Assembly (NCBI GenBank): GCA_963788195.1
Contig: CAWBGA010000013.1
Span: 316,227-380,226, forward strand
Reading direction: 5' to 3'
DNA: 64,000 nucleotides
DNA from: Nitrospirota bacterium
GTDB taxonomy: Bacteria; Nitrospirota; Nitrospiria; Nitrospirales; NS-4
Part shown: positions 1 through 64,000 of the stretch, piece by piece
Position numbering within the stretch: the stretch's first letter is position 1
How the letters are laid out: each line of letters opens with the position of its first letter
Translations under genes and position numbers: made by a program
The notes under the pieces: model-generated
Databases searched by the model: none
Told to the model about the DNA's origin: nothing
What the model saw: the letters and a program-made list of their open reading frames with translations, nothing else

Positions 1-187
1 CCTGCTGCAGGGAGTGATAGCGCTCCCAACCAAGGACGGGATGCTCGTGATCTACTTGAGCCGTGTGTCGACCGACCAAGTAGCCGGCTTTGGATCCGCG
101 ATGAAACATCCCGTGTCTCGTGCCATCATGGCGCCCTATCTCAAAGACCTGTTCGTAGCTCTTCGAGGCATGGTGGATAAGCCGTAG
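1..187 (+). CDS. 3' end of an unidentified ORF entering from the left window edge (partial)
   Basis: Frame is open from base 2 to TAG 185-187 (...GFGSAMKHPVSRAIMAPYLKDLFVALRGMVDKP*). No domain recognised. Confidence 0.25.
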   Translation, partial: LLQGVIALPTKDGMLVIYLSRVSTDQVAGFGSAMKHPVSRAIMAPYLKDLFVALRGMVDKP

Positions 188-530
188 CCATATTTTGAAT
201 CAAGCCATTCCGTGATGCTCGCGAGGCCATGCAGCCGCATATACGTACACATGGTCATCGGCGTCCTCTGCACGATCTTTGGTGGGTGCGTTTCCGCGTA
301 TCGCCAGTAGGCCAAAGACTGCTCTCGAAGGCGCTCCCATGTATATTGTTGTGGCCTTCGAAACGGTTGAAAACAGCCGCTCGTGTGGCGTTTGGGCCAG
401 TGTGTCTGTAGAAAATAGTCCTTTCCTTTTCGCGTGTTGCGCGGACAATCACCGTAGTATGGCGTTCGGGGATAAGGTCGCAGTTTGAAATGGTTGGTAT
501 GTTTCGTGCTTCATGAATGGCAGGATCGCC

Positions 531-559
531 TTGACATGGCGAAGTTATGAATTTACAAG
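531..559 (+). promoter_or_regulatory. Candidate sigma-70 promoter upstream of the PAS kinase
   Basis: TTGACA 531-536, 17-nt spacer, TACAAG 554-559, about 90 nt before ATG 650. Pattern match only. Confidence 0.3.
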
Positions 560-649
560 TATGCAACGTGGAAGTGCGCTAAGGGAAACATTCGAGCTCT
601 AAACTGCCGATCCGGTGGGCGAAAGCTGTCCTGAAGAAAGATCTTAAGC

Positions 650-3319
650 ATGCTTGCCGAAAGTCCAGGGAAGGACATTTCTAAGGTAGCGACTTCCCCG
701 CGCACATCACGTTCCCCATCCATGACCGTGCAGGCGGTACTCGATGCAATACCCTCGAACGCCGCCCTACTCGATGACTCAGGGACGATTCTTTACGTCA
801 ACACGGGCTGGCGTAACTTCGCAAAGGACAATGGCTTTGGCGGGTCAGCTTCTGAAGTCGGGTCGAATTACCTGAAGACCTATCGCTCCACCACGGGTTC
901 CGGAACAGACATGGCCCGACTGGTTGCACACGGCATTGAGCGAGTGGCGAAGGGAGAGGAACCGCACTTTTCCTCGGAATACCCTTCCAATAGCCCCACA
1001 GGCAAGCGGTCGTTCCTGGTCCACGTGGCCCGCCTCGAGCTTCGCGATGGGACAACGCGCCTCATCGTGGTTCACGAGGATGTGGGTCCGATTAAACTGG
1101 CCGAAAACACTCTAAGAGAAACGGAAGAGCGGTTTCGCCCGTTGTTGGAGACAATGAATGTCGTTCCGTGGGAAGCGGATGCCGTGACCTGGCAATTCAC
1201 CTATGTCGGTCCGCAGGCGGAGAGGTTGTTCGGGTACCCGATCGCGCGATGGTACGAGAAGGAGTTCTGGGCCGAGAATCTCTTTGCCGCAGATCGCGAG
1301 CGCGCCTTCGAGTTCTGCCTGCAGCATTCTCAAACAGATGATCAGTACGAGTTTGACTACCGAATGCATCGGGCCGACGGCAGGATCGCGTGGATCCACG
1401 ATGTCGTCAGCGTCGTCCGGGACCGCGGTCGCCCGATTCTGTTACGAGGGTTTCTGATCGATATGACGGCTCGCAACGAGGCGGACGAGGCGTTGCGAGA
1501 AAGCCAGGAGCGTTTTGCTCTTGCCGTGCAAGGCTCGAATACCGGCATTTGGGATCGGGATCTGAAAACCAATCGGACGTACTTGTCCCCGCGATGGAAA
1601 AGTATGCTCGGATATGAGGAGTACGAGATCACAGATTGTTTCGAGGAGTGGGAGAACCGCATCCATCCTGAAGACCGAGAGCGTGTGCGCGCCTTGGTGA
1701 AGGATTATTTAGATGGGCGTGTTCCGGAATATGAGGTCCAGCATCGCCTCCGACACAAGGACGGCACGTACCGCTGGATCCTATCGCGCGGCGTCTCAGT
1801 TCGGGATGCCACCGGTAAGCCGATGCGCATCGCCGGGTCCCATGTGGATATCACTAAACTCAAGGTGACGCAGAAGGCGCTGGAAGCGAACGCGCACGCG
1901 TTGCGCGAGCAAGAGAGACTCTTTATCCACCTTGCGGAGACGATTGACCAGGTATTCTGGTTTGCCGAACTGGATCCGGAGCGAGTGATCTATGTCAGCC
2001 CGGCATTCCAACAGATTTGGGGGATTCCTGTCGAGACCCTGTACCGGGATCCGCGAGTTTGGATGCATACGATTCATCCTGACGATCGGGAGCGAGTGAG
2101 CCGTGCATTCGACGCGTACATTCGCGGGCACGCGCCCGCGTACAGAATTGAATACCGTATCCAACGCCAGGATGGAACGCTCCGCTGGATTCAGGACAAC
2201 GGCACGCGGAGGCTCGACAACTCGGGCCGGGTGCGGTGGGTGAGCGGTATCGCCAAAGACATCACGGAATCCAAGAGAGCCGAGGAAGCGCTTCGCGAAA
2301 GCGAAGGGCGATTCCGGCTCATGGCGGATGCGGCGCCCATTCTGATGTGGATGTCTGGGCCCGACAAACGCTCCGTCTATTTCAATAAGGGTTGGCTGGA
2401 GTTTACCGGCAGGCAGATGGAGCAGGAGCTCCGTGACGACTGGTCCGAGAATATCCACCCTGAAGATGTGCAGGGGTGCACCGAGACCTATTCGCAAGCT
2501 TTCGACGCACGAGAGCGCTTCGAGATGGAATACCGGCTCCGGCGTCATGATAGCGAATACCGATGGATGTGGGACATTGGTGTGCCGCGATTTGGCGAGG
2601 CAGGGCAATTCGCCGGCTACATTGGCACCTGCGTCGATATCACGGATCGGAAGCGCGCGGAGATTGCGCTCCGGGAGCTGAGCGGGCGGTTGATCCACGC
2701 CCAGGAGGAGGAACGTGGCCGTATCGCACGAGAGCTTCACGACGACGTGAGCCAACGGCTGGCGCTTCTGGGGATCGAGCTCGAACAATTGGGGCAACAG
2801 TCCGCGCCCTCGGCCGCGCAACTCAGCGCCCGCACCCACGGGTTGTGGAAGACGGTCAGGGACATTTCCGCGGACATCCACAACCTGTCCCATGACCTTC
2901 ACCCGTCGAAGCTGGATCATCTCGGCCTCGCGACCGCAATTCGGAGTTTCTGCAATGACCGTCGGGTACGTGGTGATCTGCGAATTGAATTTGCGTGTCG
3001 TGATGTGCCTGATTCACTGCCGAAGGATATTGCCCTTTGCTTGTACCGAGTCCTGCAGGAAGCGATTCAGAACGCCGTGAAGCATAGCAGGACGCGGGAC
3101 GCTAAGGTTGCGATCTACGGTAGCTCAACCCAGATCACTTTGAGAGTGTCTGATGCCGGCATCGGTTTCAATCCCGACGCTGACAGTATGAAAACAGGGC
3201 TCGGTCTGACCAGCATGCGGGAGCGGGTGCGCCTCGTCGGTGGAGAACTCTCCATTCAGTCACAGCCGTCAAAGGGAACGCTGATCGAGGTGCGAGTGCC
3301 ACTGGCTTCAGCATCATAG
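650..3319 (+). CDS. Multi-PAS sensor histidine kinase, NarX/HisKA_3 type
   Basis: Intact 889-aa ORF. Several PAS/PAC modules are separated by linkers such as DMTARNEADEALRESQERF, DITESKRAEEALRESEGRF and DITDRKRAEIALREL. H-box is LHDDVSQRLA. HATPase_c boxes are DAGIGF and GLGLTSMRERV. Confidence 0.9.
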   Translation: MLAESPGKDISKVATSPRTSRSPSMTVQAVLDAIPSNAALLDDSGTILYVNTGWRNFAKDNGFGGSASEVGSNYLKTYRSTTGSGTDMARLVAHGIERVAKGEEPHFSSEYPSNSPTGKRSFLVHVARLELRDGTTRLIVVHEDVGPIKLAENTLRETEERFRPLLETMNVVPWEADAVTWQFTYVGPQAERLFGYPIARWYEKEFWAENLFAADRERAFEFCLQHSQTDDQYEFDYRMHRADGRIAWIHDVVSVVRDRGRPILLRGFLIDMTARNEADEALRESQERFALAVQGSNTGIWDRDLKTNRTYLSPRWKSMLGYEEYEITDCFEEWENRIHPEDRERVRALVKDYLDGRVPEYEVQHRLRHKDGTYRWILSRGVSVRDATGKPMRIAGSHVDITKLKVTQKALEANAHALREQERLFIHLAETIDQVFWFAELDPERVIYVSPAFQQIWGIPVETLYRDPRVWMHTIHPDDRERVSRAFDAYIRGHAPAYRIEYRIQRQDGTLRWIQDNGTRRLDNSGRVRWVSGIAKDITESKRAEEALRESEGRFRLMADAAPILMWMSGPDKRSVYFNKGWLEFTGRQMEQELRDDWSENIHPEDVQGCTETYSQAFDARERFEMEYRLRRHDSEYRWMWDIGVPRFGEAGQFAGYIGTCVDITDRKRAEIALRELSGRLIHAQEEERGRIARELHDDVSQRLALLGIELEQLGQQSAPSAAQLSARTHGLWKTVRDISADIHNLSHDLHPSKLDHLGLATAIRSFCNDRRVRGDLRIEFACRDVPDSLPKDIALCLYRVLQEAIQNAVKHSRTRDAKVAIYGSSTQITLRVSDAGIGFNPDADSMKTGLGLTSMRERVRLVGGELSIQSQPSKGTLIEVRVPLASAS

Positions 3320-3335
3320 GGAGAGGAAAGAACCG

Positions 3336-3986
3336 ATGTATCGCCCACGGGTTTTGATCGCCGATGACCACGCGATGCTTCGCGAGGCGTTTCAAAAGTT
3401 CCTCGAACCGGATTGCGAGGTCGTTGGATCGGTGGCAGACGGGCGTGCACTGCTCGATCTGGCGCCGAAAGTACGGCCGGACATCATTTTGTTGGACATT
3501 TCCATGCCTCTGCTCAACGGCCTGGATGCCGGCTTACAGCTCAAACGGATGATGCCGCAGGTCAAGTTGATTTTCTTGACCGTCAACGACGATCCGGATT
3601 TCGTCACGCAAGCGTTTCGTAACGGGGCCTCAGCATATCTTCTCAAGACATGTGCTGTCGCGGAGTTGTATACGGCGGTCCAGTCCGTCTTGCATGGAAA
3701 AAGCTATGTGACACGGCTCGTTATGCAAGGGAGTGAGGAATCCTTCAGGCAGGCGCCGTCATATCACGAAGGCGTGAGGCAACTGACCTCTCGGCAACGA
3801 GAAGTGCTGCAACTGCTGGCCGAGGGATACTTGATGAAACAGGTGGCAACTATTATGCGTATCACGCCACGGACCGTCGCCTTTCATAAGTATCGGATAA
3901 TGGAGCGGTTTCAGTTGAAGACAAACGCGGATGTGATTCAGTTCGCGATGAAACAGGGTCTGACGCCTACACCTGTGCCTCGCTGA
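3336..3986 (+). CDS. NarL/FixJ-family response regulator (REC + LuxR-type HTH)
   Basis: REC motifs VLIADDH, ILLDISMP and KLIFLTV. C-terminal HTH is LTSRQREVLQLLAEGYLMKQVATIMRITPRTVAFHK. Starts 17 nt after the kinase stop. Confidence 0.9.
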   Translation: MYRPRVLIADDHAMLREAFQKFLEPDCEVVGSVADGRALLDLAPKVRPDIILLDISMPLLNGLDAGLQLKRMMPQVKLIFLTVNDDPDFVTQAFRNGASAYLLKTCAVAELYTAVQSVLHGKSYVTRLVMQGSEESFRQAPSYHEGVRQLTSRQREVLQLLAEGYLMKQVATIMRITPRTVAFHKYRIMERFQLKTNADVIQFAMKQGLTPTPVPR

Positions 3987-4105
3987 AATTCCCTCTCCTA
4001 GTACTTCTGACAGTATCCCTGGTTCTTCCCCTCTGCTAGTGTGCGCAAGGTTCACGGTTGGAACTCGCCTTCTTGAGATCTAATGTAGAGGGGCCTCCCA
4101 TACGA

Positions 4106-4495
4106 ATGCGTCTCGTCATCGCAGACGACAACGCCGCTATATTAGAGACCGTCACTCGGTTGCTTGCGCCTGACTTCGATATCATTGCGACCGCGGATAC
4201 TGGAAGCACTGCATTAGAAGCCATCACCAGATTGCGTCCGGATTGCGCGGTGCTCGATATCTCCATGAATGATTTCAGCGGTATTGAGGTAGCCAAACGC
4301 CTGAAAGCCAGCGGTTCGAATTCCAAGATTGTTTTCCTGACCGTCCACGAAGACTCGGACTTCGTGGAGGAAGCTGTCGCGGTTGGAGCCATCGGCTACG
4401 TTGTGAAGTCACGCCTTGCGTCTGACCTGCAACCTGCTCTCAAGTGCGCACTCGCTGGGGACTTGTTCATCTCTCCTTCCATAGGAATGGCTTAG
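4106..4495 (+). CDS. Receiver-only response regulator
   Basis: MRLVIADDN...AVLDISMNDFSGIEVAKRL...KIVFLTVHED...GYVVK, with no output domain. ATG 4106 preferred over the upstream track start 4058. Confidence 0.75.
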   Translation: MRLVIADDNAAILETVTRLLAPDFDIIATADTGSTALEAITRLRPDCAVLDISMNDFSGIEVAKRLKASGSNSKIVFLTVHEDSDFVEEAVAVGAIGYVVKSRLASDLQPALKCALAGDLFISPSIGMA

Positions 4496-4740
4496 GAAGA
4501 CCGCTGACATCCGAAGAACCTTCGCCGGATCCCAGGCGGCTCACCAAATAATTCAATGTGTTCAGGGAGCCATCCTGCCTCGTCACTACCATCGTGCTAA
4601 ATTTGTAATAATTAGCGTGGAGAACACACGTGTTCGATGACTGTGGGCACTTCTCCCACGGGACGTTCCAAAAGTGCCGCGCGTCTCATCCGGTCGGCAT
4701 TGGGTGAAAGCTAATTTTGAAACATGAGGAGGTTATTGCC

Positions 4741-5139
4741 ATGGTCACACTGGACAATGCCAGAAAGGTCATTGCTGCTGCCGAAAAAAAGGCGACGGAA
4801 ATCGGTCAACCCTCGAACATCGCGGTCGCCGATGCCGGAGGAAACTTAGTCGCGCACGTGAGGATGGACGGAGCATGGATCGGCAGTATAGATATTTCCA
4901 TCAAAAAGGCGTTCACCTCGCGTGCCTTCGATATTGAAACGAAGGAATTAGGGAAACTCGCCCAGCCCGGCAAAGACTTTTACGGCATACATGCGTCCAA
5001 CGACGGCAAAATCATGATCTTCGCGGGCGGCGTCCCGCTCAAAAGAGACGGGAAAGTCGTCGGAGCCATCGGCGTCAGTGGCGGTTCGGGCGAGCAGGAT
5101 CAGGCCGTGGCCGAAGCCGGCGCGGCCGCCTTTAAATGA
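4741..5139 (+). CDS. GlcG/HbpS-like (DUF336) haem-binding family protein
   Basis: IAVADAGGNLVAHVRMDGA and GGVPLKRDGKVVGAIGVSGGSGEQDQAVAEAG are typical of DUF336. A GAGGAGG Shine-Dalgarno lies 8 nt before ATG 4741. The track ORF begins at TTG 4717. Confidence 0.7.
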   Translation: MVTLDNARKVIAAAEKKATEIGQPSNIAVADAGGNLVAHVRMDGAWIGSIDISIKKAFTSRAFDIETKELGKLAQPGKDFYGIHASNDGKIMIFAGGVPLKRDGKVVGAIGVSGGSGEQDQAVAEAGAAAFK

Positions 5140-5261
5140 AGTTGATACCGACACTCAGACGGCGATGCGCCGCATCAGGATTATGCGCGAGAGGTGTGAT
5201 TCGCCATCCGGTTGAACTGGCGGCGACCCAAGCCAAGGAGCTCCTGCGCAAGGTGGGGATC

Positions 5262-5570
5262 TTACCGCCCTTTTCGAAACTGCGGTGGGATGGATCCATG
5301 CGGACGGGGTGCGTGTGACCTGAATGACGGAGAAAAGTTTCTATAGCCGCCCCTATGTCCACCGCCCCAGTAACCTCCTCGGTATCCACCCCACGGACGC
5401 GGAAAGGGGCGGTAGTAGCTTCGCGGGTACGGATAGACATAGCCGTACGGATACGGTGTCGCATATGCATACGATTCAGCTACCCGGTAGTCCTCGCCAT
5501 ACAGCACGCCCACCGAGCCAGCGCATCCGGCCAGGAGGAGTCCAGCGAGTAAGACAGCTATGAGAAGCAT
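5262..5570 (-). CDS. Small lipoprotein with a Tyr/Pro/Gly/Arg-rich tail
   Basis: MLLIAVLLAGLLLAGC lipobox, then low complexity (YPYGYVYPYPRSYYRPFPRPWGGYRGGYWGGGHRGGY). Start taken at the internal Met. Confidence 0.45.
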   Translation of the reverse strand: MLLIAVLLAGLLLAGCAGSVGVLYGEDYRVAESYAYATPYPYGYVYPYPRSYYRPFPRPWGGYRGGYWGGGHRGGYRNFSPSFRSHAPRPHGSIPPQFRKGR

Positions 5571-5645
5571 GTGTGTGTCCTCCACACGTCGTCAGTAGGG
5601 TGGCGGCCATCCGTAACGAACAACCGCCACCGCGGGACACGAACC

Positions 5646-6140
5646 TTAACCCTGCTTTGGGCTGCCTTCCCTCTGGTGCTGCTTGTCATGGTGCCGATGC
5701 GTGAGGCGCATCTTAATCAGCTTTCCCTGTTGTTCAGGTGTCAGAGTCTGCCGAAACAACTCTCGCCGCTGTTGCTTGAGCGTGGTGAGGGCATCAGTGG
5801 CCGCGTAATAGCGCTCTAGCGTCTGCTTCAACGTCGCGCTGTCCGCCTTCCCCTGAGCCTGTGCCTTAATAGTCGCTACCGCATCGTACCGCTGCTTGCG
5901 TAGAGGCTCAGCCTTTTGATTCAATTCATCTAAGCCCTGAGTCAGCTTTGTCCTGGTCTCTTGATCGAGCTGTAGCTTTTCAAACAAACGTGCCCGCTTC
6001 TTCTCGCCCCGATCACGAAGTTCTGGAGCCTTTCCCTGCTGGCCTTGAACCGCCGGTGATTCTGGAGTCGTGGGGTCAGCGGCAAAGGCGAACGCTGGCA
6101 TAAGCGAGACCGCCAAAAACACTGCTAATACTTTCCTCAT
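5646..6140 (-). CDS. Periplasmic CpxP/Spy/ZraP-like helical protein
   Basis: Signal peptide MRKVLAVFLAVSLMPAFAFA. LTxxQ-like motifs (LTQGLDELNQ, LTPEQQGKL). His-rich C-terminus HRHHDKQHQ. Confidence 0.5.
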   Translation of the reverse strand: MRKVLAVFLAVSLMPAFAFAADPTTPESPAVQGQQGKAPELRDRGEKKRARLFEKLQLDQETRTKLTQGLDELNQKAEPLRKQRYDAVATIKAQAQGKADSATLKQTLERYYAATDALTTLKQQRRELFRQTLTPEQQGKLIKMRLTHRHHDKQHQREGSPKQG

Positions 6141-6279
6141 ATGATGTCTCCTTTTCGAGCTGTCTATTTTCTTAGACAGTCAGAACGAAGAAAGGTAAAA
6201 AGAAAAGTGGGGTCAGAGTGAGGTATACCCGCTTTCGCGGACACCTAGTGAGGGGACATAATGCCCCAGGAGGTGTCCG

Positions 6280-6576
6280 ATGGGAAAGCGCCAGTCGTTC
6301 ACGAGAGCGTTCAAGCTGGAAGCCGTGCGCTTGCTGGAGAAGTCCGGCAGACCGATCGCCGAGGTCGCGCGGGAGCTGGGTGTGCGGCGCAATCAGCTCT
6401 ACAAGTGGCATGAGCAACTCCAAAGCAAAGGCCCCGACGAGGTGTTTCCGGGTCCAGGGCGGCGCCTCGGGCGCGCCGCGGAGCTGGCCTGTCTGCAACG
6501 CGAGAATGCCCGGTTGCTGGAGGAGAATACGATTTTAAAAAAAGCCGCGCGGTACTTCGCGAGGGAATCTGCGTGA
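6280..6576 (+). CDS. IS3 transposase OrfA (HTH, leucine zipper)
   Basis: MGKRQSFTRAFKLEAVRLLEKSGRPIAEVARELGVRRNQLYKWHEQL...LEENTILKKAARYF, a typical IS3/IS911 OrfA. Confidence 0.9.
   Translation: MGKRQSFTRAFKLEAVRLLEKSGRPIAEVARELGVRRNQLYKWHEQLQSKGPDEVFPGPGRRLGRAAELACLQRENARLLEENTILKKAARYFARESA
6537..6543 (+). promoter_or_regulatory. Probable programmed -1 ribosomal frameshift site of the IS3 transposase
   Basis: TTA AAA AAA G in the orfA frame (A7 run 6537-6543). The -1 frame is open from here into orfB (..KSRAVLREGICVRYQFIADH..). Confidence 0.6.
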
Positions 6577-7436
6577 GGTACCAGTTCATCGCCGACCACA
6601 CGCGCGAGCACCGGATCGGCGCGCTTTGCCGGGTGCTGCAGGTGTCGAGGAGTGGCTTCTACGGCTGGACGCGCCGACCCGAGAGTGGTCGCGCGCAGGC
6701 GAATCGGCAGTTGCTCGGGCGCATCCGCGCCCTGCATGCGCACGCCCGCGAGGCCTATGGCATTATCAAGACCTGGCGTGCGCTCAATGCCGAAGGGCTG
6801 CGCTGTGGGCACAACCGGGTCGCTCGCCTGCGCCGCGTGCACGGCATCGAGACCCGGCGGATGCGGCGCTTTCGCATGGCGTACGCCGCGCGCCAGAGCG
6901 CCCCGCCCGCTGCGAATCTGTTGGAGCGGGACTTCCACGTGGCCGCGCCGGATCGCGTCTGGGTCGCGGACATCAGCTTCATCCCCACGCGCGAGGGGTG
7001 GCTGTATCTGGCGGTGCTGCTGGATCTGTATTCCCGCCGGGTCGTGGGCTGGGCCATGCACGAGAAACAGAATCGCCAACTCGCCACCGAGGCGCTGGTG
7101 ATGGCCCTTGAACGCCGCCAGCCCAGCGCGGGGCTCATCCATCACAGCGATCAGGGTATGTTGTACGCCACGGCAAGCTACCGCCAGATCCTGACCGCGC
7201 ACGGCATGATCCCGAGTATGAGCCGCAAGGGCGACTGCTATGACAATGCGGTGGCTGAGAGTTTCTTCAGTGGCCTGAAGAATGAGTTGATTTGGCATCG
7301 TGACTTCAGAACGCGCGCTGAAGCACGAAGCGCCATCTTCGAATGGATCGAAGTCTTCTACAATCGACAGCGGCTGCATCAGACGCTCGAATACGTTAGT
7401 CCAGCCCGCTATGAGGCGCAGGCCGATGTTGCTTAA
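6573..7436 (+). CDS. IS3 transposase OrfB (DDE/rve integrase core)
   Basis: DDE context WVADISFI, HHSDQGMLY and CYDNAVAESFF. C-terminal YNRQRLHQTLEY. Overlaps the orfA stop. Confidence 0.9.
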   Translation: MRYQFIADHTREHRIGALCRVLQVSRSGFYGWTRRPESGRAQANRQLLGRIRALHAHAREAYGIIKTWRALNAEGLRCGHNRVARLRRVHGIETRRMRRFRMAYAARQSAPPAANLLERDFHVAAPDRVWVADISFIPTREGWLYLAVLLDLYSRRVVGWAMHEKQNRQLATEALVMALERRQPSAGLIHHSDQGMLYATASYRQILTAHGMIPSMSRKGDCYDNAVAESFFSGLKNELIWHRDFRTRAEARSAIFEWIEVFYNRQRLHQTLEYVSPARYEAQADVA

Positions 7437-7591
7437 CCATGTGTCCGTGGAAACGGGGATAGCTCAGAGTCGCTTTGGGTCTCTGACCCATTGGGGCCTG
7501 TAACTTTGCTGAGAAGAAGCTCGATGCTTTATTCCTAATGCTTTAGTATCAGGTTCGGCCTGTTGGCTAACCGATCGGGATGACGGCATAG

Positions 7592-9226
7592 ATGAACACA
7601 CAGCCTTTGATCTCCACGCTGGTAGGAGCATTCGTCGTGGCCTTCATCTTTGGGACAATTGCGAACCGTTTGCGCATATCGCCGATTGTCGGCTTCTTGC
7701 TTGCGGGGATCGTGATCGGGCCTTTCACGCCCGGCTTTGTGGGCAATGTGGCGTTGGCACCCGAACTGGCCGAGATCGGCGTGGTTCTTCTGATGTTTGG
7801 AGTTGGCCTGCACTTCTCGATCCGCGACCTTTTGTCCGTCCGCATGATAGCCATCCCAGGAGCCATCGTTCAGATCGTCATCGCGACAGGGCTCGGGGCT
7901 GGGCTAGCTTATGCGCTCGGATGGTCTCTTAGTACCGGCATGGTGTTCGGCCTGGCGCTGTCCACGGCCAGTACGGTCGTGCTGCTGCGAGCGCTCGAAG
8001 AGCGGCGCTTGATCGACACTCAAGAGGGCCGAATTGCCGTAGGCTGGTTAATCGTAGAAGACATTGCCATGGTCGTGGCGCTCGTCGTGGTGCCGGCATT
8101 GTCGAACAGCCTTAGCGGATCGGTCGAGGGATCGAACCCTGCACTCAAGACACTCCTTGCGGTTGTCATCACGCTCGGCAAGGTTGCGGTGTTCATCGCG
8201 CTCATGCTGGTCGTCGGGAGGCGCTTCATCCCCTGGACGCTCGACCGGATCTCCAAGACGGGTTCGCGCGAACTATTTACGCTCGCGGTGCTGGTCATCG
8301 CACTCGGCGTGGCCTACGGATCGGCGGAGCTTTTCGACGTCTCGTTTGCCCTGGGAGCCTTCTTTGCGGGGTTAGTGCTCCATGAGTCCGAGCTCAGCCA
8401 AAAGGCGGCGACGGACACGCTCCCGCTGCGAGATGCCTTTGCGGTGCTGTTTTTTGTTGCCGTCGGAATGCTGTTCAACCCGAGTATTCTGATCCGCCAC
8501 CCGTGGGCTGTCGTGGCGACGCTGCTGATCATCGTTGTCGGCAAGTCGTTCGCCGCGTGGCTCATCGTCCTGGCGTTCGGGTACCCACGCAAGACGGCGC
8601 TCACCATTTCGGTCAGTCTGGCGCAGATCGGGGAGTTTGCGTTCATGTTGGCAGAGCTGGGTGTTACCCTCGGCTTATTGACAGCCGAAGGGCGCGACTT
8701 GATCCTGGCGGGTGCGATCCTGTCGCTTTTAATCAACCCCTTTTTGTTCGTTGCGCTGGACTGGCTCGAACCACGAACGGATCAGGGGGAACGTTTCGCG
8801 CCGCCTCCAGTATCGGCAAAAGACCATATTATTCTGGTCGGCTATGGTCGCGTCGGCGCGATCGTGGGCAGTGCACTGCGGGAGGTGAATCACGCATTCG
8901 TCGTCATCGAAGACAACGCGGATATAGTCGTCAGACTGCGTGCGGAAGGTGTGATTGCGATTCTCGGCAATGCGGAGGCAACCGGAGTGCTGGAGTCAGC
9001 CATGGTTATCGACGCTCGCCTCCTTATTAGTGCGATTCCAAACGTTTTCGAGGCAAGCCAAATTATTGAGCGGGCTCGATTGGCGAATCCGTCGATCGAC
9101 ATTGTGGCCCGCGCACATTCCGATGCGGAGGTGGAGTTTCTGAAGCGTCACGGCGCCGGCGTTGTGATCATGGGGGAACGAGAGCTTGCGCGCAGGATGA
9201 TCGAATACGCGTTCGAGCGAACATAA
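7592..9226 (+). CDS. CPA2 monovalent cation:proton antiporter (YbaL/KefB-like) with C-terminal RCK/TrkA-N domain
   Basis: Intact 544-aa ORF. Hydrophobic multipass exchanger domain followed by a Rossmann motif HIILVGYGRVG and an RCK-like tail. Confidence 0.9.
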   Translation: MNTQPLISTLVGAFVVAFIFGTIANRLRISPIVGFLLAGIVIGPFTPGFVGNVALAPELAEIGVVLLMFGVGLHFSIRDLLSVRMIAIPGAIVQIVIATGLGAGLAYALGWSLSTGMVFGLALSTASTVVLLRALEERRLIDTQEGRIAVGWLIVEDIAMVVALVVVPALSNSLSGSVEGSNPALKTLLAVVITLGKVAVFIALMLVVGRRFIPWTLDRISKTGSRELFTLAVLVIALGVAYGSAELFDVSFALGAFFAGLVLHESELSQKAATDTLPLRDAFAVLFFVAVGMLFNPSILIRHPWAVVATLLIIVVGKSFAAWLIVLAFGYPRKTALTISVSLAQIGEFAFMLAELGVTLGLLTAEGRDLILAGAILSLLINPFLFVALDWLEPRTDQGERFAPPPVSAKDHIILVGYGRVGAIVGSALREVNHAFVVIEDNADIVVRLRAEGVIAILGNAEATGVLESAMVIDARLLISAIPNVFEASQIIERARLANPSIDIVARAHSDAEVEFLKRHGAGVVIMGERELARRMIEYAFERT

Positions 9227-9353
9227 ACGAAGAAGCTCGATGTCTTTATTCCTAATGCTTTAGTATCAGCCTACGCAGATGTCATGATGATCGAGTCGGC
9301 CTGCCGTGCAGGCAGGTTCGGCCTGTTGCCTAACCGATCGAGATGACGCACAG

Positions 9354-10691
9354 ATGAACGCACAGCCTCTGATCTCCACGCTGGTAGGCGCATTCGTGGT
9401 CGCCTTTATCTTTGGGATGATTGCGAACCGTTTGCGCATATCGCCGATTGTGGGCTTCTTACTTGCGGGAATCGTGATCGGGCCTTTCACGCCCGGCTTT
9501 GTGGGCGATGTGGCGTTGGCGCCCGAATTGGCCGAGATCGGCGTGGTTCTTCTGATGTTTGGGATTGGCCTGCACTTCTCGATCCGCGACCTTTTGTCCG
9601 TCCGCATGATTGCCATCCCGGGAGCCCTCGTTCAGATCGTCGTTGCGATTGGTCTCGGGTCTTGGCTGGCCTATGCGCTCGGGTGGGCGATTAGCACCGG
9701 CATGGTATTTGGCCTGGCGCTGTCCACGGCTAGTACGGTCGTGCTGCTGCGAGCGCTCGAGGAGCGGCGCGTGATCAACACTCAAGAGGGCCGAATTGCC
9801 GTCGGCTGGTTGATCGTCCAAGACATTGCCATGGTCGTGGCGCTCGTCGTGGTGCCGACATTGTCGAGCGGGCTAGGTGTATCGGTCGAGGGATCAAACT
9901 CTGCACTCAAGACTCTCCTTGCGGTTGTCATCACGCTCGGCAAGGTTACGGTGTTCATCGCACTCATGCTGGTCGTCGGGAGACGCTTCATTCCCTGGGC
10001 GCTCCACCGGGTCTCCAAGACAGGTTCACGCGAACTTTTTACGCTCGCGGTTCTGGTCATGGTGCTTGGCGTGGCATACGGATCGGCGGCGCTATTCGAC
10101 GTCTCGTTTGCCCTGGGCGCTTTCTTTGCAGGATTGGTACTCCATGAGTCCGAACTCAGTCAAAAGGCGGCGACCGAGACACTCCCGCTGCGAGACGCCT
10201 TTGCGGTGCTGTTCTTTGTGGCCGTCGGAATGCTGTTCGATCCGAGTATTCTGATACGCCAACCGTGGGCTGTCGTGGCGACACTGTTGATCATCGTCGT
10301 CGGCAAGTCATTCGCCGCGTGGCTCATCGTCTTGGCGTTCGGGTACTCACGCAGGATGGCGCTCACCATTTCAGTCAGTCTGGCGCAGATCGGCGAGTTT
10401 TCGTTCATGTTGGCCGAACTGAGTGTGACTCTCGGCTTATTGATCACCCGAAGGGCGCGACTTGATCCTGGCGGGTGCGATCCTGTCGCTTTTAATCAAT
10501 CCCTTTTTGTTCGTTGTGCTTGGGTGGCTGGAACCACGAACAGATCAGGACGAACGTTTCGCGCAGCCTCCAGTATCGGCAAAAGCCTCCACTGTAGATA
10601 TGACATGACAGTCTGTCCCAGGCACCCGCCGGATCGCCGACTTTGCGGCACTGTTTTGGAGAATTCTTCGAGACCCCGCACGAGTTGTTGA
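9354..10691 (+). pseudogene. Tandem second copy of the CPA2 antiporter, frameshifted and lacking the RCK domain
   Basis: Near-identical to 7592.. over the membrane domain. One extra base near 10443-10449 (TTGATCACCCGAAGG versus TTGACAGCCGAAGG) shifts the frame. Homology to copy 1 stops at about 10585, before the RCK domain. Confidence 0.75.
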
Positions 10692-10729
10692 CGACTGCTT
10701 ATGTCTCGACATGAGAGGGTGAAGCCGGT

Positions 10730-11633
10730 ATGAACGATCGATCCGCCCGGACCCTTATCGCGGGATGATCTCGAGGCGATCTTTCTGCCTGATCATGGAA
10801 TGCTCGGCGCCTCCCTTCGCCACAGAGGCGAGGAGATCCTCAGGCGCGTGGAAGACCTCGATGCGGCTGCAACAAAGGGAAGCACGGCCGGAATCCCGTT
10901 CCTTCACCCGTGGGCGAACCGACTCGCGGGGCCTCGCTATCGGGCGGCAGGACGGGAGGTGACGCTCGATCCATCGTCGCCGCTACTCCATCTGGATGAG
11001 CATGGGCTTCCGAATCACGGCGTGCCCTGGTCCCGGCTATCCTGGGAGTTGAGCGAAGCGAGGCCGGATTTTATCGCGGCCCGCCTCGAGTGGTCCCGCA
11101 GCGATCTCCTCGCAGTTTTTCCGTTTCGACATCGGGTTGAACTGGCCGCGACCCTTCGCCCGGATGGTCTGACGCTGGAAACGACGTTGATCGCCGGGCC
11201 TGATGGACCTGTGCCGGTGAGTTTCGGTTTTCATCCTTACTTCGGGCTGCCGGAACTTCCACGCTCGCAATGGCGCCTGGAGTTGCCCGCCATGCGGAGG
11301 CTCGCGCTCGATCGGCAGGGGATCCCGACCGGAGAGGAAAAGCCTTTTGATGGATTCGACGCCGAGCTTCATGAACTGAGCTTCGACGATGGCTTTGCGC
11401 TGACGGACGAACGGACGTCGTTCTCTCTCACGGGGGCGGGTCGCCGAATCAGTGTAGAGCTACTTGAGGGCTACCGGTATGCGCAGGTTTTTGCACCGAA
11501 GGACAAGGAGTACGTTGCGCTCGAGCCGATGACCGCACCGGCAAACGCCCTGATGAGCGGGAGCGGCCTGCGACTCGTGGAGCCGGGCGGGCAGTTCCGC
11601 GCGGCGTTCCGGATCCGCGTGGATGCGCTCTGA
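10730..11633 (+). CDS. Aldose 1-epimerase family protein, N-terminus split by a 1-nt indel
   Basis: GIPFLHPWANRLAG, FGFHPYF and EPMTAP motifs. ATG 10730 gives MNDRSARTLIAG then TGA 10766-10768. Skipping one base rejoins DLEAIFLPDHGMLGASLRHRGEEIL. Track ORF is 10800..11633. Confidence 0.75.
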
Positions 11634-11654
11634 GTGTAGTCGTCGGTGAATCCC

Positions 11655-12499
11655 TTAGCGACCCGTTTCTGTCGGATCGCCGGCAACCGCGTAACGCAGT
11701 ATGTCGGGACGCTTCGCCAACGAGCGCAACAGGTCATCAATGCTGGCGACATAGGGGCTGACCGAGCCGTAGTATTGGATGGGCTTGCCCATCGGCTCAA
11801 ATTCCAACCCGAATCGCTTCAACAGTCGCCACAGCCTTTCATGTACGGCGACGATCAGATTCTCATGACCCTGGTGAATACATGTCACGATCATTGCGCG
11901 AAACAACCCCAGCAGGAGCCGAGGGTATTGGAGCTGGCCGGCGAGACTGGACGTTGCCCGCACGTGCAACTGTCCAAAACCGCGGGCACTACGATAGTCC
12001 TTGGCGATCACCAAATGTGACACTTCTACCGTGCGCGCACGCGAGAGGCTGGCGAAAAACGGCGACAGAGATGACGTGTGCTGTTCGATAGGGAAACCAA
12101 GCGGAGAGTCTACGACGAGGCGAAACCTCCGATCACAGCGCCCGCGGTATTGGTCGCGGCGATGTGGATGGAGGACTCGTCCCACTTGTCGCGCATATGC
12201 CCGTCGTCGCCTCTTTCGACGTCGAGGAGCAGTTGCTCGCGGCAGTAGACGTCATATCGTAACCGATAAATCTCCTCGAGTTTGGGGTTATTATGGTCAA
12301 TTTCAAGAAACGAAAATCTGTCCGGGGTCGCAAGGACCAGGCCATGGCACGTCGTGTATGTTTTACCGCTCCCACATAAACAGACGTCATTTGGCTTGAC
12401 CGTTGCTCCAGATAAGGCTCGACGCCTGTCCTGGAATGCGGAAGATCCGGTCGGTGCAGATTCTTCTTTCTTCTTCTTGTTGCTTGTGGGCTTGGGCAC
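11655..12499 (-). pseudogene. SEC-C motif + GNAT N-acyl amino acid synthase-like (LuxI-like fold) gene, split by a frameshift
   Basis: ORFs 12499-12110 and 12185-11655 join if one base is restored near 12120-12130. N-terminal Lys-rich tail plus CLCGSGKTYTTCHG. Then FLEIDHNNPKLEEIYRLRYDVYCRE...HIAATNTAGAVIG / RLVVDSPLGFPIE...EVSHLVIAKDYR. Confidence 0.55.
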
Positions 12500-12577
12500 G
12501 ACGAACCCTCCAAAATCAGTCGACAGTTCACAATTAGCCCGACTAGCGCTCAGTCACTTGCAAAGTGCGCTTGAAAA

Positions 12578-12778
12578 CTAAACACGGCCATTTCTCAAGT
12601 CCTGATAGTACTCCGTAAGGGAACCGAAAGCCACAAAAGGGATACTAATTTCACCTGTCTGCCGCAGAGGGAATTTAGAGGGAGCGAAGGTTAGGGTAAA
12701 TCCGTTCCCACTTTTCTTTGTCAGCGTAATGCGTCCGAGGTCATCTCTTTGCCACATCGCCAGCGCGTTACAGGCCAC
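12578..12778 (-). CDS. Hypothetical 66-aa protein
   Basis: ORF only; no recognisable motif. Confidence 0.25.
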   Translation of the reverse strand: MACNALAMWQRDDLGRITLTKKSGNGFTLTFAPSKFPLRQTGEISIPFVAFGSLTEYYQDLRNGRV

Positions 12779-12793
12779 AGACTCGTCTCTGTC

Positions 12794-15700
12794 CTATTCA
12801 GACAGGAGTAGACGCCACTCCGGGAGCACGCCGGCTGTCAGCAGGTCTCGGCCTCGTCCGGGTTGCCGGCGAGTTGAGTGACCGGCAAGCAAGTACTGCG
12901 CATTCTGTGACAGATTCAGCGACGGTTCAGGGGGTCGGAAAGCAGGATCACGCCGTTACCGACGCTATACAGAAAGCCGTTGCCAATTCCCAGAGACGGG
13001 TGTGATCCCATACGTGGAGCTATATTGTGTGAAATTGGAGGTCAGCCCGCCCAGCGTGTCTGCTGCGGGGTCGGTGGAGTAGATGAGCCAGCGGCCGGGC
13101 TGGCGTCAATGATGGCGCTCGCGCCCGCGGTGTTGATGAAGTTGCGTCCCGCGCCCAGCACAACCGCGGCAGTATCGGGGGTGCCGGCGCCGGTGCTGGT
13201 AGCTGGTGAGCTGACCGGCGATCGTGATATCCGACGCGCTGCCGGAGATCAATGTCAGCGGCTTGGCGAAACTATAGCCGGTGTTGATGGTGAGCGCGCC
13301 GGCGGTACTGCTGCCAAGCGTCAGATAGTTCTGCTGCCCCAGTTCATGAATCCAAGAATGGTATCGCTGAGTTGAGTCCGCCGCCGGCGGCGGTACCGAC
13401 CCCTATGGTGGTGCCGCTGGTATAGGGCCTTATGGTAAGCCCAGTCGCGCTGTTGATGTTATTCACGATTGGAGAGGATGCTATTGGTGATGAGCGTAAT
13501 GCTGCCGGTGCCGGTGGTTTGGAGGAGGTTGGAGTTACAGCCCCGGCAAATGAGCCGATGCCGCCGGGTCCCGCGATGCCTGTAATAATGATATTCCCGG
13601 AACCGGTGGTTTTGATGGTGTTGAGGCCAAAGCCGCCGCCGGAGAAAAGGTTGGATACCCATCATTGCCAGGTACCGCCACTGTTCCCCCCCGTGGCGGT
13701 GATGGTAATCGTCCCGTCAACGGCCGAAATCGTACCCCTGGCTTAATCCAAACCCATAATTGCTCGTGCCTAAGCTGGCGGGGTTTCCACCGCCGATGGC
13801 GACTATGGTGATGGCGCCGGCGCCGATATTCGTAATGGTGCCACGCAGCCTCACACCCCAATGAAAGATGCCGTAGCCATTTCCGCCGATGCCGGTGATG
13901 AGAATCGGGCTGCCGCCGCCCGCGACCAGGCCTTGGAGATCCACAGCCCTGAATTCTGATCACCCGGACCCACGCCGTTGTTGCCGTGAAAGCCGGTCAA
14001 GGAGATCGTGCCCGTGCCAAGCGCCCGGGTGGTACTTGAGCTCGTGAGAAAAATTCCCTTATTTTACTGCCGCCGGCCGTGTCGCCACCGTGGCCCCAGA
14101 TGGTGATGTCACCGGTGCCGGTGGTCTGGATCGTGCTGCCGCTGGCCGTCACGCCGTAATTGAAGTTGCCCGAGCCCACACTGCCGCCGGTGCCGGTGAT
14201 GGTGATGAGACCACTGCCTGAGGTCTGCACCGTCGTGCCGGAGAGAGAGACGCCAATATTTGAACCACTCGCGCCGGAGCCGCCGCCGTTTCCGATCAGC
14301 GTAATGGTCCCCGTGCCGCTGGTTTGCAGGTTGGAGGCCGTCACCAAAGAGATGCCGATATCGCCGCCGGCTGCGCCGGCATACCCGGTGCCCATCAGCC
14401 AGATATTCCCGCCGCCGGCGTTGAGGATGGCACCCGAACTGATGCCGGCAATATTGGTAGCATTCCCGGTCGCCCCGGTCGCGGGCAGTGCGCCGTTCAC
14501 CAAGCCGCCGGGATTGGTGCCGCCGCCCAGCGTGATGTTGCCGCCGAGGCTCGTGACGGAACTGCCGTTGGTCAGCACGATCGCGCCGCGCCCCGCTGCC
14601 ATCGCTGTCGGCGCCCAGGACGACGTGGAGCTTGCCGGTGGTGGAGGTAATGGCCACGCCGGCGTTGACCGTAATATCGTTGTTGGCCGACAGGGTGAGC
14701 GTGGCATCGCCGCCCGCCGTCTTGCTGATACTGCTGGCGACCGTAATGTTGCCCGACTGGGTGTTGGCGCCGGCGGAGGCGGTCGTGATAGTGACAGAGG
14801 TGCCGGCGTTGAGCGCGGTTTCGATACTGCCGGTCGTGACGATGGCGGTGTCATCGTTGAGGTGAAGGTCGGGCTGGCCGTGACGTTGGTGTCAGCGCCG
14901 GCCGCCTGGATGGTGATGTCGTTGGGGTCGAGGAGCCACATGCCGGCGGTGCCCGAAGGCGCGCTCGCGTCTACGGAGCCGGCAAAGGCCAGGTGCTCCT
15001 TCCCTGAAGTCTCGACGAAGCCCCCGTTGCCGCCGCGTTCACCGCCCCGCGCCAGAATGTGCGCGCCGGAGGCCCCGGACGTGTGCTCATCGGACCAGAC
15101 TCGGACAGAGCCGCCGTCAGAATGTCCGTGTCCCACTCACGTCGATCACACTTCCTGTAAAGAGCTCGGTCTGCTGCGTGGACGTAATTTCGACATGGCC
15201 GCCCGCCGCATTTCAGCACCTCTGGCCAGCATCGTTCCTGACTGGCCGGCCAGCGCTCCCGAGATAGCAATGTATCCCGGTGTGGCATTCGCTTCGCCGG
15301 CCGACACATCGAGCGTGCCCATATTCCAGGCAATACTGTTGTCACCTTCGGCGACCAGTATGATGACGCCGCCGTGATTGACGAGCGAGGTCGCGCGCAC
15401 GAGGCCCTCCTGGTTGACAACGGATCGCACCAGCCCCGCAGCCGCCTTGGCTTGTAACGTTACCATCCCGCCGTCGGCCTGCAGCGTGCCGGTATTCGAG
15501 ACGTACGATGCCACAGGCTGGCCATCGGGGCCGTTGACACTGCCTGAGACGGCGTCGGTAATCACAAACTGGATGAGGCCGTCGCCGCGCAGGTCGAGCG
15601 TCGCGGCTGTGCCGGAGGCCAGCGCGATGGAGCCCAGCTGCGCCTGAATGATCCCCTCGTTGTGGGCCGCGGCGCCCAAGAGCGCCACATACCCGCCCGG

Positions 15701-16257
15701 GCCCGCCGTGATCATGCCTTGGTTGATCACCGTGGCATTGGAAGCAGAAGGGTCTTGAGTAAAGCGATAGTGGCCGGCCAGAAAATCCTGATTCGTCATG
15801 GTCAGTGTGCTTGCGGTCAGCGCGCCGACATCGACGCGTGAGCTCGAGCCAAAGAGAATGCCGCTGGGATTGAGCAGAAAGATTGGCCATTGGCGGAGAG
15901 TGACCCGAAGATCGCGCTGGGTTCCTGGCCACTGACCCGGTTCAGCGCGATCGCGGCCGCGCTCGGTTGTTGAAAATGCACCGACTCGTTGGCCGCGATG
16001 TTAAAGCGTGTCCAGTCCAAAATCGCGCGATCCGTTGTCTGCTCGATCCGCATCGACGTGGCGGTCGGCGTGCTGATCGTTGCGGCACCGGCGGTCACGG
16101 TACCGTCTTGGGGCAGTGCGAGGAGCGGAGGTCGGCACGAAGGGCATGAGAGCTCCGGTCATGAGGCCGGCGGCGTGTAGACTGCTCCCCAGTGCATACG
16201 CGAGGGCGCTGTGCTACGGACGGCCGACGCTGAGCGTTTCGCACGACGTCCGCTCAT
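12794..16257 (-). pseudogene. Filamentous haemagglutinin/TpsA-like exoprotein gene, multiply frameshifted
   Basis: TPS domain LPQDGTVTAGAATIS...ILDWTRFNIAANESVHFQQPSAAAIALNRVSGQEPSAIFGSLSANGQ. After a 1-nt shift near 15895 it continues IFLLNPSGILFGSSSRVDVGALTASTLTMTNQDFLAGHYRF. Gly/Thr/Ser beta-helix repeats follow (GTGTITLIGNGGGSGASGSNIGVSLSGTTVQTSGSGLITITGTGGS). I count at least six frame changes. Ends are approximate. Confidence 0.75.
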
Positions 16258-16649
16258 AAATAAAAGCCCTCTAAGGCAAAGGCATACCTGACAACATATC
16301 GGCCTGAGCGAAGCTGTTCTTGAAGAATGTTTATGAATGAAACGCTGAGAGGAGGACTATCGGGGGAGGAGCTGGTTCTAGACCTGACAAGAGTGACAGA
16401 ATAAGACAACCATACACAAAGTGTAAAACCCGCATTGGACGCGGTCAGGAGAATACTTACGGCTGCGTCATCGCACAGACTAAGCTTAAAGCGATACTCC
16501 TTAGTAGGGGGGTAGTTACAATTCTCACTTTTTCGGGTAGCCTTTGATGGATTACAATCAGCACGCCAGTTTTCCCAAGCCGTGAGCCCATGGGAATTCG
16601 AGCGTCACAGATGCACACTAGGGAGTGGTGTCAAAAGGTAAAGGTAGCA

Positions 16650-18999
16650 ATGGACCAGGCTCTACAACCGTCTCTGAGCACTGACCAGGACCCTCGTGTA
16701 ACCGCGGAAGACGCACACGCGCTGGCCGCAAACATTCTGGAAAGCATTACCGACGGTTTCATAGCACTCGATCACGACTGGCGGTTCACATATATCAATG
16801 CGCAGAGCCGAGCATCTTTTGAGCCGCAGCAGAACAGACCTGCTTGGGAAAAATCACTGGGAAGAATATTCCGCCACGATCGGCACTATCATCGAGCGCG
16901 AATACCGTCGCGCGGTCGCAGAACAGGTAACGGTGGAGTTTGAAAATTATTCGAAGCGGTGGCACCGGTGGTTGGAATTCAAGGCCTATCCGGCTGCTCA
17001 TGGCCTCTCGGTCTATTTCCGCGATATCACGGACCGCAAGCGGGCGGAAGAAGCGTCTCGCCGTAGCGAACAGGAACTGTCCGATTTTTTTGAGACCGCG
17101 ACGATCGGCTTGCATTGGGTAGGGCCTGATGGCGTTATTCTCCGCGTGAACCAAGCCGAGCTGGATTTATTGGGGTACAACCGCGATGAATACATCGGCC
17201 ATCATATCGCCGAATTTCATGCCGATCCTCCTGTGATCGAGGATATCCTCGAGCTGCCTCGCCAGAGACGAGAAGCTGAAGGATTATCCGGCCCGCATGC
17301 GGTGCAAAGACCGTTCGATCAAGAATGTGCTTATCGACTCCAGCGTGTTGTGGGAAGACGGAAAATTCATTCACACACGGTGCTTCACGCGTGATGTGAC
17401 GGATTACAAACGCGCCGAAGAAGCCGTGCGCGAAAGCGTGCACCGTCTTCGCCTGGCGCAACAGGTGGCGCACATCGGGACCTTCGACTGGAACCTGCAG
17501 ACCGGCGTCAACAGCTGGACACCCGAACTCGAGGCGATGCATGGGCTGCCTCCCGGCGGCTTTGGGGGAACCTTGCAAGCGTGGCAGGCGCTCATACATC
17601 CGGAGGATCGCGCTAGAACGGTGCGGCAGGTGCGCGAAGCGATCCCGAAGGGCGTCTTTGAGGGCGAGTGGCGTGTGGTCCTGCCTACTGGAGAAGTGCG
17701 CTGGCTCGCCGGAAGAGCCTCACTGTTCAAGGACGAGGCGGGAAAACCGCAGCGATTGATCGGTGTCAACATTGATATCACCGAGCGTAAGCACGCCGAA
17801 GAACGGCACGCGCAGCTGGCCGCGATCGTTGAATCCTCGAATGACGCTGTCGTCAGCAAAAATTTGGACGGCATTATCCAGAGTTGGAATAAGGGCGCGG
17901 AAGCGGATCTTCGGGTACGCCCCAGAGGAAGTCATCGGCCGCTCGATTCTGTTACTCGTGCCGCAGGAAATGAAGCATGAGGAGGCAGAGATTCTTGCCA
18001 GGATTCGTCGGGGCGAGCGGATCGAACACTATGAAACCATCCGGGTGCGCAAAGACGGATCACAGTATCGCGATTTCTCTGTCGGTCTCGCCTATCAAGA
18101 ATGCCGCCGGGAAGATCATCGGAGCGGCGAAAATTGCCCGTGACATCACGGAAAAGAAGGCGGCAGAGGAAGAGATTTTTCGGTTGAACCAGCATCTGGA
18201 GGAGCGCGTACGGGAACGGACGAGCCAACTGGAGGAAGCTAATGCCAAACTGATTGCGCAAGCCGAGAAGTTGACCGCGATCAATGCGGAATTAGAACGG
18301 TTTGCCTATGTCTCGTCACACGATTTGCAAGAGCCTCTCCGCATGGTCTCGAGCTTCACGCAACTGCTGGCGCGCCGCTACGAAGGGAAGCTCGGCGCGG
18401 ACGCGGATGACTTCATCAAGTACGCGGTTGAGGGCGCGCTTCGGATGGAGCATCTGATCAAAGATTTGTTGGACTATTCGCGTCTCGGCGCCCATGAGGC
18501 ACAGGTGGGACAAGTCAACGTGGAGGAGGTATGGGACCAGGTCATGATGGATCTCAAAATCCCGAGAGAAAAGAGCGGTGCTGTCCTCACCCATGATCCT
18601 CTGCCCATGGTCATCGGCGATGCGACCCAGTTAAGACAAGTGTTTCAAAACTTGCTTGGGAATGGCATTAAGTTTACCCATGCCGCTCCCCAGATCCATG
18701 CCTGGGCTGAGAGAAAGGGCGATGAATGGATCTTTGCCGTGCGCGACAACGGTATCGGGATTGAACCGCAGTACGTGGAGCGGATCTTCGAAGTGTTCCA
18801 ACGCCTGCACAGCCGGGGGGAGTATCAAGGCACAGGCATCGGGTTGGCGATCTGCAAGAGGGTCGTTGAAAAGCACGGCGGACGTATCTGGGTTGAATCG
18901 GTGTACGGCAAAGGCTCGACATTTTACTTCACCCTCCCGGCCGTCGACGTTGCCGCCTCCTCCTGCTTGCCTAGCGACATAGGGATTGCGGCAGTATAA
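16650..18999 (+). pseudogene. Multi-PAS sensor histidine kinase broken by four 1-nt frameshifts
   Basis: Fragments 16590-16943, 16798-17394, 17297-17980, 17763-18143 and 17977-18999 join into PAS x4 + HisKA (YVSSHDLQEPLRMV) + HATPase (GTGIGLAICKRVVEKHGGRIWVES). Junctions lie near 16805, 17250, 17905 and 18065. Confidence 0.8.
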
Positions 19000-19033
19000 T
19001 TGGCCGTCCTACAAGATTTTCTCTGCGCTCTCG

Positions 19034-19219
19034 TCAGAGGGAAGAGCGATCCGGCTCCGGATTTTTCGAATCGTACGATTTCAGCGCCGTTTCCAGGGTG
19101 TACAATTCGGTCTTTATGAAGTCCCGTTGAACGTGCGTCAAAGGTATGGATTCATGGAGTAGCTTGTGGAGGGCGGTGGCAGCCTTACCAAAATCCGCCA
19201 CCACGCGATCTGCCTTCAT
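19034..19219 (-). CDS. Hypothetical 61-aa protein
   Basis: ORF 27 nt downstream of 19246..20007 on the same strand. No motif recognised. Confidence 0.3.
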   Translation of the reverse strand: MKADRVVADFGKAATALHKLLHESIPLTHVQRDFIKTELYTLETALKSYDSKNPEPDRSSL

Positions 19220-19245
19220 GATCGATGTTCCCCGAGACTGTTTGC

Positions 19246-20007
19246 TTATAACTCGATGAAGATCTGATCGAGGCGGCTCAAGAAATTATATTGTTTGTGC
19301 CAAGCCGCCACTACTTCGTCCAGCCTTCCCATAATATGATCGAGGCGCCTGGCGCTATCATCAGTGGTGATGCCTCGCCAGGTGTCGGTTTCCAGAAGTG
19401 CTCGTATACTCTCTTTCAGATTTTTCCGCCGCCTGTCGATTTGCAGACGCCTGTCCTGATCCCGTACATAAGCCGAATCCGCGAGTTTTTTCCTCTCTCG
19501 ATGACATTCCCACAGTTCAATGAGGTCGTCAGGCACGGTCACCTCGACTTTGTAGTCCCCAGTCCAGCGTGCCATCTTGCCGCCCTTGGACGGGATCTGA
19601 TCGGGGTACGAGCCCTTCAAACTCTCCCCAAGAGTGTGGGCCCACGTCCAAAACGTCAGTTCAACTAGACAGGGACTGTCTTCGGGCAGCTTATGCGTCA
19701 CCAAGGCGAGCCGCGGCTGGCGGTCTCGAAGCCAAAGGACATGAAGGTGTTGATCCTTCAGCCGGCAACCATAATGATCGTTCACCAGCCCGACAGGCGT
19801 TCCCCGGAACTGAAGACTGTGTATATCCAGGAGCGGCTCTTGCAGAATCTGACGAAAGAGCGCGCGCCGTAACGGATGGCCGTTCACCCAAAGGACCTTG
19901 ATTTCAAGCGGCAGCGATTTCGTGAGGGGGAGATTTATTTGGCGTGGCTGACTCTCAGCTCTATTGAAGGGCGTCAGTGTCGCGATGTCTCGTCTTTCTT
20001 TCACCAC
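19246..20007 (-). CDS. Hypothetical 253-aa protein
   Basis: Intact ORF with a non-repetitive, charged C-terminal helical region. No family recognised. Confidence 0.45.
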   Translation of the reverse strand: MVKERRDIATLTPFNRAESQPRQINLPLTKSLPLEIKVLWVNGHPLRRALFRQILQEPLLDIHSLQFRGTPVGLVNDHYGCRLKDQHLHVLWLRDRQPRLALVTHKLPEDSPCLVELTFWTWAHTLGESLKGSYPDQIPSKGGKMARWTGDYKVEVTVPDDLIELWECHRERKKLADSAYVRDQDRRLQIDRRRKNLKESIRALLETDTWRGITTDDSARRLDHIMGRLDEVVAAWHKQYNFLSRLDQIFIEL

Positions 20008-20177
20008 ACCATTACCTTGATTTGTGGCTCCATTGGGCAGTTTCTAGCATCACATGCAAGCATTTGCAATCGCTATTCAGTACAGTGTTCGCGTTGCTTT
20101 TTGTGTTCGAGGCGTATCAGTATAAGGCACAGAAGATGAGGCATTCATTGGGGTGCAATCTGAGAAGGGGGTTGGCG

Positions 20178-21006
20178 ATGAGACAATCGTTTCTCGCGGC
20201 GTGCGTGTGTGTCGGTGTGGTCGGATGCTCCACGCCAGCAGGGCCACCCCTCGACACACTACAGCAGATCCAAGGCGAAATCATTCGGTTCGACGCCGAC
20301 GGGTACGTCATAAGGGACGGATACGGTAAGGAGATGCGCGTGCACGCGACGCCCACCGCCCGCGTCGACGGCAATCTGTCCGCGGGGGATACGGTCTTGG
20401 TCCACGTTGCGGCGCCCTACCAGCCGAAGACGCGCTATGCGCAGGCGGTCTATCACTTCACTGACCTTGAGACGGTCTACGGGGAGCTTACGGAGAAAAA
20501 CCGGTCCAGCATCAGCGTCAAAGACGCCGATCGGCGGCGAGGTTGATCTGTCGCTCGACAAGCACAGTGTTGGCTATGGAAAGCCCCAGCCTGGTGACCG
20601 AATCTTTGCGAAGACCTACCGAGCGCCGTACGAGGGCGAAGTCCAGGAGTTTGGGGATGGGACGTATACCGTCCGCGACATTACAGGGCGGGAGGTGCGC
20701 TACGAGCGTGACGATAACCCCGAAAGGCCGGATCGCCCTGGGCGGCGGCGAGCCATTGAGCGTCCCGTACTGCAGCATGACAGGCCCTACGCTCGCGTGA
20801 TTTACCTCTTTTCCGATCCGCTGACATTGCAGGGAACCTTACTGCGGCGGGATGATGGGCTGTATGCCGTAAGCGGGGCGGAGGATCTGGCCCTTATTCT
20901 TGGGCAGGCGACCCTGCGGGATTCCCAGGAGCAGCCGGGGGAACAAGTGTTTGTTGTGGTCAGTCCATTGCCTATCATTCAGGCGTCTTCGATTGAGAAG
21001 CTGTAG
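20178..21006 (+). CDS. Lipoprotein built from three ~45-aa beta-rich modules, one apparent frameshift
   Basis: MRQSFLAACVCVGVVGCS lipobox, with an AAGGGGG Shine-Dalgarno. ORFs 19977-20546 and 20407-21006 join at the A5 run 20496-20500. Module example: GEIIRFDADGYVIRDGYGKEMRVHATPTARVDGNLSAGDTVLV. Confidence 0.55.
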
Positions 21007-21029
21007 GAGGAAAAGCTGGAGAAAGCCTC

Positions 21030-21362
21030 ATGGACACTTACTATCATCCACACGATTTGGCAAAGTTCCCCCACATGGGCAAGGGAAACAAGGAGCTATG
21101 GGACAAGTTCATGAGCTACTACAGCGCCGTCTTTGCTGAGGGTGCTTTGACAGAGCGAGAAAAGGCTCTGATCGCGCTAGGGGTCGCTCACGCGGTGCAG
21201 TGTCCCTATTGCATTGACGCCTATAGCCAGGGGTGTCTGGAGAAGGGCTCTAACGTTGAAGAAATGACCGAAGCCGTCCATGTGGCCTGCGCCATTCGGG
21301 GAGGAGCCTCCCTCGCCCATGGGGTGCAGATGCGTAACGTGGTCGAGAAGTTGACCATGTGA
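21030..21362 (+). CDS. AhpD/CMD-fold, arsenosugar-biosynthesis-associated peroxidase-like protein
   Basis: MDTYYHPHDLAKFP...LTEREKALIALGVAHAVQCPYCIDAY (CxxC of the CMD family). Immediately upstream of the ArsS-like radical SAM gene. Confidence 0.65.
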   Translation: MDTYYHPHDLAKFPHMGKGNKELWDKFMSYYSAVFAEGALTEREKALIALGVAHAVQCPYCIDAYSQGCLEKGSNVEEMTEAVHVACAIRGGASLAHGVQMRNVVEKLTM

Positions 21363-21373
21363 TATCGTAGGGG

Positions 21374-22423
21374 TTGGAGATCATTGTGGCACTGAGTCTA
21401 CACGCCCGAAGCCACCCTTTGGCGGCTTCAGATGAGCAGTTGGAGCTGTTGGCGGCGGCAAAGAGTTGCCGTCCTTTTCACGCTACGATGGAGCAAGCGG
21501 GGCTGTCCCCGCTTTGCGCCAACGGCATCACGGTCTTTCAGATTAATGTAGGAAAGCTCTGCAATCAGACGTGTCTGCACTGTCACGTGGACGCGAGCCC
21601 GGACCGAACCGAGCAAATGACTCGCGAGACAGCCGAACTGTGCATCAAAGCGCTGGCCAAGACTGATATCCCGACAGTCGACATCACCGGGGGAGCGCCT
21701 GAATTGAACGCCAATTTCCGCTGGCTGATCGAACAGTCGCGCGCGTTGGGGCGCCATGTCATTGATCGCTGCAATCTGACCGTCATGCTTCTGCCCTCGC
21801 AGGCCGATCTGGCGGAATTCCTCGCCCAGCATCGAGTGGAGATCATCGCGTCGCTGCCGTATTTTCGGCCGCCTCAGACCGATGCTCAGCGAGGCGACGG
21901 CGTGTTTGAAAAGTCCGTCCGTGCGCTCCAGTTGCTCAACAAGCTCGGGTATGGCGTCGAGGGAGGCCCGTTGATTTTGAACCTGGTGTACAATCCGGTC
22001 GGAGCGTTTCTACCGCCAAAGCAAGAGGCCATCGAAGCTCAATTCAAGAAGGAACTCCGCAAACAGTACGGCATCACATTTAATCGACTGTACACTGTCA
22101 CGAATATGCCGATCAGCCGGTTTCTGGACTTCCTCCTCGAAAGCGGGAATTATGAAAGCTATATGGAGAGATTGGCTAGCGCCTTCAACCCGGCAGCCGC
22201 GGATCGCGTGATGTGCCGGTACACTCTGTCGGTCGGTTGGGACGGAACCCTTTATGATTGTGACTTCAATCAGATGCTCGACTTGCCCTTAGGTTTTGAC
22301 GCGGCCCGGCACATCAGAGACTTTGAGCCGGCCACGCTTCACGCCCGCCGCATTGTCGTTGGGAATCACTGTTATGGTTGCACGGCAGGCGCCGGTTCGT
22401 CCTGCGGCGGAGCCATAACGTGA
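21374..22423 (+). CDS. arsS: Radical SAM/Cys-rich domain protein, ArsS-like
   Basis: Radical SAM cluster motif CNQTCLHCH. C-terminal Cys-rich motif CYGCTAGAGSSCGG. The true start may lie downstream of the track start. Confidence 0.7.
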   Translation: MEIIVALSLHARSHPLAASDEQLELLAAAKSCRPFHATMEQAGLSPLCANGITVFQINVGKLCNQTCLHCHVDASPDRTEQMTRETAELCIKALAKTDIPTVDITGGAPELNANFRWLIEQSRALGRHVIDRCNLTVMLLPSQADLAEFLAQHRVEIIASLPYFRPPQTDAQRGDGVFEKSVRALQLLNKLGYGVEGGPLILNLVYNPVGAFLPPKQEAIEAQFKKELRKQYGITFNRLYTVTNMPISRFLDFLLESGNYESYMERLASAFNPAAADRVMCRYTLSVGWDGTLYDCDFNQMLDLPLGFDAARHIRDFEPATLHARRIVVGNHCYGCTAGAGSSCGGAIT

Positions 22424-22450
22424 CGGTCTGCGACGGGTCCCTTCTAAAGA

Positions 22451-22473
22451 GCCGCCCCGTAGGACGGAGCGGC
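22451..22473. terminator. Hairpin between convergent genes (possible bidirectional terminator)
   Basis: GCCGCCCCGT-AGG-ACGGAGCGGC, a 10-bp stem with one mismatch. No strong U-tract. Confidence 0.35.
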
Positions 22474-22488
22474 CCGGTGAAAGTACTA

Positions 22489-22758
22489 CTACTCGACGAT
22501 GATCTTCCCATTGGCAGCGTCCACATAGACCTTGTGGGTCTTCTTGGAAGAGTCGACGATTTCAACCTTATAGGCCGCTTGGCCCTTCTTCTTGGTCATC
22601 TCGACTTCGTATGGTTTTCCCCCCGGAACGCTGGTGACGGCGGCTTTGATCGCGTCCTCCATTGACACGGTGGCTGTCAATGCCAATTCCTTATCCGATG
22701 CCCACACGGCACTGCCAAGACCGAAGATAAACACCGCACTCAATAGCAAATAGCGCAT
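22489..22758 (-). CDS. PepSY-domain periplasmic protein
   Basis: Signal peptide MRYLLLSAVFIFGLGSAVWA, then ISMEDAIKAAVTSVPGGKPYEVEMTKKKGQAAYKVEIVDSSKKTHKVYVDAANGKII. Confidence 0.7.
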   Translation of the reverse strand: MRYLLLSAVFIFGLGSAVWASDKELALTATVSMEDAIKAAVTSVPGGKPYEVEMTKKKGQAAYKVEIVDSSKKTHKVYVDAANGKIIVE

Positions 22759-22935
22759 TTTCTGCCCTCCTTTGTTTCGGCTCACGATATTCCCACACGT
22801 TATCTGATCGTGTTCATGAGAATCAAAACGCTGAAAGGGTTAGGAACCCCTTACCCACCTTAATTATATATTGCGAGCGCCAAACAGATTTGCTAACTGC
22901 ATTCTGGGTGGCTTGGCTTAACGAAAGGATGATCT

Positions 22936-23088
22936 ATGAACACCGTACTCCTCGTAATTTTGATCTTGCTGCTCGTGGGCGCACTGCCCACATGGCCATA
23001 CAGTTCGGGTTGGGGATATTATCCGAGCGGCGGCATCGGTCTCGTTCTACTGATCATTGTGATTTTGGCGCTGACCGGACGTCTTTAG
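22936..23088 (+). CDS. DUF3309-family small membrane protein (50 aa, absent from the ORF track)
   Basis: MNTVLLVILILLLVGALPTWPYSSGWGYYPSGGIGLVLLIIVILALTGRL. The LPTWPYS.GWGY.PSGG core is the DUF3309 signature as I recall it. Confidence 0.6.
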   Translation: MNTVLLVILILLLVGALPTWPYSSGWGYYPSGGIGLVLLIIVILALTGRL

Positions 23089-23284
23089 GCCTCACCGACG
23101 AGGTGGCACTCATGAGAGTGCTATCCCAGCCGGGCCTGTGAACCGCATTGAGAGCGGATCTGAGCCTGCTGGGCATATCTTGCTACTGAGCTATATTGAC
23201 GGCCATACCGCCTTTGCTGCATAGTGCTTTGCAATCTGCATTGCAGCGGTAACGGCCACGCATTTTCTCACCGGGAGTCAGAAT

Positions 23285-23686
23285 ATGTCTGAACCAACCT
23301 CCATCAATTCGACGTCCGACCAAAACCCCCGATCGCATGCCCTTCAGGCTCAAATCCATAAGCTGGAGGAACTGAGCCATCGGCCCTTGGATCCCGTTGC
23401 ACTTGCACGCTTTGATGATGAAACCGAAGCCATGATTCAAAGTCTCTTCGGGCCCACACACGAGCACCTGGAAACCTACAAGTATGCCAAGTTGGGGGAG
23501 GCTGCAGTGATGGTGAACCTCCCAGAGTCCGCGCAAGAAGACTCGGCGCAGAATCTGCCGAGCAAGGCGATCCAACAACGCCGCCAGGTGCTGGAAGGCT
23601 GTGTCGCCGACTTGCGTCCTGCCGAAGATAGCGAAGTCGCCGCCCTCAGCGGCGAGGATAAAGAAGATCCCCCCGGCATGAGTTAA
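23285..23686 (+). CDS. Hypothetical acidic 133-aa protein
   Basis: Intact ORF; no motif recognised. Confidence 0.4.
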   Translation: MSEPTSINSTSDQNPRSHALQAQIHKLEELSHRPLDPVALARFDDETEAMIQSLFGPTHEHLETYKYAKLGEAAVMVNLPESAQEDSAQNLPSKAIQQRRQVLEGCVADLRPAEDSEVAALSGEDKEDPPGMS

Positions 23687-23711
23687 TCGTTGTTGACCGG
23701 GGAGCGACAAC

Positions 23712-24118
23712 ATGGCTCAGCTAGGATTTCAGGCTCGTCGGGGAATTCCGTCCATGGCCGTGTCTCTTCGCGTCCTCGTCTTGGCTCTCAGTTTTGGCGT
23801 GGTCGTTGAAACTGCTGCCGTCGGGCCGTACTTTGAGAATGAACGAGCTCCAGGCGAGGGCACAGCAGGTCCGACCCCCGACTTCAAGCGTCCTGATCCA
23901 GCGGCAAAGCCTCCTCAAGTGGATCGGTTGGTCAAGGGGCGACTTGTACGAATCGATGGCTCTGTGTTCGTCGTCCGAGATGGAATCGCCGGCGAGGAGG
24001 TTAAAATGAGATCGAACAGGAGACCCGCATGGATGTGCTCCCGCAGATCGGCGATCAAGTGGAAGCTGAGTTGCTGTCAAACGGCAACGCCTGGTCCATA
24101 AAGCGAATAGAGAAATAG
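23712..24118 (+). CDS. Secreted protein with one copy of the same beta-rich module as 20178..21006, apparent frameshift
   Basis: Hydrophobic N-terminus, then VKGRLVRIDGSVFVVRDGIAGEEVK. At the A4 run 24003-24006 the plausible continuation (EIEQETRMDVLPQIGDQVEAELLSNGNAWSIKRIEK*) is in another frame and ends at 24118. Confidence 0.45.
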
Positions 24119-24272
24119 CAAAGTGAACGGCGTTCTCCCCGCCATGGTCAATCTACTCGGTAACGAAAAGCATCTCGTGCTTCAGCGTTCGACGGTCAAT
24201 CTCCTTTGGTATGGTAGACTACCGGCTGTTGCATTGGGCCGGCACTCCTAGCCGGAGCGCTGGAGAAGTGAG

Positions 24273-24683
24273 ATGATGCCGGAGCGGGAAGACGTGTTGC
24301 GAGAAGTAAGGAGCCTGCCGGCCGGCTGCGAGATGGACCGGGAGATCGGTGAGCGGATTATGGGCTTAAGCTCCGGGTCGAATCCTCCTCCGTACTCGAG
24401 CGATATCACGGCGGCATGGAGTGTCGTTGAGAAGATGGTCCGGTCCGACGACATGTATTTTAGCGCCCCGCATTACAAGGCCAAGCGGCAATCGCTGGGC
24501 CCATTGGGATATCCCGTGGGCACAGAGTGCTGGTACTGCGTGCTCAACAATAAGACCTTCAATAAAGTCGTGATTTGTGCGGATACTGCACCGCTCGCGG
24601 TTTGCCGCGCTGCCTTGGTATGTATCCGAGGCATCGGTCCAGCGCAGCCTGAAGAGCAGGCGTCCGTAAGGCGACTGCCTTAA
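24273..24683 (+). CDS. Phage ABA-sandwich-domain-like (BC1872-like) protein
   Basis: LPAGCEMDREIGERIMGL....PPPYSSDITAAWSVVEKM resembles the conserved N-terminal pattern of that family, from memory. Confidence 0.45.
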   Translation: MMPEREDVLREVRSLPAGCEMDREIGERIMGLSSGSNPPPYSSDITAAWSVVEKMVRSDDMYFSAPHYKAKRQSLGPLGYPVGTECWYCVLNNKTFNKVVICADTAPLAVCRAALVCIRGIGPAQPEEQASVRRLP

Positions 24684-25091
24684 ATGCCGTCCAGCCCTCA
24701 GGAAGAATCCAATCGCCAATTATTTCTCAAAGCTCTTCAGAAAGATCCCATCCAGTGCCCACGGCCCGGCTGCGGCGGGTCAGTACTGGCTCAGGACCTC
24801 TCCGCCGTGCACGATCGGGTGAAAACGTTCGAACTCAGGTGTGAGCGCTGCAACGGGAAAGATCAGATCGCGGGGCAGGAAGCGCCCGCGCAAACCTGGG
24901 ACGATACAGCCCTTCTCGACATTGCCTATGAACACCTCATGCATCAACCGGCGATCTGCCCGCATGACGGGATGACGGTCGTCTTTACATCCCTACCCAA
25001 TCCACGGCGCAAGGCCAGGTATCGGCTGTCCTGTTATTATTGCGGGCGTCAAGCGGAGATCGACTGGCCTCCGCAGGAATTCAGGCGGTAA
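24684..25091 (+). CDS. Cys-rich (two zinc-ribbon-like CxxC pairs) hypothetical protein
   Basis: CPRPGC...CERC and CPHDG...CYYC. ATG directly follows the TAA of the preceding gene. Confidence 0.45.
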   Translation: MPSSPQEESNRQLFLKALQKDPIQCPRPGCGGSVLAQDLSAVHDRVKTFELRCERCNGKDQIAGQEAPAQTWDDTALLDIAYEHLMHQPAICPHDGMTVVFTSLPNPRRKARYRLSCYYCGRQAEIDWPPQEFRR

Positions 25092-25097
25092 GAGCGG

Positions 25098-25502
25098 TTA
25101 TGGGGTTTCCGTCGGTTTCAATACCATCATGAACCGGTCCACGTCGATCGGTTTGATGATGTAGCTGCTCGCGTCAAGATCAAAGCTTTTGTGAATGTCT
25201 TTCTCGGCCTCGGAGGTTGTCAGAATCACGACCCGGATGTCTTTAAGATTGGGATCGCGGTTGATGTCAGTGAGCAGTTCCAACCCGTCCTTTTTCGGCA
25301 AGTTGAGATCCAACAGCACCAAGTCCGGGCGAGGCGCATCGGTGTAATGACCTTCCCGTCGTAAAAACGCCATGGCCTCCACGCCGTCTTTCACCACGCT
25401 AAGACTGGTGGGCACTTCGACTTCCTTCAGGACCTCGACCGTCAATCGGATGTCCCCCGGGTTGTCCTCGACCAAAAGAATTTCGACGGCGCGACCGCTC
25501 AT
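25098..25502 (-). CDS. Receiver-only response regulator (Rcp1-like)
   Basis: ILLVEDNPGDIRLT...LVLLDLNLPKKDG...VVILTTS...SYIIKP. Confidence 0.85.
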   Translation of the reverse strand: MSGRAVEILLVEDNPGDIRLTVEVLKEVEVPTSLSVVKDGVEAMAFLRREGHYTDAPRPDLVLLDLNLPKKDGLELLTDINRDPNLKDIRVVILTTSEAEKDIHKSFDLDASSYIIKPIDVDRFMMVLKPTETP

Positions 25503-25549
25503 TGTCGAAATCCCCTCACCGCGTGGTTGTGTCTTTCCGTGATCGCCTC

Positions 25550-25966
25550 CTATGCGTCCTTGATGGAATTCATCACCATCGTGAGCCGCTCCACATCGAT
25601 CGGCTTCGTAATGTAACAGTTTGCTGCAAGATCAAAACTCTTATTAATGTCGGGCTCGGCCTCCGAGGTCGTCAAAATGACCACCGGTATGGCCTTAAAA
25701 TCTTCAGTATTTTTGATCTCATTCAACATTTCAAGCCCGTTCTTCCTGGGTAGATTCAGGTCAAGCAAAATAAGGTCAGGCCGGGGGGCATCGAGATACT
25801 GCCCTTCCCGACGTAGAAACGCGATGGCTTCGACGCCGTCTTTCGCCACGCTGAGGTTATTCTTGACCTGCGCTTCTTTGAGCACTTCAGCGGTAAATCG
25901 AACATCCCCCGGATTGTCTTCGACGAGAAGAATCTCCATCGGTTTGCCGTTCGTCTGCGTGGTCAT
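25550..25966 (-). CDS. Receiver-only response regulator (Rcp1-like), tandem paralogue
   Basis: ILLVEDNPGDVRFT...LILLDLNLPRKNG...VVILTTS...CYITKP. Confidence 0.85.
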   Translation of the reverse strand: MTTQTNGKPMEILLVEDNPGDVRFTAEVLKEAQVKNNLSVAKDGVEAIAFLRREGQYLDAPRPDLILLDLNLPRKNGLEMLNEIKNTEDFKAIPVVILTTSEAEPDINKSFDLAANCYITKPIDVERLTMVMNSIKDA

Positions 25967-26092
25967 TTACCTCGGTCTCCTGTCTTTATAGAACGACAAG
26001 CGCGATCAGTGGTTCGAACGTATTGATTATGGTGGATTTTGCCCAGACCGCAACAGGCCGTTTGGTATACCGTCAATACTTTCGGGGCTCAC

Positions 26093-26683
26093 TCAGAGGC
26101 GAAGCACGTGCACCAGGATGCCGGTTCGAGTGCTGGTTTTGGTCTTCGCCATGATGTGCTTGATGTGCTCTTTGACCGTCTGCTCCGTCACCGTGAGAGC
26201 ATTAGCGATTTCCTTGTTGGTCCAGCCTTTGAGGAGGTGTTGCACGACAGATACCTCGCGATCCGTCAAGCGAAACAGCTCCTTGGCTTGTTCCATGATT
26301 GCCTCTTGACGCCGTCCGAGCTCCTCGATCGTGATCAGGATTCTGGACTTGCTCCCTGGCTGTTCCGGAAGCCCGAACCCGCACAGCAGCACGGGCCGGT
26401 CGGGGTCTCCGATAACGCGCTTCATCCGAAATTGCTCCCAGTCCTTGGCTTCGGTGCGAACCTGCAGCATCTTGATGATTTCGGTACAGAGTTCGACCAC
26501 CGGCGGGGGAAGACCCCCGTGCGCGCTCTTGTTGCCGCGGCCCTTGTTGATCCGGCCAAATAGCTCCCACGTCGGTCGATCACTATAAAGCAGCTGCATC
26601 GAGGAGGACAACATCAGGATCCCGGGGCCCATCCGCTTCTCGGCAATGCTCTCTGCGTGATCGTACAGATTCTCGTTCATCAC
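26093..26683 (-). CDS. LuxR-family regulator with an uncharacterised N-terminal domain
   Basis: C-terminal HTH LTDREVSVVQHLLKGWTNKEIANALTVTEQTVKEHIKHIMAKTKTSTRTG. Paralogue of 33830..34429. Confidence 0.8.
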   Translation of the reverse strand: MMNENLYDHAESIAEKRMGPGILMLSSSMQLLYSDRPTWELFGRINKGRGNKSAHGGLPPPVVELCTEIIKMLQVRTEAKDWEQFRMKRVIGDPDRPVLLCGFGLPEQPGSKSRILITIEELGRRQEAIMEQAKELFRLTDREVSVVQHLLKGWTNKEIANALTVTEQTVKEHIKHIMAKTKTSTRTGILVHVLRL

Positions 26684-26777
26684 CGGTTCTCCCCGGGGTA
26701 AGGCGCCGGAAGTGTAACAACGATACTTTGGTTAGACAAGCAGAGCACTTCTCCTTAAGGTCAACATCACGGCCATG

Positions 26778-27536
26778 TCAGTGATTGCAGGCCGGACCAT
26801 GCTGATGGGCGTGCCCCTGCGTCGGCCGGAGCTCCGGGACCGCCGAGCCCGGCAGCACGAGGCGGCTTTTTCCCCGCTGAGTTTCCTCACGAATCGCGGC
26901 GGAAACATCCTCCTCGCCCGCGACAACGATCCTCGGCTGGTCCGTCCCCTGGCTCGTCAGGTGCGCGGCGACCGCAGGGTGGTCTGCTGAAAAGCATCCG
27001 ATAAGACCGGTAATGAAACGATTGGATTGAAGCCCAGTGCCTGAGAACTGGGTGACCAAATGCAGGGCGAGGTCGACAACCTCCTGTGCCTCTTCCTGAC
27101 CGATTTTTTCCTGCGCCAGGTATGCTTTGAACTCCTTATGCAGATACTGGGAGAAAGCCGGGACAGTCGGGGCCGGGAAATGCAGCGGACTTAACAGCCG
27201 CCGGATGAACTCGAGTGCTGCAATCACCTCGCCGTCGAGAGCTGTGGATTTGTCGTGAAAGTAGCTGAAACAGACCACCTCAATAAGGTTCAGCAGGCCA
27301 GTGGCCTTCTCTGTGCCGACCTCCAATAGCTGCTGATACGTTCGCCGACGGTCCTGACGGAAGAGTTCGCCCACCCGGTGGCGTTGGTAGTCCGTGCCGG
27401 CCTCGAGATAGGGGCAGTCGGGCGGGCAGTGCAGAGTCGTCAAGCGATATTCCCCGCAGCACGCGGAGCAGATAGAGTCTGTCAGAGCGGGGCAGAAACG
27501 TTTGGCTTTCGCCGTATGGCAATAGGCGCACTTCAT
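26778..27536 (-). CDS. Hypothetical protein with an N-terminal Cys-rich zinc-finger-like motif
   Basis: MKCAYCHTAKAKRFCPALTDSICSACCGEYRLTTLHCPPDCPYL. Its ATG overlaps the TAA of the NHL gene (TAATG at 27534-27538). The track fuses it to the upstream gene in one 561-aa ORF. Confidence 0.5.
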   Translation of the reverse strand: MKCAYCHTAKAKRFCPALTDSICSACCGEYRLTTLHCPPDCPYLEAGTDYQRHRVGELFRQDRRRTYQQLLEVGTEKATGLLNLIEVVCFSYFHDKSTALDGEVIAALEFIRRLLSPLHFPAPTVPAFSQYLHKEFKAYLAQEKIGQEEAQEVVDLALHLVTQFSGTGLQSNRFITGLIGCFSADHPAVAAHLTSQGTDQPRIVVAGEEDVSAAIREETQRGKSRLVLPGSAVPELRPTQGHAHQHGPACNH

Positions 27537-28463
27537 TATTTCATATCGCGTCCGAGGCCGTTGATCTCCGCAACATTTGCGGCAAGATACGGCACCAGAA
27601 TGACATGGTGTTTGCGGTCGACCGCCAGCCCGGCCGGCGTTGTCAGAAATTCGGCGATGGTATGAATCCGCAATTGCGGGCCAATCCGAAAAATTTTGCC
27701 TTGGGAGTAGTCCGAGACGTACATGCTTCCACGACCGTCGAAATCGACGCCCATGAGGTTGCCGAAAGCGCGAGTTGAAAAACGAGTTCGAAAACAGCAC
27801 CTTGATCGCCCCGTCGGCGGAAATCTCCAGAATACTTCCCGTATTCCAGCTGACGACGATCAGGGCGCCGGTTGAGGGATGCACCGCAAGTCCGTGCGGA
27901 CCCGCCAGTGCCTTATTCTTGACGAACACGACCGGGCGGCCGGCGGACCGCAGGTCAACTTTATAAATCGTGTCGGTGCCCGAATCCGCGATATACAGCA
28001 GCCCATGGCCGTCGGAGGCCAGTCCCGTGAGAAAGTCCACCGGAAATGCGCTCAGGTCCACCCCCGGCACCGGGCGGCCCGATGGCAGCTCAAACCCGCG
28101 AACTTTATCAATGTCGGATACGTAGAGCGTCTTTCCCACAAGAGCCAGACCCCGGGGCGCATCGAGGGTCACTTTGTTTTGGCCACCTTCGATGAACTTC
28201 AGCTTGGTGATCTTGCCACCGACGTCGAGCTGGCTGATGAAGCCGTTATTATCGTGGCCGTCGGGGGCGCCATTCTGATTTGACACGTAGTACGTATCGG
28301 TGGCGGAATCGACGAGGACGCCCGCCGGATTGCTAAGGCCCGTAACTTGGAGGGCACGGGGATCGGTGGCCAAGGCGTGGACCCCCAAAACCGCCCAACA
28401 CAGAATTTTAACAATACGCGTCACGACGCAGCGTTCACTCCGGTTTTTGGCACGAAACGTCAA
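27536..28463 (-). CDS. Secreted NHL-repeat beta-propeller protein, one apparent frameshift
   Basis: Signal peptide (V)TRIVKILCWAVLGVHALA. NHL-like blades (PAGVLVDSATDTYYVSN, PRGLALVGKTLYVSD, LYIADSGTDTIYKV, PHGLAVHPSTGALIVV). The last blades (MGVDFDGRGSMYVSDYSQGKIFRI...PAGLAVD) are in ORF 27536-27754, another frame. The shift lies near 27755-27775. Confidence 0.65.
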
Positions 28464-28478
28464 AATGTACTCCGATTC

Positions 28479-28508
28479 TTGACTCCAAACAAGGGCCCTT
28501 GTTATGGT
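28479..28508 (+). promoter_or_regulatory. Candidate sigma-70 promoter for folD-metF-panB
   Basis: TTGACT 28479-28484, 18-nt spacer, TATGGT 28503-28508. Pattern match only. Confidence 0.3.
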
Positions 28509-28579
28509 GCAACCTCACGCCCAAACAGTCTTTTCGAACCCTCTTCCCGTAGAAGAGTTATGCGCTTACGGGCGGGGCC

Positions 28580-29467
28580 ATGGTGGCCGGAGGAACAGTG
28601 GCGGCTCAGCTGATCGACGGCAAAGTGCTTTCACAGGCAGTGCGGGACAAAATTGCCCAGGAGGCGGCCTCGCTTTTCGCCCGGAGCGGCGTAAAGCCGG
28701 GGCTCGCGGCGATTCTCGTGGGGCATGATCCCGCCTCAGAGCTGTATGTAAGGAATAAACAGAAGGCCTGCGAAGCCGTCGGGATCTATGTCGCCGATCA
28801 TAAGCTGCCTGAAAGCACCACGCAGGAAGAGTTACTGGCACTTATCGGCAAGGTCAACAAGGACCCCCGGATTCACGGGATCCTTGTGCAACTTCCGCTT
28901 CCCAAGCAGATCGACAGCAAGGTGGTGCTGGAGGCGGTCTCGCCGGAGAAAGACGCCGACGGTTTTCACCCCTACAACATCGGACGGCTCGTCGAAGGCC
29001 ATCCGCTATTTGAGGCCTGCACGCCGAAGGGCGTCATCCATATGATCGAGTCCACCGGCACGGGCATTGCGGGCAAACGAGCCGTGGTTGTAGGCCGAAG
29101 CAACATTGTCGGAAAGCCGGTGGCGCTGATGCTCCTGCATCGCCATGCGACGGTGACCGTCTGTCATTCAAAAACCAAGGATCTGCCGGCGGTTTGCCGC
29201 GAGGCCGACATTCTGGTGGTCGCTATCGGAAAGCCCAGGTTCGTCACCGCCGAGATGGTCCGTGACGGCGCAGTTGTCGTGGACGTAGGCGTCAATCGCA
29301 TGCCAGACGGAAAATTTGTCGGAGACGTGGACTTTCAAGCGGTGAGCACAAAGGCTGCCTGGATTTCGCCGGTACCGGGTGGTGTAGGTCCTATGACGAT
29401 CGCGATGTTGCTCCAGAACACGCTGGAGTCCGCGCAGCGTGCCGCGGTTGCAGGAGGTGACCGTTAA
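28580..29467 (+). CDS. folD: Bifunctional methylenetetrahydrofolate dehydrogenase/methenyl-THF cyclohydrolase
   Basis: AQLIDGK...PGLAAILVG.DPAS..YV..K...GILVQLPLP...PEKDADGFHP.N.G...CTP.G......GK.AVVVGRSNIVGKP...LL......VTVCHS.T...PGGVGPMT. Confidence 0.92.
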   Translation: MVAGGTVAAQLIDGKVLSQAVRDKIAQEAASLFARSGVKPGLAAILVGHDPASELYVRNKQKACEAVGIYVADHKLPESTTQEELLALIGKVNKDPRIHGILVQLPLPKQIDSKVVLEAVSPEKDADGFHPYNIGRLVEGHPLFEACTPKGVIHMIESTGTGIAGKRAVVVGRSNIVGKPVALMLLHRHATVTVCHSKTKDLPAVCREADILVVAIGKPRFVTAEMVRDGAVVVDVGVNRMPDGKFVGDVDFQAVSTKAAWISPVPGGVGPMTIAMLLQNTLESAQRAAVAGGDR

Positions 29468-30352
29468 GTGTCGATCCCGCGGTTACAAGAAGCCTTTAAC
29501 TCCGGCACATTCGTCACGACCGTTGAGTATAATCCGCCGAAAGGCACGGACGTCTCCACGCTCTTGGAGAACGCCAAGTCACTGGTCGGCAAGGTCCACG
29601 GCGTCAATGTCACGGACAACACAGCGGCGATTCTGCGGGCCGGGTCTATGTCGATCTGCCGCCTGCTGTACGAAATGGGACACGATCCCGTGATGCAGAT
29701 GACCTGCCGCGACCGCAACCGGCTGGCGATCCAGGCGGATCTGATGTCCGCGCACATTCTTGGGATACGCAACGTCCTGTGTCTGACGGGCGACTACCCG
29801 ACGGTTGGCGATCACAAGGAGGCGAAGCCCGTCTACGATCTGGATTCGATCGGGGTGATGCACCTCATCCACTCATTGAATCACGGGAAGGACATGGCGG
29901 GGCACAAGTTGTCCGGCATAACAGATCTATTTGTCGGCGCCGCCGTGACACCTGAGATGGATCCCCCGGGCCCGATGATCGCCAAGTTTGAGGCCAAGGT
30001 AAATGCCGGGGCCCGTTTCTTTCAGACCCAGGCGTTCTATGACGTCGACCGTTTTAAGGCGTTCATGCAGTCGGTGCGCCGTTTCCCGGTGAAGGTGCTT
30101 GCCGGGATCCTGGTGCTACGATCGGCGAAGATGGCTGAGTTCATGAACGCGAACATTCCCGGCGTGGCCGTACCGCAGGAACTCATCGACGAACTTCGAG
30201 CCGCGGGCGATGAAAAGGCGCTCGATGTCGGCGTGCAGATTGCCGTGCGAATGATCAAAGCGGTGCGCGGCTCGTGTGACGGCGTGCATATCATGGCGAT
30301 CAAGGCCGTAGACCGGCTGCCCGAGATTCTGCAGAAGGCGGAACTTGCATGA
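29468..30352 (+). CDS. metF: Methylenetetrahydrofolate reductase (MTHFR family)
   Basis: FVTTVEYNPPKGTD...VNVTDN...MQMTCRDRNR..IQADL..A...GIRNVLCLTGDYP...FFQTQAFYD. GTG start abuts the folD stop. Confidence 0.8.
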   Translation: MSIPRLQEAFNSGTFVTTVEYNPPKGTDVSTLLENAKSLVGKVHGVNVTDNTAAILRAGSMSICRLLYEMGHDPVMQMTCRDRNRLAIQADLMSAHILGIRNVLCLTGDYPTVGDHKEAKPVYDLDSIGVMHLIHSLNHGKDMAGHKLSGITDLFVGAAVTPEMDPPGPMIAKFEAKVNAGARFFQTQAFYDVDRFKAFMQSVRRFPVKVLAGILVLRSAKMAEFMNANIPGVAVPQELIDELRAAGDEKALDVGVQIAVRMIKAVRGSCDGVHIMAIKAVDRLPEILQKAELA

Positions 30353-31137
30353 CAGTCCCGGAGCTTCAACAACGGAAAGCCGAAGGCCGCAAGATCGTCA
30401 TGGTCACGGCGTACGACGCGCTGTTCACGCGCATCATCGAGGAAGCGGGGATCGATACGGTACTGGTGGGCGACTCGTTAGGTGTGGTCGTGCAAGGAAA
30501 AAAGGACACCCTGTCGGTCACCATGGAGGATATGCTGTATCATACCCGTCTGGTCGCCGGCGCCGCGGTACAGGCGCTTATCATTAGTGACATGCCCTTT
30601 CTTTCCTATCAGGTCAGCGTCGAGGAGACGGTGCGTAACGCCGGCATGTTTTTGCAGTCGGGCGCTGCGGCGGTCAAGCTCGAGGGTGGAGAGTCGGTGC
30701 TGGATCGCGTGCGTGCGCTGAACAGCTTCGGCATCCCGGTGCTCGGCCACATTGGGATGACGCCGCAGTCCATTCATCGCTACGGCGGGTACAAGGTCCA
30801 AGGCAAAGGGAAGGAGCCGGCTGCGCGTTTATTGGCTGAAGCCAGGGCCCTGGAGGAAGCCGGGGCGTTCGGGGTGGTGTTGGAAGCGATTCCGACGGAC
30901 GTGGCCCGTACGATCACCGAAGCCCTGTCGATCCCGACCATTGGAATCGGCGCGGGTCCGCATTGCGACGGCCAGGTGCTCGTGCTCTATGACCTGCTCG
31001 GGCTCTTCGATGAGTTCAGGCCGAAGTTTGTCAAGCCCTACGCCCATCTGAAGGCCGACGCGTTGCAAGCGCTACGGCGCTATCGCGAAGAGGTGGAACA
31101 AAAGAAGTTTCCGACCGACACTGAGAGCTACCATTAA
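30349..31137 (+). CDS. panB: 3-methyl-2-oxobutanoate hydroxymethyltransferase
   Basis: KIVMVTAYDA.F....EAGID..LVGDSLG.V.QG...TL.VT..DM.YH...V...MPF.SY...AVKLEGG...GIPV.GH.G.TPQS. Confidence 0.92.
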   Translation: MTVPELQQRKAEGRKIVMVTAYDALFTRIIEEAGIDTVLVGDSLGVVVQGKKDTLSVTMEDMLYHTRLVAGAAVQALIISDMPFLSYQVSVEETVRNAGMFLQSGAAAVKLEGGESVLDRVRALNSFGIPVLGHIGMTPQSIHRYGGYKVQGKGKEPAARLLAEARALEEAGAFGVVLEAIPTDVARTITEALSIPTIGIGAGPHCDGQVLVLYDLLGLFDEFRPKFVKPYAHLKADALQALRRYREEVEQKKFPTDTESYH

Positions 31138-31165
31138 TAGGACTGTACACGTCACGCATCGAGCT

Positions 31166-31243
31166 GTCCCCATCGTCTAGTCTGGCCTAGGACGCGGCCC
31201 TTTCAAGGCTGCAACACGGGTTCAAATCCCGTTGGGGACACCA
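31166..31243 (+). tRNA. tRNA-Glu (anticodon UUC), CCA encoded
   Basis: Acceptor GTCCCCA/TGGGGAC. Anticodon stem CGGCC/GGCTG with loop CTTTCAA. T-arm CGGGTTCAAATCCCG. Discriminator A plus CCA. Very similar to the E. coli tRNA-Glu sequence as I recall it. Confidence 0.9.
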
Positions 31244-31454
31244 CAATTTTAAAAGACTTACAGCCTTTCTCCCTTTTGACTGAATCTTATGGGTGCCTAA
31301 ATAGGGGGAACCCCATGCTCTGATTGCGCGAGAAGCGAGCATTTTTTCGTTTCTAGAAGGACCAAAAATTGCCCCAAAGTGTACTATTATATTAGCTTAG
31401 GTATTTAATTTTGGTTAGGTGACTGATTTTACGAAGAAGTTGGATCAGTTTTTC

Positions 31455-31470
31455 TGGCACAGCGCTTGCG
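31455..31470 (+). promoter_or_regulatory. Sigma-54 (RpoN) promoter of the pilin gene
   Basis: TGGCAC-AGCGC-TTGCG (GG 31456-57, GC 31468-69) against consensus TGGCAC-N5-TTGCW, 40 nt before ATG 31510. An AT-rich region lies upstream. Confidence 0.75.
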
Positions 31471-31509
31471 CTATCCCCTCTTCAGCAACCGGCGAACAAG
31501 GGGGCGAGC

Positions 31510-32097
31510 ATGTCCAGTCGTATCACAGGTCAAAAAGGTTTTACGTTGATTGAGTTGATGATCGTCGTGGCGATCATCGGGATCCTGGCGGCGATTGCCA
31601 TCCCGAACTTCGTGCAGTATCAGTTGAAAGCGAAGACGTCTGAGGCCAAGACGAACGTCCAGGCCATCAGGACCGGCATGATAGCGATATCGGCCGAGCG
31701 GAGCTGTTCTCCTTCAATAGCCGCGGCCCCGTTGGCGATGCCGGTTGGGGGCGCGGTCACTGCTTGGCCTCCCTTTGCGGTGGCTACGACGGCTGGTCTT
31801 TGCGCGCCGCCTCCTGCTGTAGGTGTGGTCTATGCCGGTCAGTATGGCGATATTGGGTTCCTGCCTGCAGGCTCTGTCCGGTACTGGTATAACGTCGCAT
31901 CCTTCCCGGGTGCTGCGACTGCCACACCTGGTGCCAATGGCTGCGCCAATCCTACGACCCCCGCGGCGGGTGCTGGAGCGGTGGGTAATCTTGGCTGGTT
32001 GGTCACGGCTGTCGGTGATCTGGATGGTGTGGGCGTTGCTGGCTACCAAGTGGGAGACACCGGCGGATTCCAAGACTGCAATCCTGGTCAGTTCTAA
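31510..32097 (+). CDS. pilA: Type IVa pilin (PilA-like), intact
   Basis: Prepilin leader MSSRITGQKG / FTLIELMIVVAIIGILAAIAIP (Gly-1, Phe+1, Glu+5). Four Cys, including a C-terminal pair (GCANP...DCNPGQF). Confidence 0.9.
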   Translation: MSSRITGQKGFTLIELMIVVAIIGILAAIAIPNFVQYQLKAKTSEAKTNVQAIRTGMIAISAERSCSPSIAAAPLAMPVGGAVTAWPPFAVATTAGLCAPPPAVGVVYAGQYGDIGFLPAGSVRYWYNVASFPGAATATPGANGCANPTTPAAGAGAVGNLGWLVTAVGDLDGVGVAGYQVGDTGGFQDCNPGQF

Positions 32098-32373
32098 GTA
32101 ACATTGAGCGCTCCCCGCCAGGGACTGCGAGTCTTTGGCCGGGCTTTAAATCCCCATCACCCCTGCCAAACGCCAAAGAGCCTGCTTTTAGGAATTTCCT
32201 AGAATATGGTTCCAGTGCCCAAATAGTGCCTATCACCAGTGTTTCCATATAGCCTTCAGACTCGCTCTCATGCGTATTGGTTGGCCCCTTAGTTGTTGTA
32301 TTCATCTTGTTCCTGCACGGTTGTGACACTCAGTGTCATTCGTAGTCTATACCTGTAAAGTCCCTCGTAGGCG

Positions 32374-32415
32374 CTTTCAAGGCTGCAACACGGGTTCAAA
32401 TCCCGTTGGGGACAC
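32374..32415 (+). repeat. 42-nt exact direct repeat of the 3' half of tRNA-Glu (partner 31200..31241)
   Basis: CTTTCAAGGCTGCAACACGGGTTCAAATCCCGTTGGGGACAC is identical at 31200-31241 and 32374-32415. It runs from the anticodon loop to the first C of CCA. Confidence 0.95.
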
Positions 32416-32714
32416 TATATAAGTAGGTGCGTCGTTGAGGAGTCAGGCTGCCCGAGGCATCGCCGCCGATACAACCAGAATACGAAAAAGTGTAACGTCA
32501 CTGGTTTTCACTTAGCCCTATCTCTTCCATCGCCAAATCACCCATCCAATGAGAAGAAGGGGCACGATGACGAGAACGCCCCCCAGGATAACGGTTGCAT
32601 CGAGCAGGAACGGCATTCAGCCATAATGACAGCCAGGCCCCCGAAGACGATAGTACCCAAAGTGCTGCATCTCTAGGATTTCTCTCAAAGTGCTCTTAAT
32701 AGTTCGAAAAGGAT

Positions 32715-33122
32715 TCAGCCCTCAGTGCGGTCGAGATATTGTCTGTAGAAAGTGACTGCTTCGTGTTTGGGGAGCATGCGACACCATTGTAAATGGCCGT
32801 CACGCACTTGAAACACATACCAACGACCTCTGCACTCTTCGAGATGGGTACCGGTGTATTCCGCCCTAATCCGCTGGCCAATAGTCGGTGCGTCGACCTT
32901 CCAAATGTTCGGTCGTCGACCGCCAATCGAAATGCGATCATTGGTCGTAAGAATTTCTTCCACATCTTCGGCACAGGACATTTCCACGATTCCCACGATA
33001 CAGTTACCATTGTGATCGTTCACAACTTTGGCATGCAGGACTGGGCCGATCCGTTCAAAGACATTGCGGAGGGCATGATCGGTCGTATTCGGCGGGAGAG
33101 AAGTCACGTGCAGCTTATTCAT
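32715..33122 (-). CDS. RRM-like RNA-binding domain protein with an unknown C-terminal extension
   Basis: KLHVTSLPPNTTDHALRNVFERIGPVLHAKVVNDHNGNCIVGIVEMSCAEDVEEIL...ISIGGRRPNIW parallels bacterial RRM proteins (RNP2 LYVGNL, RNP1 GFGFVEM). About 60 extra residues. Confidence 0.5.
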   Translation of the reverse strand: MNKLHVTSLPPNTTDHALRNVFERIGPVLHAKVVNDHNGNCIVGIVEMSCAEDVEEILTTNDRISIGGRRPNIWKVDAPTIGQRIRAEYTGTHLEECRGRWYVFQVRDGHLQWCRMLPKHEAVTFYRQYLDRTEG

Positions 33123-33829
33123 GAGGAACTCATCTTACTGGGAAAGGAGGATGACCTCCGCATAGCCTTCGTACAATACCGACCTTCGTAGCCAGTATAT
33201 CTATTAAGGCGTGAAGGTCACCTTCACTCTCAACTGAGGTCCCATCTCTTCTCAAAGATTTATGCGAGTTATTTCTCCTGAGCCCGGCCCAAACGTGACG
33301 ATGGGTGCTGAGCTAAGAAGCGCTCCGCGACGGCGTCGTCAATATAGCAATCGGCAATCCCGGTGCATATGCGAGTTCTGTGACTTCTGAAGACTGACCC
33401 GAAAAGAGGTTCTGCAATGCCGAAAAGAGGTCCTGAAAACTCAGGCACTTGCATCATAGAACGATGTCCAGCGGGATGCCTGCCTAATTATATGCATATT
33501 CTAGCTGAAGAAAAATTTGTACATTTTAATGTCCGGCGTGTCCAAAGGAAGGAGGAAACTGCGAGATGACTGATCAGACTGATATTTACCAGTAATCAGT
33601 CATTCTGCTCAGTTGGCTGAAGGCAGAGAGATTATTCCTGACCACAGTGTGTAACCGACGTTCTAATTTGACCAAAATCAAGTCTGAAATAGGCAGCACT
33701 TGTCCTGGTTTGACAGGCCATGTCTCTGGCTCAAAACCTGCAAGGAAACCGGTGGGGTGCAGGTTCACCTGCGCTTCGGAGAGGGATGCCCACCGCCGGG
33801 AGTGGAACCTCTAGGAAGAAGGAGACCAC

Positions 33830-34429
33830 ATGGACCACGCCTTGGATGTATACGCCGAAGATACCCAGTCTATAGCCCAACTGAGGATTGGCCATGGCAT
33901 TCTCCTCGTCAGCGCCAGTGGTCACATTCTTATGATAGATCAACGGGCCAGTGAGTTTTGCCGACAAATGAAGGACATGACGGATGACGCAGTAGGGGTC
34001 TTACCTGTACCACTTGTAAAATTGGTGAAAGAGATTGCCGAGCTGCTCCAATTACGGAGTCATTCGAAGGACTGGGAGGATTTCAAAGTTAAGCGCGTCA
34101 TCGAAGGCCGGGAGGGGAAGATCCTGGTTATGGGAATAGGGTTACCAGTGGCGGTAGGGCACAGGACTCTACCAGCCGTTCTCCTTACTATGGATGTCAT
34201 CACAGCGCGGAGCACAGCTGTAAGGCGGCGCGAGGATTTTCTTCTGACGCCGAAAGAGAGGTCTGTGGTGGACTTTCTCTTGAAGGGTTGCACCAATAAG
34301 GAAATTGCTGAGGCCACGGGCGTCAAGGTACAGACTGCGAAGGAACACATCAAACATATAATGGAAAAGACTAAGACAACCACCCGCACAGGAATTATTA
34401 TGGCTATAGCCGGTCCGCCACAAATGTGA
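33830..34429 (+). CDS. LuxR-family regulator, paralogue of 26093..26683
   Basis: LTPKERSVVDFLLKGCTNKEIAEATGVKVQTAKEHIKHIMEKTKTTTRTG. N-terminal domain shared with the paralogue (LP.P.V.L..EI...LQ.R...KDWE.F..KRVI). Confidence 0.8.
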   Translation: MDHALDVYAEDTQSIAQLRIGHGILLVSASGHILMIDQRASEFCRQMKDMTDDAVGVLPVPLVKLVKEIAELLQLRSHSKDWEDFKVKRVIEGREGKILVMGIGLPVAVGHRTLPAVLLTMDVITARSTAVRRREDFLLTPKERSVVDFLLKGCTNKEIAEATGVKVQTAKEHIKHIMEKTKTTTRTGIIMAIAGPPQM

Positions 34430-34865
34430 TCCACTGTTCCCAGAATCCTCGCAAAAGTCGCTCGTCAACCCTGTGCACATAGCTCCAGCATCCCAGTATC
34501 CTCGATAGCCCCTGGAAAATGCCGTCTGGCTCCTTTCTCTGACACTAAGAGAAAGCATCTAAGCTTGAGCGGTCCTTACTTTGTCTTTTGTGGCCGTGCA
34601 CTAGCAAAAATATCTTTCGGTCGAAGACCCTGTTCGTTTCTTCCCGTTGCTAAGACCCTTTCGGTTGAGTCCTGACCTGTACGCCAATCCCTGCGGTACG
34701 CTGTGTAGATCACACACCTGCGCTTCAGGCATTCCGCCTCTTCTTATTCGAAGCCTCTAGTAATTCAGCATACAGAGGTGTGGCACTAAGGTTGCTCCCT
34801 GAAACGCTCAGCGCAGCGGGACACTGCCGCCCCGTGGATTAAGGCAAGGAGAACTGCGCCTGAAT

Positions 34866-36423
34866 ATGAAGCGAAGCTGGCCATCTATTGCTCTTACCGC
34901 CACCATGCTCACACTCACGATCAACGTATCGGGCTGGGCGGCGGAGTTCTCCGCAGGTACGAAAGAGACGCTGGGTCCGCGTTTTAGCGATGCGCCGCGA
35001 TTGCACAAACGGCCCACGACACCCCCACAGGCGGAGTGGGGAGGAAGCCACGTCAGCGCTGCGTTACTGGAATGAGGTGGCGATTGATGCCAGCGGACTT
35101 GACCACACGCCTGTGGCGGCAGACGAGATACGTGTCTTCGGGGAGCAATTCGGCCCCGGGCGGGCAAGCCGTGCAATGGCAATCGTCCATATTGCGATCT
35201 TTGATGCGGTCAATGCGATCGCAGGTCACTATGAGAGCTATGCGGACCTTTTGCCGGTCCCCGCAGGTACGTCCATTCATGCTGCTATCGCCCAGGCTGC
35301 ACACGATACGCTTGTCGCGCTCTTCCCTTCGCAGATCCAACGGTTCAACGAGCTCCTTGCGGATGACCTGGGAAGCATTGCCGATGGCCATAAAAAGGCC
35401 GGCGGAATCCAGTTGGGACAACAGGCAGCCAGTGCGATCCTCGCCCTCAGGGCCAGTGATGGGTCACAACATCCTGAGCCGCGCGTCGGCATCGATTTCA
35501 TCACCAGTAGCGAGCCGGGGAAGTGGCGCCAAGACCCGATCAGCGAAATCCCACTGGCGCTCGGCGCCCACTGGGGCGGCGTGAGGCCGTTTGTCCTCAA
35601 GTCCGCCGATCAGTTCCGCACACCGGTTCCGCCGTCCCTCAATAGCCCGGAGTATACGATGGCCTTCGCCGAGGTGAAGGCCTTAGGCGGCGACGGGGTG
35701 GTGACGCCCACGGTGCGCACCGCGGATCAAACACAGATCGGTATCTACTGGGCGTACGACGGGATGCCGAGCCTGTGTGCGCCGCCCCGGCTGTATAACC
35801 AGATCGTGGCACAGATTGCCGACGAGAGGCACTCGAATGTCGTCGAGTTCGCGCGCCTGTTGGCCCTGGTGAACATGGCAATGGCCGATGCGGGGATTGC
35901 AATCTGGGAGTCCAAGTACTACTACCAATTCTGGCGTCCCGTCACCGCCATCCGCGAGGCCGACGACGGCACCGGTCCGACCGGCGCAGGCGACGGCAAT
36001 AGCGCGACCTTCGGGGACCTGAGGTTTACGCCGATGGGTGCGCCGGTCAGCAACCTGCATGGGCCGTACTTTACGCCGCCTTTTCCCGCATACCCGTCAG
36101 GGCATGCCGGCTTCGGGGGTGCTGTGTTTCAGATCCTGCGAAACTTCTACCGAACTGATCGCATCGCGTTTACCTTCGTGTCAGACGAACTTAACGGCGA
36201 AACACTGGACAATAACGGGGCCCTACGGCCCCTCGTTCACCGTAGCTTTTCGTCGCTGTCACAGGCGGAGGAAGAGAACGGGCAGAGCCGAATCTACCTC
36301 GGTATCCATTGGGTATTCGACAAAACCGAGGGAATCACCCAGGGTCGCCGGGTGGCGGACTATGTGTTCAAACATGCCTTGGCGCCATTGCGTGAACATG
36401 GTCGCGGTGGACATGAGCATTGA
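34866..36423 (+). CDS. PAP2-superfamily, vanadium-haloperoxidase-like secreted protein, signal peptide in a different frame
   Basis: Motifs KYYYQFWRP, YPSGHAGFG and SRIYLGIHWVFD (KX6RP / PSGH / SRX5HX3D). Signal peptide MKRSWPSIALTATMLTLTINVSGWAAE is in ORF 34866-35075. The frames rejoin if one G of the G4 run 35038-35041 is removed. Track ORF is 34888..36423. Confidence 0.7.
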
Positions 36424-36538
36424 ATCTGTCCGAACGCAAGATCCAACCAGGACCTCTTGAATTTCCTGCGTTCACTGTGAGCAGCACTATCACTCGACGA
36501 GTGACAGAATCCCGCGAACCGGCTATCCTATCCGGATT

Positions 36539-37127
36539 ATGCTACCGAGACCATGGTGTTCGTTCGGCAATCAGCGCGGGTCCGCCTATCTCGTCGTCAT
36601 GTTTGCGGTAGTGGTGATGAGCATCAGCATGATGGCCGCTGCAAAACAATGGAAGACCGTCGTGCAGCGGGAAAAGGAGGCGGACCTTCTCGCGCGAGGC
36701 ATCGAGATCCAGGAGGCGATCCGCGCCTACTACACCGCGAAACAACAGCCCGTGCCCAGGGCCCCGCGAACCTCGATACTGACGGGATGGCTGGTACCCG
36801 CTGACCTTGGAAGAGCTTACCAAGGGGCCGCAACCTTTGTTGCGAAAAGTCTATAAGGACCCGATGACCGGCGAGGATTGGATTTACATCCGCGACGTGG
36901 CGACCGGGCGCATCAAAGGCGTCCGGAGCCGGGCTAAACTAACAGCGATCAAGCAGCACAAGTTTCCTCCAGCCGTCTTCCACTTCGAAGGCCTCACGCA
37001 GTACCACGACTGGGTCTTTCAATACGCACCAGCCTCGACACCTCAGGAACCGCAGGCTGCTGACAAGGTAAACCGGAGACGAAAGCAAAGAGACAAGTAT
37101 GGCCGACAAGTCAACTCCGCAAGATAA
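36539..37127 (+). CDS. Pseudopilin-like type II secretion/T4P protein, one apparent frameshift
   Basis: Prepilin-like N-terminus QRGSAYLVVMFAVVVMSISMMAAA, then KQWKTVVQREKEADLLARGIEIQEAIRAYY. Continuation WYPLTLEELTKGPQPLLRKVYKDPMTGEDW is in ORF 36807-37127. The shift lies near 36780-36790. Confidence 0.55.
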
Positions 37128-37149
37128 ATGATACCTGAAAGACTAGGTC

Positions 37150-38366
37150 ATGCCGTCTCAGGTCGCTACTCCAGTGTCCCACGATGACGTGCCGAAGCGC
37201 ACGCCAGATCGAGTCCCGCGATTCCTACGGCGAGTGCCTATGACTCTCGTTATGTTAGTTCTGTCGCTTCGTACTCCTGCATCGATCAGAGTTTTGCGCA
37301 ATCACGCCACGTAGCACTTGATCAGGCTGGCTGGGAAGCGATCAGAAGCGGGAAGCTCGAGGAGGCGGGGCGCTTATTTGCCGAAGCGATCGCGGTGCGC
37401 CCTGAAGATGCGCGACTACACTTGGGCGCCGGGCTTGCGGCGCACTTACAAGGACGGGAAGAGGCTGCGCGCCGCTCATTGAAAGAAGCGCTGCGGCTCG
37501 AGCCGAAGCTCACGGCTGCCTCTTTGCTGCTCGGCGAAATCTTGTACCGCGAAGGTGAGATCGATAATGCCATCCGCATCTATGAGGCCGCGCTGGTGGT
37601 CGCTCCGGACGACCCCCAACTGCAGCACAAGCTTGGGACGTGGCGCAAAGAAGCCGCGCTGCACGGGAGTTTTCAGCAGAACCTCAGCTCTCACTTCACC
37701 GTGCTATTTGAAGGGCCGGCTGAGCAGGAACTTGCAGGGGCGGCGCTGCAGGCCCTGGAGTCCGCGTATTGGCGGATCGGCACGGAGCTCCTGGCATATC
37801 CGTCGACCATCATCATGGTGATCCTCTACACCGACGAACAGTTTCGTGACATCACGCGCAGTCCCACCTGGGCGGGAGGAGTGTACGATGGAACCATCCG
37901 GGTCCCCACGCGCGATGCCTTAAATAATCGGCCACAATTCGAAAAGGTGCTGGCTCACGAGTTTACTCATGCACTTGTCAGCAACCTCGCGCCCGGAGGC
38001 GCTCCGACTTGGGTGAATGAGGGGTTGGCAGTGGTGTTTGAGAAGGGCGATCTGAGCTGGGCTGAGCAGCTCGTCCGTATAGCGCCCGCACTGATTCCCC
38101 TCGCACAGTTGCATAACGGGTTTCTCCGGCTGCCGGAGGAGCAGGTGCCCCTGGCCTATGCCGAGAGCGCGCTTGCGGTGCGAATGCTTTTAGACCGGGC
38201 CGGGCCGCTGACCCTGGCCATGCTCTTAAAAGACCTTGATGCCAGACAGGACTTCGCCCTGGCTTTTGATCATCGCTTCTCTCTTTCTTATGTTGAGTTT
38301 CAAACCCTATGGCACCAGCCCTTTCGCAAAAAAGAGGCAGACACCACGTCTTTGGGATCCGGGTAG
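37150..38366 (+). CDS. TPR-repeat + Peptidase_MA-like zinc metalloprotease, N-terminus in a different frame
   Basis: TPR helices (EAGRLFAEAIAVRPEDARLHLGAGLAAHLQGREEAARRSLKEALRLEPK). HExxH motif LAHEFTHAL followed by WVNEGLAVVFE. Hydrophobic N-terminus MTLVMLVLS is read from ATG 37150/37240 in another frame. The shift lies near 37258-37265. Track ORF is 37395..38366. Confidence 0.6.
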
Positions 38367-38548
38367 CCTAGTTCATCATGGGGCGGTCATCTGCGTAGGC
38401 CAAGTAACGCAGCACTTTCAGTATAATCGCCAACCCGGTAGAATGGTAAGTTGGATTGATTATCAAGTGGTTAAGGTGTAAGGTTCTGGCACACAAATAG
38501 ACGCCTCACAGGAGGCCTACAGCCGTTGCCACAGCACGTGTCAGACAG

Positions 38549-40871
38549 TTGAGCATCGTCGAAAACAAATAGATACCTACGGGTTTTTATATTTGTCGTA
38601 ACGGCGTGTCTTGCCGGTTGCGCTGGATCAAAAGAGCCGGAGCGGATTTCTGCGGACCTCCTCATGGAGCAGGGCAAATGGGAGGAGGCGATCGTCGCCT
38701 ACCAGGAGGTGTTGAAGGGAGACCCCTTCAATCCCGCCGTACAGTCCAAGCTTGCCGTGGCGAAGGGACTCGCGGCCACCGGCTATGCGGATCAGGGCCG
38801 GGCGTTCCTGAAGGAGCACAAGACCCAATTGGCGCTGGAATCCTTTAAGCGTGCGTTGATGTTGGAACCGTCGCGCGTGGAGATTCAACAACTCGTCGCG
38901 CAGGCATTGCGTGCCAAAGAGGCCGAGGACAATCTCTTGAATGGACAGAAGTTATTAAAAGCAGGGCGATTGGAAGAGGCTGCTGAAGCGATGGAACAGG
39001 CGCTGCAATTTGACCCGAGCCTTACGGAGGCCCAGGACGCGCTCGTTCAGATTGCCGAAGCGCAACGCGCCGCCAAGGGGAAAGGCCTGTTCTCCAGCGC
39101 CTCGCGACAGCCCGTTACGCTGAAATTTCAGAACGCGCGCATGAAAGAGGTTTTCGAGGTCCTTGCCCGTGCGGGCGGGATCAATTTTCTTTTCGACAAG
39201 GACCTGAAGGACGATCCCATCACGATTTTTGTCAAGGACGCCAGCTTCGAAGAGGCACTCAATTTAATTCTCAAGACCCAAAACCTTTTCATGCGGCACG
39301 TGGCTCCTGAGACCATCCTGATCGTACCTAAAAACAAGCAAAAGATGGATCAGTACCAGGATCTCTTGATCCGCACGTTCTACATCTCGAACGGCAAAGC
39401 GAAGGACCTCGTCAATCTGCTGCGCACCATGCTGGAGAGCAAGCGGGTCTACGTGAACGAGGACGTGAACGCCATCGTTATCCGGGACAGCCCTGACAAG
39501 GTCAAGCTCGCGGAGCGAATTATTTACGCGAACGATCGCAAGCCCGGCGAGATCATGTTTGAGATCGAAGTGCTGGAGGTGGATAAGACCAAGAGCGACA
39601 GGTTCGGCGTAAACTTTCCGAAGCAGCTCGGCGCAGCCCTCGTTCCGCCGGGGACCACCACGTTCCCCGCTGCAGGCACAGCAACGACGTTCAGTCTTGC
39701 TCAGTTGACCTCGCTGGGGCCGTCGAGCTACCTGTTCCTCCTCCCGTCGAGTCTCATTCTCGATTTCTTTAAGTCTGAGTCCGAAGCCAAGACCCTGGCG
39801 AACCCCAAGCTTCGCGTGGTCAATAACAAGGTGGGCAAGATTAATATCGGTGACAAGGTGCCGATCCTGTTGTCCACCACCAGTACGATTCCAGGCGTAG
39901 TGCCAGGCACGGTTCCGACGCAGTCGACGATCACCTCGATTGAGTTTAAGGACACCGGAGTCAAGCTCTCGATCGAGCCCACCCTGCATCTCAATTTTCA
40001 GGTGAGCATCAAGCTGCAAATCGAAGTCACCAGGCTCGGTGATCGCGTCACGTTGCAAGAAAACCCCCTCATCCAACAATTCAGATTTGGAACGCGCACG
40101 GCCGAAACAACCCTCACGCTGAAAGACGGCGAGAGCGTCGTGCTCGGGGGACTGATTCAGGACGAGGACCGCACCACGGTTCAGAAAGTACCGGGGCTCG
40201 GGGATATCCCGGCGCTCGGTTGGGTCTTCAAGGTTGAGACCAAGGACGTGGTCAGGACGGATGTCCTTCTGACAATCACGCCGCACATCGTCCGCAGTCT
40301 CGAGATGCCCAACGCCGAGGACCAGGCTTTCTGGTCGGGCACAGAGGAAACCTATGCGCTAAAGCCGCTCTTCACGGAGACCGCGGCTGTCGCAGAGGGC
40401 TCACCCGCCTTCGCCTCCATCAAGCCGCCAACGAGGCCCGCTACCGGCGCGCCCCTCAAACCGGTGATGCTCAGTGTCCGTCCCCCGGATGCGATCGGCA
40501 TCCTGGGACAGCAAACGACTGTAGACGTGCTCGTGGACAACGTTGAAGGCCTTCTCGAATCGGGCTTTACCATGACCTACGATCCTAAAGTCCTGGAATT
40601 TCGCGAGGCGCAGCAAGGCGAGTTCCTGAAGCAAGGGGGGACCGCGACGATGAGCGTCGACGCGAATCCGGTTACGGGGACGGTGGCCATTCAGCTGAGA
40701 CGCGGGGAAGGTGATCGGGGTGCCAGCGGTAGCGGCGTGCTTGCCAGCTTGACGTTTCTCGGCAAAGCCCCAGGGGTTTCACTGCTCGGGCTTGAGGCGC
40801 CGACGCTCATGGACGCCGGGAAGACGGCGCTGTCGGCAGGAAGCAGCCAGGGTGTTGTGAGGGTGCGGTGA
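38549..40871 (+). CDS. pilQ: PilQ/GspD-family secretin with N-terminal TPR region and C-terminal cohesin-like domain
   Basis: Secretin core ANPKLRVVNNKVGKINIGDKVPI...LKDGESVVLGGLIQDEDRTTVQKVPGLGDIPALGWVFK...DVLLTITPHIV. TPR-like helices at the N-terminus. C-terminal ~130 aa (TTVDVLVDNVEGLLESGFTMTYDPKVLEF...) is cohesin-like. An in-frame lipoprotein signal RVFIFVVTACLAGC upstream of ATG 38664 lacks a start codon unless one A of 38562-38565 is removed, which would give TTG 38549. Confidence 0.85.
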
Positions 40872-41365
40872 AGTCTGAGTCGGGGATAACTTTACTGGAG
40901 CTTTTGATCACGATCACGATCATCATGGTCGTGGCGTCGGCCGCCATGCCAATCAGCAAGATGGTGGGCAAGCGCACCAGAGAAATTGAGCTCCGCCAGG
41001 AACTTCGCATGATCCGGGCGGCAATCGACATCTTTAAGTTCGAGTGGGACCGTAAGGTCGGCACACTCTGCACCAAAAATAAGATCACGTGCGAGGAAGT
41101 CAGCGGGGTGTCGGGATATCCGAAATCCTTGGATGTCCTGTTGAAAGTGGACCTCACCGGAGATCAGGCGGCGGTGAAAGGGGCCACGGTGCGGCGATAT
41201 CTGCGCAAGCTCCCCGTCGATCCCATGACCAAGAAGACCGATTGGAAGTTGCGGTGCTACTCGGACGCGCCCGATGCCTCTTCATGGTGCGGGGAGGACA
41301 TCTATGACCTGTCCTCCGTAAGCGCGGACGTCGCGCTTGACGGCAGCAAATATAAAGACTGGTAG
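40868..41365 (+). CDS. GspG/PulG-like pseudopilin
   Basis: Prepilin N-terminus SG/ITLLELLITITIIMVVASAAMP. LRMIRAAIDIF...YPKSLDVLL...RRYLRKLPVDPMT...W. Confidence 0.75.
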   Translation: MKSESGITLLELLITITIIMVVASAAMPISKMVGKRTREIELRQELRMIRAAIDIFKFEWDRKVGTLCTKNKITCEEVSGVSGYPKSLDVLLKVDLTGDQAAVKGATVRRYLRKLPVDPMTKKTDWKLRCYSDAPDASSWCGEDIYDLSSVSADVALDGSKYKDW

Positions 41366-41368
41366 GAA

Positions 41369-41743
41369 ATGAACATCCAGAGGCAAGGGGGATTCACGCT
41401 TCTCGAACTGATGACGATCATTGTCATCATCGGCATCCTTGTGACCCTGGCGATCCCCTCCTATCGCGGAGCTGTGATCAAGGCCCGCGAAGCGGTGCTC
41501 CGACACGATCTCTTCACAATCCGTGATGTGCTGGATCAATATCGGGGCGACCAGGGTAAATATCCACCCAGCCTGAACGACTTGGTCAAATCCGGATATC
41601 TTCGCGCGGTTCCGGTCGATCCGATCACGTCATCCAACAGCACCTGGCAGGAGATCATTGAAACTACCGAGGGCGGGATTTTCGACGTCCATTCAGGATC
41701 AGACCTGGTGGCGTCAACCGGGACACCATACAACGAATGGTAA
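41369..41743 (+). CDS. GspG/PulG-like pseudopilin
   Basis: QGG/FTLLELMTIIVIIGILVTLAIP. DLFTIRDVLDQYRGDQGKYPPSLNDLVKSGYLRAVPVDPIT...W...IFDVHSGS...G.PYNEW (T2SS_G pattern). Confidence 0.8.
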   Translation: MNIQRQGGFTLLELMTIIVIIGILVTLAIPSYRGAVIKAREAVLRHDLFTIRDVLDQYRGDQGKYPPSLNDLVKSGYLRAVPVDPITSSNSTWQEIIETTEGGIFDVHSGSDLVASTGTPYNEW

Positions 41744-42504
41744 CGCATAGTCCGTGTCACTGTGGCTGCTTCCGGTCTTGTTTGATGACGGGATGTGCTG
41801 CATCGGGGCCAACCATCAAAGACTATCAGTTGATGACGCAGGCACTTCAGGCGGAGGTGCGACAGGCCCAGCGGACTATTACCGACCTTGAGGCGCAGTG
41901 GCAGGCGCTGCAACGAGATCTCGGAGAGGCACGTACGGTCAAGGCGCGGCTTGAGGGCGATATGCTCAATGCGGAGCGGAGATTACTCGAGGCGCGCCAT
42001 ATCGTGGAATTACAGCGCGAGGAACTGTCGCGTGCCACGGCCGAGCGGCAGCGAGTGACTCAAAACGCGCGCGAGGAGCACGTGTCATTGCAAGCGCAAC
42101 TACAAGCACAACTGACAGAGATCAGCCGGTTGAACCAGCAGGTGGCAGATGCTCAAACCGAGCGGGCTCGACTGCAGACGATGGATGACTTGATCGCGCG
42201 TCAAGTCAATGAAATGGCCGAGCTGAAGGCCGCCATCCAGGAGGCATTGCGCCGGCCCGTGCTCAAACCCGCGGAGAACATTCCGCCTGCTTTCCGGCCA
42301 TCAGCGATCGTGATTCCAGCTGCCGCCTACAGCGATCCTTCCGCTCTGTTTTCGAAAAGTGTAATCGTGCGCCGGGGCGACTCGTTGTGGGTCCTGGCCC
42401 GTCGCTACGGCATCTCGCTCGACGACCTCATAACGGTGAACGGGCTCAAGAGCGACTTGATCATCCCCGGGCAGAAACTGCGTCTTCCAGACCCACCTCC
42501 CTGA
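41737..42504 (+). CDS. Coiled-coil + C-terminal LysM lipoprotein
   Basis: LMTGCA lipobox-like N-terminus. Long heptad-rich region. LysM domain IVRRGDSLWVLARRYGISLDDLITVNGLKSDLIIPGQKLRLP. Confidence 0.7.
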   Translation: MVTHSPCHCGCFRSCLMTGCAASGPTIKDYQLMTQALQAEVRQAQRTITDLEAQWQALQRDLGEARTVKARLEGDMLNAERRLLEARHIVELQREELSRATAERQRVTQNAREEHVSLQAQLQAQLTEISRLNQQVADAQTERARLQTMDDLIARQVNEMAELKAAIQEALRRPVLKPAENIPPAFRPSAIVIPAAAYSDPSALFSKSVIVRRGDSLWVLARRYGISLDDLITVNGLKSDLIIPGQKLRLPDPPP

Positions 42505-42509
42505 GCGAC

Positions 42510-43721
42510 ATGTCGGTCTACCTCTATAAAGCGGCGCGGGCGGATGGGACTACCTTCGAGGGCAGCATGGAAGGCGCGAACGAGCAGACGGTTCGCGCGC
42601 AACTCGAAGGACAGGGCTGCTTCGTTTTCCGGCTGCGCTCGCGAGGAAGCTGGTTAGCCGTCCCTGGCTTCAATTTCCGGGTGCGACAGGGCATCAGCCG
42701 ACAGGAATTTTTGGTGTTCAATCAGGAATTCCTTGCGTTAGTGAAAGCCGGCCTCCCGATCCTTCGCGCGTGGGATTTGTTGATCGAACGCACGCGCCGG
42801 CCTGTTTTTCTGTCTGTTCTCCAGACGATCCGTCAGGACATTCGCAACGGTGTGTCGCTCTCCGGCGCGCTGGCGCAACACCCGCAGCTTTTCCCCGAAC
42901 TGTATGTCGCTACCATCAAGGCCGGCGAATATTCGGGGAATCTGTCCGAGGTCCTCCAGCGCTATATCGGCTATCTAAAGTTGATGATCGGCCTGAAGCA
43001 GAAGATCAGCAAGGCGATGGCCTACCCTGCATTCCTTGTTCTGACGGGGATCGCCGTCGTCGGGTTCTTGCTCACCTACGTACTGCCGACATTTTCTACC
43101 ATCTATGGCGATGCCAAGAACCTGCCTGCTCCGACGCTGGCATTGATGTCGGCGGTCAATGTCCTTCAGGCGCATCTGGTGACCTTCGGCTTGGGGCTAC
43201 TAGGGGTGATCCTGGCCGGCCGCCTGTGGCTTCGCACAAATGCAGGGCGAGAGGTGTGGGACCGCGTTGCTCTCAGGCTGCCGCTTGTCGGCGATCTTCT
43301 CGTAAAACATCATACGATCCAGCTTACGCGCACCTTGGCCACGATCTTCGCGGGGGGCATTCCGTTGCTGGAGGCCCTTCGGATCATCGCTGAGGGCGAA
43401 TCGAATCGGTTCCTCGCGGCAGGCCTCAAGGGCACGATCGAACAGGTCCGCGGAGGCGTCCGGCTTGCGGCCGCCTTGCAACAAACGGGGATTTTGCCGC
43501 ACATGGCGGTGGAGATGATCGCGGTAGGGGAGGAGACAGGCTCGCTGGATATGATGCTCCGCGATATCGCGGAGTTTCACGAAAACGAACTGGACCAGCG
43601 CCTGAGCCAGCTCACCACTTGGATCGAGCCGGCCCTTCTCTTGGTCATGGGTGTGATTGTCGGAGGCATCGTCATTGTCATGTATCTGCCTATTTTCGAG
43701 ATGGCCGGCACGGTGCAGTAA
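42510..43721 (+). CDS. pilC: Type IV pilus / T2SS inner-membrane platform protein (PilC/GspF family)
   Basis: MSVYLYKAARADGTTFEGSMEGANEQTVRAQLEGQGCFVF. Two GspF repeats (LALVKAGLPILRAWDLL, LATIFAGGIPLLEALRI). ATG 42510 preferred over the track start 42387. Confidence 0.9.
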   Translation: MSVYLYKAARADGTTFEGSMEGANEQTVRAQLEGQGCFVFRLRSRGSWLAVPGFNFRVRQGISRQEFLVFNQEFLALVKAGLPILRAWDLLIERTRRPVFLSVLQTIRQDIRNGVSLSGALAQHPQLFPELYVATIKAGEYSGNLSEVLQRYIGYLKLMIGLKQKISKAMAYPAFLVLTGIAVVGFLLTYVLPTFSTIYGDAKNLPAPTLALMSAVNVLQAHLVTFGLGLLGVILAGRLWLRTNAGREVWDRVALRLPLVGDLLVKHHTIQLTRTLATIFAGGIPLLEALRIIAEGESNRFLAAGLKGTIEQVRGGVRLAAALQQTGILPHMAVEMIAVGEETGSLDMMLRDIAEFHENELDQRLSQLTTWIEPALLLVMGVIVGGIVIVMYLPIFEMAGTVQ

Positions 43722-43726
43722 CAACG

Positions 43727-45469
43727 ATGGGACAACCGCCGATTACCTTTTCACGTAAAGCTCTGGCAGATCTTCTGCTCGAGAAAGGTCTGCTCTCCCG
43801 CGAGCAGCTCGACGGCGTTATGGGCAAGATGAACGGGGGCCGGGTGTCGCTTTCTCAGGTGCTGATCGATCAAGGCTTGCTTCGTGAGGAAGAATTGGCG
43901 ACGGTGCTCGCCGAGCAATGTGGGCTGGTCTATGATCCACTCAAAGACTATCGGGTGAACCAGCAGTACTACCAAACCATCCCCGTGGAGTTGATGCACC
44001 GGCATCCATTTGTTCCCCTACGTGAGCAGGACGGAGTCCTGCGACTGGCGATTGCCGATCCGCATGACCTGCCGGCCCTGGATGAATTGGAGATCCTTTT
44101 GGGCCGGCCTTTCACGATCGTCATCAGCACCCGATCTGCAATCCTCAAGGCGCTGTCCCGAAGCGAAGGCTCAAACCAAGCGCTCAAGGAACTCGAAGCG
44201 GAATACCGGTCGGTCCTGGTCAAAGAGGACGACCGCGGGGAAGAGGTGCTGTCGGTCGAGACGATCACCAAGGATCAAAGTCCGGTGGTCAAATTGTTGG
44301 ACACCATAATCTTGAGCGCGCTCCAGAAACGGGCGAGCGACATCCATATCGAGGCGAGCGATGAGGCGGTGCAGGTGCGACTGCGCTTGGATGGCATCCT
44401 GACGCCCGCCATGGAACCCCTGGATGCCAAGCTGCACGCGCCGCTGATCTCGCGGCTCAAAGTCATGTCGGAACTGGACATCGCGGAGCGGCGGGTCCCG
44501 CAAGACGGCCGGTTCCGCATGCGCATGGATCACAAGACGGTGGACTTTCGCGTGTCCATCCTGCCCAGCGCGTATGGCGAGTCCGTGGTGATCCGCATTC
44601 TTGATCGCGAGGCGATCACGGCGGGGGTGACGGCGCTCCGACTCGATAGCCTCGGGTTTAACCGCGAGGACCTGCGGAAGTTTCGTCGCTCGATCACGGA
44701 GCCGTACGGCATGGTCCTGGTGACCGGCCCCACCGGCAGTGGGAAGACCACGACGCTCTATGCCGCGATCAGCGAAATCAACATTGCGGACGATAAGATC
44801 ATCACGATCGAAGACCCCGTGGAATACCAGCTTTGCGGGGTGGTGCAGATTCCGGTGAATGAAAAAAAGGGCCTGACGTTCGCGCGAGGGCTGCGGTCCA
44901 TCCTGCGGCATGACCCGGACAAGATCATGGTCGGTGAGATCAGGGATGCGGAGACCGCGCAGATCGCGATCCAGTCCGCGCTCACGGGACATCTGGTCTT
45001 TACGACCGTCCATGCCAATAACGCGTTCGACGTCATCGGCCGATTCGTGAACATGGGTATTGAACCCTACAACTTCGTGTCCTCGCTGAACTGCATCCTG
45101 GCGCAGCGGTTAGTCCGTACGCTTTGCATGAACTGCCGGGAGGAAGCTGCGCTGGATCAGGCGCTGGCTCAAGAGTCCGGGCTGGACTACACGCAGTTTA
45201 AGGATGTGCCGGTATATGAACCTCGTGGCTGCCCCGAGTGTCACAACACCGGCTTTCACGGCCGTCAATGCATTACAGAGTTCCTGGACCTGACCCACCC
45301 GGTGAAGGAGATGATCCTGGACAAAAAACCGCCGTCGGAGATTCGCAAGCTTGTAGTGGCGGAAGGGATGACCAGCTTGCGAGAGGCGGCCCTGGAGAAA
45401 GTGTGGTCGGGCGCAACCTCCTTAAAGGAGATTAACCGCGTGACGTTTATCGAACAGTCGAGACGATGA
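43727..45469 (+). CDS. pilB: Type IV pilus assembly ATPase (PilB/GspE family)
   Basis: N-terminal MshEN-like region. Walker A GPTGSGKTTT. Asp box, Walker B MVGEIRD, His box. Tetracysteine CMNC...CPEC. Confidence 0.92.
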   Translation: MGQPPITFSRKALADLLLEKGLLSREQLDGVMGKMNGGRVSLSQVLIDQGLLREEELATVLAEQCGLVYDPLKDYRVNQQYYQTIPVELMHRHPFVPLREQDGVLRLAIADPHDLPALDELEILLGRPFTIVISTRSAILKALSRSEGSNQALKELEAEYRSVLVKEDDRGEEVLSVETITKDQSPVVKLLDTIILSALQKRASDIHIEASDEAVQVRLRLDGILTPAMEPLDAKLHAPLISRLKVMSELDIAERRVPQDGRFRMRMDHKTVDFRVSILPSAYGESVVIRILDREAITAGVTALRLDSLGFNREDLRKFRRSITEPYGMVLVTGPTGSGKTTTLYAAISEINIADDKIITIEDPVEYQLCGVVQIPVNEKKGLTFARGLRSILRHDPDKIMVGEIRDAETAQIAIQSALTGHLVFTTVHANNAFDVIGRFVNMGIEPYNFVSSLNCILAQRLVRTLCMNCREEAALDQALAQESGLDYTQFKDVPVYEPRGCPECHNTGFHGRQCITEFLDLTHPVKEMILDKKPPSEIRKLVVAEGMTSLREAALEKVWSGATSLKEINRVTFIEQSRR

Positions 45470-46366
45470 AATTTGCACATCCCCGATGCGCCTTAAAGCT
45501 CGGCCCCACCCATGCTGCGTGGGTGGACGTCTCCAGGCGCTGGTGGGGAGGCTCGCGGCATCACGCACAGCAGATTGACCTTCCCTCCGGTTTGCTGCGG
45601 CCCTCTCAGGAGGAACGGAATATCACCGACGAGACGCTCCTGCTGGAAAGGGTGCGCCCTCTGGTCGCCGGCTGCCTCCAAGCGGTGGTCGCTCCGGCCT
45701 ATCGTTCTGATTCTGTCGGATCTGTGCGTCCGGAGTCGGCTGCTCGAACTAGAACAGGTTCCGCCGCGAAGAATTGAACGGGATGCGCTCATCCGCTGGC
45801 GACTGGACAAGGAGGCATTTCCGATAGCGGGCAGCCGCGTTGTGTCCCAGATGGTCGGACCGAAGACGGTGTTGGCCGTCGTTATCCGGCAGACGGTGCT
45901 CGAGCAGTACGAAGCGGTCTGTCGCGCAGCCGGGTTGCTCGCCGTAGATATCGACATTGCCGGCTTTCGTCTGTGCAACCTGAGCATGTCTCTTGTGCCT
46001 CCGCAACAAACCGTCGCTTGGTTAGGCCTTCTAGACGGCGGCTTTAGCCTGATCATTTTACGCGATCAACGTCCCGTCTTTATTAGAACCAAGATTCAAG
46101 CGCGCTCGACTTCCGGTGCGGTCCTGCAAGACCTCCAGGACTCGCTTGCGTACTGCCGCGAACGACTCGGCATCGGCGAGATTCGCAGGCTCATTCTGGT
46201 GGCTGCAAGCGCCGGCGTCGAATTGGAAAATCTCCTCGGCACGGAGCTTGGGCTGGAGGTCATCCGGCCCGACTGGAACGAGATACCGCCGAAAAGGCGG
46301 CTGTCCGGCGATGATCCCGATCATGCAGGGATGCTGGCCGCCGCCGCCGGAGTTTTCGGGTCGTGA
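45466..46366 (+). CDS. pilM: PilM-like pilus assembly protein, one apparent frameshift
   Basis: ORFs 45466-45777 and 45512-46366 join near 45670-45700 (...RVRPLVAG / ...RPIVLILSDLCVRSRLLELEQVPPRRIERDALIRWRLDKEAFP...). Position immediately before pilN/pilO. Confidence 0.65.
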
Positions 46367-46932
46367 ATATCCGTCCGTTTCGCATCAATCTCAGCACGCA
46401 CCCCGGCCGTCATGTCGCGGTGATGCATGTCGGACTTGGCCTCCTGTCATTGCTGTTCATTGCTCTCATCGCCTGGGATTGGCGACAAGCTGAAATCATT
46501 CGTGAGCAGGGCCGAATGGTGGAGCAGGCGACCGCAAGGGTTCGGGAGCAAGACCAGCAGCTTCAGGCTCATGCCAAGGCGAACATGCTGGACGTGTCGG
46601 ACGCAGTTCTTCAGAGACTCCCGCGGGATGTAGCGTTCGCCAACCAATTGATCGCGAGGCGTGCCTTTTCTTGGACGCATTTTCTTCGTGACCTTGAAGC
46701 AGCGGTCCCTGAGGGGATCGCCATCCAGAACATCAAGGTGGACGTGAAAGCCTCCTCCATTGTCATGGGGGGTACCGCGAGCGGCTTAAAAGAGCTCACT
46801 GCCTTAATCATCGGCCTTGAAGACCATCCGGCATTTCAGCAGGCCGTACTCGGTCAACATCGAACCTTGGACAGCGGTTTCGTGGAATTCGGGTTGACAG
46901 TGCACTATAAGGCAACCACGCAGGGCGTTTGA
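46363..46932 (+). CDS. pilN: PilN-like pilus assembly protein
   Basis: N-terminal FRINL motif, a single TM (VGLGLLSLLFIALIAW), a coiled coil, then FSWTHFLRDLEAAVPEGIAIQNIKV. Confidence 0.75.
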   Translation: MNIRPFRINLSTHPGRHVAVMHVGLGLLSLLFIALIAWDWRQAEIIREQGRMVEQATARVREQDQQLQAHAKANMLDVSDAVLQRLPRDVAFANQLIARRAFSWTHFLRDLEAAVPEGIAIQNIKVDVKASSIVMGGTASGLKELTALIIGLEDHPAFQQAVLGQHRTLDSGFVEFGLTVHYKATTQGV

Positions 46933-47573
46933 TGCCGGACATGCGAGAAATAATGACATCGCCCTATGCGGGACTCTTTCCCTCAGGACTAGTGGCCATC
47001 TTATTCTGCGGCGCGTGGCTCGCAGTACATCTGTTGGTTCTGCAGCCCCTTCAGCAACGACAGGCGCAGCTCGATACCGACTGGGCGGTGGCCAGGCAGC
47101 ACCTGGCACAGCGTCTTGAGGCGAAGCAGACCATCAAGGACCTCGCTCAATTACTTGCCCTGCTGCCGTCCTCAAGAGATTTCTCGCAACTTCCCCTGGC
47201 CATGAGCGAGGAGGCTAAACGAAACAATGTGACGCTCGCAGGGTTGTCGTACACCATCGAGAAAAGTGACCAGATGCCTGCCGTGAAAGTGACTTTTAAG
47301 GGACCCGTTACCGGCCGTTACGAAGATCTTCGCCGATTCATTTACCACTTGGAATCCTCCGACCGCCTGCTGTTCATCGAAGATCTGGACGTCGGGCAGT
47401 CTGCGCTCAGCGAGAAAGACATAAAGCGCAGGGAGATGATGACTTTCACATTGCAAATCTCGACCTACATCCGGCAAACCGCTGGATCACTGCCTGCGGG
47501 AAAGGGTCGCGAGCAAAATGTAAGGAAGGCTTCTGCCGATCAGGAGCAGGCCGAGGTTATCCCATGGGCATAA
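46929..47573 (+). CDS. pilO: PilO-like pilus assembly protein
   Basis: TM (GLVAILFCGAWLAVHLL), a coiled coil, then VTFKGPVTGRYEDLRRFIYHLESSDRLLFIEDLDV. Overlaps the pilN stop. Confidence 0.7.
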   Translation: MMPDMREIMTSPYAGLFPSGLVAILFCGAWLAVHLLVLQPLQQRQAQLDTDWAVARQHLAQRLEAKQTIKDLAQLLALLPSSRDFSQLPLAMSEEAKRNNVTLAGLSYTIEKSDQMPAVKVTFKGPVTGRYEDLRRFIYHLESSDRLLFIEDLDVGQSALSEKDIKRREMMTFTLQISTYIRQTAGSLPAGKGREQNVRKASADQEQAEVIPWA

Positions 47574-47703
47574 AGACATGTCCTGGCACCGAGGGCCACG
47601 GGAAAAGGACGCGTCCCGACGCGTCCGGGGAGGGTGGGTGGAGTGGCGGGTGCCCGGGAAAAGAGGCTGTCTTGGCAGCCTCGGGGCTGGGCGGGTGTAG
47701 TAT

Positions 47704-48396
47704 ATGACCACGCGTGCCAAAGGGATGGCTCTTCTGCTTCTGCTCGTCATTTGGGCGGGCCTTGGGGCGTGGCTTCTCATGAACACGAATGAGCCGCAGC
47801 GGGTTCCTTTAAAATTCATCTCAGGTCAGTCCGGCGCGGAGGGAACCCGAGGACAGGGCAATGCCGCAAAGCGAATCGACCTCGCGCTTCTGATGGCTCA
47901 GCGGCAGAAGGCCGACAATTCCTTCATGGCGCCCAAGAATGTCTTTAGGCCCCTTAAGATGGAACGAGAGATCTCCGCCCCTGCGCCCCCTCCAAAAAAA
48001 CGTGAGATCCCACGGCAGGAGCTGTCGCCGGCGGTCCCCGGATACTCCGCCCGCTCCAGAGTCTCCAACCGTTTCTCCAACGCCTCCCCCGGAAGCGATG
48101 GCCATCCCGCCCGTCATTCCGGCCGCTCCACGCACTCCGGCTGCTCCGCCCGGGCCCAGCCTGAAGAGTTGGCAAGGCAGGCTGGACGCCAGGAACTGTC
48201 GCAATATCGCTATCTTGGCTATCTGACCCGGGCCGGGATGGATGAGGCATTCCTCTCCAGAGGGAAGGATCTGCATATCGTCAAGGCCGGCGAGACCATC
48301 AATCAACGTGTCCTCGTGAAAGCGATCACCCCGACCGGGGTCACTCTTCAAGAAACGGCTTCCCAGGTCGAACACACCGTCAAGCCTCTTCCATAA
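47704..48396 (+). CDS. PilP/GspC-like protein (TM + linker + C-terminal beta domain)
   Basis: TM MALLLLLVIWAGLGAWLL. C-terminal YRYLGYLTRAGMDEAFLSRGKDLHIVKAGETINQRVLVKAITPTGVTLQE. The middle segment looks out of frame (see findings). Confidence 0.5.
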   Translation: MTTRAKGMALLLLLVIWAGLGAWLLMNTNEPQRVPLKFISGQSGAEGTRGQGNAAKRIDLALLMAQRQKADNSFMAPKNVFRPLKMEREISAPAPPPKKREIPRQELSPAVPGYSARSRVSNRFSNASPGSDGHPARHSGRSTHSGCSARAQPEELARQAGRQELSQYRYLGYLTRAGMDEAFLSRGKDLHIVKAGETINQRVLVKAITPTGVTLQETASQVEHTVKPLP

Positions 48397-48515
48397 TCGG
48401 TCAGAGGGGCTACCGAAGGTACCGCCCGATGCGCAGGTTGGAGACTGTGCTGAAATGTGGAGATTCTTGATATAAGTATGAGCATGAGCTAGGCCGCGTT
48501 TAAAGGAGAGGCAGC

Positions 48516-49107
48516 ATGTCAACTCGCATCACAAAACAAACCGGATTTACCTTGATTGAACTGATGATTGTGGTCGCGATCATCGGGATTCTGGCGGGGA
48601 TCGCGATCCCGAATTTTCTGCAGTATCAATTGAAAGCCAAGACCGCCGAGGCGCAGACGAATGTCCAGGCGATAAAGATCGGGATGACCACTATTACTGC
48701 TGAGATGGGATGCGCCCCAGCCATTACCCCAGCGCCTCTTGCAGTGCCGCCGCCCGGCGGTGCGCGGACACCGTGGCCCGCTGCCGCTCAAGCCACGACG
48801 GCCTTCCTATGTGCGTCTCCTCCGGCCGCAGGGACGTATATCGGAACTTTTACTGACATCGGGTTCACCCCCGCCGGTCCTGTCCGCTACTCATACGGCG
48901 TGGCCTCCTTTCCCGCGTCCACTCCTGCCGCCATTGGAGCGAACGGATGTGCCAACCCCACGGTGCTTCCGGTGGGTGCAGGAGCACTGGGAAATGTGGG
49001 ATGGCTGGTCGGTGCCGTCGGAGAACTAGACGGAACGGCGCCGAGTGCGGGATTTCAGAGTAGGGGACGCCGGATCAGTCATTAACTGCAATCCGGGACA
49101 TTTCTAA
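48516..49107 (+). CDS. pilA: Type IVa pilin, second copy, 3' end frameshifted
   Basis: MSTRITKQTG / FTLIELMIVVAIIGILAGIAIP. Collinear with 31510..32097. The annotated frame ends GFQSRGRRISH* at 49085. Dropping base 49059 gives VGDAGSVINCNPGHF* ending 49107, matching the paralogue tail VGDTGGFQDCNPGQF*. Confidence 0.85.
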
Positions 49108-49121
49108 GGTTTCTTCTCAGC

Positions 49122-49671
49122 TCATTGCGGTCGCGGGCGCAGCGCTTCCTGGGCTTCTTCCTCGGAGAGCACGCCCTTCGTCTTCAACTGCAGGATGAGT
49201 GTCTCCAGATTTTGTGTTGCCATTCGCCGAAGTCCACGGACTCGAAATGAAGGCGGGAAAAAAATCACGTAATCCGGGGATCGAAGGCGGACGACAACCG
49301 GCTGACTTTCGCGGTACGACTGGAAGTTCCGGTAATCCGCCGATGGGCACGACGAAGTAGGGTTTGCCCCCCATATCGCCGTCATGATTGAGGACCTCAA
49401 GGTTTCCTAGAGCGTTTTTTCCGGCCTGATCCAACGCCTCGAAAAGCACGAGCACCAAGGTTCCCGCCACAATGGGCGCGCCGGTCTGGTTAATGACTTT
49501 CACGGAATACGCGTATTCATTCGAGAAGTTATCGTGTTGCTTGAACGAGACGACTGAGACCGCGCCGCCGGTCAAGTCCTCGAGTTGATCCACGTCCACC
49601 GCGAGACATGGGGACGTCGCAATAAGCAGGAGAAACACTGCGGGTCCGTATTTGTGAAGGCTCGTTTTCAT
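49122..49671 (-). CDS. Secreted hypothetical protein, one apparent frameshift
   Basis: Signal peptide MKTSLHKYGPAVFLLLIATSPCLA. The frame of ORF 49117-49671 turns to Pro/Ser/Arg junk after ...GKPYFVVPIGGLPELPVV. The plausible continuation YRESQPVVVRLRSPDYVIFFPPSFRV...LKTKGVLSEEEAQEAL is in ORF 49122-49400. Confidence 0.45.
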
Positions 49672-49854
49672 GCCTGTGTCATCTCCGAGAATCGAGGCAG
49701 CGAGAAAGACACCTTCTCATTGAGACTGCTGCTCTGTCAACCGATGAGGCGAAGACTGGAATATTTCAAAATATTGACATTGATGTAATTTTCCCTTAAA
49801 ACTTTCCCAAACACTGCCATTTCCGTTTTGGCGTAACAAGGAAAAGAGGCTCTT

Positions 49855-50280
49855 ATGACGTGGGGAATGCATACCAAGGACAGCCCCGGCAAGGGCCGGG
49901 TGCTTGTGGTTGACGATGAGGAAAATATTCGTAAACTGGTCCGTATGTGCCTGACGAAAGCCGGCTATGATGTCGAAGAAGCGGAAAACGGGGAAGAGGG
50001 CGAAAAGATCATTCGAGCGAACGATAATCCGCTTATGGTCGATGTCATTCTCTGCGATATCCGGATGCCCAAGGTGAATGGCATTGAAGCGATTGCCTTC
50101 TTTCAAAAGGAGTTCCCTTCTGTTCCCATCGTTGTTATCACCGGATTTCCTGACACGGAGATGGCCGTGGGTTTGATGAAACAGGGAGTGTTGGATTACG
50201 TTCCGAAACCCATTCTCAATGAGAAGCTCTTGGACGTGGTCGATAAAGCTATGGCGAAGCGGACGTCATTAAAAGGCTAA
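49855..50280 (+). CDS. CheY-like receiver-only response regulator
   Basis: RVLVVDDEENIRKLV...VILCDIRMPKVNGIE...VPIVVITGF...DYVPKP. Confidence 0.85.
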   Translation: MTWGMHTKDSPGKGRVLVVDDEENIRKLVRMCLTKAGYDVEEAENGEEGEKIIRANDNPLMVDVILCDIRMPKVNGIEAIAFFQKEFPSVPIVVITGFPDTEMAVGLMKQGVLDYVPKPILNEKLLDVVDKAMAKRTSLKG

Positions 50281-50649
50281 CATAATCGCAGCGACCTTTT
50301 GTTCCTGTCCCAAATTTCGGGTAGGGCATCTCTCCAGCAGGAATCCGGTGAAACTTTTAGCGCTTCATTGCGTCTCAAGGATGTGAGTATTGTGCTGTCT
50401 TTGGCCGAGAAGGCTCGATGAAGTCAGGGTTTTCCTGACATATGCTCAAATTTTCTGGGTTTTCTCCGGTCAACAAACTTCAGGCGATTCTAAATAATGA
50501 CGCGTTCAATGCTGCGGCCCGAAGAACGGCTTGCAAAGTTGGCCTGAAGGCATCATTTGCCAGGCGTTCCGCGGAAAGGCAGCTAAGTTGTAAGGGTCTT
50601 GACCGACACCAAAACAAAATACCAAAGGCGCGCAGACATACCTAGCACT

Positions 50650-51510
50650 ATGAAAACTGCCTCGCCGTTGATATCTTTATTGAGTATATCGCTGTTACTT
50701 CCCGCCTGCGCGAGCTCAGACCCCACAGTCAAAGATTTCAAAATGATGCAGTCTGTTTACAAGAATCAAGCACTGAAGGATCAGCAGACAATCTCTGACT
50801 TGCGACGCGACTTTGACGCGGTGCAGCGCGAGCTCAATACGGCCATGGTGACCAGGGCGGCAGTGGATGTCAAACTTTCAGAGGCCCTCCGGCGTGTTGA
50901 ACTGCAGCGTGACGAACTGACCCGCGTGAAAGACGAGCGGACGCAATTGACATCCCAACAAACAACCCAGATAGCGGCGAACGTCCGTCAATTGACCGAG
51001 GAACATGCGCGAGTAAGAGAGGATCTCATCCAATTCGCCAAGACAATGAAAATACTCACCGAGCACATGGGGGAGCTGGAGAGGTTAAAACAGGCTCTGA
51101 CGGAGGCTGGGCGGGATACGCGGTTTCAGTCAATCGAGGCGGCTCTGAACAAACAGAATGAGGTCCTCGCTGGTCTTCAGGTAAGCATCGAGAAGGTACA
51201 GGGATCGTTAGTTGAGGCTCAGCTGCAGGCACAGGAGAAGCCTCAGCCGCAGGTGCCCGCCACTCTTCCCGCTCGAAAACGGAAACAAACATCGGTGCCG
51301 AAGGACATTCCTGCCGCGCCGGAGGATATCCCTGTTAAGCCTCCGACTCGCACGATCATCATCAAGCCAGGTGACTCGCTGAAATCGCTTGCCCAGAAAT
51401 ATAAGGTCTCGTCGGCTTACCTGAAAGAACTGAACGGCTTGGCAACGGATGACATCCAAGTCGGACAATCCTTCATCGTCCCATCGGTCAAGAATCCGGA
51501 CAATCCGTAA
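50650..51510 (+). CDS. Coiled-coil + C-terminal LysM lipoprotein, paralogue of 41737..42504
   Basis: MKTASPLISLLSISLLLPACASS lipobox. Coiled coil. LysM domain IIIKPGDSLKSLAQKYKVSSAYLKELNGLATDDIQVGQSFIVP. Confidence 0.75.
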   Translation: MKTASPLISLLSISLLLPACASSDPTVKDFKMMQSVYKNQALKDQQTISDLRRDFDAVQRELNTAMVTRAAVDVKLSEALRRVELQRDELTRVKDERTQLTSQQTTQIAANVRQLTEEHARVREDLIQFAKTMKILTEHMGELERLKQALTEAGRDTRFQSIEAALNKQNEVLAGLQVSIEKVQGSLVEAQLQAQEKPQPQVPATLPARKRKQTSVPKDIPAAPEDIPVKPPTRTIIIKPGDSLKSLAQKYKVSSAYLKELNGLATDDIQVGQSFIVPSVKNPDNP

Positions 51511-51776
51511 CGTCATCAGACGTAAACTAATATGTGACGCATGAAACGATAATCTCACGGCTGCGATCGGTGTCGATGGTCCCTCTGCAGCATCGACCCG
51601 GCCTCATCTTCAACCACCGCTCGGATCTGGCTATGACTCTTCATCAGTGACAAAAAATCCCCACGAGGAAACCGCCCCTAGTAGGTGTGCCTAATGCAAC
51701 TGAGTCTGTTATTCTCATCGGTATTGTTATTTTAACAGGCAAAAAGTACACTGACCGGTCAAACCAGGAATGTTCA

Positions 51777-53054
51777 ATGGCTGATTCGGACGGCGCCCAG
51801 GATGAGATAAGCCGCCTCAGGGACGAGTTGGAGGCAGTCCGCCGCCTGTGTCAGATACTGTTCCAAAAGACGAAGCTCGATGATCTCGTAGAAGCCGCGT
51901 TGCGGAGCGCCCTTCAGGAGGTGGACGCGGAAGCGGGCTCCGTGCTGCTCGCGGATGCAGATTCCAAGCAGCTCATCTTCCACTACTCCGTAGGAGCGAC
52001 GGTGCCGCGCGGAACGGCCATTCCGTGGGACAAGGGCATCGCCGGCAGCGTCTTTCAATCAGGAGAGCCGGCAATTATCGCCGACGTCAAGAAAACGAAA
52101 CAGCATTTCGGCGAGGTCAAGACCGGGTTCGTCACGCGTGACATGATCACGCTTCCGCTGAAACAATGGGAAGGCGATCCAATCGGAGTCATGAACGTTC
52201 TCAACAAGCGAAACGGGACCTTGGATACAAAGGATGTTCGTTTGCTCACGATCATTTCCGCGTTTACTGCAATCGCCATTCAACAGGCGCGCCTGTTCGA
52301 GGAAGCCAAGCTGGCAGAAGTGGTACACCGGCTCGGCGATCTGGGTCACGACTTAAAAAACCTCCTGACACCGATTGTGATGGGAAGCCAGATCCTCAAA
52401 GATGAGCTTGCGGAGGTCTTCGAAATGCTTGACGTCGTTGAGGACGGAAAAGCCGACAAGCATCGCGAAATTTGCGACGACGTGATCCGCATGCTCCAGG
52501 ACGGCGCTGAGCGGACGCGAGACCGTGTTCGAGAAATTGCCGACTGTGTCAAGGGGCTCAGCAGTTTGCCGAACTTTGCCTCCTGCAATGTCATGATGGT
52601 CGCGGACAGCGTCGTCAAGACCCTTCGGGTGGTGGCTGAGGAAAGAGGGGTCACGCTGAACGTGAAAGAAACTGCAACGTTGCCTCTAATCCTCGCAGAC
52701 GAACGCCGCCTGTTCAACGCTCTCTATAATTTGGTGAACAACGCGATCCCCGAAGTCTCTGCCGGCGGCTCAATCACGGTGAGTGGAAAATTGGAACCGG
52801 ACGGTAAACACATACACCTCACTGTGGCGGACACCGGTCGAGGCATGTCCTGTGAAGTCCGCGAAAGCCTGTTTTCCGCGCGAGCCATCAGCCGCAAGGC
52901 CGGCGGAACGGGGCTCGGCACGAAGATTGTGAAGGACGTCATCGACGCCCACGCAGGTACGATCTGGGTCGAAAGTAAGGAGGGCGCCGGCACCACCTTC
53001 CATGTGTGCCTTCCTATCTCCTGTCTTAGTGCCATTACACCCAACCCGCCCTGA
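51777..53054 (+). CDS. Cytoplasmic GAF-domain sensor histidine kinase (paralogue 1 of 3)
   Basis: GAF (AEAGSVLLADADSKQLIFHYSVG...GIAGSVFQSGEPAII...RDMITLPLKQWEGDPIGVMNVLNK). H-box-like GDLGHDLKNLL. HATPase GGTGLGTKIVKDVIDAHAGTIWVES. Confidence 0.85.
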   Translation: MADSDGAQDEISRLRDELEAVRRLCQILFQKTKLDDLVEAALRSALQEVDAEAGSVLLADADSKQLIFHYSVGATVPRGTAIPWDKGIAGSVFQSGEPAIIADVKKTKQHFGEVKTGFVTRDMITLPLKQWEGDPIGVMNVLNKRNGTLDTKDVRLLTIISAFTAIAIQQARLFEEAKLAEVVHRLGDLGHDLKNLLTPIVMGSQILKDELAEVFEMLDVVEDGKADKHREICDDVIRMLQDGAERTRDRVREIADCVKGLSSLPNFASCNVMMVADSVVKTLRVVAEERGVTLNVKETATLPLILADERRLFNALYNLVNNAIPEVSAGGSITVSGKLEPDGKHIHLTVADTGRGMSCEVRESLFSARAISRKAGGTGLGTKIVKDVIDAHAGTIWVESKEGAGTTFHVCLPISCLSAITPNPP

Positions 53055-53575
53055 AGCTTGCCAAGACAAGCTTCTTTGCCCCTGGCACCCAACCCGCCCT
53101 GAAGCTTGCCAAGACAAGCTTCTTTGCCCCTGGCACCCGGCACAGACCCGTTCCCCTGAAGCTCGCCAACCTGACAAGCTTCTTTGCCCCTGGCACCTGA
53201 CATCGCCCTGAGCTTCCCCGACGGGACAGACCTCTTTTCCCCTGAGCACCCCGAACCTGAACAGGCTCTTCTTCCCATGTTGCCCGAAATCTTATTTCAC
53301 CCACCCTTCCCCCGGCATGCCGGGGCATCGCCGACCGCGCCAAGACAGCGCTTTTTGCCCGTGGCACAATTCCTTTTCCCATTGCACCCACCCAGCCCTG
53401 AAATCTGCCGAGACAGATTCTTTTCGCCCATGGCACCCCAGGCTTTTGAAATCCCGCGGGACAGATTTCTTTTCCCCATTGCACCCCCCAGCCCTGAAAT
53501 CCTATTTCACCCACCCGCCCCGGCGCTGCCAAGACAGCGCCTTGTCCCGTGGGACAGATTTCTTTCCCCTTAGCG
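53038..53575 (+). repeat. Array A: head-to-tail array of CACCC-initiated units bearing a conserved-core hairpin
   Basis: Two identical 48-mers at 53038-53085 and 53086-53133, then diverged units of 60, 53, 51, 67, 20, 49, 48, 26 and 45 nt. Hairpins include GAAGCTTG-CCAAGA-CAAGCTTC (53053-53074), GAAATCTG-CCGAGA-CAGATTC (53400-53420) and GGCGCTG-CCAAGA-CAGCGCC (53522-53541). Confidence 0.9.
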
Positions 53576-53729
53576 CCGGCTGCGAAGGGGTCCGAATAAA
53601 TACACTTCGTATCTAAACAGATAGTCTGGTTCTTTTCTCGCCGCGGAATAGTCACAATTTATCAACCTCTTAACACCGGCCCACATTTTGCCTAGAACCA
53701 TCATAGGGACACCCGGCAAGGAGGCCACT

Positions 53730-55082
53730 ATGTACAATATGGAACCCGATATAGCAGGCAACTTGATGACGGGATTTGCAAGCATCGGAACAGGTGATAC
53801 TGAGGGAACCCACTCGACTGACGGATCTGCCCACAGCCTCTTCCAGCGGCTTCGCCAGCGCGAGCGTGAGTTGGACGCCGCACGCCTATTGAGTGAGGTA
53901 CTGTTTGAGCAAACCCGCCTTGACGAATTAGTCGAGCAAGCCCTACGGACAGCCCTTGATGTGGTCCAGGCTGAGGCCGGTTCCGTGCTGTTGGCCGATC
54001 CGGAGTTGCGCCAATTGGTCTTCCATCATTCGATTGGAAAGAGTCCCGTCCCTGCCGGCACAAGAATTTCGTGGGATTACGGTATTGCGGGGGCTGTCTT
54101 TCATTCGGCAAAGGCGGAAATTATCCCCGATGTCAAGCGTGACGGCCGTCATTTTCCCGGGATTGACTTGGAGGTGGGATATACGACGCGCGATATGATT
54201 ACGTTGCCTCTTAAGCGATGGGGAGGCAAACCCATCGGCGTGCTGAATGTCCTGAACAAGCGTAACCACCGCTTCACGGAGGATGATCTTGCCATCCTGA
54301 CTATCTTATCCGCGCTGACGTCAACCGCGATCGAGCAGACGCGGTTAGCGGAAGAGGCCAAGCGTGGGGAGATGTTATGTCTGCTGGGCGACATTGGTCA
54401 CGACATGAAAAACATGCTCGATCCAGTCCTCATGGGACTAGGGTTACTGCAAGACGGAATTGACGAGATGTGTGGCCTCTCGCAGCAAGAGCAGAAACAG
54501 GCGACGCGCGACCAATGCAACCATGTGATTGAGATCATTCGCGGTTCTTCCCGCAGGCTCCAGGAGCGCGTTCATCAGATGGCCGAGTGCGTGAAAGGGA
54601 TAAGCTCAGAACCCCAATTCGCTCCGTGCCGACTATCATCTATCGTGGAAGGGGTAATGACCACACTAGGTATGTTGGCCGCACAGAACAACATCGTCCT
54701 TCGCGCCGATGGCCTAGAGGACTTGCCGCCTATCATCGGCGACGAGCGCCGGCTGTACAATGCATTATATAACCTGGTTAATAATGCCATCCCGGAAGTT
54801 AAGAGCGGTGGTTCCATTACGGTGCGCGGGCGCGCAGCTGCAGCAAGAATCGTCCTTTCGGTCAGCGACACGGGAAGGGGCATGCCGCCGGAGGTTCGGG
54901 ACAGTCTTTTTACGGGTTGCGCCATCAGCCGTAAGCCCGGAGGCATTGGGCTGGGCACGAGAATCGTAAAGGATGCTGTGGAAGCGCATGGCGGTACGAT
55001 TACGGTCGAGAGCGCGATCGGGGTCGGCACCACGTTTGAAATCCGTTTACCGATCTTCCCTCCGCAATCGAAGACGCCGTAG
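53730..55082 (+). CDS. Cytoplasmic GAF-domain sensor histidine kinase (paralogue 2 of 3)
   Basis: Same architecture as paralogue 1 (AEAGSVLLADPELRQLVFHHSIG, GDIGHDMKNML, GGIGLGTRIVKDAVEAHGGTITVES). An AAGGAGG Shine-Dalgarno lies 6 nt before ATG 53730. Track start is TTG 53688. Confidence 0.85.
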   Translation: MYNMEPDIAGNLMTGFASIGTGDTEGTHSTDGSAHSLFQRLRQRERELDAARLLSEVLFEQTRLDELVEQALRTALDVVQAEAGSVLLADPELRQLVFHHSIGKSPVPAGTRISWDYGIAGAVFHSAKAEIIPDVKRDGRHFPGIDLEVGYTTRDMITLPLKRWGGKPIGVLNVLNKRNHRFTEDDLAILTILSALTSTAIEQTRLAEEAKRGEMLCLLGDIGHDMKNMLDPVLMGLGLLQDGIDEMCGLSQQEQKQATRDQCNHVIEIIRGSSRRLQERVHQMAECVKGISSEPQFAPCRLSSIVEGVMTTLGMLAAQNNIVLRADGLEDLPPIIGDERRLYNALYNLVNNAIPEVKSGGSITVRGRAAAARIVLSVSDTGRGMPPEVRDSLFTGCAISRKPGGIGLGTRIVKDAVEAHGGTITVESAIGVGTTFEIRLPIFPPQSKTP

Positions 55083-55169
55083 AATATCATCCTTCCTCTG
55101 CGATCGGCTCCGAGAGTCGGTCGTCTTCGTCCTTCCCGCCCACGGACTTCTGTGCTATGTTCTGCCTCG

Positions 55170-55197
55170 CTGATCTTCCGATCAGACTTCTTTTTTT
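55170..55197 (+). terminator. Candidate Rho-independent terminator after the second GAF kinase
   Basis: CTGATC-TTCC-GATCAG stem-loop (55170-55185), a 5-nt spacer, then a T7 run at 55191-55197. Confidence 0.45.
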
Positions 55198-55295
55198 AGT
55201 TTCTCAGACTCGATTTCCACTTCTACGGAGGGGGAAATATCAAAGACACCAACGAACGTCGTGCTGTTAACGAAGTCCGACTCGGATCGCTTGGG

Positions 55296-57524
55296 TTGTA
55301 TTTCCTCGCAGCGATCGTCGGCGCGAGCATAGTATCTATGCTGGTTGATCCGACGCAACACTTCCTGGGATGGCTGCTTTCCGTCTCAGTGATCATAGCG
55401 TTACTGCTCGGGGTCGGCGAATACGTTAGGGCGAGGTTCCTGAAGCGCGAGGTTAAAGAGGTCGGCGCGTCAGAACTTTCCCCTCACGCGCACAACCTGG
55501 AGGCAGACGAGCCTTTCCGGGCTGTCGCCGAAACGGCCAGCGACGGCATCATATCGGCCGACGAGAATGGAGATATCATCTACTGGAATCCCGCTGCCGA
55601 GAAGATCTTTGGATACTCGATGGCACAGGCGCGTGGACGATCGCTTACGCTTCTTATGCCGGAACGACTGCGCAAAGCTCATCAGGAGGGAATGAAGCGA
55701 GTGGTCGCGCAGGGCGAGTCCCGGCTGCTCGGAAAAGTGGTTGAATTAACCGGACTAAAGAAAGACGGGAGGGAGTTCCCCTTAGAGCTTTCGCTTTCAA
55801 CCTGGACGACATCAGAACGTCGAGGCTTCACGGGGATCGTTCGCGATATCACCCTCCGCAAACAACTCGAACGACGCATGACCGCTGAGCATGCGGTGAC
55901 TCGATTTTTGGCTGAGTCTCCCACGCTTGGGGAAGTGGCCCCGAAAATCCTACAGGCGATCTGCGAAAGCCTGGGATGGGAAATGGGCGCTTTTTGGCGT
56001 GTCGACCAGGAGGGCGATGTTATCCGCTGCAGCGATGTCTGGCATTCTCCGTCGGTCAACGTTGCGAAGTTTACAGAATTCAGCAAGCAGACCGTCTTTA
56101 CTCGGGGACTCGGACTGCCCGGTCGGGTCTGGGCCAGTGGGGAGCCATCCTGGATCACCGACGTACTGCAGGATGCCAACTTCCCACGTGCGCCGATTGC
56201 CGCGAGAGAAGGCCTTCACGGAGCGCTCTGTTTCCCGATTCGAAGGGCAGGCTTGGTGCTGGGGGTCATGGAGTTCTTCAGTCGAAAAATCCAGGAGCCA
56301 GACGACGGCCTACTACAGATGCTCGCCGCCATTGGTAGCCAGATCGGTCAATTTATGGAGCGCAAGCGGGCAGAGGAGCAGATCAGCTCTCTCAAAGAAT
56401 ATGTCCAAATGATCCTCGATAGCGTGCCGGATCCCATTGTCATTCTCAATCAGGATGCGCAAGTTCAATACATCAATAGAGCCTCGTACAAGGTGTTTAA
56501 CCTGTATCCATCTGATGTGAAACACCGTCCGCTGTTCGACCTGCTCAAGGTCGATGTGTCCACCCGGGAGGAATTGCGCAGCGAACTCGGAAGCTATGCA
56601 AAAAGCAGGCAGCAGCAACCTGTCCTTGCTGCGGATTATGGGACGGACGTGCCGCTTCGAGACCCGCTTGCTCCTCAAAAAAACATGAGCGAGAGGCATC
56701 ACCGCAAGGAGATCAAGTTTGGACGGCGCACATATCATTACACCTGTTTTCCTGTCGAGGGGCATTCGGATGAGGGGAAATTGACGGGCCTTGTGCTTCG
56801 GGACACCACAGAAGAGAGCAGCCTCCAGGACCAACTCATTCAGGCTGAGAAACTGGCGGGGATTGCCCTGCTTACCTCCGGTCTCGGCCACGAGCTGAAT
56901 AATCCCCTCTATAGCGTGTTAGGACTAAGCGAGGCGATTATCGATGAACATGATGCCGCCATCATGAAGGAACATGCCAAAGTTATCGTAGAGGAAGCCA
57001 GGCGCATGGGCCGAATCATAAAGGATCTCACCGGCCGGAGCGCAATTGAAGCGAGCGATCTGCGGGTGGAGGTGGACGTCAACGAGCAGTTGAATTATGC
57101 GTTAGGCTTGACATTGCCCGTGCCACCAGACAAAAACCTCCAAGTGGAAAAAAGGCTTGCTGCGACGCGCAAAATTTGGGCAAATCCTTTCGAGGTACGT
57201 CAAGTGTTTGTGAATATTATTAGCAATGCCATTCAGGCCATGAAGGGGAATGGGACGCTGGAGCTTGCGAGCGACATTAATGATGGAGACGGTATGGTGA
57301 GAATCATAATTCGGGACTCAGGGCCCGGCATTGCCGCTCCGCATGTGTCTAAAATTTTCGATCCCTTCTTTACGACAAAGAAGCAGGGAGAAGGGACAGG
57401 TCTTGGACTCACCATTGCCCATCGGATAGTCACAAAGCACGCTGGACAGATTCAGGTTGACACCCATGAACCGGAGGGGACGACATTTACCATAACGTTC
57501 CCGCTGATGGACACCACGACGTAG
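55296..57524 (+). CDS. Membrane-anchored PAS-GAF-PAS sensor histidine kinase
   Basis: Two N-terminal hydrophobic helices. PAS (DGIISADENGDIIYWNPAAEKIFGY). GAF (WEMGAFWRVDQEGDVIRC...GLPGRVWASGEPSWI). HisKA LGHELNNPL. HATPase GTGLGLTIAHRIVTKHAGQIQV. TTG start as in the track. Confidence 0.88.
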   Translation: MYFLAAIVGASIVSMLVDPTQHFLGWLLSVSVIIALLLGVGEYVRARFLKREVKEVGASELSPHAHNLEADEPFRAVAETASDGIISADENGDIIYWNPAAEKIFGYSMAQARGRSLTLLMPERLRKAHQEGMKRVVAQGESRLLGKVVELTGLKKDGREFPLELSLSTWTTSERRGFTGIVRDITLRKQLERRMTAEHAVTRFLAESPTLGEVAPKILQAICESLGWEMGAFWRVDQEGDVIRCSDVWHSPSVNVAKFTEFSKQTVFTRGLGLPGRVWASGEPSWITDVLQDANFPRAPIAAREGLHGALCFPIRRAGLVLGVMEFFSRKIQEPDDGLLQMLAAIGSQIGQFMERKRAEEQISSLKEYVQMILDSVPDPIVILNQDAQVQYINRASYKVFNLYPSDVKHRPLFDLLKVDVSTREELRSELGSYAKSRQQQPVLAADYGTDVPLRDPLAPQKNMSERHHRKEIKFGRRTYHYTCFPVEGHSDEGKLTGLVLRDTTEESSLQDQLIQAEKLAGIALLTSGLGHELNNPLYSVLGLSEAIIDEHDAAIMKEHAKVIVEEARRMGRIIKDLTGRSAIEASDLRVEVDVNEQLNYALGLTLPVPPDKNLQVEKRLAATRKIWANPFEVRQVFVNIISNAIQAMKGNGTLELASDINDGDGMVRIIIRDSGPGIAAPHVSKIFDPFFTTKKQGEGTGLGLTIAHRIVTKHAGQIQVDTHEPEGTTFTITFPLMDTTT

Positions 57525-57533
57525 TGTGAGAAT

Positions 57534-58790
57534 CTACGGGGAGAGGACAGGAGGACGCAGCGGAAGGCGAAGATGAAATGACGTCCCGACGCCTTCTACG
57601 CTGTCGACTGAGATCTGACCACCGTGCGCGTCCACCACGTCTTTTATGATCTTTGTGCCGAGGCCCGTCCCGCCGGGTTTCCGACTGATGGCGCGACCCG
57701 TAAAGAGGCTGTCGCGGATCTCGGGCGGCATGCCCCGCCCGGTATCGATCACTGAAATGACAATAAAGTCCGTTTCCGTCGCGATACGACCGCGGATCGT
57801 GATAGAGCCGCCGGGGGACACCTCTGAAATGGCGTTGTTGATCAAGTTATACAGGGCGTTGTACAGACGCTGTTCATCGGCCAGGATTGCGGGCAAGGCG
57901 TCAAGTCCTTCGCAGCGCAACGAGATGCTTTTTTCTTCCGCTACCATGCGCAGGGTCTCCAAGACGTTCTGTGACACCGTCATGAGACGACATTTCTCGA
58001 AGCGTGGAGGACAACTCAGCCCCTTTACGCAGTCACCTATTTCCTTGACGCGATCCTGAATACGCCTTGCAGCGTTCCGCAGCATTCCGAGGACCATGTA
58101 GCATCGTTCCGATGCTTTCTCATCGTGGGGAGTCGGCACCCGGCTCAGAAGCGAATCCAGCTCTTCATGAAGGATCCCGGCTCCCATAATGACAGGGGCC
58201 AACATATTCCTTACATCGTGACCGATATCGCCGAGCAGCCGCACGACTTCAGCGAGCTTCGCGTCTTCATAGAGGCGGGCCTGCTCAATGGCGGTCGCCG
58301 TCAAGGATGAAATGATCGTTAGGATGGAAAGGTCGTCTTTATCAAGCTTTCCTTTGCGTTTATTCAGTACGGTAAGGACGCCAATAGGCTCGCCCTCCCA
58401 TCGTTTCAGCGGAAGCGTGATCATGTCGCGGGTCGAGTAGCCGGTGAGATCATCTATGCCGGCGAAATGACGGGTGTCGGCCTTCACATTTTCAATGACG
58501 GCGGGTTCCCCCGAATGGAACACAGCCCCCACAATGCCGTAATCCCAGGAGATTGCCGTGCCCGGCGCCACCGGTCTTACTCCGACAGAATATTGAAAGA
58601 TTAATTGTCGGGATTCTGAATTGGCAAGGAGCAGGGATCCGGCCTCCGCCCCCACTACCTCCAATGCCGTGTGTAAAGCGTTTTCGATGAGTTTATCAAC
58701 ACGTGTGTGCTGAAACAGGGCTTCGCTGATCCGTCGGGCAGCCTCTAGTTCACGCTCCTTCTGAAATAGTCGTTGAGCCTGGGTACTCAC
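57534..58790 (-). CDS. Cytoplasmic GAF-domain sensor histidine kinase (paralogue 3 of 3)
   Basis: AEAGSLLLANSESRQLIFQYSVG, GDIGHDVRNML, GGTGLGTKIIKDVVDAHGGQISVDS. GTG start. Confidence 0.85.
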   Translation of the reverse strand: MSTQAQRLFQKERELEAARRISEALFQHTRVDKLIENALHTALEVVGAEAGSLLLANSESRQLIFQYSVGVRPVAPGTAISWDYGIVGAVFHSGEPAVIENVKADTRHFAGIDDLTGYSTRDMITLPLKRWEGEPIGVLTVLNKRKGKLDKDDLSILTIISSLTATAIEQARLYEDAKLAEVVRLLGDIGHDVRNMLAPVIMGAGILHEELDSLLSRVPTPHDEKASERCYMVLGMLRNAARRIQDRVKEIGDCVKGLSCPPRFEKCRLMTVSQNVLETLRMVAEEKSISLRCEGLDALPAILADEQRLYNALYNLINNAISEVSPGGSITIRGRIATETDFIVISVIDTGRGMPPEIRDSLFTGRAISRKPGGTGLGTKIIKDVVDAHGGQISVDSVEGVGTSFHLRLPLRPPVLSP

Positions 58791-58833
58791 CCTTTTCGTT
58801 TCACGACGCAGTCCATAGAGACTATTTCAGTCC

Positions 58834-59400
58834 CACCCGGCTGTGTTTGGGAGGGACAGTTTCTTCATACGGAGCCCGAGCTCTCCCACGAGCCAAACGG
58901 GTATACTAGTCTAGACGTTTTTCAATTGAATAGGGAACATTTTATCCTTGCAAAAACCCTTAGTTGGGAGCACCGTAGTGAAGCTCGTCCTATGGCTGCT
59001 TTGGTTATATCGGAAGGTACCACCCAGTCCTATTGCACCCGCCCGCCAAGCCGAGCTTGCTCGACCACTACACCCGGCCCACCCCAGAACTCGCCATTGC
59101 ACCCTCCCCAGCCTGGAGACCCCTTGTACAGGAAGGCAAAGGGTGCCTCGGACAAACTCCTTTGCCCTATTACACCCGCCCGCCCTGGAGTTTCATTTCA
59201 CCCGCCCACCCCAAGCCTGCCAAGACAGGCTTTTGTCCCGTGGGACAAACTCCTTTGCCCCTGGACGAGTTCGTCTCGCCCATGGGCCTGATGATTATTT
59301 TGAGGCCGCCGGGGATAGTTTCTCTGCTCTTTGTTTTGCCTTTTGCACCCGCCCACCCCGGCGCTGCCAGGACAGCGCCTTGTCCCGTGGCACCCGCCGC
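58834..59400 (+). repeat. Array B: second array of the same repeat family, same orientation
   Basis: A degenerate unit at 58834-58869, then a dense run 59021-59400. It includes 45-nt units 59199-59243 (hairpin AAGCCTG-CCAAGA-CAGGCTT, 59213-59232) and 59346-59390 (GGCGCTG-CCAGGA-CAGCGCC, 59360-59379). Confidence 0.85.
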
Positions 59401-59486
59401 GCCGCGGGCCTGCCGGGTCTGAGCCGTGGCCCCATGAGACAATCCAAAAACACAGGCGGCCTTCGATCTAAGAGGGGAGCCGAAGC

Positions 59487-62400
59487 GTGCTGGTGAGCCG
59501 TAAAACCTTCCTCGGAAACACGCTCCATTTTCTCTCAAGCTTTGGGAGCAATGGCGGGGGACCATCGTACGCAGGTGACGATTTACCGCCTCTGAGGTCG
59601 GAACTTTTCAGCGCGGACCAAATGGAGCAGCACGGCAAGACCCTGGCAGGCCAGCACACATTGAGTACGCAGAGCGTACGTGACGAACTGCTGCCGCGAT
59701 TGGCCGACAACGAACGGGTTCTGCTTCGAGTGCACAACCTTCTGGCAGAGGCCGTCAAGGCGAATCGCCGGATTACGCCAGCAGGAGAATGGCTACTGGA
59801 TAATTTCTATCTGATTGAAGAGCAGATCCGGATGGCTAAAAGACATCTGCCTAAGGTGTATAGCCGGGAACTTCCCCGTCTGCTCAATGGGCCGTCGGCC
59901 GGGCTTCCCCGCGTGTATGACATTGCCCTTGAGACAATCTCCCATGGCGACGGAAGAGTCGATCCAGAGAGTCTCGGCAGTGTCGTGGCCGCGTACCAGA
60001 CCGTCAGCCTCCTGAAGTTAGGCGAATTGTGGGCTATCCCTATCATGCTACGTCTCGCCCTGATCGAGAATCTTCGCCGCGCGGGCGCTCGCATTGCCGC
60101 AAACAGAATCGACCGAAATCTTGCCGACCACTGGGCGGACCAGATGTTGGAAGTCGCGGCGAAGGATGCGAAGAGTTTGATCCTCGTGATTGCAGACATG
60201 GCCCGTTCGAACCCCCCCATGGGCAGTTCGTTTGTCGCGGAGTTTGCCCGTCGGTTACAAGGACAGAGCCCGGCTTTATCCTTGCCGCTAACGTGGATCG
60301 AGCAGCAATTGTCCGAGTCTGGATTGACGATTGATCTGCTGGTGCAGTCGGAAAATCAACAACAGGCCGCGGACCAGGTCTCCATCAGTAACAGCATCGG
60401 CAGTCTCCGATTTTTGGGAGCGATGGATTGGCGCGAGTTTGTCGAGACCATGAGCGTGGTCGAACGTACCTTGCGTCAGGATATGGGCGGCGTCTACGGC
60501 AAGATGGATTTTGCCACGCGAGATCAATACCGTCATGTCGTAGAGAAGATTGCCAAAAACGCTCGGTTATCCGAAGCCGAGGTCGCGCACAAGGCGATTC
60601 AACTGGCGAACGACGCCGTTTTAAAAGGTGGGCGTGCCAACCGTGCGGCCCACGTCGGGTTCTATCTAATTGATAAGGGTTTGGAACAGCTTGAACTGGC
60701 GCTGCAACCCCGGCGCCCTAGGGTCGATGTCCTTCGCAGTATAGCCGCGCGCTCTCCCCTTTCTATTTATCTAGGCGGCATCCTGCTTCTGACTGCGATC
60801 GTTGCCGGGTGGTTTGTCGCAGAGGCGCATGCCGGAGGGGTATCCGGCTGGTTGCTCCTGCTGGTCGGCGTCGTGTCCGGTGTATGCGCCAGTCATCTAG
60901 CCGTCGCGTTGGTGAATTGGGTGGCAACGTTAGTCGTGACACCGGATCACTTGCCACGAATGAATTTATCACAAGGGATTCCGGCTGAGTTACGCACGCT
61001 CGTCGTGGTCCCGACGATGCTCCTGAGCGCCCAGGATATCGAGCACCAGGTAGAGGCGCTTGAAGTCAGATTCCTGGCGAATCGGGACGAAAATCTTCAC
61101 TTCGGCCTGCTGACGGATTTTCGAGATGCGGACGAGGAGACGCTCCCCGAGGACGAACAGCTTTTGCAGTTGGCCCAAAACAGAATTGAAGAGCTGAACG
61201 AAAAGTATAAAGGAGCAAAGGCGGACACGTTTTTTCTTTTTCATCGACCGCGGCGCTGGAACGCTCAAGAGGAGATGTGGATGGGGTACGAGCGTAAGCG
61301 CGGAAAGCTGGGTGATTTAAATTCGTTTTTGCGAGGCGGCTCTCAAGACCGTTTTGCCCGTATCGTCGGCAAGACGGACGTGTTATCGAACGTCAAATAT
61401 GTCATCACCCTTGATACGGATACGCAGCTGCCACGCGATGCCGCCCAGCAGTTCGTGGGCGCGATGGCCCATCCTCTGAATCGTCCGGAATATGACGAGG
61501 TCCAGCAGCGCGTGACTGAGGGATACGGCATCCTGCAGCCACGCGTGGCCGTAAGCCTCCCGAGCAAGGACCGGTCTCGGTATGCGCGGCTATGCGGAAG
61601 CGAGCCGGGCGTCGATCCTTATACCCGTGAGGTTTCGGACGTCTATCAGGACGTGTTCCGTGAAGGCTCGTTCATCGGCAAGGGGATTTACGACGTTGAT
61701 GCATTCGAGCGGGCCCTCAAAGCACGCTTTCCAGAGAATCGCATTCTCAGCCATGATCTGCTGGAAGGGTGTTATGCGCGGGCGGGGCTCTTAAGCGATG
61801 TGCAGTTGTATGAGGAGTATCCGTCGCGTTACAGCACCGACATCAACCGCCGCCGTCGTTGGATTCATGGAGACTGGCAGCTTGCGCCGTGGTTGCTTCC
61901 GCGAATCCCGGCAGTTGGGGGGCGGAGCCAGCGAAACTTACTCTCGGGCCTATCTCAATGGAAGATCTTTGATAATCTGAGGCGCAGTCTTGTGCCTCCC
62001 GCCTTGACCCTTCTGTTGATCTTAGCGTGGACCTTCTTGTCCCCGGTTTGGTTTTGGACCCTGGCGGTGCTCGGCATCCTGCTGATGCCTTCTCTGATAG
62101 CCTCTATTCTGGACATACTTCGGAAGCCCCAGGATGTCCTCATGAGTCACCATATGGCTACAGCGCTCAGTTCGGCCGGCCGTCACGGTGCTCAGGCGCT
62201 GTTCATGCTGGTGTGTCTGCCCTATGAGGCGGCCGTCAGCCTGAATGCGATTGTGCGTACTGCCTGGCGCCTACTGATCTCACAGAAACGACTTCTCGAA
62301 TGGACTTTGTCGGGTCAGAAAGAACGCGATAGCCGCACCGACATCATCGCTTTTGGCCGGATGATGTCGGTCGCGCCGCTGACCGCCTCCGCTGTGGCCA

Positions 62401-64000
62401 TGTATCTGGTGGTTGAGAGGCCGGCTGCCTTACCTGCGGCCGTTGCGATTCTTGTCCTGTGGTATGCGTCACCCGTTATTGCATGGTGGATGAGCCGGCC
62501 CGTGGTCCGGCGAAACACCCAGTTGACGGCGGAGCAGGAAGTTTTTCTCAGAAAGATCTCGCGCAAGACCTGGGCGTTCTTTGAAACCTTCGTCGGTCCT
62601 GAAGATCACTGGCTGCCGCCTGATAATTTTCAGGAACACCCTGTGCCCACGGTTGCGCACCGTACCTCGCCGACGAACATGGGACTGGCGTTGCTCGCAA
62701 ATCTCTCCGCTTACGACTTCGGATATATTTCAGCCGGACAGCTGATCGAGCGCACGACGAATGCACTGCACACGATGGATGCGCTCGAACGGCACCGGGG
62801 CCATTTCTATAACTGGTACGACACGCAGTCCCTGAAGCCACTCTTGCCACTGTACGTCTCCACAGTGGATAGCGGGAATCTTGGAGGACATCTCCTGACA
62901 TTACGGGCAGGTCTGCTCGCTCTGGCTGATGACAAGATCGTGGCAAGCCAATTCCTAAACGGTCTCAGCGATATGGTCGGGATATTAGTCGACACTGCCG
63001 GGGGGCATGAAGCCGCCGCGTTGGATGCCTTTAGTGAGGACCTCGAGCTCGCGCGCGCCTCGCCACCGGCCACGCTGGCCGCCGCGCGCTCCTGCCTCGA
63101 CACGTTGGCCGCGCGCGCGTTGGAGCTGGCCCAGGCAGCCGATGCCGGACCCGACGACGAAGGCAAGGGCTGGGCGCAGGCGCTTGTCCTGCAGTGCCGG
63201 AACATGCAGGATGAACTGACGTGGCTCGCTCCCTGGACGACGATCACCGGCTCTCACGGCCCGCTGGGCGAATTTCTCGGCACTCTTGAAATCCCGTCGC
63301 TGCGTGAATTGACCGGCCTGGAGATGCAGGTGCCAGCCTCGCTCGAGGCGCCGCCCGACGCGGCGGCGACGGCGGAGGAAAGCGAGTTGCGGCAACTAGT
63401 GGCGGTAGCAGGTTCCCGCGCTAGGGCCAGGATCGCGGCCATCGAACACCTCGCAGCGCAATCCGCCGAATTCGCCAGTATCGAATATGACTTTCTCTTC
63501 GACAGAGCCCGGCACTTGCTGGCCATTGGTTACAATGTCAGCGAGCGACGCAGCGACGCAAGTTACTACGATTTGCTCGCCTCGGAAGCGCGACTCTGTA
63601 GCTTTGTGGCGATTGCCCAGGGGCAGCTCCCGCAGCAGAGCTGGTTTGCGCTGGGACGTCTGCTGACCACCGCGGGTGGAAATCCCGTCCTCGTTTCATG
63701 GAGCGGTTCGATGTTTGAGTATCTCATGCCGCTCTTGATCATGCCGACGTATGAAAATACGCTGCTTGACCAAACCTATAGAGCGGCCGTCGACGCACAG
63801 ATTCAGTATGGGAGACAGCGCGGCACGCTGTGGGGCATGTCCGAATCCGGCTACAACACGATTGATGTTCACCACAACTACCAGTATCGCGCGTTCGGCG
63901 TGCCGGGGCTGGGGTTGAAACGGGGACTGGGCGAGGATCTGGTGATTGCGCCTTACGCGTCGGCACTCGCTCTCATGGTCGATCCTGAGGAGGCCTGTCT
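59487..64000 (+). CDS. ndvB: Cyclic beta-1,2-glucan synthase (NdvB/ChvB/Cgs family), 5' part; ORF runs off the right edge
   Basis: Frame 0 is open from 59472 to the window end, so it is absent from the track. PLRSELFSADQMEQHGKTLA..., GELWAIPIMLRLALIENLRR, glycosyltransferase block YVITLDTDTQLPRDAA...QPRV...SHDLLEG...RRRRWIHGDWQ, then SPTNMGLALL, HFYNWYDT, STVDSGNL and MFEYLMP. GTG 59487 or 59493 follows a GAGGGGAG Shine-Dalgarno. Confidence 0.9.
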   Translation, partial: MLVSRKTFLGNTLHFLSSFGSNGGGPSYAGDDLPPLRSELFSADQMEQHGKTLAGQHTLSTQSVRDELLPRLADNERVLLRVHNLLAEAVKANRRITPAGEWLLDNFYLIEEQIRMAKRHLPKVYSRELPRLLNGPSAGLPRVYDIALETISHGDGRVDPESLGSVVAAYQTVSLLKLGELWAIPIMLRLALIENLRRAGARIAANRIDRNLADHWADQMLEVAAKDAKSLILVIADMARSNPPMGSSFVAEFARRLQGQSPALSLPLTWIEQQLSESGLTIDLLVQSENQQQAADQVSISNSIGSLRFLGAMDWREFVETMSVVERTLRQDMGGVYGKMDFATRDQYRHVVEKIAKNARLSEAEVAHKAIQLANDAVLKGGRANRAAHVGFYLIDKGLEQLELALQPRRPRVDVLRSIAARSPLSIYLGGILLLTAIVAGWFVAEAHAGGVSGWLLLLVGVVSGVCASHLAVALVNWVATLVVTPDHLPRMNLSQGIPAELRTLVVVPTMLLSAQDIEHQVEALEVRFLANRDENLHFGLLTDFRDADEETLPEDEQLLQLAQNRIEELNEKYKGAKADTFFLFHRPRRWNAQEEMWMGYERKRGKLGDLNSFLRGGSQDRFARIVGKTDVLSNVKYVITLDTDTQLPRDAAQQFVGAMAHPLNRPEYDEVQQRVTEGYGILQPRVAVSLPSKDRSRYARLCGSEPGVDPYTREVSDVYQDVFREGSFIGKGIYDVDAFERALKARFPENRILSHDLLEGCYARAGLLSDVQLYEEYPSRYSTDINRRRRWIHGDWQLAPWLLPRIPAVGGRSQRNLLSGLSQWKIFDNLRRSLVPPALTLLLILAWTFLSPVWFWTLAVLGILLMPSLIASILDILRKPQDVLMSHHMATALSSAGRHGAQALFMLVCLPYEAAVSLNAIVRTAWRLLISQKRLLEWTLSGQKERDSRTDIIAFGRMMSVAPLTASAVAMYLVVERPAALPAAVAILVLWYASPVIAWWMSRPVVRRNTQLTAEQEVFLRKISRKTWAFFETFVGPEDHWLPPDNFQEHPVPTVAHRTSPTNMGLALLANLSAYDFGYISAGQLIERTTNALHTMDALERHRGHFYNWYDTQSLKPLLPLYVSTVDSGNLGGHLLTLRAGLLALADDKIVASQFLNGLSDMVGILVDTAGGHEAAALDAFSEDLELARASPPATLAAARSCLDTLAARALELAQAADAGPDDEGKGWAQALVLQCRNMQDELTWLAPWTTITGSHGPLGEFLGTLEIPSLRELTGLEMQVPASLEAPPDAAATAEESELRQLVAVAGSRARARIAAIEHLAAQSAEFASIEYDFLFDRARHLLAIGYNVSERRSDASYYDLLASEARLCSFVAIAQGQLPQQSWFALGRLLTTAGGNPVLVSWSGSMFEYLMPLLIMPTYENTLLDQTYRAAVDAQIQYGRQRGTLWGMSESGYNTIDVHHNYQYRAFGVPGLGLKRGLGEDLVIAPYASALALMVDPEEAC

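Follow-up and report, generated by a model that had tools for sequence, protein, structure and literature searches.

Short palindromic repeats of an apparently undescribed Nitrospirales family probably make up a head-to-tail array between two kinase genes

The 64-kb stretch of DNA that we analysed (henceforth referred to as 'the window') carries, between a GAF-HATPase histidine kinase gene and the next kinase gene on the same strand, a 538-nt array of about 10–12 head-to-tail units that begin with CACCC (array B). Two further loci with units of the same family, locus A and array C, lie on either side of the kinase pair. The features referred to below are the following.

47575–47697, minus strand: locus A (sequence; nhmmer E 3.6e-11; unit parse)
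51777–53054, plus strand: GAF-HATPase histidine kinase (Pfam; start in agreement with the public gene call P0121)
53038–53575, plus strand: array B, read as a head-to-tail pile-up of family units (Tandem Repeats Finder, repeat-family search, unit parse, nhmmer)
53038–53133, plus strand: pair of identical 48-nt units (exact identity of 53038–53085 and 53086–53133)
53038–53085, 53086–53133, 53134–53193, 53194–53246 and 53247–53297: blocks of array B, first part (unit parse)
53298–53384, 53385–53433, 53434–53481 and 53482–53575: blocks of array B, second part (unit parse)
53482–53575, plus strand: composite unit, a canonical unit nested in a host unit (fold with nested helices)
53576–53729, plus strand: unique spacer outside the repeat (ATACA..GTATCTAAACAGATAG, a sigma-54-like GG-N10-GC at 53676–53692 and the ribosome-binding site of the next kinase)
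53730–55082, plus strand: next kinase, downstream of array B and the unique spacer
59021–59400, plus strand: array C, a second head-to-tail array (sequence; nhmmer E 1.4e-10 and 6.8e-06; unit parse; fold)

Array B starts 17 nt before the end of the upstream kinase ORF, whose stop codon (TGA) occupies 53052–53054, and its first unit provides the last six codons (ITPNPP) and the stop of that gene; it ends 154 nt before the ATG of the next kinase at 53730. Both boundaries, and the existence of the array itself, agree with an earlier reading of this DNA made from the letters alone (henceforth the 'sequence-only reading'). Tandem Repeats Finder reports a period of 48 at 53038–53197 (3.1 copies, score 205) and again at 53358–53502 (3.0 copies), the unit parse resolves 10 blocks of 26–87 nt starting with CACCC or CACCT (or ~12 when composites are split), and the nhmmer family model matches at 53042–53085, 53090–53133, 53339–53363, 53402–53425 and 53506–53551. 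The first two units are, as had been stated, identical 48-mers; no shuffle of the window contained a match like this pair, which, judged from its sequence, is a recent tandem duplication. Each 48-mer has the layout CACCCAACCCGCCCT GAAGCTTG CCAAGA CAAGCTTC TTTGCCCCTGG and folds at -13.9 kcal/mol (z -3.7). The complementary arms described earlier were all recovered (GAAGCTTG/CAAGCTTC, GAAATCTG/CAGATTC and GGCGCTG/CAGCGCC), but the TGCC(A/G)AGACA core then ascribed to most units is present in about half of them, being exact in four, carrying one mismatch in another and degenerate in one more. Many units of the array are degenerate, and those without the core hold only the 3' half (GGGACAGA) or other modules. 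In the last unit, the composite at 53482–53575, the host arms GAAATC (53496–53501) and GATTTC (53558–53563) enclose a 45-nt inner unit (53508–53552; stem GGCGCTG/CAGCGCC, loop CCAAGA) placed immediately before the host GACA. Arrays in the window are crossed by three ORFs longer than 150 aa; gene calling by ORF length was misled by the stop-free repeats and a codon-usage model was used instead, and the ORFs spanning array B are non-coding by score. The units abut directly, with no spacers, in keeping with the earlier view that the array is not a CRISPR.

The window contains three loci of the family and at least 20 units. Locus A, 5.4 kb upstream of array B, is inverted and sits between two plus-strand pilus-operon genes, to which it is thus antisense; its canonical 45-nt unit (47653–47697) has the stem GAGGCTG/CAGCCTC. 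The statement that all units point the same way is therefore true inside array B and fails for the family. Array C lies between divergent genes and holds a composite at 59173–59264 (outer arms GGAGTTT/AAACTCC, inner stem AAGCCTG/CAGGCTT), a 45-nt unit at 59346–59390 and other modules, among them a CCCCTTG...CAAGGGG hairpin and GGCCTGATGATTATTT...GGCCGCCGGG.

Beyond the window, a strict pattern returned 86 loci from a collection of species-representative genomes, of which 78 had full flanks and were nearly all labelled Nitrospira or Nitrospirales; the eight matches from other phyla were without flanks and without stem complementarity. Strict-pattern matches, which sample the copy number per genome, fell on up to 13 contigs of one metagenome-assembled genome (MAG). 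Between the window and these loci the alignable DNA consisted of the repeats, a tRNA and one weak match of 66.7% identity (49889–50165 to L057). No family copies were found in viral contig, plasmid or phage collections. In other Nitrospira the unit also occurs as the apex of a 175–300-nt element that forms a long hairpin, has inverted ends (GCAGGATG..CATCCTGC) and may contain internal modules; this long form was looked for in the 64-kb window without a match, and its insertion sites displayed no consistent target duplication. Against Rfam only a tRNA passes in the window, the best matches of the region having E values of at least 1.8 and bit scores far below gathering; the same holds for the long form, and permissive thresholds brought up no family for the repeats either. 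Full-text literature searches found no description of the family, which is apparently undescribed so far. The sequence-only reading had set its own view against a REP/MITE-like element scattered in both orientations, and a family that is dispersed in both orientations and behaves in the REP/MITE manner is what we found; of the three roles it had offered, a lineage-specific intergenic repeat family is the one that survives.

Comparison of the copies defined a basic unit of 42–48 nt that consists of CACCC-N-CCC-N-CCCC, a 7–8 bp stem around a CCAAGA loop, and a TTTKCCCNTGG tail; the 3' part of the loop together with the first stem base reads GACA, and the sequence of the stem is free. The ends of the short unit pair in a 5-bp CCCAC/GTGGG helix, with no further terminal inverted repeats. 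The loop was present in 66 of 67 copies defined by their flanks, that is, without the search imposing it, and the C-tracts were conserved in 76–77 of 79 copies while the single bases that separate them are free to vary; after the hairpin comes a fourth CCC. The stems behave differently from the loop and C-tracts: covariation is seen in the inner as well as the outer stems, the four unconstrained stem positions are fully Watson-Crick in 45 of 80 copies, with nine different perfect stems, and pairing is 0.74 compared with 0.43 for shuffled arms. Among 27 aligned composites built like that at 53482–53575, changes on both sides occurred at six of seven outer pairs and at all four free inner pairs, and the covariation score was 0.197 against 0.127 for shuffled alignments (a value reached in 0 of 500 shuffles) and 0.036–0.105 for slid partners. 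The earlier proposal of conserved loop and flanks with covarying stems thus holds on a far larger sample. Unit hairpins are stable on folding (z -3.2 to -3.7), and mismatches in the stems are G:T in 10 cases and A:C in 11, giving no strand-specific wobble signal. New units accumulate at existing ones, either head-to-tail at a TGG|CACCC junction or in the loop of a resident hairpin just 5' of GA(CA). Canonical units are 42, 45, 48 or 60 nt long and mostly without stop codons; the sequence-only reading, by which unit lengths are not divisible by three, is right only in part. Being multiples of three and mostly stop-free, copies can survive in frame within genes and at gene ends.

The same loci in relatives reveal how quickly the units come and go. 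The kinase–kinase spacer of L172 and L173 (78% identity, same synteny) contains no units at all, and that of L171 and L087 (both 89%) contains different arrays, shorter than the 538 nt of the window. The arrays of the window, L171 and L087 all begin at ..CATT(A/G)|CACCC; L171 holds a single copy of the 48-mer in the same place (46 of 48 positions identical) where the window has it duplicated, and the composite at 53482–53575 is kept in L087. The tail of the upstream kinase varies correspondingly, ending in ITPAKQSLLDPKA followed by the stop in L087 and having a repeat-free end in L172. The elements of the unique spacer at 53576–53729 are kept in L087, in L171 and in the array-free L172 and L173; in L171 the sigma-54-like promoter remains and the terminal units differ. 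In miaB, the units occupy one loop of the radical-SAM domain. Many Nitrospira have this loop empty; L167 has a 42-nt unit there, L054 an 87-nt composite, L168 a remnant and L170 a larger mosaic. The MiaB of L054 aligned with the solved MiaB 7mjv over 52–266/18–228 and 290–520/227–455. The miaB genes of L054 and L167 are 98.9% identical and one 45-nt unit apart. This difference is not a clean insertion: TTTATTT also takes the place of seven host bases (GCGCCAA), and gene conversion between dispersed copies fits it at least as well as transposition. Excess lengths of the size of an insert were also seen in matches to TRAM_2, APH and hydrolase (alpha/beta-hydrolase) domains. Overall, these sequence comparisons show that the units come and go within short evolutionary times, and that arrays change by tandem duplication and deletion as well.

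The 150 flanking proteins matched 182 Pfam families with no enrichment, no regulator gene was enriched beside copies, and no transposase family was among the 25 most frequent Pfam families listed for the 150 neighbour genes. Six-frame translations of ~1 Mb of loci and of the window contained no HUH...Y..NP motif; the missing mobilising gene counts as weak evidence, such genes being single-copy as a rule. Relative to the flanking genes, orientation was -- in 24 cases, ++ in 13, +- in 12 and -+ in nine, as counted from crude gene calls of the codon-usage model and partly on orthologous, non-independent loci. The weak antisense excess (24 compared with 13; among composites, 11 compared with 2) is a hint of some constraint linked to the strand.

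Several known systems share part of this behaviour. Like the REP/BIME elements of Enterobacteria and Pseudomonas, which are associated with RAYT transposases, the family consists of short imperfect palindromes (42–48-nt units with a 7–8 bp stem, compared with about 20–45 nt) that are mostly extragenic, dispersed in many copies in both orientations, assembled in mosaic clusters and lineage-specific in sequence, with a hairpin and a short conserved flank as the presumed recognition structure. However, BIMEs alternate inverted copies whereas the arrays here are head-to-tail only; REP stems are largely conserved within a class whereas here it is the loop that is conserved, with stems of free sequence; and, unlike REPs, the units nest in each other's loops and have no GTAG-type 5' motif, and the sampled DNA yielded no RAYT. 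The BOX elements of Streptococcus pneumoniae (boxA-boxB(n)-boxC) are likewise modular, intergenic and strain-variable hairpin mosaics with one module head-to-tail in variable number, but the likeness is architectural only, a sequence relationship not being expected in another phylum, and the family here is without the fixed A...C frame; to our knowledge BOX elements neither nest in their own loops nor sit in frame in genes. In this last respect the family resembles the Rickettsia palindromic elements (RPE), which are in-frame palindromic repeats in conserved genes, tolerated as extra surface peptide segments: the in-frame hosts here include MiaB, TRAM, APH and alpha/beta-hydrolase domains, and orthologues with and without the in-frame insert exist. 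RPEs are about 100–150 nt long and not in tandem arrays, and differ in lineage and sequence. The long-hairpin form with inverted ends recalls palindromic MITE-like elements (ERIC, the Correia/NEMIS elements of Neisseria), from which the short unit differs in having no terminal inverted repeats beyond its 5-bp helix and no visible target duplication. No target-site duplication was visible at the four gene insertions, and the short unit was accordingly not classed as a MITE. Geobacter species contain numerous lineage-specific intergenic multicopy families, some palindromic and several per spacer, one of which occurs in genes on both strands without frameshifts (PMC2700814, PMC2996986). The motif is absent from their supplementary alignments (PMC2700814, PMC2996986), and the phylum differs.

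Other classes were considered and discarded. Integron attC sites bound gene cassettes and have conserved R/L boxes (GTTRRRY); here there are no ORFs between units, the spanning ORFs are non-coding and GTTRRRY ends are missing. A DNA-uptake sequence is at odds with copies confined to arrays and not spread through coding DNA, CsrA-type GGA loops with the restriction of GGA to a minority CCAGGA variant, and sigma-54 promoters at the TGGCAC unit junctions with the missing -12 TTGC at the right spacing. A promoter scan stayed at chance level.

Taken together, the results make it probable that in array B short palindromic repeats, non-coding and of a family spread across Nitrospirales, have piled up locally; the family would be of the same kind as REP/BIME, BOX and RPE. 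Array units co-oriented with both kinases, an onset at a stop codon, and stable, covarying hairpins each followed by a T-rich run could instead indicate an element that acts as RNA, with the hairpins and T-rich tails serving as weak terminators, 3'-end stabilisers or small-RNA precursors in the kinase transcript; E. coli REPs shield upstream mRNA from 3' exonucleases. We regard this as quite improbable. Copies are about as often antisense as sense, the one at 47.6 kb being antisense inside an operon, and copies also lie within ORFs; no unit hairpin passes the terminator scan, whose counts equal those of shuffles, and an intrinsic terminator was discarded on this ground and on the mixed orientation to genes. 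Moreover, the stems have no excess of G:U over A:C, units of 45–48 nt are too short for a promoter of their own, there is no Rfam match, and close relatives lack the array or have another one while keeping the downstream promoter region. The same observations speak against the tandem small-RNA or terminator role suggested earlier. A further suggestion, that the array is a stack of protein-binding sites, for instance of a PilR-like sigma-54 enhancer-binding protein that activates the downstream kinase through GACAG or the palindrome TGTCCC-GT-GGGACA, strikes us as far-fetched. A 14-nt near-perfect palindrome does lie at 53543–53556, about 150 nt upstream of the conserved sigma-54-like element, in the composite common to the window and L087. 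But this palindrome is simply where the tail of an inner unit meets the host GACA, and it recurs at 59234–59247 and in composites across the order, those in genes included; the promoter is retained in L171 next to different terminal units and in L172 and L173 without units, and regulator genes are not enriched beside the copies.

It is also improbable, and decidedly so, that the complementary stems are a mutational by-product of intrastrand template switching in quasi-palindromes or of gene conversion, the family being decaying selfish DNA with no structural requirement. The wobble pairs without strand asymmetry, the conversion-like tract between L054 and L167 and the degenerate state of many array units would all suit it, but under neutral decay the loop and C-tract flanks would not stay almost unchanged throughout an order-level clade in which the stems vary, and nine distinct perfect stems share one loop. 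Finally, the C3-N-C3-N-C4 ... C3 tracts might fold into an i-motif or G-quadruplex, in which the hairpin would be a long loop, and act on replication or transcription, as the near-universal C-tracts with their free spacers and fourth CCC, and three canonical G4 motifs at unit junctions, might suggest. This is highly improbable: the window has 4 canonical G4 motifs compared with 4.7 after shuffling, hence no enrichment, and a protein might just as well recognise the C-tracts.

For the short palindromic repeat family that we favour, the hairpin, its loop conserved and its feet made of C-tracts, would be an extruded single-stranded DNA structure read by an agent that copies or recombines it. If the hairpin is recognised at the level of DNA, covarying stems between a fixed loop and fixed flanks are what one would expect. 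A trans-acting enzyme, for example an HUH/RAYT-type single-strand transposase, is one candidate for the agent; alternatively, the process could be ectopic gene conversion between copies. At the kinase locus we infer no dedicated regulatory role for the array, and any influence on the 3' end of the upstream kinase mRNA would be a by-product. A bolder version, which we consider unlikely, holds that the 45-nt unit is itself actively mobile and among the smallest such units known, unrecognised machinery reading the CCAAGA-loop hairpin and C-tract feet and integrating into that loop; integration into its own loop would explain the self-nesting. If so, a newly gained unit would separate the two nearly identical miaB genes, and Nitrospirales would harbour a new hairpin-loop-targeting system of single-strand DNA transposition or recombination with a cognate enzyme.

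In soils, waters and treatment plants, Nitrospira are the main nitrite oxidisers and the main complete ammonia oxidisers, and their genomes are known mostly as fragmented MAGs. A dispersed family of this kind breaks assemblies and creates spurious ORFs, alters gene ends, as in the last six codons and stop of the kinase, and lengthens conserved enzymes, MiaB among them, by internal peptide segments. As a marker that evolves fast, it can also serve to type strains and to flag contigs assigned to the wrong bin. A loop that stays fixed, stems that are free in sequence yet covary, and units that nest in loops of their own kind together form an unusually clean signature of structure-specific DNA recognition, and this signature provides a concrete handle for finding the enzyme responsible.

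The array at 53038-53575 (+) is genuine: Tandem Repeats Finder returned two period-48 arrays (53038-53197 and 53358-53502), and the first two 48-mers form an identical pair, to which no shuffle of the window held a comparable match. Split at CACCC, its blocks measured 48, 48, 60, 53, 51, 87, 49, 48 and 94 nt, the 94-nt block being a composite in which one unit is nested in the loop of another. The exact TGCC(A/G)AGACA core was found in four units, with one mismatch in another and as a degenerate copy in one more; the other units carried the 3' half alone (GGGACAGA) or different modules. Because several frames are stop-free across the arrays, spurious ORFs arise, which gene calling by length would annotate; a codon-usage model, for which long ORFs from related genomes served as training set, scored those crossing the arrays as non-coding.

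Repeat copies in the window and the ORFs around them
51777-53054 (+): GAF-HATPase kinase ORF; the array starts 17 nt before its end
53730 (+): ATG of a paralogous kinase; the array ends 154 nt before it
53035-53655 (-), 52724-53278 (-), 58948-59496 (+): spurious ORFs over arrays, 180-206 aa, all negative with the codon-usage model
59021-59400 (+): second array, in the spacer of divergent genes
47575-47697 (-): inverted copies, in the spacer of two + strand pilus-operon genes
47653-47697, 53508-53552, 59346-59390: canonical units of exactly 45 nt
53482-53575: composite, host arms GAAATC/GATTTC
59173-59264: composite, host arms GGAGTTT/AAACTCC

The 45-nt form reads CACCC-R-CCC-R-CCCC, a 7-bp stem, CCAAGA, the complementary 7 bases and TTKTCCCGTGG, and in many copies a unit lies within another's loop, directly 5' of the host GA(CA). 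A second module type, the hairpin CCCCTTG-N-CAAGGGG, was seen at 59100-59172 and at three loci of other genomes (L026, L007 and L073); it sits inside host arms (GGAG.../...CTCC), 5' of GGACA, where the CCAAGA-loop unit is placed elsewhere, so the host loop takes more than one kind of insert. The sensor kinases themselves stand four in a row at 51777-58790 (GAF-HATPase, GAF-HATPase, PAS-GAF-HisKA-HATPase and an inverted GAF-HATPase); Pfam recognises no HisKA domain in the two GAF-HATPase genes, and the first three kinases are syntenic in the related loci L171 and L172. Elsewhere in the window, the last 46 nt of a tRNA-Glu(TTC) recur 1174 nt downstream at 98% identity (31166-31243 and 32370-32415), flanking a single type-IV-pilin-like gene (31510-32097) with an N-terminal GFTLIELMIVVAIIG motif. 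The arrangement resembles an att duplication, such as integration of a very small cassette at the tRNA would leave.

We scanned a species-representative genome collection with CCCCNNNNCTGCCARGACAGNNNNYTT, leaving four stem positions per side free, and obtained 86 loci. Complete family flanks were present at 78 of these, nearly all labelled Nitrospira, Nitrospiraceae, Nitrospirales or Nitrospirota; only a soil MAG contig labelled 'Chloroflexi' and a contig with no label, from isolate sfNOB_N1, whose name suggests a nitrite oxidiser, differed in this. The remaining 8 matches, in other phyla, lacked flanks and had 0-2 of the 4 stem positions complementary. The 'Chloroflexi' contig (L046, VBJS01000133.1, 'Chloroflexi bacterium CF_162') carries a perfect Nitrospirales-type composite unit and is probably misbinned, since its soil sample series is that of several Nitrospirae MAGs. 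Given this distribution, the window most likely derives from a Nitrospira-like genome; the nearest relatives sampled were the MAG 'Nitrospirales bacterium La5-N1', with similar head-to-tail arrays, and metagenome contigs with an 89% identical kinase. No copies were found in the viral contigs, plasmids and phages searched. Alignable DNA common to the window and these loci was limited to the repeats, a tRNA and one weak match of 66.7% identity (49889-50165 to locus L057), so that conservation of the repeat far exceeds that of the DNA around it.

The sequence-only reading had proposed a conserved core with covarying stems, which independent data confirmed. Full Watson-Crick pairing at the four unconstrained stem positions occurred in 45 of 80 copies, with nine different perfect stems, and stem pairing was 0.74 compared to 0.43 when arms were shuffled among distinct copies. 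When copies were defined by their flanks only, 61 of 67 had the strict core and 5 more had a CCAAGA/CCGAGA loop closed by another stem (e.g. AGGCGCG-CCAAGA-CGCGCC), indicating that loop conservation is no artefact of the search pattern. The leader C-tracts were conserved in 76-77 of 79 copies, with single-base spacers free to vary. In a three-helix model, with pairs counted on an alignment of 27 composites, both-sided changes were found in 6 of 7 outer-helix pairs and in 4 of 4 free inner-helix pairs, and none in the middle CCCRC/GYGGG helix. The overall covariation score was 0.197, against 0.127 for shuffled alignments (0 of 500 reached 0.197) and 0.036-0.105 for slid partners.

We considered whether this conservation could reflect a folded RNA, as tandem small-RNA or terminator modules would require. 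G:T pairs are tolerated in the + strand RNA and A:C mismatches would be tolerated for the other strand; in the stems the two were equally frequent (10 and 11). Copy orientation relative to flanking genes was mixed (-- 24, ++ 13, +- 12, -+ 9), and the weak excess of copies antisense to the flanking gene (24 versus 13; 11 versus 2 for composites) comes from our own crude gene calls on partly non-independent loci. A consensus terminator scan called none of the unit hairpins, its counts being those of shuffles; the promoter scan gave no promoter-like sites, Rfam no match to the repeat, and 150 neighbour genes (182 Pfam families matched) no family enrichment. The family thus does not behave as an RNA element, and the small-RNA or terminator reading is not supported.

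The array can be compared with syntenic kinase-kinase spacers in four relatives.

Kinase-kinase spacers (kinase identity to the window in brackets)
L172 and L173 (78%): 168 nt, zero units
L171 (89%): array of ~170 nt, first unit a single window-type 48-mer, 46/48 identical
L087 (89%): different array, ~240 nt
Window: 538 nt, 48-mer duplicated

The three arrays start at a common point, ..CATT(A/G)|CACCC in the kinase 3' end, which gives the kinases correspondingly different tails. The L087 array has only the last composite in common with the window array, and also has a module found in the window's 59-kb array. Sequence 3' of the arrays is kept in all four relatives, including the sigma-54-type -24/-12 element CCGGCCCACATTTTGCC (GG-N10-GC, 53676-53692), which precedes the second GAF kinase by ~40 nt, and ATACA..GTATCTAAACAGATAG upstream of this element; both are present with or without an array. 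This downstream sequence, and not the array, is likely the control region of the next kinase. The third role offered by the sequence-only reading, a lineage-specific repeat family, stands; a stack of protein-binding sites, like the RNA reading, is not supported.

Several copies lie within strongly coding ORFs, whose Pfam matches (Radical_SAM, TRAM_2, APH and alpha/beta-hydrolase domains) exceed the profile length by about the insert size.

In-frame insertions into conserved domains
L054 6153-7733 (miaB, radical-SAM loop), L081 1738-3204, L074 3241-4425, L014 1400-2176

These insertions add 14-30 residues (e.g. REGARPTGKEPVLAGSGWVGEIKPGAGGC), and alignment of the L054 MiaB with the solved enzyme 7mjv was split at chain residues 227/228 by ~24 extra residues. 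Close homologues and their DNA gave a series in this one protein loop, with the reading frame intact in every version.

Versions of the miaB loop
L169 and many Nitrospira: empty
L168: 15-nt remnant
L167: 42-nt simple unit
L054: 87-nt composite
L170: larger mosaic

At the DNA level, miaB of L054 and of L167 share 98.9% identity and differ by exactly one 45-nt unit in the host loop, together with seven replaced adjacent host bases; for this imperfect junction, ectopic gene conversion fits at least as well as transposition. Coding contexts are tolerated, and units are gained and lost quickly, building up head-to-tail or loop-nested where a copy is already present.

No mobilising gene was found: ~1 Mb of sampled loci and the window had no HUH...Y..NP motif in six-frame translation, and the 25 most frequent Pfam families of the neighbour genes included no transposase. 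The fixed loop and C-tract feet with free complementary stems suggest that a trans-acting activity recognises the hairpin extruded from DNA. In size and dispersal the units resemble REPs, and in their in-frame insertion RPEs; they lack the alternation of inverted copies of BIMEs, and both the inverted repeats and the target duplication of MITEs. Other Nitrospira carry a MITE-like long hairpin of 175-300 nt that has the 45-nt unit at its apex (L028 6020-6210; also L020, L025, L057, L066, L084, L038 and L058), with inverted ends GCAGGATGNTCAAAAAG...CTTTTTCAACATCCTGC, optional internal modules of ~66 nt and a fold of -82.7 kcal/mol (z -3.1); it is multi-copy in one MAG and absent from the window. 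The family is absent from the Geobacter 'multicopy nucleotide sequence' alignments (PMC2700814, PMC2996986), and the literature searched held no description of it.

Overall, this is a lineage-wide, dispersed, structure-constrained hairpin family present in both orientations, whose behaviour is that of REP/BIME, BOX and RPE-type elements. The family is apparently undescribed; the kind of element is ordinary and the family well defined, distinguished by head-to-tail arrays, self-nesting in the loop, conserved loops on free stems and an order-wide distribution. The repeat could act as a taxonomic flag in binning, and the evidence for its recent unit-level turnover is unusually direct.

Follow-up and report, generated by a model that had tools for sequence, protein, structure and literature searches.

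The DNA upstream of the ndvB-like gene raises the question of what a dense cluster of CACCC-headed hairpin units does there. The preliminary description had taken the cluster for a second, collinear copy of a repeat family with compensatory changes between its units, and had considered a 5' regulatory or leader role. To answer this question, we dissected the cluster (array B) together with two further clusters (arrays A and C) of the window, i.e., the whole 64-kb stretch of DNA that was analysed, and compared them with related loci, which carry L numbers below. The array does not start at 58834, as first described, but at 59036; the intergenic DNA of 58834-59035 is ordinary and contains a conserved block. 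The features of array B are as follows.

59036-59433, plus strand: the entire array B (398 nt), made up of CACCC hairpin units, both nested and in tandem, and of two further small modules; from the sequence and from covariance-model matches at 59199-59244, 59346-59390 and 59100-59171.
59036-59070, plus strand: unit head CACCCGCCCGCC, directly joined to the left portion of module M3 (AGCTTGCTCGACC); L018 and L098 carry this composite too.
59071-59095, plus strand: 5' half of the outermost unit, with head CACCCGGCCCACCCC, left arm GAACTCG and then the loop bases CC.
59096-59264, plus strand: insert of 169 nt in the loop of the outermost unit, consisting of two second-level units (from flank alignments); L018 has AAG only at that point.
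59096-59172, plus strand: second-level unit a, with head CACCCTCCCCAGCC, arms GGAG / AAACTCC, tail TTTGCCCTATTA and the H2 hairpin in its loop (from the sequence; weak model match at 59100-59171).
59119-59145, plus strand: H2 hairpin module, ACCCCTTG..CAAAGGGT, a separate module family.
59173-59264, plus strand: second-level unit b, with head CACCCGCCCGCCC, arms GGAGTTT / AAACTCC and tail TTTGCCCCTGG; interrupted by the inner unit (from the sequence and DNA fold).
59194-59243, plus strand: innermost unit, including a 5-nt leader (CATTT), with head CACCCGCCCACCCC, stem AAGCCTG/CAGGCTT and loop CCAAGA; best model match in the window (62.8 bits), hairpin dG -6.4 kcal/mol.
59265-59285, plus strand: 3' half of the outermost unit, i.e., A, right arm CGAGTTC and tail GTCTCGCCCATGG.
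59286-59318, plus strand: right portion of M3, a hairpin GGCCTGATGATTATTTTGAGGCC followed by GCCGGGGATAG; joined directly to the left part in L098.
59346-59390, plus strand: complete unit standing alone, with stem GGCGCTG/CAGCGCC and loop CCAGGA, 57.4 bits; 42/45 positions identical to 53508-53552 (family D6: 89% over 55 nt).
59391-59433, plus strand: degenerate last unit, CACCCGCCGCGCC...GCCGTGGCCCC, assigned from sequence alone, without a model match.

Array B is thus a three-level nest. The window aligns with L018 over 59036-59095 (55/60 identity), and L018 harbors the GAACTCG unit in its intact form, CACCCAGCCCACCCCCGAACTCG-CCAAGA-CGAGTTCGTTTCTCCCATGG, while the window keeps the same flanks but holds the 169 nt within the loop. 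In L098, module M3 is present without the GAACTCG unit. In the predicted DNA fold of second-level unit b, GGAGTTT and AAACTCC pair and enclose the inner hairpin, and the last CCCGTGG of the innermost unit may be part of the loop of the outer one. The H2 module occupies the equivalent loop position in L022, L049, L196 and L197 and shows a compensatory change of its own in L196 (ACCCGTTGC/GCAACGGGT). Several loci, e.g., L196 and L018, end inside arrays.

The covariance model confines the units to three clusters within the window, all of them intergenic. Besides array B, these comprise the following features.

53038-53573, plus strand: array A, same hairpin-unit family as array B (from the sequence and the covariance model).
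53038-53085 and 53086-53133, plus strand: two identical tandem copies in array A.
53434-53481, plus strand: "empty" unit of array A, loop CCGCGGGA.
53482-53573, plus strand: "filled" copy of array A, of the same subfamily as 53434-53481 and adjoining it, with inner unit 53508-53552.
47562-47697, minus strand: array C, complete units 47653-47697 and 47596-47640 plus fragments, between two plus-strand genes.

The head CACCCNCCCNCCC was matched 11 times with at most one mismatch, compared to 1.56 expected matches, and none of 100 shuffles reached 11. Within each array the units share one orientation and stand in tandem or nested. The three clusters differ in context: two lie between co-directional genes, one in sense and one in antisense, and another is in sense within a divergent region. 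As described earlier, the CACCC units of array A recur in array B in matching orientation, and the order is shared, with 59173-59198 corresponding to 53482-53507 and 59199-59243 to 53508-53552, followed by GACA(A/G)A..TTT.CCC tails at 59244-59264 and 53553-53573. Overall, 59150-59260 and 53459-53569 are 76% identical across 111 nt (family D5). All three stretches that had been listed as a 26-nt unit, a 45-nt unit and a tail are present, but they are actually one outer unit with the stem GGAGTTT/AAACTCC, whose loop is interrupted by an inner unit.

The unit itself spans ~43-48 nt. A T-rich leader and the head CACCC-N-CCC-N-CCC precede a 7-bp stem, whose sequence is free and which encloses the loop CCAAGA, and a TT..CCC tail follows. 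The 6-nt loop is fixed as CC(A/G)(A/G)GA, and the single bases between the C-tracts vary freely (G/A/T). A covariance-model scan yielded 154 matches in 741 kb of related loci, only two of which lie inside called ORFs, and provided 136 distinct copies for the covariation analysis. In these copies, 87.9% of the stem cells are paired (65.5% when shuffled) and 236 carry a double change (77 when shuffled); the covariation score is 0.538 as compared to 0.184 for shuffled stems and at most 0.074 with the partners slid. There are 75 different stem/loop combinations, and loop and C-tracts are still conserved in 49 copies outside the selection of the scan pattern. All four C-tracts are found in 99 of the 136 distinct copies; the fourth is the least conserved part of the unit and appears to be derived from the target. 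Mismatches in the stems do not show a wobble bias (G.T 13, A.C 22). As the fold energies alone are unremarkable (z of -0.7 to -2.6 for units and -1.2 to -1.4 for arrays), the structural case rests on the covariation, which supports a structural constraint on the hairpin. An alternative phase, in which a conserved core would carry inverted flanking arms with CCAAGA as the junction, was rejected because solitary units in unique DNA, such as L048 and 59346-59390, show the CACCC...hairpin...CCC phase.

These data put the compensatory changes in a different light. The units 59199-59243 and 59346-59390 indeed have identical flanks and differ at 9 of 45 positions, i.e., four stem pairs on both arms and one loop base. 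However, both belong to old stem subfamilies that are also present in other genomes, and the nearest relative of 59346-59390 is 53508-53552 in array A, so the compensatory differences did not arise between these two units. Since the stem must pair and its sequence is free, subfamilies come to differ in a compensatory manner. The changes are evidence of a structural need of the repeat itself and not of a gene-specific riboregulator.

Could the arrays instead encode a repetitive peptide or protein? ORFs of 129-206 aa do cross them (58948-59496, 53184-53573 and 53035-53655), and one unit period is 48 nt. Such ORFs are, however, an expected by-product of stop-poor, C-rich repeats; they lack Pfam matches, unit lengths of 45, 48, 49, 53, 60 and 67 nt disrupt the frame, and orthologous arrays are separated by large rearrangements with length differences that are not multiples of three. 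We consider a coding function almost certainly wrong.

The nesting suggested how the units come to lie where they are. We compared split and intact units flank by flank; 46 of 146 units sit within a split outer unit, and in array A, 53434-53481 represents the empty form of 53482-53573. A further set of sites came from a Nitrospiraceae MITE with terminal inverted repeats (TIR: GCAGGATGCTSAAAAAG), of which 93 copies were found. Its size classes of ~125, 170, 215 and 260 nt correspond to 0, 1, 2 and 3 units, which in MITEs of 125-300 bp are positioned just internal to the TIRs and in the central loop. The two TIR-proximal sites measure 11 nt when empty and 56 nt when filled, and 9 nt and 54 nt, respectively, a difference of exactly 45 nt at both. 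The 3' side of the insert abuts a CCC..G motif in three kinds of site. No target-site duplication was seen, as the filled/empty comparisons showed no duplicated flank, and the two unit ends (leader/CACCC head and TT..CCC tail) are not inverted repeats of each other. The comparisons involve paralogous or cross-species copies and not alleles of one site, and individual cases could be explained by deletion instead of insertion; the element ends are located approximately, not to the base. The earlier concern that the stems might be part of a longer mobile-element terminus comes close to the situation in Nitrospiraceae, where the unit adjoins the TIRs of the MITE. In the window, this host MITE is absent. 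In L132, a unit-free MITE is located immediately upstream of an ndvB homologue.

Three close relatives allowed us to follow the arrays at orthologous positions. The flanking DNA of L196, L197 and L198 is 84-87% identical to the window, and all three carry arrays at both intergenic positions (A and B), in agreement with the expectation that the array position is conserved in relatives. Units and lengths differ, with ~190 nt in the relatives as compared to 398 nt for array B, and ~290 nt as compared to 536 nt for array A. At position B, the array of the three relatives lies between a conserved, non-coding upstream block (~130 nt) and a conserved stretch of 40 nt preceding the ndvB start. Array content therefore turns over fast at conserved positions, and the conservation of position in close relatives is compatible with a local role.

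Such a role might be that of a cis-regulatory RNA leader: the ndvB-like gene would have a long 5' UTR that contains array B, array A would lead the second GAF kinase gene, and the hairpins would act as attenuators or be bound by an RNA-binding protein. Both A and B are sense and upstream of plus-strand genes, ending 54-160 nt before the start codons; the stems covary; and if the ndvB promoter lies in the conserved upstream block, array B, kept between this block and the gene start in the relatives, would be transcribed within a long 5' UTR. Beyond these arrays the picture changes. Array C is antisense to both neighbors, and among 118 units with two callable neighbors, those between co-directional genes are sense in 26 and antisense in 45 cases, while 31 lie in convergent and 16 in divergent contexts. 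A set of 80 ndvB-homologue loci from a metagenome scan with the NdvB N-terminus (63-74% identity, none syntenic with GAF kinases) contained no unit, and neither did L195, a relative with three GAF kinases, as judged by the covariance model. Unit content is not conserved in the relatives, G.U is not favored over A.C, no terminator is predicted in the units, no sigma-70-type promoter was found, and the RNA fold of the whole array reaches a z of only -1.2. The units had no match in Rfam, whether in the window at gathering thresholds or in 58700-59600 under permissive settings; only a tRNA elsewhere and one chance-level NrsZ fragment (E = 0.51) were returned. CTGGCAC junctions, read by eye as a sigma-54 promoter, lack the -12 element. 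Mixed orientation and context, unconserved content, the 80 unit-free loci and the Rfam result also led us to reject a riboswitch or leader class. The 5' regulatory role put forward earlier thus does not hold as a general reading, and an ndvB leader role is not supported as a property of the family; for the arrays of the window we judge it unlikely.

The units might also work mainly at the other end of a transcript, where hairpins downstream of a gene would stabilise its mRNA or terminate it weakly, as some REPs have been shown to do; the gene served by array A would be that of the first GAF kinase. The kinase ORF 51687-53054 stops at a TGA within the first unit in both the window and L196, a T-rich stretch follows the hairpin, and convergent contexts exceed divergent ones (31 versus 16). 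However, the T-run is short and continues into C's, a terminator scan of the units finds none, and antisense copies outnumber sense copies between co-directional genes. Moreover, array B sits between two gene starts and therefore has no upstream gene to terminate. We regard a 3'-end function as very unlikely.

Taken together, our analysis favors the arrays as the local pile-up of a small, non-coding, REP/BIME-like and self-nesting hairpin repeat that acts at the DNA level and spreads by insertion, a reading to which we assign a probability of roughly 60%. The module would favor as its landing site the single-stranded loop of an existing hairpin, its own copies included, directly 5' of a CCC..GG/GA motif. 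Further contributions would come from local tandem duplication and from recombination among units, and the outcome would be Russian-doll and tandem arrays in intergenic DNA. By analogy to REP/RAYT and IS200/IS605, the hairpin might be recognised as single-stranded DNA by a putative trans-acting enzyme. Any effect on the ndvB or GAF kinase genes would probably be a by-product of the presence of the module.

REP/BIME elements, including REPINs, are known from Enterobacteria and Pseudomonas, where they are mobilised by RAYT (TnpA-REP), a Y1 HUH transposase. Like them, the 45-nt unit described here combines a short imperfect palindrome (7-bp stem, 6-nt loop) with a conserved flank, is extragenic and multi-copy, forms mosaics with other small motifs, has covarying-stem subfamilies, is lineage-specific and often lies near gene ends. 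The differences are equally clear. Units here are direct, in tandem or nested in each other's loops, whereas REPs form alternating or inverted pairs; inverted unit pairs occur solely within the Nitrospiraceae MITE. The flank is CACCC-N-CCC-N-CCC and the GTAG of REPs is absent; the loop is invariant; and the core is conserved across an order, compared to a species or genus for REPs. Also, no RAYT gene was found in ~0.8 Mb around the repeats: tblastn with approximate query sequences (IS608 TnpA, IS200 TnpA and E. coli RAYT) gave no Y1 transposase match in the window or the Nitrospira loci. The ORFs between inverted units offered no transposase candidate by Pfam either and encode housekeeping functions, i.e., urease subunits and an FGE-sulfatase-domain protein.

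Other mobile DNAs share parts of this design. As in the miniature elements of the IS200/IS605 family (PATEs) and the single-strand transposition of IS608 and ISDra2, no TIR or target duplication is detectable, the hairpin is the likely recognition feature, and insertion would take place beside a short specific motif at sites expected to be single-stranded (hairpin loops). In contrast to PATEs, which have separate left-end and right-end hairpins, the 45-nt module contains one hairpin, and in contrast to IS200/IS605 there is no TnpA or TnpB nearby. With bacterial MITEs (Correia, Nezha, RUP) and pneumococcal BOX, the unit has in common that it is small, non-autonomous, intergenic and nested; BOX is likewise modular, with a middle module in variable number (BOX A-Bn-C), and in Nitrospiraceae the unit is carried within a true TIR-bounded MITE. 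The unit differs from MITEs as it has neither TIRs nor target-site duplication and is far shorter than is typical, and in the window, which lacks the host MITE, units form arrays alone. A CRISPR array was rejected, as units abut or nest without spacers and stems differ among repeats. Our literature searches did not return a description of a REP, MITE or quadruplex repeat in Nitrospira; in a REP-prediction paper, N. moscoviensis appears in a summary table only, and no mention of Nitrospira is made in the supplements of a survey of Y1 transposases.

The repeat is widespread in this lineage. An exact-pattern scan of species-representative genomes matched at least 114 loci, of which at least ~108 are assigned to Nitrospira, Nitrospiraceae or Nitrospirales, with N. 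moscoviensis among the matches listed; viral contigs gave no match. We regard the hairpin module as specific to the lineage of Nitrospira (order Nitrospirales). A repeat that is purely selfish would not usually keep its core across an order, which hints at a function for the host or at a conserved protein that recognises it.

This raises the possibility that the repeat is structural DNA adopted by the host. Dispersed quadruplex-forming repeats have been reported in Xanthomonas and Nostoc, and gyrase and IHF bind BIMEs. The arrays could accordingly be a structural or topological punctuation, with the G-rich strand forming a putative G-quadruplex or the C-rich strand a putative i-motif that holds the hairpin in a long loop, or with head and loop bound by a conserved nucleoid or topology protein. 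The repeats of Xanthomonas and Nostoc are likewise dispersed and intergenic with a conserved run of G/C-tracts, but in the present unit a hairpin separates three tracts from a weaker fourth one, and quadruplex formation is a prediction. The conserved parts are just C3-N-C3-N-C3 and the CCC after the hairpin, with free inter-tract bases and all four tracts in most copies; the invariance of the loop CC(A/G)(A/G)GA points to recognition by sequence; the core is kept order-wide and the array positions in relatives. The fourth C-tract is, however, the least conserved and appears target-derived, insertion polymorphism and rapid turnover would also fit selfish spread, and a mobilising enzyme and a host protein would leave the same traces of recognition in the present evidence. 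We therefore hold structural DNA as such to be rather improbable. A bolder version of the insertion reading, which we put forward tentatively and as rather unlikely, is that the 45-nt unit represents an undescribed minimal mobile DNA with a single hairpin and a C-tract head but no inverted ends or target duplication, which would insert into single-stranded hairpin loops including its own and be kept recognisable across Nitrospirales by a dedicated putative enzyme or host protein; C-tract and hairpin would perhaps form a quadruplex/i-motif switch of use to the host near genes like ndvB.

In soils, waters and wastewater plants, Nitrospira are the principal oxidisers of nitrite and also the complete ammonia oxidisers, and their genomes are mostly available as fragmentary metagenome bins. 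The accumulation of a lineage-wide repeat in intergenic DNA partly explains the contig breaks, and the repeat provides a sequence marker for checking such bins. The arrays mark hot spots of fast structural change beside signalling and envelope-glucan genes. As empty, filled and doubly filled sites can all be compared, they also constitute a compact natural system for studying the copying and insertion of very small hairpin DNAs. Separately, we observed the unit on one contig labelled Acidobacteriota.

The hairpin repeats are confined to three clusters of the window, as located by a covariance model of the roughly 45-nt, CACCC-headed unit that was built from ten window units:

47562-47697, minus orientation, array C
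53038-53573, plus orientation, array A
59036-59433, plus orientation, array B, upstream of an ndvB-like gene

The head motif occurs 11 times in the window, compared with 1.56 occurrences expected, and none of 100 shuffles reached this number. The preliminary description of array B as a collinear copy of array A is real and statistically solid. Segment 59173-59198 resembles 53482-53507, segment 59199-59243 resembles 53508-53552, and both doublets are followed by GACA(A/G)A..TTT.CCC tails; over 111 nt (59150-59260 against 53459-53569) the identity is 76%. Units 59199-59243 and 59346-59390 indeed have common flanks; between them, four stem pairs are altered on both arms and one loop base differs. 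However, the repeats of array B begin at 59036 rather than at 58834, and 58834-59035 is ordinary intergenic DNA. Array C is flanked by a PilO/T2SS-M-like gene (46929-47573) on one side and an unannotated ORF (47704-48396) on the other, antisense to both. At gathering threshold, Rfam matches only a tRNA gene (31166-31240) in the window.

The unit consists of CACCC-N-CCC-N-CCC, a stem of 7-8 bp, the loop CCAAGA, the return arm and TT(T/G)(N)CCC(N)(N)GG. The sequences previously listed as a 26-nt unit, a 45-nt hairpin unit and a tail are present, but instead of three separate elements they constitute one outer unit with an inner unit in its loop. In the array B doublet, the outer unit reads CACCCGCCCGCCC-T-GGAGTTT ... 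GACA-AACTCC-TTTGCCCCTGG, and in the DNA fold GGAGTTT pairs with AAACTCC around the inner hairpin. The end of array A has the same nested layout with outer arms GAAATC/GATTTC, directly preceded by an uninterrupted version of this outer unit (53434-53481; loop CCGCGGGA). Array B contains one nesting level more: a unit whose left half is 59071-59095 (arm GAACTCG) and whose right half is 59265-59285 (arm CGAGTTC) is intact in the related metagenome bin L018 (CACCCAGCCCACCCCCGAACTCG-CCAAGA-CGAGTTCGTTTCTCCCATGG). The flanks of this unit match on both sides (left, 55/60), while its loop is AAG in L018 and 169 nt in the window. The 169-nt insert comprises two second-level units, one carrying the H2 hairpin (59119-59145) and the other the innermost unit. 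The outermost unit in turn splits a further module, M3 (AGCTTGCTCGACC ... GGCCT-loop-AGGCC-GCCGGGGATAG; window parts 59048-59070 and 59286-59318), which is split by a hairpin unit in L018 as well and is contiguous in the related contig L098 (about 2850-2900). Module H2 (ACCCCTTGC..GCAAGGGGT) sits at an identical loop position within outer units of the window and of four related loci (L022, L049, L196 and L197), with a compensatory change of its own in L196 (ACCCGTTGC/GCAACGGGT).

An exact scan with CACCCNCCCNCCCN{7,10}CCAAGACA over one genome per species (596 Gb) yielded at least 114 loci. Among the matches listed, about 108 belong to Nitrospira, Nitrospiraceae or Nitrospirales bins, in addition to N. 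moscoviensis; the few from other lineages look like chance, for which we roughly estimate tens of matches in 596 Gb, and one looks like a mis-binned contig. Viral contigs gave no match in the unit scan. Nitrospirota-named homologues were also found for the kinase of the window, which makes a Nitrospirales genome the window's most likely source. A model search of 741 kb of scanned loci retrieved 154 units, and covariation was measured on 136 distinct copies.

Stem pairing and covariation in 136 distinct copies
Stem cells paired: observed 87.9%; shuffled 65.5%; partners slid 25-40%
Cells changed on both sides: observed 236; shuffled 77
Covariation score: observed 0.538; shuffled 0.184; partners slid at most 0.074

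Seven stem pairs are genuine, unlike the outermost one in the model, and 75 stem/loop combinations occur. The covariation upholds the earlier structural inference that the hairpin matters. The head CACCC is invariant, the C-tracts (85-99% C per column) and the loop CC(A/G)(A/G)GA are near-invariant, and the single bases that separate the C-tracts are free to vary; the same conservation of head, C-tracts and loop is seen in 49 copies outside the selection by the scan pattern. Both stems of array B, AAGCCTG and GGCGCTG, recur in other genomes, and 59346-59390 is closest to 53508-53552 (42/45). Accordingly, the four compensatory differences represent old subfamilies and not changes between neighbouring copies. 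Stem mismatches (13 G.T versus 22 A.C) give no hint that one transcribed strand is under selection. The C3-N-C3-N-C3 design and the order-wide conservation also hint that the host may have adopted the unit as a structural element or protein-binding site, perhaps a quadruplex or i-motif with a hairpin loop; we regard this as doubtful.

In Nitrospiraceae, the unit is carried within a palindromic MITE whose terminal repeat is GCAGGATGCTSAAAAAG. The 93 bounded MITE copies fall into size classes near 125, 170, 215 and 260 nt, corresponding to 0, 1, 2 and 3 units.

TIR-proximal sites of the MITE (filled minus empty, exactly 45 nt on both sides)
One side: empty, 11 nt (n=37); filled, 56 nt
Other side: empty, 9 nt (n=36); filled, 54 nt

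These data fit best with an inserted piece that begins with a T-rich leader, continues with the head and the hairpin and finishes at a TT end, the CCC..G motif pre-existing in the target. Such an insert explains the CCCGTGGGA-type loops that are left once the inner piece is removed from the window doublets; this loop type is seen in the uninterrupted units 53434-53481 and 47596-47640 and in one unit of L197. Of the 146 units with full context, 46 are enclosed by the two halves of an outer unit. We favor, with a probability of roughly 0.6, a non-coding, REP/BIME-like hairpin module that would multiply by insertion, preferentially in single-stranded hairpin loops beside a CCC motif, with local duplication adding copies (compare the two identical 48-nt copies within 53038-53133). 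The stems would covary because the hairpin must form, and the fixed head and loop would be read by a presumed protein. By analogy with REP/RAYT and IS200/IS605, this might be a Y1/HUH enzyme acting on single-stranded DNA; no Y1/HUH gene was found in the window or the repeat-bearing Nitrospira loci searched. The main weakness of the insertion reading is that the ends are not placeable to the base and individual cases could be deletions.

The MITE is abundant in Nitrospiraceae genomes (L001-L114; e.g. L075 3799-4062 and L052 3759-3885), at about 125 nt with size steps of about 45 nt, and is absent from the window. A unit-free copy (L132 1801-1925) precedes an ndvB homologue (71% identity to the window's protein), ending 25 nt before its start. 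In L100 (about 1780-1930, minus), a nested doublet appears inside an alpha/beta-hydrolase-like reading frame (GSSFGGLVALMAAAKWP... before the doublet). The Acidobacteriota-binned contig L040, which carries the MITE terminal repeat and a typical nested unit (7177-7274), is probably a mis-binned Nitrospira contig. Contigs ending inside or beside arrays (L196, 1-110; L018 and L022, contig ends) suggest that the repeat breaks short-read Nitrospira assemblies.

The unit is a small hairpin repeat of the REP/MITE world. REP/BIME elements are closest in working, but the unit lacks GTAG and inverted pairing, and no RAYT was found in the DNA searched. With miniature elements derived from IS200/IS605 it shares the use of a hairpin and the lack of inverted ends and target duplications, but it has one hairpin only. 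It is no MITE in its own right, but in Nitrospiraceae it is borne by a true MITE. A CRISPR array was rejected for the hairpin arrays, as was a known RNA family, since Rfam has no match to the units. We found no description of this Nitrospira unit in the literature; its loop self-nesting, direct orientation, C-tract head and conservation across an order are unusual.

Orientation relative to flanking ORFs was counted for 118 units with two callable neighbours.

Gene context of 118 units
Sense, between co-directional genes: 26
Antisense, between co-directional genes: 45
Convergent: 31
Divergent: 16

Two more units lie inside ORFs. A role as 3'-end stabiliser or terminator appears very unlikely, and simple scans detected neither promoter nor terminator in the units. 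A coding repeat is hardly conceivable, as the units have no Pfam match and their lengths break the frame. The reading frame of the first GAF kinase (51687-53054) extends into the leading unit of array A, where it terminates at the TGA of ...GCCCTGAAG (53038-53054), so that the repeat supplies its last few codons and the stop codon; the same is true of the relative L196 (region about 5860-5880, minus strand).

Orthologues of the third GAF kinase reside on three contigs, L196-L198 (88-90% protein identity; 84-87% DNA identity), with the divergent ndvB gene in L197 and L198. The array has the same starting point in all three, following ...CCAGTCCT(A/G)TT. It is composed of different units, spanning only ~190 nt in L197 and L198, whereas the L196 contig ends inside the array before ndvB. 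The L196 array at the A position also has different units and measures ~290 nt compared with 536 nt in the window. Array position is thus kept in these relatives, but unit content is not, its turnover being much faster than that of the flanking DNA. No unit was found in a fourth relative, L195 (86% identity), which encodes three GAF kinases. The 80 ndvB-homologue loci (63-74% identity) are all free of units, and no GAF kinase gene adjoins ndvB in any of them. The earlier proposal of an ndvB leader RNA is compatible with this locus because array B is placed between block 58906-59035, ~90% identical in relatives, and a conserved 40 nt before the ndvB start. Beyond this position the proposal finds no support, and it is contradicted as a property of the family; we consider it unlikely. 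The rival explanations are partly compatible with an insertion module, as a mobile repeat can acquire local effects.

Block 58906-59035 is non-coding and separates array B from the start of the third GAF kinase gene. L196 and L197 match it at ~90% identity, a higher level of conservation than in the flanking genes (84-87%). It probably serves the divergently oriented kinase and ndvB genes jointly as a promoter or regulatory region; a scan found no sigma-70 consensus in it. Arrays A and B bracket four paralogous GAF/PAS histidine kinase genes in a row (51687-58790); neither array is present in L195, which has no PAS kinase either. The second and third kinase genes share a 215-nt inverted repeat of 70% identity in their C-terminal parts (54849-55063 and 57550-57764).
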